From: Chrysochromulina tobinii
Lineage: Eukaryota
Length of the DNA stretch: 33,278 nucleotides
Reading direction: 5' to 3'
Assembly: GCA_001275005.1 (NCBI GenBank)
Contig: JWZX01002339.1
Span: 1 to 33,278 of the forward strand
Shown here: one piece after another, positions 1-33,278 of the stretch
Numbering within the stretch: position 1 is the stretch's first letter
How the letters are laid out: the number at the start of each line of letters is the position of its first letter
Program-made: the position numbers and the translations under genes
The notes under the pieces: generated by a model
Seen by the model: only the letters and a program-made list of their open reading frames with translations
Told to the model about the DNA's origin: nothing
Database searches by the model: none

Positions 1-3000
1 TAGGCGGGCGCGCTTCAGGTGATGCGTGCTGCTGCATCGCCCGCCGTGTGAGCATCGGCGAGGGCGAGGCACTCGAGGCCTCCTCCTCCTCGCCCTCATC
101 CAGGTCCGCCGCCTCGTCCGCCTCGTCGTCCTCAAATACATAGGACACGCGCCACGGCACATTGTTGTTCGAGGCGCTCGCCGCCGGGGCCGCCGTGCTG
201 CCCGGCCTGGGCGCCGTCCTGGGCGCCGTCGCACCGGCACTAGGCTTCGCCGAGATGGTCGATCGTGCCGACAAGCGCGCGATCGGGTCCGCGCCGCACA
301 CGGACGGGTGCAGCTGCAGCACGCCGTCGGCATTTGCGCGGAGCAGCAGCTCGAGACACGTGGCAAGCCGCGGCGCACAGGCGGGCAGCTCAAGCGAGGC
401 TTCGATGGCGCTTCTCCATAGGTGGTGCGTCGGAGGGCAGGCGGTGCCCAGGACGGCGCCTCGATAGCCCTCGTCCCCGGCGGCGGCGGCGGTCGGTTGG
501 ACGGTAGGCGGCCTATGGAGCAGCTGCTCGAGGAGCGACTGTACGAGCTCGAGCAACTCTGACCAGCACGAGGGCACCGCGCCCACGCCGCACACGAGCG
601 TGCACACGAGCCGATGTGCCACCCAGGGCGGCTGCGGCGCGAGGGCCGTGCGCAGCGCTTCGCGCATCGAGCGCAGGAAGCCGCCAACGTCGTCGTACTG
701 CGAGGTGGCGTAATTGTTGAGGACGGTCGCGATGGGGATCAGCTCGCGCCGGCCCGTATGGCTCTGGCTGTCCTTGGCGGCCTCGACGCACGAATGCGCG
801 AGCTCGCGTGCCACGTCGACGCCGGCGCCGGCACCGCCACGGCGGGCCGCCAGAGCGAATGGGACCGTTGGCTCCCTCGCGTCCGCGTCGCGCGTGGCGG
901 CCTGCTCGCTGAGCCAGGGGAGCAGCGCGGCCGTGCACGTGAGCAAGCGCGTGGCGTCGGCTTCGAGCACGAGGTGCGTCGAGGGCCCACAGGTGGCTGC
1001 GTGACGCATCAGGCCCAGGCACGCCGCGCGCGTCTCCGAGCGCCCGAGCCCGCGTAGCAGCAGCGGCTGCAGCCCACCAAAGTCGAGCGGCCCTCGCCAA
1101 AAGGGCGGCGGCGACTCGAGCAGCGCCGCGCGCAGCGCCGCGTCTCGTAACGGTCGGCGCCCAACCGCCGCGCCGAGGAGCGTCGTGCCGAGCGCGTACA
1201 GCCGGACGACGTCGGAATTGAGAAGGAGGGCCGCGCGCCAGATCAAATCCGACAGCAGCCGCGGCTCGCTCGCGATGGGCCGCTCGAGCGTCAGCAGCCG
1301 GAGCACGGCGAGCACGGCCTGTGAGGCGAGCGCGACGCTCTGCCTGCTTGGCTGGAGAGCACAGGTGCACGCGGCGTCGAGAAGCACACGAGAATGCGGG
1401 CGAAGCGCCGTCGTGCCGAGGAGGGGCACCATGGCGGCGTACGCCACGAGCGAGCAGCGCTGCGCCGTCGCGCTCGCGCCCTCGCCCGCGCGACGCACAG
1501 CAGGCGGATGGCAGCCGTGGCGCAGGGCGTAGGTCGCCCACGCCTCCCCTAGGGCTGCACGATCGCCCACACAGAGGCTGTGGAAGAGCGCCGTGACGAG
1601 CTCGCCCAGCCGCTCGTGCGCAACCTCCTCCGCCGCGCCCCGCAAGCCCGAGACGGCCGAGTTGTTCACCCCCGCGAGCGCCGCGAGCGCCGCGAGCGCC
1701 GCGAGCGCCGCATCGGGCGTGGCGGGCGTGGCGGGCGCGGCGGCCACGCCGCGTTCGCGCCGTCCCGGGCTTGTTCCGATGCTCACGAGCCGAGCGAGCA
1801 GCCTCGCCGCATGGGATGGCAGCTCCGCGCGTCCCTGGAAGCACAAGAGCACCGCCGTGTGCAGCGCATACGCCATGCAGTCGCCGCGCCGCGCCGCGGG
1901 TGCGGGCGGCGGGTGCGAGGGCGGCGGCGGCGGCGAGAGGCCGAGCGAGGAGAAGCTGCCAGGCGGAGGTGGCGGCGGCGGCGGTGGCAGCGGCGGCGGC
2001 AGCGCGTTCGCATCATCCACCAGGGTCGAGAGCGCCTCGTCGACAGTCGCCGCGAGCAAGAGCAGCGCCGCCTCGGCCTGCGAGCACCCTCCGCCGTGTG
2101 AGCTGTCCAATTGGAAGGCGTCGTCCCGGGCGCCCCCCCCGGCCGCACCGGCGGGAAGGTACTCGCCCCCCCCCCTCGCGCCGCCGTCGAGGCTCGGTCC
2201 CCGGAAGGAGTCGGTGCGAAAGGAGAGGGCCGCATTGGGGGTGGGCGCCGAGAAGGTCACGAGCGACTCCATTTCGAGAGGGCGGGTTTCGGCCGCCTCG
2301 AGAGCGTCGGGTGCTAAGCTGGCCGACCAATCGCCGACCTCGCCCGGGAGGCGATCCGAGCACCCAGGCGGCGCGAGATGGCGCGCGAGCTGGCGCGCGC
2401 AGCTCGCCGGCTGAGCGCTCGAGAGGGCAAGCACCGCCGCCTGGCATGCGTGCAGCAAGCTCTGCGCGCCATCTCGAGCGCCCCGGCTCGGCACGGCGCT
2501 CGGCACGGCGCTCGGCACGGCGCTCGGCACGGCGCTCGGCACGGCGCTCGCAACGTCGGCGCCGGCGTTGGAGAGTAGGAGAGTGCTCTCGGGTCGGGTG
2601 GCGGGTGGCTGTGAACGTTCACGGAGGAGCGGCAGGTGCTCACGCAGCTGGCGCAAGAGGAAGTGGATGATGGGATGGACGCACCCCTCGCGAGCCGCCA
2701 GCGCACACCAGAGCGCGTGCAGCGGCGGCGCAAGCGATGCGTGGCCGGCTGCGCTGCTGTGGAACTCGAGCGCCGCGAGCGCCGCGCTCAGCAGCGACTC
2801 CGCCGCCGCGCTCGACGCGACGCTCGGCGTGCAGCTGGGTGCGTCCACGGCACGCGCACTGCGGCTCGCGTGCGGGGCACGCCGACCGTTCGCCTCGCCT
2901 TCGCCTTCGCCCTCGCTCTCGCTCTCGCCGTCTCCGTCTCCGTCGGCCTGAGCCCTGGCGGGGGAGAGCACGGTGAGGGCGGCTTGCTCGGCCCACGGTG

Positions 3001-6000
3001 GCAGCAGTGTGAGCATCGAGTGTGCCGTCGGTACGTCGGCGACGGCCGCACGCCGAAGGGCTTCGAAGACGACGGCGGTTGCGAGATCGGGTCTGGCGCG
3101 CGCGAGACGCTGCGAGATCAGATGGCGCGCGCAATCCGCACTCCATGGCAACCCTTGCGCCATGAGCGCGGGAGGCGCGACCGGGTCGGCGCACGCGCCG
3201 TAGGCGTGTAGCAGCCTCTCGGCCATCGCGCGCACCAGGCCGCACGGATCCCCCAGCTTGCACAAAGCGAGCACCACCAACGGCACACGGTGCGCATCTC
3301 CCGCGAGCGCACCCATCGCCGCGCTCGTCGCCGACGGCGGAGCGAGCGGGCGCTCGATACGGCGCGACTCGTCTCGCTCGGGAGACGTGTGAGCGGCGCG
3401 GGCCAGACTGTGAACGTTCACACCGGCCTCGTCCCACCCCCAGGGTTGCGCGGACGAGGTGGCGGCGGAGGGGGCGGAGGGGGCGGAGGGGGCGGAGGCG
3501 CGGCCGGGCGTCGGGCGGAGGGACACGAGCACAAGGGCGATGAAGTGGGCATTCGAGGTGGCGGCCGCGCTGGACGCATCGGAGGACTCTTTGGCTTCGT
3601 TGGCGGCACGGTAGCAGGTCTCGAGGCATCGTGGGATAGGGTCGTGGCACGCTGCCCAGAGCGCGCACAGCGCGTCGCGCGCGGCGGAGCTTACGGCCGC
3701 ACAAGGCGAGTGCAGGAGCACCTCAGCACAGCGCAGAGGCAGCCGAGCCTCGAGAGGCCTCCCCTCATCCGCAGGCAGCCCCGAGACGGCCTCGGGCGTG
3801 GCCAGGGCTGCGAGGGCGCGCAGCGCAGCGAGCTGCACCGCCTCGGACTGTGCTCGACACGACGCGCCGAGCTCGTCGGCGAGGGCGCGCTCGACACGGC
3901 GCTCGACACGGGCGGCCCCAGCCGGTGGGAGCCGTTGGGCACTCATCAGCCGTGCGCGTTCGGCCTCGAGTGCGTCGGCCGCTCCGTCGGACGAGAGCGA
4001 GGAGACTAGCTCGGCGACCCGAAGTAGGAGAGCACCTGGGAGCAGCGCCTTTCGCTGTGTGCGGTGCTGCGCGTCGGCGGCGGCGAGGGTGGTGAGCAGA
4101 TGCGGCGTGGTGCGGCTGAGAAGGTCGAAGAAGTGCTTGCGGGCGCGCTGGAGCAGCCAAGCGTGCTGGTTGCCCATCGAGCCATCTGGCCCTTTGAGGG
4201 CCAGGTACTCGAGGGCGCCATGCATCCAGCGCGCGAGTGCGGCGAGCGGTGCGCCCACTTGCGTCGTGAGCAGCGTGCACCATCCGCGCTGGTCTGAGAG
4301 CAGCGCGAGAACGTGCCCGAGCTGTCGCATCTTCATGTGGATGGGCGAGGCGACGTTCTTAGCGTCCCGCCGCCAGTCGGACCAGATGGACGCGTCATTG
4401 AGTTCGGGAGCGAGCACAGAGAGCACGAGCTGCACCGCCGCGCCGCCGCGCAGCTGCCCGAGGACCGCCGAGGCCGCCACGCGGTGTGCCTCGGTGTCAC
4501 ACACGAGCAGGCTCACTCCGTCGCGCAGAAGGCGCTCGACGTCGGAGCGGCACGCGTCGCCCGCGTCATCGTGGCCGAGCACGGCGAGGGCGCACCCGCT
4601 CGCGAGCGAGGCGTACGGCGCCCACGACGACGGCAGTTGCGTGCCCGAGGCCAAGGCCGCCCTCACCCCCCCCACCATGCTCTGCATGCGCTGCATGATC
4701 ATGGGCCACGCCGCACGGAGCGCAAGTGCGCATCCCTCCCCTTCATGCTGGCCGCCCGCCGCAAGGGCGTGCACGATGCCATGCAAGCAGCACAGCCAGA
4801 GCTCCTGATCTCCCTCGGAGCTCCCGCACGCCTCGACGAATGCGCGAAGGTCGGCGCGCGCCGCGGCGTCGCGTAGCTGCGCGGCGGCGGCCGAGCTTGG
4901 GCGAGCCATGGGGGGCGAGCTCGCGCCAAAGCCGCTCCATAGGTGGAGCTGCAGAGGGTCGGAGAGCGCGCGTTCGGCGATGGCGGGCAGCTTCTGGATG
5001 AGCAAGTCGATGAGGCACGCGCTCGTGACGGCGCGAAAGGCGGCGCTCGCGGTGGGCGCGCCAGCGGGCGCGGGCGCGGCGCTGTCGGCGACGGGGGCCG
5101 AGGCCCTGGCGACGGGTGCGACGAGGGCCAAGAGCTGCGCCGCTTCGCCGCGTAACTTGGGGCACTGCTCGGCGAACAAGATGAGGGCGAGAGCTTGCAT
5201 GTCGTCGATGCAGCGGTGGCGCGCGAGGTGACGAAACATGCGTGGGACAGAGAGCCACTCACGCAGCAACGGCGCCACCTGCTGCAGCGCCTCTTGGCGG
5301 CGGGCGAGCGCGGCCGGGTGCAGATCCCTGAGAGTCTTGGTAAGGGCTGCGAGGGCGGCAGGCAGCGTGTCCAGAGTGCCGTTGGCCACGATGTGCGCGA
5401 GCAGCGAGGACGCGGCGGACTGCAGCAGCCGCTCCGTACCGCACAGCTGTGCAGCGAGCAGCGGCAGCAGTGCAGCGGAGATGCCGAGGGCGCGCAGGCA
5501 AGCATCGGTCTTTGCGCCGAGGAGCGCGATCTTGTCGCCCTTGGACTTGCTCTCAAACCCCAGCTGCTGCACTAAGCTCTCCAGGCCCAGCTCCTGCACC
5601 GAGCGCTCGACGACCTCAACGGCTTTGACGTCCGCCTTGAGGCCGAGCTGCTGCCGAAGCAGCTCGACCTTGGTGTAGTCGTCGCCGGGCAGCAGCTGCT
5701 CAAGCGTGATCGGTGCTTCGTCAGGGTGAGGCGGCGGCCGGAGCGCGCCCGCCACGGCGCCCGACGAGCTGGCAGCTGGGTGCGGCCAGAGCAGGCGCAG
5801 GCAGCGCAGGGCACCGTGCATGAGCTGCACAGAGAGCAGCCAAAGCAGTGGCTCGCGAGCGGAGGCTCCCTCTTGGAGGTGCGCGCTGGCGGCACTCCGG
5901 ACGACCATGTGCACGACGCGCTCGGTCACCTGATCAGGGAGGCCATCAGAGACCATCAGAGACCATCAGAGACCATCACAGGCAATCAGTGGCAATCAGT

Positions 6001-7927
6001 GGCAGTCGAAGCTCATCAGTGGCAATCAGTGGCAATAATTTGGCAATCAGTGGCAATCATTTGGCAATCAGTGGTCATCGGAGCACATGAGTGGCAGTCG
6101 GAGCGCATCAGTGCCCAGCTGATGCACAGCAGCGATCGGTCACCTCTGCAGCGTGCGCGCCGAGCGCATCCGGCTGCCTGTGGAGGAGACGGCGCAGTGT
6201 GCCGAGCGCGAGCACTGTGTGCTGACCCCAGCGTTTGGATCCAGCGGATCCCTCCCCCCGCAGCCCTGGCAGCACGATGCGCTCGAGGAGTAGCTTCGGC
6301 TCCACAGAGCCCACGGCGAGCGCAAGGGCGGCATGCCCTTCGAGCAGCTCAGCGTACCTGATGAGGGATGCCATCAGAGGCCATTAGAAACGAGTGGAGA
6401 CCGACCCTCAGTGGTCATCAGAGGGCAATCAGCGTACCGGCGGAGCACGAGCGTGAAGTCCTTGCGATCTCGAGGCATCTCGAGCTGCATCGCGACGGCG
6501 TCCTTGGTGGCGAAGAGGCGATCGAGCAGATCCTTCACTTCTTTCGTCGCGGCGCGGCACGAGAGCAGCAGCGGCAGTTGCAGCCGCATGCAGCGCAGCG
6601 CAATCACCCGGTGCTCACTATGCTTCAGGCACTCCTTGATCTTGCCCAAAAGCTGGACGTGCAGCTCCACTGCCTTCTCACTCAGCCCCTCGCTGAGGCC
6701 GCCGCCGCCGCCGCCGCCGCCGCCGCTGGTGTCGGGGCCGAGGAACCCCACGCCACCCTCGGCACCCCAAGCGGGCACAACAGCGCTGCCCGCGCTGCGC
6801 ACGGCACAGAGCAGCGCGGTGGCAAGCGGCGCGCTCCAACTCTCGAACTTCGCGTTGCGCTTGATCGGCTTCTTGATCTTCTTGATCAGCCACTGCGCAA
6901 GCTGCAGCTCGAGTGCGTGGAGCTGCGCGAGGGCACGCGCGTCGCGCTCCGAGGGCGGCGGCGCCACGCCACCTGAGCGCGCCGCCTCATCCAGCGCCTG
7001 GTCGAGCAGCGCCATCCCGAGCGCCTCGGCCACCGGCCGGCGCAGCGGCTTGATCGCCTGGTTAAAGAGGACGCGAGAGGCGATGCGCTCGAGGAAGACA
7101 CGAGTCGGCTCGGCCGCGCCGCTGCCGCTCGCACCGCCGACAGCGCCGCCGATGGCCGGCAGCCCGCTCCCGCGCGGCAGCTGCACCCCCTGCAGCGACG
7201 AGCACATGGCAAGTGTGCCGAAGTCGGGCGACCAGTCGCTTCGGCCCAGCCAATCGCTGCGGCCGCTCCGGTCGCTGCCCGTATTCTCGAGGTGGAGCAG
7301 CACCTTGTGGGTGAAGGATTCGAAGGAGCGAAAACGCGCGGAGGAACTCTCGCCCAGGTTGCGGCACAGCGCGCGCACGAGCTCCGTCCACAGTGCCTCC
7401 TCGGTGCGGCCACCCAGCGCGAGCAGCCGCCGGCGCGCGGCCTGCTGCCGCGTAGCCGACGACGCTGCGCCGCCAAAGGTGCGGAAGAAATCGAGCGCGC
7501 ACTCTTGGAGGGAGTCCAGCATGATGCTGTCGCGGCAGCACGCCGCTCCCAGCGTCGCGAGCATCGCCTCGCAGAAGACAGTGTTGACAGCGCTCTCGCG
7601 GCTCTCACGGTCCTCTTCGGACGGCGTGGCTGCCCCGGGCCACTCGCGGGCGCGGCGCATCCAGTGCATGAGCTCGGCCGCGACGCCATCACTCGCGTAG
7701 CGGGCGGCCGCGGCCAGCGATCGCAGCGCGAACGCAAAGCCTGAGTGCTGCGACGCCGTGTTGCAGCTTTGGAGTCGCTGGTCCTCCTCAAATGGGTCAT
7801 CATCGAGAGGCGAGCACAGTACCTCGCCGATCCGTGCGTACGCGGTAGCTTCGAAGGCACTCATCGCGTCATTGAGAAGCGAGTGCGAGCTCTCGGCACA
7901 GCTCCATTGGATCTTGCGCTGGGCCAT
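1..7927 (-). CDS. Furry/Tao3/Mor2 (MOR2-PAG1)-like cell morphogenesis scaffold; exons 7927-6438, 6357-6144, 5929-<1; 3' end outside window
   Basis: N-terminal LRSLAAAARY..AELMHW..RESAVNTVFCEA..LVRALCRNLG..ARF and distal RLLTCTAALLPWL..IATVLNNYATSQY..FL resemble Furry N- and C-terminal blocks. Removing two GT-AG introns joins ORF 6374-7945, ORF 6108-6374 and a frame that appears open from 5929 to the window edge. First ATG at 7927. Confidence 0.8.
2486..2550 (-). repeat. 12-nt coding tandem repeat (GCTCGGCACGGC x5.4) encoding (SAVP)n in the Furry-like protein
   Basis: Perfect tandem copies visible in sequence. Confidence 0.9.
5930..6143 (-). other. Spliceosomal intron 2 of Furry-like gene (214 nt)
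   Basis: Minus strand GAG|GTGACCGATCGC...CCCTGATCAG|GTGACCGAGCGC; in-frame stop inside; (ACTGATTGCC)n and (TCTCTGATGG)n 10-mers; removal restores frame. Confidence 0.85.
6358..6437 (-). other. Spliceosomal intron 1 of Furry-like gene (80 nt)
   Basis: Minus strand CCG|GTACGCTGAT...CCCTCATCAG|GTACGCTGAG; removal joins LVLR to RYAELLEGH in frame. Confidence 0.85.
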
Positions 7928-8040
7928 TGGGCGCCTGCTGCACACTTCAGAGAGGAGGGAGGAGCCGGTAGCACGCCGAGGAACTCAAACTCGAAAGTGT
8001 GTGTGAAGACGAGTGTGAAAACATGTGAACAACGACATAA

Positions 8041-8072
8041 CACTCACTCACTCACTCACTCACTCACTCACT
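8041..8072. repeat. (CACT)8 microsatellite upstream of the Furry-like gene
   Basis: Directly visible. Confidence 0.95.
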
Positions 8073-8101
8073 GGCGACTCAGGACACATGTTCACCCTAG
8101 T

Positions 8102-8983
8102 TCAAGCTTCGAACTCGTCTTCTTTGCCGAGCTCCGCGCCCGGCACCTGACCATGGACGAGCTCCATTACTGTGCGCAGGGCTGAGCGCTGCCTACTGAG
8201 CCTGTGGTTGGCTTCGAGATACTCGCCCACCTGCGCTTCGAGGTACTCGAGATTGCGAAGCAGCTGGCGGTGGCTCTCACGCTGCTCTCTCGCGTAGCCT
8301 GCCATAATCAGGGAATGCGCCTGGATCACGGCTAGTGCGGGGCGCGCCTGCTTCCTGAGTATGCACACGTCGAAGGCGTCCGGTGGCCGCAGGATACACC
8401 AGTCTGCGCGCACCCGTTTCTTGGAAGCAACCCGCTGGCGCGCCACGATGCCGCGCTGGCGCCGTTGGATCGCCGTTGCAGCCCCCGCCTCCCACCTCGC
8501 GATTTCCTTCTTGGCCGCGAGCCGCCGCAACTCCTCCTTCTTGCGCCGCTGCGCCTCGTGATCCTCCTCAGCCACGCGCGTTGCCTGCGCGATCGCCTTC
8601 AGGCGCTCCTCCTCCGCGTGTCTGCTGGTGTTGACCTTCTCCATGGCCGCAAGCTGCATGAGCCTTGAGAGGCGCCTTGTTTGCAATGTGAGCGCCGCCT
8701 TGGTAGTCTTGGCAATCAAGAACTCCGCTTCCAGCTGCTCCACGTCCGCTTCAAGCTGCTCTACCTCCAGTCGCATCGCAATTTCCTCCTCCGTCTCGTG
8801 CGTGTCCCCCACCCCTGGAGCAGCCTGCACTGGATGCGTTACTGGATACGCCAGCACGCCCTGCTCATCGGTGTGTAGATCTGCGCTCGGCACGACAGCA
8901 CCTTCATGTCTCCCTGGTGAAATCACCATGCCAACCAGCCTGATGATCAAGCCCACGCTCTCGCCAATCATAGCTGCCTGCAT
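8102..8983 (-). CDS. Hypothetical coiled-coil protein with an IQ calmodulin-binding motif
   Basis: 293-aa ORF; AATAIQRRQRGIVARQRV fits IQxxxRGxxxR; E/K/R/A-rich heptad stretches; start codon uncertain. Confidence 0.7.
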   Translation of the reverse strand: MQAAMIGESVGLIIRLVGMVISPGRHEGAVVPSADLHTDEQGVLAYPVTHPVQAAPGVGDTHETEEEIAMRLEVEQLEADVEQLEAEFLIAKTTKAALTLQTRRLSRLMQLAAMEKVNTSRHAEEERLKAIAQATRVAEEDHEAQRRKKEELRRLAAKKEIARWEAGAATAIQRRQRGIVARQRVASKKRVRADWCILRPPDAFDVCILRKQARPALAVIQAHSLIMAGYAREQRESHRQLLRNLEYLEAQVGEYLEANHRLSRQRSALRTVMELVHGQVPGAELGKEDEFEA

Positions 8984-9462
8984 GCCTATACCTTCGCTTC
9001 GGAAGGATCCGATCCGCGCGGCTTGTAGAACCGTCTCCGCACCAACTCAGCTGTGAGGCGTCCTCGCGGTCTCGGCGATCCTTCTCCCGTCACCCGCGCG
9101 CTCCTGCCGCTTCACGCGTCGGGCCCTAGCTTTATAGGCGTCCGTCGTGCGAGTAGACGAGAAACGAGGTCGGATGGACGGACACGCGCCATACCGACGG
9201 AAACGTGCCAAGTTTGATTTACCTTGGAGTGCACCAAGTTTGATTTTGCGCAAAGCATGATATGCATGCCGACCCGCTCAAACGCGTCCCCCTATGGATC
9301 CTTCAAAGCTTCAAAGCCGCACTGTCGATTCTAATCGACAGTCACCATAGCACAGAGTGTGGCAACCAATTTGGGGTCTGGGGGCATGCAGTACGAACTC
9401 ATCAATGCCGATCATCCTCGTCGCTCATCGCCGCCCATGGCTCGCCCAAGTTCCTCGCTCAC

Positions 9463-10362
9463 TTACAGTTGGCGCAGCTTGTAGCCAGTCACCAGCTGCC
9501 ACACGAGCAACTCCCTGAGCTTCAGCCCGCTCGTCTCCATGAACGACTCCCCCCCCACTCCCGATTCGGAGAGAATCTTCTCGATGAGCGTGCGCATCGC
9601 TCCGAGCACGTCCTCCGAGATGGACGCAGTGAGACTCGCCACATCCTCCCGGCCAAGGCCCTGCAAGTACGTCAGCAAGTCGCCGCCGCCGCCGCCCTGC
9701 GCCGCCTCCGCCTTTTTGCTCTTGGCGAGCTCTCTGCGAAGTTCCATGGTTTCCCTGCGCAGCTCTGCCATGTACGCGCTCGCCTCCACTTCCGTCTCCA
9801 CCGTGTCCGACAGCCGCAACTTAATCTTGCCCGCCACAGGTGGCAGCGGCCTCGCCTCCTCGACGCTATCCACCTCGGGTGGGCTCAACGACGCGCTACC
9901 CAAGTTCTCGCTTCCGGCAAGCGACTCGAGCAGACTGCGCCGGTACTCGGCATTACGAAACATGTAGCCGGTCATCTGCATGGAGAACATAAGCGAGGCC
10001 AGGTTCTGGCCGGTCGACATGACGTTGACGTCATACAGATGCGGTGGCAGCTTGCCGAGGAGTGAGACAATAGTAGCCCGCACGGCCTGCTGCACGGCCG
10101 ATGGCGCCGAGCTCGCAAATCCATCGATGAGCTCCGGTGGGGGGATTTTCTGGATGGCATCGACGTACCGATTGATTGGCAGTGCGAGTGGGCCGCTCTC
10201 GGCGTCATCCACGTCGTCCGCGTGGAGCCGCACCTGAGTGAGCCTTGGCAATGCCCTGATGTGGCTGAGCCTTCTTGGCACAACAAGACCGAGGCGTTGC
10301 GAAGACGGGAAGGTGATTGATGTGCCGCTGAGTAGCGACGCCATGGCCATAAAGACGCGCAT
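9463..10362 (-). CDS. DUF760 family protein, probably plastid-targeted
   Basis: Two DUF760-like halves: TIVSLLGKLP..YDVNV..TGQNLASLMFSMQMTGYMFRNAEYR and DLLTYLQGL..LRELLVWQLVTGYKLRQL. Likely ATG at 10362 gives a hydrophobic leader followed by an S/R-rich transit-like peptide. Confidence 0.88.
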   Translation of the reverse strand: MRVFMAMASLLSGTSITFPSSQRLGLVVPRRLSHIRALPRLTQVRLHADDVDDAESGPLALPINRYVDAIQKIPPPELIDGFASSAPSAVQQAVRATIVSLLGKLPPHLYDVNVMSTGQNLASLMFSMQMTGYMFRNAEYRRSLLESLAGSENLGSASLSPPEVDSVEEARPLPPVAGKIKLRLSDTVETEVEASAYMAELRRETMELRRELAKSKKAEAAQGGGGGDLLTYLQGLGREDVASLTASISEDVLGAMRTLIEKILSESGVGGESFMETSGLKLRELLVWQLVTGYKLRQL

Positions 10363-10578
10363 CACCACAGGGGCGACCCGGCGTGTGACCGCGGACACAC
10401 GCCACCGCGAGGGGCCACGCACCACGCAGGCTCCCACTGAAGACCCCGACACAGATACTGTGAATTCACAGGCCTTCGTTGTCACTTCGGGCCTTCGTTC
10501 AACTGACCTGCTTAAATGGCTGATAGGCGCCGAGTTGAATCTCGGGGCCGGTCACTTAAAAATTCCACAGTGGCCAGG

Positions 10579-12204
10579 TCAGGGGTTCAATGCCTCCACA
10601 ATGTGCTCCTCCTCCACCTCCCGCGTCCCACGACTGCTGATTGCTAGTCGCCGCTCGGCCGCCACCGCTACGCGTTCGCGCTTCGCCGCCGCCACGGCCG
10701 CCTTGGCCGCGCCTCCACGGGCCGAGGCAGGCCTGGCGCTGGCGGACGAGCTGCTGGCAGCAGCCTTAGCGGGCCCACCGTGGACCGCAGATGCCGTGGC
10801 GCCCCTGCCTCCTGCACCTCGGAGGCCGCCGGCACCTACCGTCAGTGTCTTGGGAGCTGCGGCCGCCTGAGCCGCTCCACCTTCGCGTGTGCTGCTCGCG
10901 TCAGCGCCTGGCTCCCTCCCGATCGTCTCCCTATCGCGAGGAGCCGTGGCAGCGGCTCCCGCAGCGGCCTCCGAGGAGACCGCGGCGCTGGCGCCGCCGC
11001 CCGCCGCCGCCGCCGCGAAACGTGCCTCGGCGGCAGCTGCTGCCTTCTCGCGCAGCTGGGCGGGCGTCGGCGGCGCGAAAGGTGGCCGACTACGCGCGGC
11101 GGGTCCTTTTTGACTTGATGCTCCTCCTGCCTTGAGCGCCGCCCCGAGCGCGGCGGGTCCTTTTTGACTTGTTGCTCCTCCTGCCACGAGCGCCGCCCCG
11201 AGCACAACCCGGCTGCGTGGCGCTCCTGGCGCGGCGGCAGCGCTGCGCGGCGGTGGTGGCGAGGGCTCGGCGGTGACACTGCCCCCGAGGCGGTGGCCGG
11301 ATGTGCCGTGCGCACTTTCCGACATGGTAGCTTGCATCTGGCGTAGACGACCGACGTGCTCGTCCGCCTGGCGGTCGTAGCGTGCAAAGGTCGCCGCCGT
11401 GGAGCTGAGCGGCACGAACCCCCCCGAGTCTGCCGCGGACGACGAGGCGGAGCTGGCGCCCAAGGACGCGAGCGTGTGCACGTAGCCCGAACCCTCGCGA
11501 GCCCCGCCGTCGCTACAAGTGCCGCAGACGGCAGCCGAACTGTCGGTGAGCGGCAGCGGTGCGATGCCCTCGCGCTCAACTCCCGAGAGGAGGCTGCTCA
11601 TGCGTGTGATACCACCGCACACGGCGTCGAGATGTGGCTTCTCCTCCGACCAGCCGCCGAGGTTGGACTCGGTCGTCTTGCCCTGACGCGCTCGCTCGGC
11701 CGCGGTCTCGAAGATGGTCGCGTGCGCGCCATACGGTTCGCCGCAGGAGCCGCATCTCCATGTCGATTGGAACCCCTTGCAGTCGCATCCCGGGTGCTTA
11801 CACACGGTGGGCCGGCCATCAGGCTTGCGGTGCTCGTGGTGCTCGTGCTTGCACGAGCACCGCAGGTGGGTGCCGCCTCGGCCTGGCACGTAGGAGAAGC
11901 ACGAACACTTGCACCCATCGACGCGGCAGCGGATTCGCTTGGAGTCCGTCTCGTACCACGCGTGCGAAGAGTACGAGTGCGTGCAGAAGCATCGCGTGGC
12001 TGGTCCGATGGTCTGGCACTCGGTGCGTGCGACCGGAGCGGTCCAGTACACGTAGAGCCGGGTTCCTTGACTCTTGATCTGAAGCGCCTTCCGCGTTAGC
12101 TCCTCGAGGTCTGGCGTACTGGCCTGGCCCATGAGCAGATTGGCTTCGTAAAAGGAATCGACTGCAGCCGCGGCATCACGCTTGCTGAGGAAGTCCGAGG
12201 GCAT
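10579..12204 (-). CDS. FAM221A/B-like (DUF4475) Cys/His-rich protein with Ala-rich low-complexity tail
   Basis: IGPATRCFCTHSY..H, C..GCKC..FSYVP, RCSCKH..H, C.GF.S.W.C..CG.PY.AH.TIFET..ER...GK, GGIT..SSL match the FAM221 pattern. Confidence 0.85.
   Translation of the reverse strand: MPSDFLSKRDAAAAVDSFYEANLLMGQASTPDLEELTRKALQIKSQGTRLYVYWTAPVARTECQTIGPATRCFCTHSYSSHAWYETDSKRIRCRVDGCKCSCFSYVPGRGGTHLRCSCKHEHHEHRKPDGRPTVCKHPGCDCKGFQSTWRCGSCGEPYGAHATIFETAAERARQGKTTESNLGGWSEEKPHLDAVCGGITRMSSLLSGVEREGIAPLPLTDSSAAVCGTCSDGGAREGSGYVHTLASLGASSASSSAADSGGFVPLSSTAATFARYDRQADEHVGRLRQMQATMSESAHGTSGHRLGGSVTAEPSPPPPRSAAAAPGAPRSRVVLGAALVAGGATSQKGPAALGAALKAGGASSQKGPAARSRPPFAPPTPAQLREKAAAAAEARFAAAAAGGGASAAVSSEAAAGAAATAPRDRETIGREPGADASSTREGGAAQAAAAPKTLTVGAGGLRGAGGRGATASAVHGGPAKAAASSSSASARPASARGGAAKAAVAAAKRERVAVAAERRLAISSRGTREVEEEHIVEALNP
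11094..11201 (-). repeat. 54-nt coding tandem duplication (LGAALxAGGAxSQKGPAA x2)
   Basis: Copies 11094-11147 and 11148-11201 are nearly identical. Confidence 0.9.
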
Positions 12205-12417
12205 CTAGTGACGGTTTGACTTGTGACGAGTGACAAGAGACGAGCTCGAGCGCTTCTGTGCGGATTTGTCGCGCGTGTGAACGTTAACACGACGTATTGA
12301 AGTGAGTTGCAACCACTCAGCCCTTAACTTGACCTAATTAAACTTGACATATGGAGTTTTTCGCGGGACTCATTATGGGTGTTCCTCCGCGCGGGGCACA
12401 CCACACGCCACCTGTGC

Positions 12418-13539
12418 ATGTTAGTCATAATCGTCCTCGCGGCCGCCGCACAGCTGATCAGCCTGTTGCCCAACGCCTTTTCTCGAAACGAGTGCGAGGA
12501 GATCGTCAATCTCTTCCAATCCTTTAAAGCCGAGAAGGACGTGCGAAGCAACCCTTTGCTCCCGCTCATGGAGGGTTCACCGTTTCGTGTGGCACGCGTG
12601 AACCGCTTTGACGATGGCACGGATCCCCATAGCATACGGAAGCTGCACGAGGCTGTGCTCGTCAGGGTCAGATCAGCTTTACGCGACCATGTCTTGGTCG
12701 ACCAATTGGAGACCGTCGATGCCTTCTCGTCGGCCGTCGCATTCACGCTGCTGCACGAATTCGTCGCAGAGCAGCATGACCACTTCGACTGGCACATTGA
12801 CACCAAACCAGGCGACGGTACTGGGCGGACGATGAACATCAACGTCATGCTGTCTGCTGGCGATGCCTACGAGGGTGGCGAGCTACAAGTTGGTAACACG
12901 ACTTTGAAGCCGCAGCAGGGCTCCATTTACGTGTATCCTGCTGCGCTGCCACACAGGGTCACCAGGCTGCAACGTGGACGTCGATATACTCTCATACTAG
13001 CCCTCGCCACGCGGGACATGTCTGCGGCAGCGGGAGGCGTTGAGGGAGGCGTGGCATCGGATCGCAACGCCGACTACTGGCATGACTACTGGCGGGTGCG
13101 CGAGGCCGCCTTCGGTGAACTTCTGGCAGAGACGACTGGCAGCTTGGCGGATGAACCCAAGGTACACATATTGCACGGAGAAGTACTCGAGGCAGCAGGG
13201 CGAGAAGACGAGGCTCAGCAGGCTTTTTGCCGCTCCTACCGAGCACTCTCGGATGGCGGCCTGCGGCTCAGTGGCAAATTCTACGAATCGGGTGTAGAGG
13301 CGCTGCAGGCAGAAGGGCGTGACCTAAAGCGTGCCGAGAGGTTTCTGGCCATGGCGGCCTGCATCGATAAAAATCACGGCGAGGCTGTGGCCGCCGTCGA
13401 AGTCGTGCGTGAGGCACTTGCAATCGTACGCCGGCGGGATGATAAGCGGGATGAAGGCGTGCCAACAATCATGAAGAATTTCATTGAGAAAGACCCGACT
13501 CATGTCGCGATGACGCTGGGCGAGACAGAAGATTTGTGA
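12418..13539 (+). CDS. 2OG-Fe(II) dioxygenase (prolyl-4-hydroxylase/PKHD-like) with signal peptide, TPR-like helices and C-terminal TEDL
   Basis: FDWHID (HxD), YEGGEL, LPHRVT (distal His), GRRYTL (2OG-binding Arg); MLVIIVLAAAAQ leader from ATG 12418; VHILHGEVLEAAGREDEAQQAF TPR-like. Confidence 0.85.
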   Translation: MLVIIVLAAAAQLISLLPNAFSRNECEEIVNLFQSFKAEKDVRSNPLLPLMEGSPFRVARVNRFDDGTDPHSIRKLHEAVLVRVRSALRDHVLVDQLETVDAFSSAVAFTLLHEFVAEQHDHFDWHIDTKPGDGTGRTMNINVMLSAGDAYEGGELQVGNTTLKPQQGSIYVYPAALPHRVTRLQRGRRYTLILALATRDMSAAAGGVEGGVASDRNADYWHDYWRVREAAFGELLAETTGSLADEPKVHILHGEVLEAAGREDEAQQAFCRSYRALSDGGLRLSGKFYESGVEALQAEGRDLKRAERFLAMAACIDKNHGEAVAAVEVVREALAIVRRRDDKRDEGVPTIMKNFIEKDPTHVAMTLGETEDL

Positions 13540-13847
13540 GGGGCGTTAAGCGGCGGGCGCGCGAGAGAGAGATACGTAGACGGCAGACGCGGGGCTGGTA
13601 CGGGGCTGGGCTGCACGCGTATATTGGTTATACGACGCTCGAGCATGGGGTCCGCCCGGTCGGCGAGACATACGATACGACATACGAGTCATAGCCTCCA
13701 TAGCGTAACGGTCGCTGAACCGGGCGGCTTCGCCCGTAACACGAACGCGAAAACGATCTAAATGTCGCAAATTTGTGAGTACCCAGACCTGAATTTTTTC
13801 TAAGTCGGTATCGGTCCACCTAGCGCAAGGTGCGCTGCACGATCGTT

Positions 13848-15533
13848 TTAGAGTTGTTTAGCGTGTAGCAGAGGCGCAACAGCATTGACCGCCCGCGCCA
13901 TCGAGCGCGGCATGGCGAGAGGAGGCAGCTGCAGCTCCACATTTTCGGATGCGCCCGCGCGCGCCGCATAGCGTGGGACGGCCACCGGGACGGTTCGGGC
14001 TGAGGCGGCCCCGCTGGCCTTACCGCTGGCCTTACCGCGGGGCGACGCGAGGGGTGGGAGGGGCAGCATGCGCGAGGAGGCGGCGCCTCCTGGCATCGAG
14101 CTCTTCCCCACCGCGCCGCTCGCTGATGCTGACGCCTGCGCCCTCGCGTCGCCTGCCGCGCAGGCTGCTAACTCTGACTCCGACCGCTCAATTGCCGCCG
14201 TAACCTCAGCGTCGACGTCGGGTCGTAACCGCCGGCGCTGGCGCCCTCGATGCGGGGCGCAGTCGCGGGCGGACCTCGGCTGATAGATGGCGCGCTGGAG
14301 CGGCTCCACGCGCCACTGGTGTCCAATGTCCTGGGCAGCCTTGGCGCCTCGCAATCCAAAGGGGTCGTCGTCGAGCGGGGCGGTCATGCCTGGAATCCGC
14401 TCGGCATGCCACCACTCCGGTTCGGCATAGGTGCTCATCCCAACGGCGGGTATGTGGAAGATCGAGCCGTCCATCGGCTTGCGTACGCCGTTGCGCATCA
14501 TCGTCGGCAAGGAGTATGCGACGGGCGCCGTCCTCTTGCTTGGGCGAGCTCGCCGGCCAACTCGAAGGCGCGCACCCGCTTCCTCATCCTCGAGGGTTGC
14601 GTAACTATCAGGCTGACCCGCCAAGGAGGCGGGGGAGCATGCGAACTGCGCTACGCTCGAGGGCTGGCGAAGCAGCGGCGGCGGCGCGCCGAGCGTCGTC
14701 GGCGCCGCGCTGGGCGGCGCCGCGCCCTCATCTAGTGGCAGGAAGCGCACGTTACTCGGGTCGGAAGGAGGCGCTTCGAGGATGGAGCACCAGAGCAGGT
14801 ACACGAGCCCGTCCTCTGCTGGCTTCCAAGTGCATAGCTGTCGGAAGACCTTGGTCCTATAGTTGTGTTCCCTGTCGAACATCTCCGCGATATGCGCGCT
14901 GACCTCCGAGACGCGCGCGCGCAGGTGCTGATTGATCACGCTCGCGGAGCTCACGTTGCGCACGCCACCCTCAAAGGTCGCGAGTCGCTGTGCCACAGGA
15001 TGCTTCTGGTCGCCCACGCTGTACCAATTGGTGCGCTGCTCCAAGGAGAGGTGATGCGGCGACCAGTCGGTGCGCAGGTGTGAGTTGTGCCCGCCAAAGG
15101 GCGCCACCCACCGCTGCAGCACGCCGTGCCCGTGCCGCGGCGAGTTGCACAAGAAAAACGAGAAGTTGGCCCTTGTCAGGTACAGCAGCTTGCAATTCTC
15201 CTTCGGCTCCGCGTTGACCCACAGCGCCACGATATCCTGCTCCTGCTTTCCCGTGCAGAAGGCCTCAATGATACGGTCGGTAACGTCGCTGCTTTTGATC
15301 TTCGAGTCACGCTTTCGCTTGACCAGCGGTAACGGGCCCTTCCGAGGTGAGCTCTTGCTGTCCTTGCTGTTGAAGTACCAGCTCTCGAGCTTCCCATACT
15401 TGTATGTGAGCGTGTCGGGAATGTGCACACGCGCTCTACATTTCCACAGCAGCTCGAAAAGCATGACCTGGAGCGGGACCTCGTCCTCGAGCGCGTCCAG
15501 CATTAGGGCCACAAACGAAATTTGTAACGTCAT
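13848..15533 (-). CDS. Uncharacterised protein with globular N-terminal half and low-complexity tail
   Basis: ~560-aa ORF; IPDT..Y.YG...WYF and GVLQRWVAP.G.HNS.LR.DWSP..RLATFEG resemble an uncharacterised protist family (recollection, unverified); start 15533 or 15503. Confidence 0.75.
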   Translation of the reverse strand: MTLQISFVALMLDALEDEVPLQVMLFELLWKCRARVHIPDTLTYKYGKLESWYFNSKDSKSSPRKGPLPLVKRKRDSKIKSSDVTDRIIEAFCTGKQEQDIVALWVNAEPKENCKLLYLTRANFSFFLCNSPRHGHGVLQRWVAPFGGHNSHLRTDWSPHHLSLEQRTNWYSVGDQKHPVAQRLATFEGGVRNVSSASVINQHLRARVSEVSAHIAEMFDREHNYRTKVFRQLCTWKPAEDGLVYLLWCSILEAPPSDPSNVRFLPLDEGAAPPSAAPTTLGAPPPLLRQPSSVAQFACSPASLAGQPDSYATLEDEEAGARLRVGRRARPSKRTAPVAYSLPTMMRNGVRKPMDGSIFHIPAVGMSTYAEPEWWHAERIPGMTAPLDDDPFGLRGAKAAQDIGHQWRVEPLQRAIYQPRSARDCAPHRGRQRRRLRPDVDAEVTAAIERSESELAACAAGDARAQASASASGAVGKSSMPGGAASSRMLPLPPLASPRGKASGKASGAASARTVPVAVPRYAARAGASENVELQLPPLAMPRSMARAVNAVAPLLHAKQL

Positions 15534-15616
15534 CAATTGATCTCATAAACCTGGCAATTTGGATATTGAACCCCTTACGCGAGTGTGAAGCGAGATTCAT
15601 GAACGTCTAGCGAAAC

Positions 15617-15654
15617 TACGCGCGATAAAACTCCCGGGAGTTTTATCGCGCGTA
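15617..15654. repeat. Perfect 38-bp palindrome TACGCGCGATAAAACTCCC-GGGAGTTTTATCGCGCGTA
   Basis: 19-nt arms are exact reverse complements with no spacer; ends on the A of the ARP start codon. Confidence 0.95.
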
Positions 15655-16907
15655 TGGCGACGTATGGCACGTCTTTCGTGGGCACGCTGACCTTCGACGT
15701 CGGCTCGGTGACAACGCGCGCGGGCTACGCGGGTGAGGACTCACCGCGCACCATCTACCCGTCTTCGGTGTGCGCGTGGGTCGATGACACCGGCGGCCGG
15801 CGGAAAGAGGTGCTCGAGTACGAACCACGCTTTAGTGACGACACATTTGCACGCATGCAGGTGCGGCCGCTCCAGACGCGCGCCGGCGTCGTCGACGAAT
15901 GGGCGTTGCGTGCTCTTCTTGATCACGGCCTGCACCAGATCGGGTGCACCAGCTGGGCGGAGCACCCGGTGATGCTGACCGAGCCAACCAGTGCCGGGCC
16001 CTCCGTGCGGCAGCGCACGGCTGAGTTCATGTTCGAGGAGCTCGGCGTGCCCGCGCTGTGCGTGGCGCGCTGCGCTGAGCTCGTGGCCATCGGTCTCGGC
16101 ACGACGACCGCGGTCGTGCTCGAGCTGGGCGGAGAGGCGTCTACGGCGGCAGTGGTCGCTGACGGTTCGGTGGTCATGCGCTCGGTGCAGCGCTCGCCGC
16201 TGGGCGGCGTCAACATCGCGCGCACACTGCTTCAGCTGGTCTCGCGCCGGCCGGAGCTCGGCTCCACCGGCTTGCTCCCGGCGTGTGCGCTCCGCCCGCG
16301 CTGCGACCCCACCTACCGCGAGATGCGTGAGCACGAGTTAGCCCGAGGGCTGCTAGAGAGTGTGGGTCGGTGCCTGGAAAGCAGGCAGGCGAGCGCGCAG
16401 ATGCGCAAGTCCGGCAAGGCGGACACAGCGCGTCTGCCACCCGCCGAGTATGTGCTCCCCGACGGGCGCATCCTCGAGCTCAGCCAGGAGGGCGCAACCG
16501 TCGCTGAACATCTCTTCAAGGAACATCCGGTCGATGTGGGCTTGTTGACGCCGCTGCCTGCGCTCGTGATGAACGCGATCGGCTCGGTCGAGGGCGAGAT
16601 GCACAAGGAGCTGCTGCGACACGTCATCCTCACGGGCGGGCTCACCTGCATGCCCGGCATGAACGAGCGCCTCGAGGACGAGCTGCGCGCCGCCGCCGCT
16701 AAGTCCGCCACGCAATCGATCATCAACCAGGCGCACCGCATGACGCTCATGAACGCGAATGCGCACGACCGCCGGCACGGCGCGTGGCTCGGCGGCTCCG
16801 TTCTCGGCAGCCTCGGCTCGCACACCGAGATCTGGATGTCGCGGGCGGAGTACGAGGAGCACGGTTCACCGCTCATCAGCCGCAAGGGCATGCAGTACAA
16901 TTGGTGA
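15654..16907 (+). CDS. Actin-related protein (ARP4/ARP7-like)
   Basis: FDVGS.TTRAGYAGEDSP, HPVMLTEP, AEFMFEELGVPA, YVLPDG, VILTGG, AWLGGSVLGSLG..WMSRAEYEEHG. Confidence 0.92.
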   Translation: MATYGTSFVGTLTFDVGSVTTRAGYAGEDSPRTIYPSSVCAWVDDTGGRRKEVLEYEPRFSDDTFARMQVRPLQTRAGVVDEWALRALLDHGLHQIGCTSWAEHPVMLTEPTSAGPSVRQRTAEFMFEELGVPALCVARCAELVAIGLGTTTAVVLELGGEASTAAVVADGSVVMRSVQRSPLGGVNIARTLLQLVSRRPELGSTGLLPACALRPRCDPTYREMREHELARGLLESVGRCLESRQASAQMRKSGKADTARLPPAEYVLPDGRILELSQEGATVAEHLFKEHPVDVGLLTPLPALVMNAIGSVEGEMHKELLRHVILTGGLTCMPGMNERLEDELRAAAAKSATQSIINQAHRMTLMNANAHDRRHGAWLGGSVLGSLGSHTEIWMSRAEYEEHGSPLISRKGMQYNW

Positions 16908-17077
16908 CGTGTGGGTCGGCCCGGCGCAGTGCCGACGGTGAGGAGAGATGGGCCAGCTGCGCTCATCGCCAAGAAAACATTTTGCGCGGCATGCGGCGGC
17001 CGACGTGGGCTGGTCCCTTATAGTGCTCTAACGAAGATTGTAATGAAACGAAACACTTGCGAGACTCTTAAGATACG

Positions 17078-17410
17078 CTACGATGGGTTTCCAACGATTG
17101 TCTCGCCTGGCATTACCCAGTGCCCACTGCCCGAGCGATAGACACCACGCGCCAGCTCCGCTTGCGCAGCCGCCTCGGCCACGCGCAGGCGCCCTGCGTC
17201 TGAAATCATCGTTTCTATTCGCCGTCGCATCCTTTCGACGATCAGTTCCTCTCGTTCGACAGCGACGACCTCCGCGAGCTCCTCGCGCTCGGCTGCGAGC
17301 AGCGCCTGCATTGCGAGCGCCACCTGGCGTTCTGCCGGCGCGACAAGTATCAGCCGGGCGCTCAGCAGCACCATGAGTGGAAGGAGAACGAGTCCCCAGA
17401 GATGGCGCAT
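17078..17410 (-). CDS. Small hypothetical protein with N-terminal hydrophobic segment and coiled coil
   Basis: 110-aa ATG ORF fitting the gap between two genes; LWGLVLLPLMVLLSARLILV then E/R/A-rich helix; no family recognised. Confidence 0.45.
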   Translation of the reverse strand: MRHLWGLVLLPLMVLLSARLILVAPAERQVALAMQALLAAEREELAEVVAVEREELIVERMRRRIETMISDAGRLRVAEAAAQAELARGVYRSGSGHWVMPGETIVGNPS

Positions 17411-17587
17411 GGACGTCCACGACGACGCGTATCCGTACTTTTCGCGAACTTTCGTTGAGCACGGTCAACTCGTGTCGCTTCACAGCAGTGGTCTTTTCTG
17501 TCCTTTCTGCTGGATTTCGTTCTCGTTGACGAAATGCGCTCGCTTTCAGTCCTGGAGAGCGACGTGGCGAGGTCCTCGTGGACGTCC

Positions 17588-18854
17588 ATGGACTCCTCGT
17601 CTGTGGAGGCGAATTCTGCGACAGCAGCCTCCTCCAACGGCGAGCGCCGCCCCGCTAAGAGGGCCAGGCGCTCTTCGCAGGTTGCGGGTTCATCCTCAGC
17701 CGCCGCGCCCGAGCCCGCGGCGGGGAGCGGGACCGACCACCTTACGCCGTCCTCCGACAAGGCACTCGAGCACCTCTCATGCGCTGTGTGTCTATCCATC
17801 CCCGAGGACACGGTTATGCAGTGCCAGCTCGGACACATCATATGCGCCGAGTGCCACCTCCGTGTCTGCATCGAGGACAAACCCATCTGCCCGACGTGCC
17901 GTATGCCGCTCGATCCTCTCAACCCGATCAGAAACGTCCTTGCGGAGCAGACGATCGCGCTGCTGCCGGCTGAGTGCACGAACGCGGGCTGCACCGCCAA
18001 ATGCACGCGCGGTACACTGCACACACATCTCTCGTCCGAGTGTGCCTACCGTACCGCGGTATGCAAATACCATCCACTTGGCTGCAAATGGAGTGGTGTG
18101 CAAAGGGCCTGCGGACGGCACGAGGACCGGTGCAAGAAAGCGGACATGCCCGGTTGGAAGCTGCTGAAGAAGGTGGAGCAGGTGCAGGAGGCACAGGCGG
18201 CGGGAGCCAAGCGTGAGCGCGAGGCCGCCAAAGCCGACGCACTCGTCGTTGCGATGCTTTCCACACGTTGCCGAAACCTCGAAGTGTCCCACGTGACGTT
18301 GCACAAGTGCTCCGCACATGAACATGTTGCAAGCCGGCCTGCCCACTTGGCCTCGGCCGCGTTCCAAGCTCTTGGCTGGCGCTTTAAGCTCTACACCGTG
18401 CACGACAGCGCGAGCGGCACCTACCAGGTGGCCCTCCAAATGCGTGACAGCCGCGAGCTGCCCGTGGACTTTTTCGTGGTGTGTGGTCCCGGTATCCGAG
18501 ACGTTCGCCCCACGTCCGTGAGCCACATCTTCGGGCGTGCCCGCGACGCACGCACCAGCACGCCCGTCAACCATTGCTGAGGGCGACGCGGCCGCGGCGC
18601 TCGCCAACAGCGACAGCCTCGTGCTGCGCATTGGCATCGCCGACCGGCGCCCTGGCCGCCTGTCGCGTGATTTTCAAGGGCAGACCTCGTATGGGGGCGG
18701 CGGTTACGGCGACGAGGACGGCTACGGCGAGGAGCGCGACGACGACGACGACGATGACGGCTGGAATTCGGATTCGAACGACGTCGACGACTTTGACGAC
18801 GATGACGAGTCACTCTATGACCACGACGAAGGTCCTCCGCGGCGTTACCGATAG
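17588..18854 (+). CDS. CYHR1/ZFTRAF1-like RING plus TRAF/SIAH-type zinc-finger protein, with apparent +1 frameshift at ~18569
   Basis: CAVCLSIP..VMQCQLGHIICAEC..CPTCR..RNVLAEQTIALLPAEC..CKYHPLGCKWSG. Deleting one A at 18569-18570 joins ORF 17534-18580 to TIAEGD..SLVLRIGIAD and an acidic tail ending at 18854. Confidence 0.8.
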
Positions 18855-19186
18855 AGTGACTGGTAAGTGACTGGTACCTCTATGGATCATGCTTTGGATT
18901 CGGCGACTGCCATGGGAGCGGGCGGGAGGGGTGGCGTTCAGACCGCTGCTTCGTAGCGCCGCTAGAGGACCTTAGTTCCAGCGCCATGTCGAGCGCGCGT
19001 TGGCGCCTTGTGGGACTCAGGTGGGCGTGGCTGATCGGGGTTCGCGCGAAGTATCAAGTTGTGCTCCTTAGTGCGCGTTGGTGCGAAGCTGTTCACAGAT
19101 CATGTTTGGGTCTGAAGTTTGCGTGATCCTTCGAAACTGAGCACCGCGCGAAAGCCGTGCTGCTCTTGTGGCCGCCTTCGCGGTGG

Positions 19187-30640: not shown

Positions 30641-33228
30641 AGCCCCCTAAGGATGACGGGGCGTCGGAGGCGGCGGCCGAGGGCCCTCCCGCGGCGTTGC
30701 TCCTCCTCACGTCCAAGTTGGACACGTGCGGCGTGGTCGACCATGCGAATGGGCAATACACGTGCGGGTACACCGCGCCTACCCAGGTGGGCTTGCTCCA
30801 AGTTGGGGTCGCCATCAACGGGGCGGATGGGCCGTGCTGCGCGGTGACGGTGGTGCCCGCAGCGGCCGATCCGAGCATGACGACCCTCACGATCGAGCCC
30901 GAGGCGTGCGTCGTTCGCGCGGGCGAGCCTCTCATCGTGATGGTGCAGCCGCACGACGTGTTCGGCAACTGCTGCGAGCTCGCGCCAGCTCAGCTCGAGG
31001 CACTGCTGACAGCCGTCCCGGCCAAGCGAAGCGATCCGACCTCGCCGCCCGCCTCCCCGGCCACAGGAAGCCCCTCGCCCGCCACGCGCTCAGGACAGCG
31101 CGCGGCACGCTCGTGGGGCGTCATCGAGGGAGTGAGCCGTCACCTTGGGGTACAGGCACCGCAGCATCTGTTCGGACCCCTCGCACTACGCCCCAATAGC
31201 ACTCGCGTCGGCACCCATGCTCTGCAGGTGACGTCCCACACATTGATTACACTGGATTACACTGGATTACACTGGATTACACTCGCATCGGCACCCATGC
31301 TCTGCAGGTGCGCTGCCGCGGCACCATCTGCACAGAGCCCATCTACTTCGAGGTGATCCCGGGCGGTACGTGTGCACATCGGTGCACCCTCGTCGAGCTC
31401 CCTGGAGAGCGGGGCCTGTGCGCCAGCGCCAACCCCCCTCGCAAAAAGTTGCTGCCACAGCCCGACTGGTACGACATGACGTTGATCGCTCGCGACGCGT
31501 ACGGCAACCGCACCGGCGTCGGAGGCGACGAGGTCAGCGCCACGCTCGAGATGGAGAGCCTTCGAGGCTCCAAGTTCGCCAGCCGGTTACGCGCCCACCT
31601 GCTGCCGTTAGACCCGGATCCGCCGACGATCATCGATCGCGAGAACGGCACGTATTGCGTGCGCGTGCCGGCGACGCGACCGGTGCGCCCGCCCAAGCCC
31701 CTGGTCTTGCCCCATGCGGAGGAGGACGATGCCACTACCGGTAAACTCAACGCGCTCAAATGGATGGGTAAGGTCGTCCGGCGCAAGGACACGCAGCTCG
31801 AAGCTCTCGCCGTGATCGAGTCGGTCGAGGGACGAGAGGTGACGCTGCGCTGGGTCGCTACCGGCAAGACGGCCAAGGGCAAGCCCGAGGCTCTGCTGCG
31901 TGGGCTGGATGAGCGCACGTTCGTCAGTGAGAAGCTCCAGGGACGTGTGGAGAAGACGGACGCGTGCGCCAGACTTTGCGATCGAACACGCTCTTGAGTG
32001 CTCTCGAGGACCACTGATGACCACTGATGACCGCTGATGACCGCTGATGACCGCTGATGACCACTGATGACCACTGGTTGGTCCCTTCGAATCACTCTCC
32101 CTGTATCGCGCCCCCCGCCCTCCCTCTCACCCCCTACCCTCCCTCTCACGCTCCCTGTATCGCACCCCCCGCCCTCCCTCTCAGGTACGGTGACCTCGAG
32201 ATCAAGGCGCTCGATGCCGAAGATCCCAATGGCAGCCCAGGCGCTCGTGCACTCAGCTACGTCGTCGACGACGGCGCCAAGACCTTTCGGCTGACCCCGG
32301 CTGACCTCATCTCGGCGCTCGAGGAGTACCGTGAGATGATGGAGGCGACCGAGCTGCATGAGGTGAGGCGCTCTTGATTGCTCCTGATTGCGCTTGATTG
32401 TGAGAGGATGGGAGGTAACCGAGCTGCATGAGGTGGGCTGTGGGGAAGTGAGGTGGGCTGTGGGGAACTCGTGCTGCTCATGCGTGGACCGCCGCTGAAA
32501 GCCTCCCTGAATGCCACCGAATGCCTCCCTGAGTGCCACTGATCGTTTCCTTCATCAGGTGCTGTGGGGAAGGTACACGCTGCGCCTCTTCGTCAACGGC
32601 GAGCTAGCCGCGACTGAGGTGCTCGACATTGAAAACCCACTCAAGCTCTTCGGCTCGGCTTCGTCACTACCTAACGGAGTCCTCAAGGCCGTCTCGCGCG
32701 TGAACGCGAAGGCGGCGCTCGAGCAGGTGAGGCACTCTTGATTGCTCTGGATTGCTCTGGATTGCGCTTGATTGCGCTTGATTGCGCTTGATTACTTGAG
32801 CAGGTGAGGCGCACATTCGAGGAGCGAGGGGTCCAGCATGCAAGTGCTCACCACGGCGCCCGCCCCCACTTCCCACAGGTGAGGCGCACTTTCGAGGAGC
32901 GAGGGGTCAAGATGGACAAGGGTCTCGAGAGCGTGCTCAAGGAGAAGGCAGCCGAGATCGAGGAGCTCTTCCTCGACATCTCGGACCGGAACGCCGCGCG
33001 GGAGAAGGAGGAACGTGATGAGCGAGCAAGGGCGCAGCAGGCAGCGGGCCAACAGGCACGTTCACGTTCACACCGGAAGCGCTCCGTCCGCCTAGCTCTG
33101 CCAGGCAAGGAGGAGGTCGAGGACGGGGACGACGGGGACGAGGACGAGGACACTACCAAGGACAGTGACGAGGACGAGAAGGAAGAGGATGCCGACACTA
33201 CCAAGGACGCGGCTGCGGCTGCGGCGGC

Positions 33229-33278
<50 letters not shown>
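26698..33278 (+). CDS. Large Kelch-repeat / IPT-TIG / filamin-type Ig repeat protein; exons 26698-31227, 31308-31963, 32185-32362, 32559-32726, 32879->33278
   Basis: Kelch motifs (RAAHAV..VVAGG, RRHHTL..SFGG, RRAFHS..VLGG, LLLFGG); IPT-like GVTP...SVGGGTPLRLHG.HF; filamin-like G.G...AVAG..T.LRVTA....G.RR.RGGD, D..NGQY, ARDAYGN. Four GT-AG introns restore a continuous frame. Confidence 0.8.
27490..27653 (+). repeat. (CAGCAC)n and (CAG)n tracts encoding poly-QH and poly-Q
   Basis: Directly visible. Confidence 0.95.
31228..31307 (+). other. Intron A of Kelch-filamin gene (80 nt)
   Basis: CAG|GTGACG...(ACTGGATTAC)3...CTGCAG|GTGCGC; phase 0, joins HALQ to VRCRG. Confidence 0.88.
31964..32184 (+). 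other. Intron B of Kelch-filamin gene (221 nt)
   Basis: GC|GTGCGC...(ACCRCTGATG)n...duplicated pyrimidine tract...TCTCAG|GTAC; phase 2, joins KTDA to YGDLEIK; donor less certain. Confidence 0.75.
32363..32558 (+). other. Intron C of Kelch-filamin gene (196 nt)
   Basis: GAG|GTGAGG...TTCATCAG|GTGCTG; phase 0, joins ELHE to VLWGRYTLRLFVNG. Confidence 0.85.
32727..32878 (+). other. Intron D of Kelch-filamin gene (152 nt; internal CAG|GT at 32803/32804)
   Basis: CAG|GTGAGG...(TGATTGCGCT)n...CCCACAG|GTGAGG; phase 0, joins ALEQ to VRRTFEERG. Confidence 0.8.
33230..33278 (+). repeat. (GGC)n microsatellite running to window end
   Basis: Directly visible. Confidence 0.95.

What the first reader, a model, noticed from the sequence alone, without database searches (positions are those of the whole stretch)
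31200..31310. Intron apparently created by tandem duplication of an AG|GT-containing exon segment
Seen: CACTCGCGTCGGCACCCATGCTCTGCAGGTG (31200-31230) recurs at 31280-31310 with one mismatch. The first copy supplies the donor GT and the second the acceptor AG, with (ACTGGATTAC)3 filler between them; splicing restores one clean copy. Known: duplication of a proto-splice site is a proposed but rarely observed intron-gain route, and DNA-transposon introners usually leave much shorter target duplications. Inference: a very recent intron gain.
Basis: partly seen in the sequence, partly recalled or inferred. Interest (0 to 1): 0.75.

Follow-up and report, generated by a model that had tools for sequence, protein, structure and literature searches.

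The report
Young intron with 31-base flank duplication
An 80-base intron in an algal gene is missing from an RNA copy and ends in a near-perfect repeat of the 28 gene bases before it; it likely arose when the start of another intron was pasted into a break in the gene, and two neighbouring introns carry a copy of their own exon-exon join inside, which hints at a repeatable way of building new introns.

Summary
The repeat is real (30 of 31 identical). The segment is a spliced GT-AG intron at 31228-31307: one RNA contig from a sister strain skips exactly 80 nt, and removal restores a frame colinear with a haptophyte-type orthologue. It is not a plain tandem duplication: 49 of 80 nt are non-exonic filler from a dispersed family of 10-mer intron-start arrays. 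Best reading: an insertion flanked by a long target duplication whose second copy supplies the acceptor. It is present in 3 of 3 same-species DNA alleles seen, while 3 of 3 relatives' predicted proteins read through the site: young, not shown to be polymorphic. The larger find: introns 3 and 4 of the same gene (RNA-confirmed) and one outside locus hold an internal copy of their own spliced junction, between a donor-half and an acceptor-half filler. Exon copies at the four clear cases run 7-36 nt per side, against 3-12 nt in the introner and Daphnia passages read. The scan noted the acceptor-half type before in this genome (e1-2577349). The enzyme route (break repair, retro-insertion, mRNA patch) is untested. 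New variant of a known kind; interest 0.62.

The parts
26698..31227 (+). Exon 1 of the host gene (kelch-repeat protein with repeated Ig-like stretches; 2323 aa with the 3' end from L002)
   Evidence: ORF; Pfam kelch hits; length
31200..31230 (+). First copy of the repeat: last 28 nt of exon 1 plus GTG
   Evidence: RNA keeps this copy's base at 31207
31228..31307 (+). Intron I1, 80 nt, GT..AG, phase 0
31231..31279 (+). Filler: 14-nt leader plus GATTACACTG array; member of a dispersed intron-start array family
   Evidence: two more units in L004
31280..31310 (+). Second copy: 28 intronic nt ending in the CAG acceptor (one CpG transition at 31287) plus first GTG of exon 2
31308..31963 (+). Exon 2
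   Evidence: 44% identical to P0033 over 224 columns
31964..32184 (+). Intron I2, 221 nt; no significant exon copy; holds a strain-variable duplication-with-filler near its 3' end
   Evidence: spliced in 3 of 3 RNA runs, not in the DNA run
32363..32558 (+). Intron I3, 196 nt: donor-half array 32363-32399, internal copy of its own spliced junction 32400-32448 (32 nt upstream exon + 14 nt downstream exon), acceptor half 32449-32558
   Evidence: spliced in 3 of 3 RNA runs; 0 of 5000 control windows score as high
32727..32878 (+). Intron I4, 152 nt: donor-half array 32727-32794, internal copy of its own spliced junction from 32795 (9 nt upstream + 30-36 nt downstream), then a widespread acceptor-half module
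   Evidence: spliced in 3 of 3 RNA runs; 0 of 5000 controls
6358..6437 (-). Intron M1, 80 nt, inferred; begins with a 9-nt copy of the next exon's start
   Evidence: frame restoration, one of 6 solutions; not RNA-tested; repeat not significant alone
5930..6143 (-). Intron M2, 214 nt, inferred; begins with an 8-12-nt copy of the next exon's start
   Evidence: not RNA-tested; repeat not significant alone

Best explanation
The 80-nt segment is an intron that is absent from an RNA contig, and it likely arose when a staggered DNA break at a CAG|GTG site was repaired by copying in the start of another intron, with fill-in that would have duplicated 28-31 nt of exon. Shown: the repeat, the splice, the foreign filler, the filler's relatives elsewhere in the genome. 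Inferred: the insert brought the GTGA donor and a 10-mer array; the duplicated exon end, which is pyrimidine-rich and ends in CAG, became the acceptor; synthesis rejoined the gene through a 4-nt microhomology (CACT) shared by the array and the exon. A bare 31-nt duplication would shift the frame and is probably too short to splice, so the filler is what makes it viable. The mirror event (copy of the downstream exon start plus a captured acceptor half) and the two together (I3, I4, L005) would be the same process with one or two template switches.
For: Splice shown in X17; X17 shares 7 of its 11 SNPs in that span with intron-bearing L004, so an intron-less X17 allele is unlikely. Filler unlike flanking exons, longest exact match elsewhere in the window 8 nt. 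The same array lies on other contigs of DNA run X1 at the same depth, at least 2 other loci, and aligns with the donor-side arrays of I2, I3, I4. Donor-type exon copies are 28, 32, 9 and 36 nt; acceptor-type 14, 30-36 and 7 nt: variable, no terminal inverted repeats. In 42 kb surveyed, all 3 copies of non-repetitive exon sequence of 20 nt or more separated by filler sit at splice junctions. A 54-nt duplication-with-filler in I2 is absent from L004, so such events are ongoing and need no outside element. 6 of 10 substitutions between exon and intronic copies are CpG transitions in the intronic copy (P at most 4e-4), so those copies are the derived, decaying ones. P0062, P0048 and P0033 read through the site; P0062 has Q-L where this gene has Q-V. 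Staggered-break intron gain has precedent in Daphnia (PMC4202315, passages).
Against: No intron-less allele of this species was found: 3 of 3 alleles carry I1 (window, L004, P0028). The relatives are 37-52% identical proteins and their DNA was not seen; P0033 could be a spliced gene model and P0062 could come from RNA. Only one contig bridges the splice, from another strain. No YTRAY-type branch motif lies within 60 nt of the acceptor in the window allele. Variable duplications with repeat tails fit retro-insertion equally well. 3 of 4 donor-type events coincide with an acceptor-type event, which needs either one compound event, targeting, or strong selection; none was tested. The sample is 9 introns, 3 of which (I2, I5, L014) show no significant copy.
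Confidence: 0.5

Rival explanations
1. Retro-insertion: a non-LTR reverse transcriptase copied a short RNA (a non-autonomous element or a piece of an excised intron) into a nick, leaving a long variable target-site duplication. Still a new intron, but RNA-mediated.
For: Variable duplication lengths, array tail abutting the second copy with microhomology; the acceptor-half module is matched by very many contigs (summed depth 9468 against about 37 in unique bins of X12; not a copy number). Non-LTR insertions give variable and sometimes very long duplications in Chlamydomonas (PMC9977147, passages); about 5% of classified introners are non-LTR (PMC12130899, section 6).
Against: Array units differ from locus to locus; no reverse transcriptase or full-length element was seen or could be searched for; two independent hits at one junction in 3 of 4 cases need extra assumptions; the I2 duplication uses local filler.
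Confidence: 0.22
2. mRNA-templated patch of an older intron (aborted intron loss): a break in an existing intron was repaired from the gene's spliced RNA, copying the exon-exon junction in and, for I1, replacing the old 3' half. The intron would then not be new.
For: One event explains why I3, I4 and L005 hold their own junction between two intron halves. Spliced RNA can template break repair in human cells, giving whole-intron deletion (PMC12065846, passages). All same-species alleles seen have I1.
Against: Relatives' proteins read through the I1 site, and P0033 is colinear at all 5 sites on a 32-kb contig; P0034 and P0062 appear to run into introns at other positions, pointing to lineage-specific turnover. 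The cited paper reports clean deletions, not junction copies, in the passages seen.
Confidence: 0.15
3. Classic tandem duplication of an AGGT-bearing exon segment (Rogers model), with the filler added or grown later.
For: The duplicated unit spans AG|GT and splicing leaves the protein unchanged; the array length varies between strains.
Against: 49 of 80 nt are not exon-like while the copy is 27 of 28 identical; the array occurs at other loci; a 31-nt intermediate would shift the frame, and the shortest intron in this sample is 80 nt.
Confidence: 0.08
4. Not a true intron: an assembly artefact, or X17 carries an intron-less allele and the window allele is a frameshifted mutant.
For: Only one bridging contig, from another strain; 0 of 5 same-culture RNA runs bridge.
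Against: Identical in L001-L003 (possibly the same source), present in an independent strain and in P0028; X17 groups with L004; same-culture RNA pieces stop at or short of the insert's edges while DNA contigs cover it.
Confidence: 0.03

Closest known systems
[quoted passage not shown]
   Same: A duplicated exon stretch spanning AG|GT gives a precise intron with no protein change.
   Different: There the intron is made of the duplicated gene sequence; here 49 of 80 nt are foreign filler from a dispersed family.
[quoted passage not shown] MAG, bioRxiv 10.1101/2022.06.06.494994, passages; Polarella classes, 10.1101/2020.10.14.339549, parts 1-2 of 4)
   Same: Same splice-site logic, no terminal inverted repeats in the Chrysochromulina case, same algal group.
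   Different: Those duplications are short and fixed per class (4 nt; 3-8 nt in Polarella); here 9-36 nt and variable, the fillers are not end-to-end copies, and donor and acceptor halves meet at one junction.
Staggered double-strand-break intron gain in Daphnia pulex (PMC4202315, passages)
   Same: A copy of the exon end appears at the far end of the new intron; repeated breaks at one site are described.
   Different: Daphnia repeats are 4-12 bp and the introns segregate; here 28-31 bp, present in all alleles seen, with filler from recognisable intron ends.
Dualen LINE and Replitron insertions in Chlamydomonas (PMC9977147, PMC10288648, passages)
   Same: Variable-length target duplications; Replitron-1 inserts at RG targets.
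   Different: Not described as making introns in the passages read; no such element was identified here.

Membership tests
Spliceosomal (U2-type) intron | GT..AG ends and removal from RNA | tested here: met
   one bridging contig from a sister strain
Spliceosomal (U2-type) intron | Branch-point motif near the acceptor | tested here: inconclusive
   Only motif is 62 nt upstream in the window allele; two at 32 and 42 nt in L004. Consensus used is recalled.
Tandem-duplication intron (Rogers model) | Duplicated exon segment spans AG|GT; splicing leaves one copy | tested here: met
Tandem-duplication intron (Rogers model) | Intron body derives from the duplicated gene sequence | tested here: not met
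   filler 16 of 49 and 14 of 49 identical to flanking exons
Tandem-duplication intron (Rogers model) | Orthologues lack the intron | tested here: inconclusive
   3 of 3 distant proteins read through, DNA not seen; 3 of 3 same-species alleles have it
Introner (DNA-transposon type) | Related sequence in unrelated introns | tested here: met
   acceptor module in I4, I5 and L005
Introner (DNA-transposon type) | Short fixed-length target duplication | tested here: not met
   9, 28, 32, 36 nt on the donor side
Introner (DNA-transposon type) | Terminal inverted repeats (many, not all, families) | tested here: not met
   no pair joins the ends of the I1 insert
Introner (DNA-transposon type) | End-to-end similar copies across the genome; autonomous partner | not testable with these tools
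   no whole genome held
Non-LTR retro-insertion | Variable target duplication, repeat tail joined by microhomology | tested here: met
   not specific to this family
Non-LTR retro-insertion | 3' end shared with an autonomous RT-encoding element | not testable with these tools
   no whole genome held
Break-repair intron gain (Daphnia type) | Exon-end repeat at the far end of the intron | tested here: met
Break-repair intron gain (Daphnia type) | Repeat of 4-12 bp; presence/absence polymorphism | tested here: not met
   28-31 bp; present in 3 of 3 alleles seen; small sample

The most novel reading that the evidence does not exclude
This haptophyte lineage builds introns from two separately captured modules, a donor half (GTGA plus 10-mer array, duplicating the upstream exon end) and an acceptor half (branch site, pyrimidine tract, AG, duplicating the downstream exon start). 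Either alone makes an intron at a suitable site; both together trap the ancestral intron-less junction inside the intron, so each such intron records its own empty site and can be dated from one genome.
Probability: 0.35. Interest if true: 0.82.

Novelty: new variant of a known kind. Interest (0 to 1): 0.62.

Why it matters
Source sequence and route are unknown for most reported intron gains (PMC4974935, introduction). Here the filler's source family, the duplicated target and the splice are all visible. If the pattern is genome-wide, introns that carry a copy of their own empty site let gain be dated and break repair be told from retro-insertion and aborted loss with one genome and a sister species. 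Introner screens that need end-to-end similar introns and look for short duplications would likely miss these.

Tried and rejected
No whole genome is held, so the genome-wide count could not be run. Word-index protein searches found no relative of exon 2 or of residues 1060-1510; only the full HMMER scan did. The one metagenome scan gave 4 loci, all same species, none intron-less. Six viral-collection pattern scans gave one locus, L005. The genome-collection scan gave 9 loci, of which 2 (L008, L014) look like algal contamination and 7 like bacterial DNA, left out; one more fragment, L021, and L008 lack the donor end and were not counted. An intron-like stretch in L001:1-835 was seen and not analysed. 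Lack of RNA cover inside I1 is not used as proof. M1 and M2 repeats (10 and 14 nt) fall in the upper tail of the cross-pair control (mean 6.0, max 18, n=56) and are not significant alone. A degenerate junction copy in I5 is not significant (805 of 2000). Local snap-back origin of the filler: longest match within 1 kb is 7 nt. Telomere repeat origin rejected from recall (unit is 10 nt, unlike TTAGGG). The atlas look-up did not complete.

Full report
Observation. The 31-nt direct repeat is at the stated coordinates with one mismatch and did not occur in 60 dinucleotide-matched resamplings. Between the copies lie 49 nt: a 14-nt leader and a GATTACACTG array. The host gene starts at 26698; its frame runs into the insert and stops at 31354, and removing 31228-31307 restores it. 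The protein has kelch repeats.

Organism. No genome is held. The runs that hold the DNA are mixed-culture and freshwater samples. One hit of the host protein is a Prymnesium polylepis protein (P0078, E 4.9e-5), and an earlier scan note calls this genome a haptophyte. GC content and low intron density resemble Chrysochromulina tobin (PMC4580454, passages). That 10-mer arrays are common in haptophyte introns is recalled; the Emiliania genome paper is not held. Placement is an inference.

Splicing. Six RNA runs were laid, all as contigs. X17 record 20 joins 31207 to 31288 and keeps the first copy's base; the only canonical 80-nt cut in that ambiguity is 31228-31307. X17 is another strain (14 differences listed), but 7 of its 11 differences within L004's span are shared with L004, which carries the intron. 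The 5 same-culture RNA runs have no bridging contig. Introns I2-I4 are skipped in 3 of 3 RNA runs and not in the DNA run. The spliced frame is colinear with P0033.

Age. L004 differs at 14 of 1474 exon positions and has I1 at 100 nt, with two more array units and the same mismatch. P0028 reads into I1. So 3 of 3 distinct same-species alleles have it. Three relatives span the site and all read through: P0062 (52% identity, Q-L at the junction, then an out-of-frame tail that looks like an unspliced intron about ten codons later), P0048 (14.7-kb contig, frameshifted tail) and P0033 (32-kb contig, 2215 aa, colinear at all five intron sites). Out-of-frame tails suggest a gene caller that did not splice, hence no intron in that DNA; this is inference, as the DNA was not seen. 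One change in 28 nt gives 0.1-18% divergence. The intron is young on a species scale, older than the split of two alleles.

The filler is foreign. It matches the flanking exons at 16 and 14 of 49 positions, and nothing longer than 8 nt elsewhere in the window. In DNA run X1 the same array lies on other contigs at the same depth, at least two other loci; one flank shows an AG|GT just before the array and another a pyrimidine-rich CAG just after, which suggests introns (not verified). The donor-side arrays of I2, I3 and I4 align with it. The array joins the second copy through 4 shared bases.

The pattern. Nine introns were examined: six in the window, I5 in L002, one in L014 and a putative one in L005. 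Four carry long exon copies. I1 has a donor-half array then 28 nt of upstream exon. I3 and I4 have a donor-half array, then a copy of their own spliced junction (32+14 nt; 9+30-36 nt), then an acceptor half; 0 of 5000 control windows score as high for I1, I3 or I4. L005 has the same layout (36+7 nt), not RNA-tested and at a contig end. M1 and M2 start with 9-12 nt of the next exon, not significant alone. I2, I5 and L014 show no significant copy. In the window plus 8.7 kb of L002, the only three filler-separated copies of non-repetitive exon sequence of 20 nt or more are at I1, I3 and I4; the other hits are ankyrin or low-complexity coding repeats and intra-intron arrays. Six of 10 substitutions are CpG transitions in the intronic copy; CG methylation in haptophytes is recalled, the paper was not held. 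A 54-nt duplication-with-filler in I2 is absent from L004.

Mechanism. Shown: insertion of dispersed intron-start sequence flanked by a long exon duplication that supplies the acceptor. Inferred: a staggered break repaired by copying from other introns, with one switch (I1; M1, M2) or two (I3, I4, L005): 0.5. Retro-insertion gives the same footprint (0.22); together these two make 'new intron by insertion with long target duplication' about 0.7. An mRNA-templated patch of an older intron explains the internal junction copies in one step (0.15). Plain tandem duplication with later filler is unlikely (0.08), artefact very unlikely (0.03).

Comparison. Tandem-duplication gain is described with the intron made of gene sequence (PMC3443670 passages; PMC4974935 abstract and introduction). 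A Chrysochromulina introner carries its 5' site and co-opts the 3' site from a 4-bp duplication (10.1101/2022.06.06.494994, passages). Polarella classes have 3-8-nt duplications (10.1101/2020.10.14.339549, parts 1-2 of 4). Daphnia exon-end repeats are 4-12 bp (PMC4202315, passages). Also seen as passages or one section: PMC12130899, PMC9977147, PMC10288648, PMC8557442, PMC12065846, PMC11282704. Ten literature searches listed no paper on 28-36-nt exon copies or internal junction copies in haptophyte introns; most subscription papers are not covered, and the family tables in the introner papers' supplements were not seen and may hold these fillers. The scan noted an acceptor-type case with a 15-nt repeat in this genome before (e1-2577349); that is an unchecked note, not independent support.

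Verdict. Real, spliced, probably lineage-specific intron; a long-duplication variant of insertion-driven intron gain and not the classic duplication route. The surprise lies in the composite neighbours. Interest 0.62.

Noticed in passing
window 32092-32183; L004 about 1348-1395: The 3' end of intron I2 has a 33-38-nt duplication with local filler (54 nt extra) that L004 lacks: a strain-variable event of the same kind inside an intron.
   Followed up: partly
window 32795-32810 and 32421-32435: The inner AG|GT of I3 and I4 could allow two-step splicing with a zero-length exon; RNA contigs show only the outer pair.
   Followed up: no
window 21308-22142 versus L001/L002 1-835: Two other assemblies match the window only from 22143 on; upstream they hold a different, paralog-like sequence with an apparent intron. 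The window's ORF shifts frame near there (20077-22035, 22157-25978): possible mis-join or structural variant.
   Followed up: no
L005 about 4230-4554: A contig filed as viral ends in haptophyte-like DNA with a composite intron: likely a chimeric assembly.
   Followed up: partly
L008, L014, L021: Algal intron arrays on short contigs inside bacterial MAGs: likely contamination.
   Followed up: partly
L006, L007, L009-L013: Similar 10-mer arrays (3-5 units) sit between genes in seven bacterial genomes; chance or convergence, not examined.
   Followed up: no
P0034 and P0062: Relatives' predicted proteins appear to run into introns at positions where this gene has none (one with a repeat-rich tail), suggesting fast intron turnover in this gene across haptophytes.
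   Followed up: partly
window 17534-18860 and 19187-20077: Apparent frame breaks in a RING-type gene and in the large ankyrin/NTPase gene without visible introns.
   Followed up: no
window 26698-33277: The spliced coding part has 22 AGGT but only 3 CAGGTG; 2 of the 3 are intron sites (I1, I4).
   Followed up: partly

What the first reader, a model, noticed from the sequence alone, without database searches (positions are those of the whole stretch)
32341..32910. Introns containing internal copies of their own spliced exon-exon junction
Seen: intron D contains TTGAGCAG-GTGAGGCGCACATTCGAGGAGCGAGGGGTC (32796-32833), nearly identical to the predicted spliced junction TCGAGCAG|GTGAGGCGCACTTTCGAGGAGCGAGGGGTC. 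Intron C contains ACCGAGCTGCATGAG-GTGGGCTGTGGGGAAG (32418-32448), against the spliced ACCGAGCTGCATGAG|GTGCTGTGGGGAAG, and the right half is repeated again. Inference: either successive duplication-insertion events at one site, or copying from spliced mRNA/cDNA or an intronless allele back into the intron. I know of no described mechanism that routinely does this.
Basis: partly seen in the sequence, partly recalled or inferred. Interest (0 to 1): 0.8.

Follow-up and report, generated by a model that had tools for sequence, protein, structure and literature searches.

The report
Introns copied from neighbouring introns
In this alga many introns consist of a 15-45-base duplicate of the neighbouring exon plus a short piece likely copied from another, often nearby, intron, and the two flagged introns hold a copy of their own exon junction most likely because a second such insertion landed across the start of an earlier one.

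Summary
Confirmed, and part of something larger. RNA contigs splice C (32363-32558) and D (32727-32878) exactly, and both hold their own spliced junction. In 623 kb of related haptophyte DNA, 128 of 247 motif-defined acceptors have an upstream copy of the next exon's start (null 8). The duplications are 12-53 nt (median 29) around a ~50-nt insert with variable ends, 2-3-nt microhomology and no terminal inverted repeats. One 81-nt intron is present or absent between alleles, with a perfect 33-34-nt duplication. Inserts resemble neighbouring introns (7 of 27 loci; 1 expected); the 5' 21-mer of C and D is shared by them alone. Junction copies recur (6 of 76; 0.25 expected). In four other loci the intron start shares substitutions with the internal copy and not the exon, favouring a second duplication-insertion across an existing donor over cDNA copying. 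The enzyme and the template (DNA or RNA) are untested; D's interior was not bridged in independent DNA contigs; the sample is motif-ascertained. Ten literature searches found no description. The scan noted junction copies in another protist (e1-7376132), but not this system.

The parts
26698..33278 (+). Host gene, at least 1977 aa after splicing A-D, kelch repeats, open at the window end; haptophyte host
   Evidence: Pfam kelch; named hits of a neighbouring gene: Emiliania huxleyi 56%, Coccolithus
32331..32365 (+). First copy of C's outer duplication: last 32 nt of exon 3 plus 3 nt of the donor
32363..32558 (+). Intron C, 196 nt, GT..AG
   Evidence: RNA joint in X14, X15, X17; DNA contig spans it in X8, X10, X11
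32363..32399 (+). C outer insert: donor plus three 10-nt units; its first 21 nt match only D's 5' end in 623 kb (2 mismatches allowed)
32400..32448 (+). C internal junction copy: exon-3 end (32400-32432) followed by exon-4 start with a 2-nt insertion (32433-32448)
32449..32467 (+). Later tandem duplicate of the internal copy; shares the 2-nt insertion
32468..32558 (+). C inner insert ending in the acceptor used
32727..32878 (+). Intron D, 152 nt, GT..AG
   Evidence: RNA joint in 5 of 5 RNA runs
32727..32797 (+). D outer unit: 9 nt like the exon-5 start, then about 6 copies of a 10-nt unit
32798..32833 (+). D internal junction copy: 6-8 nt of exon-4 end plus 30 nt of exon-5 start (inferred former donor region)
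32834..32878 (+). D inner insert, 45 nt: high-copy 19-nt core (32836-32854, branch-point-like, inferred), pyrimidine tract, acceptor
   Evidence: depth about 12000 against about 40 in DNA runs; 135 or more hits
32879..32908 (+). Exon-5 start, second copy of D's 30-nt inner duplication
   Evidence: family D12
31228..31307 (+). Intron A, 80 nt: simple one-step example, 10-nt array followed by a 31-nt copy of the upstream exon end that supplies the acceptor
   Evidence: (family D14), RNA joint in X13
31964..32184 (+). Intron B, 221 nt, 10-nt array and internal repeats
   Evidence: RNA joint in X12, X13

Best explanation
The junction copies are likely scars of two successive insertions, each of which duplicated 15-45 bases of the target and added a piece likely copied from another intron, the second one landing across the donor of the first. 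Step 1 (structure shown; order inferred): synthesis runs about 30 nt into the exon, switches by 2-3-nt microhomology to the 3' part of another intron (core, pyrimidine tract, AG), and returns to the start of the duplicated stretch. If that stretch begins with GT/GC, the result is a precise ~75-80-nt intron whose 5' end is a copy of the next exon, so the DNA around its donor already reads as the spliced junction. Step 2 (inferred): another insertion, usually a 10-nt array, duplicates a stretch straddling that donor; the first copy stays the donor and the second becomes the internal junction copy. C has a third, tandem event. Templates are often within a few kb (statistically shown); C's 5' part was probably copied from D's (direction inferred). 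I think the copying is most likely DNA-templated repair synthesis with template switching (polymerase-theta- or MMBIR-like; untested), and splicing is only the filter that lets insertions survive in exons.
For: Duplications: 81 of 162 and 47 of 85 motif-defined acceptors have an upstream copy of the next exon's start at score 15 or more; null 5 and 3. In 91 clean cases the duplication is 12-53 nt (median 29), 29 are perfect, and 90 begin GT or GC. Allele pair: L012 and L053 lack the 81-nt intron of L116, which is a perfect 33-34-nt duplication plus a 47-nt insert; the rest differs at 11 of 619 columns plus two short indels. That insert is identical to the 3' end of an intron about 440 nt away in L053. 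Local source: best match inside the same locus for 21.7 of 100 sites (2.6 expected, permutation max 12 of 3000) and for 7 of 27 loci (0.99 expected, max 6 of 5000, exon sides unrelated). L066 12523 carries exon-derived bases from the duplication of the intron 2.5 kb upstream, joined by 5 nt of microhomology. Microhomology averages 2.95 nt (n=19) and 2.09 nt (n=32) at array junctions against 0.37 and 0.36. Insert ends vary continuously around the core. Junction copies occur in 6 of 76 testable introns (0.25 expected). The internal junction lacks AG in 6 of 9 cases, so the outer unit could not have been the first intron there. High-similarity local pairs occur on both strands at a similar rate (11 of 146 same, 3 of 38 opposite), and an antisense in-frame 69-nt insertion in L019 carries that gene's private variant.
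Against: No enzyme was identified, no genome was held, and no reverse transcriptase or transposase was seen in the 3 repeated ORFs scanned, which is far too little to show absence. A ~54-nt donor-carrying variant occurs near-identically in 9 loci, which looks more like a master element acting in trans. Most sites (about 78 of 100) have their best match outside their locus, although each locus holds few candidates. Loci were fetched because they contain the core, so frequencies are not genome-wide. Introns outside the window are predicted from motifs, not from RNA. Gain versus loss at L116 has no outgroup. D itself scores only 6 in the junction test, and 15 of 91 sites were skipped because filler lay directly upstream. 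The array-based local test is weaker and includes tandem copies (21.7 of 219 against 6.6; permutation max 19.3).
Confidence: 0.65

Rival explanations
1. Same two-step anatomy, but the template is RNA: a reverse transcriptase (non-LTR or Penelope-like, or an RNA-templating repair polymerase) primes at a nick on nascent pre-mRNA or excised intron RNA nearby, and a staggered second nick gives the long duplication.
For: Long variable duplications are known for non-LTR insertions (Dualen median 900 bp, R9 126 bp; PMC9977147 passages). Microhomology at both junctions, truncated copies, a local source and one dispersed near-identical family also fit. Acceptor-carrying inserts end at AG, the 3' end of an excised intron.
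Against: Ending at AG is also forced by selection for splicing, and non-spliceable inserts end at scattered points. Inserts run past the presumed branch point. No poly(A) tail was noticed in the contexts printed, no Rfam match reached a family's gathering score in 6 loci, and no RT was seen (tiny sample).
Confidence: 0.2
2. A family of short non-autonomous transposons (introners or Replitron-like elements) with local hopping and fuzzy ends; junction copies are nested insertions.
For: Very high copy number of the core; co-option of one splice site from the duplication, as in introners, including a Chrysochromulina family (PMC9860276 passages); Replitron-1 shows variable duplications and parent-derived ends (PMC10288648 passages).
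Against: No fixed termini, no terminal inverted repeats in C or D, duplications of 12-53 nt against 3-9 nt for introners, inserts as short as 21-36 nt (15 cases), and two unrelated filler types behave alike.
Confidence: 0.1
3. The internal copy was copied back from spliced mRNA/cDNA or from an intronless allele.
For: The copy reads exactly across the splice junction; intronless alleles do segregate; in L049 the intron start is slightly closer to the exon than to the internal copy.
Against: In L039, L062, L067 and L054 the intron start shares substitutions with the internal copy and not the exon. The copied length equals ordinary duplication length, and the two-step model yields the copy with no extra assumption.
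Confidence: 0.04
4. Misassembly of short reads around repeats.
For: D's interior is not bridged by a listed DNA piece; both flanks are very high-copy repeats.
Against: C is spanned by one contig in 3 of 3 DNA runs; the copies differ from the exons by substitutions and indels; the same layout recurs in 7 loci from other assemblies.
Confidence: 0.01

Closest known systems
Break-repair neointrons of Daphnia pulex (PMC4202315, passages)
   Same: New introns with a direct repeat of the adjacent exon end at the far end of the intron; presence/absence polymorphism; repeated secondary events inside young introns.
   Different: Daphnia repeats are 4-12 bp and the inserted DNA mostly has no known source. 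Here duplications are 12-53 nt, and the insert is a recognisable piece of other introns that brings a splice signal and often comes from a neighbour.
Introners (PMC9860276 and PMC12130899, passages; review PMC11282704, passages), including a Chrysochromulina family with 4-bp TSD and no TIR
   Same: Repeated intron sequence; one splice site carried and the other co-opted from the duplication, in both polarities; precise splicing.
   Different: No end-to-end similarity: about a third of each intron is site-specific exon copy, both ends vary, duplications are long and variable, and copies capture parent-site exon sequence.
Intron gain by tandem genomic duplication, and by intron transposition (as listed in PMC3296678, passages)
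   Same: A duplicated exon segment supplies a splice site; an existing intron is the source of new intron sequence.
   Different: Here both occur in one event: a short duplication plus a partial copy of another intron. Pure tandem duplication has no foreign insert, and reverse splicing would give a whole intron and no long duplication.
Replitron-1 and Dualen insertions in Chlamydomonas (PMC10288648 parts 1-2 of 7 and passages; PMC9977147 passages)
   Same: Variable-length target duplications; Replitron-1 copies carry parent-derived flanking sequence.
   Different: Those are 0.9-4-kb elements with defined termini and a known enzyme, and were not reported as making introns in the passages seen.
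Stwintrons and recursive (zero-length exon) splice sites (PMC8469720, abstract and passages; recursive splicing recalled)
   Same: D and C look like two abutting GT..AG units.
   Different: 6 of 9 junction-copy introns have no internal AG, and no partial joint was listed in RNA contigs (depth 4-7, low sensitivity).

Membership tests
Introner (Gozashti 2022 definition) | Many introns share sequence | tested here: met
   253 core sites and 271 array blocks in 623 kb; depth far above single copy
Introner (Gozashti 2022 definition) | Similarity reaches both intron boundaries | tested here: not met
   One end is a site-specific exon copy of median 29 nt, and insert ends vary; only the ~54-nt donor-carrying variant comes close
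Introner (Gozashti 2022 definition) | Short TSD (3-9 bp) and/or TIR typical of DNA transposons | tested here: not met
   Duplications 12-53 nt (the screen could not see short ones); no TIR in C or D
Introner (Gozashti 2022 definition) | Splice site co-opted from the duplication, precise splicing | tested here: met
   RNA joints for A-D; 90 of 91 copies start GT or GC
Break-repair (staggered DSB) neointron | Direct repeat of exon end at opposite intron end | tested here: met
Break-repair (staggered DSB) neointron | Derived allele segregating beside an empty allele | tested here: inconclusive
   One pair, L116 against L012/L053; no outgroup to polarise
Break-repair (staggered DSB) neointron | Dependence on end-joining enzymes | not testable with these tools
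   no genome held, no genetics
Non-LTR/Penelope-like retro-insertion | Fixed 3' end or tail with 5' truncation | tested here: inconclusive
   5' ends vary; 3' ends cluster only in the spliceable class and are scattered in the others
Non-LTR/Penelope-like retro-insertion | Autonomous RT element sharing the 3' end | not testable with these tools
   records not held; 3 repeated ORFs were a kinase, a beta-helix protein and no match
Stwintron / recursive splicing | Internal splice site needed and used in an intermediate | tested here: inconclusive
   Internal AG-GT present in C, D and L067, absent in 6 others; no partial joint listed at low depth

The most novel reading that the evidence does not exclude
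A transposon-free chain reaction of intron gain: any intron in this haptophyte can template a daughter a few hundred to a few thousand bases away, because a repair polymerase or reverse transcriptase copies part of it into a staggered break with a ~30-nt duplication. This one process would build most of the genome's introns, their 10-nt arrays, the junction copies and in-frame peptide insertions, and it is still segregating in populations.
Probability: 0.45. Interest if true: 0.88.

Novelty: new variant of a known kind. Interest (0 to 1): 0.74.

Why it matters
The source of new intron sequence is unknown for most gains outside introner bursts (PMC4202315 passages). Here source and scar are both readable: parent-daughter pairs, long duplications that date each event, nested events that give their order, and segregating alleles. 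That makes it directly testable whether break repair or RNA-templated copying creates introns. Introner pipelines that demand end-to-end similarity (PMC9860276 methods passages) would be expected to discard these introns, so the route may be undercounted. The duplications also make exon boundaries ambiguous for gene annotation in haptophytes.

Tried and rejected
No whole genome is held and the records behind the loci could not be searched, so there is no unbiased genome-wide count. The core was absent from viral contigs. Rfam on 6 loci gave one sub-threshold hit, so no tRNA or snRNA origin was seen. Repeated regions in L066 and L058 were checked as candidate autonomous elements and are a kinase, a beta-helix protein and an ORF without match. 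Recursive splicing: no partial joints listed, but depth is 4-7 and contigs drop rare forms; removing only D's outer unit would leave an in-frame 25-aa insertion. The hole in D's interior in Logan contigs proves nothing either way. The RNA fold of D was not obtained (over the size limit, not repeated). The catalogue (253 events, redundant; 189 after collapsing) defines filler only by core and array positions found earlier, so inserts of other kinds are missed; its class labels are mechanical and some 'none' rows are spliceable or spurious. Not held: the Emiliania genome paper (I recall it noting 10-11-bp tandem repeats in introns, unverified) and the paper asked for. The C. tobin genome paper has no passage on such introns under the terms searched. 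Literature searches; none listed a description of this architecture. Supplements were not opened; the introner family tables of PMC9860276 and PMC12130899 could include related haptophyte families.

Full report
Setting. The window is GC-rich eukaryotic DNA. A neighbouring gene's named relatives are haptophyte proteins (Emiliania huxleyi 56% identity, Coccolithus). The flagged introns lie in a + strand gene starting at 26698 that encodes kelch repeats. Removing four GT..AG introns (A 31228-31307, B 31964-32184, C 32363-32558, D 32727-32878) leaves a stop-free 1977-aa frame to the window end. RNA contigs join across D in 5 of 5 RNA runs laid, across C in 3 of 5, across B in 2 of the 3 laid over it and across A in 1 of 3.

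The observation. D holds its spliced junction at 32796-32833, 36 of 38 bases (shuffle max 23). C holds it at 32418-32448. Ungapped the match is 22 of 29, equal to the shuffle maximum, but all 29 match once a 2-nt insertion is allowed, and the exon-3 part extends back to 32400. One DNA contig spans C without differences in 3 of 3 DNA runs. D's interior 32794-32832 was not bridged by a listed piece.

It is a genome-wide architecture. The 19-nt core at 32836-32854 and the 10-nt arrays are hundreds to thousands of times deeper than single-copy DNA. Of motif-defined acceptors, 81 of 162 (core type) and 47 of 85 (array type) have an upstream copy of the next exon's start, against 5 and 3 with swapped exons. 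In 91 clean cases the duplication is 12-53 nt (median 29), the insert has median 50 nt, and 90 copies start with GT or GC. The mirror class also exists: the insert carries the donor and a copy of the upstream exon end supplies the AG, as in window intron A. A collapsed catalogue gave 189 events: 76 acceptor-carrying, 26 donor-carrying, 27 with both sites inside the duplication, 60 with no precise splice in that orientation. These numbers come from loci chosen for containing the core, and introns outside the window are predictions.

A single event seen in alleles. L012 and L053 lack an 81-nt intron present in L116; it is a perfect 33-34-nt duplication plus 47 nt of insert, and the remaining alignment has 11 mismatches in 619 columns and two short indels. 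There is no outgroup, so gain is inferred from the perfect duplication.

Where inserts come from. The L116 insert is identical to the 3' end of an intron about 440 nt away in the empty allele's gene; a near-identical variant also occurs in L005. Across core sites the best match lies in the same locus for 17.5 of 129 (1.9 expected), for 21.7 of 100 when only loci with culture-type names are used (2.6 expected), and for 7 of 27 loci in a locus-level test (0.99 expected, permutation max 6 of 5000), with unrelated exon sides. In L066 the intron at 12523 contains bases that belong to the exon-derived duplication of the intron 2.5 kb upstream, joined by 5 nt of microhomology, which gives a direction. 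In the finding itself, the first 21 nt of C match only D's 5' end in 623 kb. D's first 9 nt are exon-5-like, so D to C is the simpler direction, though the reverse through an 11-nt microhomology is possible. Array junctions show 2.95 and 2.09 nt of microhomology against about 0.37. Insert ends vary on both sides, down to 21-36-nt inserts. Similar local pairs occur on both strands. Several 3n inserts sit in open frames, one of them antisense in an L019 gene and carrying that gene's private variant (no RNA check). Against a purely local picture: one ~54-nt donor-carrying variant is near-identical in 9 loci, most best matches are in other loci, and the array-based test is weaker.

Why junction copies arise. 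An acceptor-carrying intron begins with a copy of the next exon, so the DNA around its donor already reads as the spliced junction. A second insertion whose duplication straddles that donor leaves the first copy as donor and the second inside the intron. Six of 76 testable introns show this at score 12 or more (0.25 expected); 15 of 91 were skipped, D scores 6, and L062 was seen only in the looser screen. In these cases the intron start matches the internal copy for 3-15 nt, so the whole duplication is 15-43 nt, the usual size. In L039, L062, L067 and L054 the intron start shares substitutions with the internal copy and not the exon; L049 leans weakly the other way; L105 and L092 are uninformative. 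The internal junction lacks AG in 6 of 9 cases, so the inner intron came first there. For C and D, which have the AG, the order is inferred by analogy. C's second internal half shares the first's 2-nt insertion, a third DNA-level duplication. No cDNA step is needed.

Mechanism. Shown: anatomy, splicing of A-D, polymorphism at one site, local enrichment, microhomology. Inferred: order of events and template switching. Untested: the enzyme, and whether the template is DNA or RNA. I put 0.65 on DNA-templated repair synthesis, 0.2 on an RNA template, 0.1 on a fuzzy-ended transposon, 0.04 on cDNA copying and 0.01 on artefact. The two-step origin of the junction copy is common to the first three, about 0.95.

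Comparison. It works like an introner (one splice site carried, one co-opted) and like Daphnia break-repair introns (exon-end repeats), but it fails the introner test of end-to-end similarity and short TSD, and its repeats are longer than Daphnia's 4-12 bp with an identifiable source. Papers were seen as passages only, except PMC10288648 (parts 1-2 of 7 plus passages). Ten searches listed no description of this architecture; the library lacks most subscription papers, and supplements were not opened. Verdict: real; the flagged oddity is a by-product of an apparently undescribed, locally templated route of intron gain. New variant of a known kind; interest 0.74.

Noticed in passing
window 5915-6160 and 6345-6450, - strand: Two more array-containing introns, each flanked by a 10-11-nt direct repeat across the splice sites; not RNA-checked.
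   Followed up: partly
L005 +10417, L008 +15153, L019 +6997, L036 +6941, L095 -271: Duplication-plus-core insertions of 48-69 nt (all multiples of 3) lying in open frames, two of them antisense; apparently in-frame peptide insertions made by the same process.
   Followed up: partly
L064 + 5300-5760, L051 + 9420-9640, L013 - 12060-12210, L030 vs L069: Whole intron units repeated head to tail 2-5 times; copy number differs between L030 and L069 (94-nt unit). How they are spliced is unknown.
   Followed up: no
L008, L025, L033, L059, L062, L070, L072, L089, L111: A ~54-nt donor-carrying variant (donor, two 10-nt units, core) is near-identical in 9 loci and may be a master element.
   Followed up: partly
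window 32804-32878: D's inner unit is 75 nt and stop-free in frame; use of the internal AG at 32803 would add 25 residues.
   Followed up: partly
window 32438-32458 vs 32858-32878: The exon-4 start and its copies are partly the reverse complement of the common acceptor tail; probably chance.
   Followed up: no
window 20077-22035 and 22157-25978; 17534-18580: Adjacent ORFs of a NACHT/ankyrin gene, and a RING/TRAF gene that stops just before more coding-like sequence, suggest frameshifts or unseen introns.
   Followed up: no
91 acceptor-carrying introns: Duplication and insert lengths are negatively correlated (r = -0.62, n = 101 events up to 110 nt), keeping introns near 70-90 nt, which suggests a minimum intron length.
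   Followed up: partly
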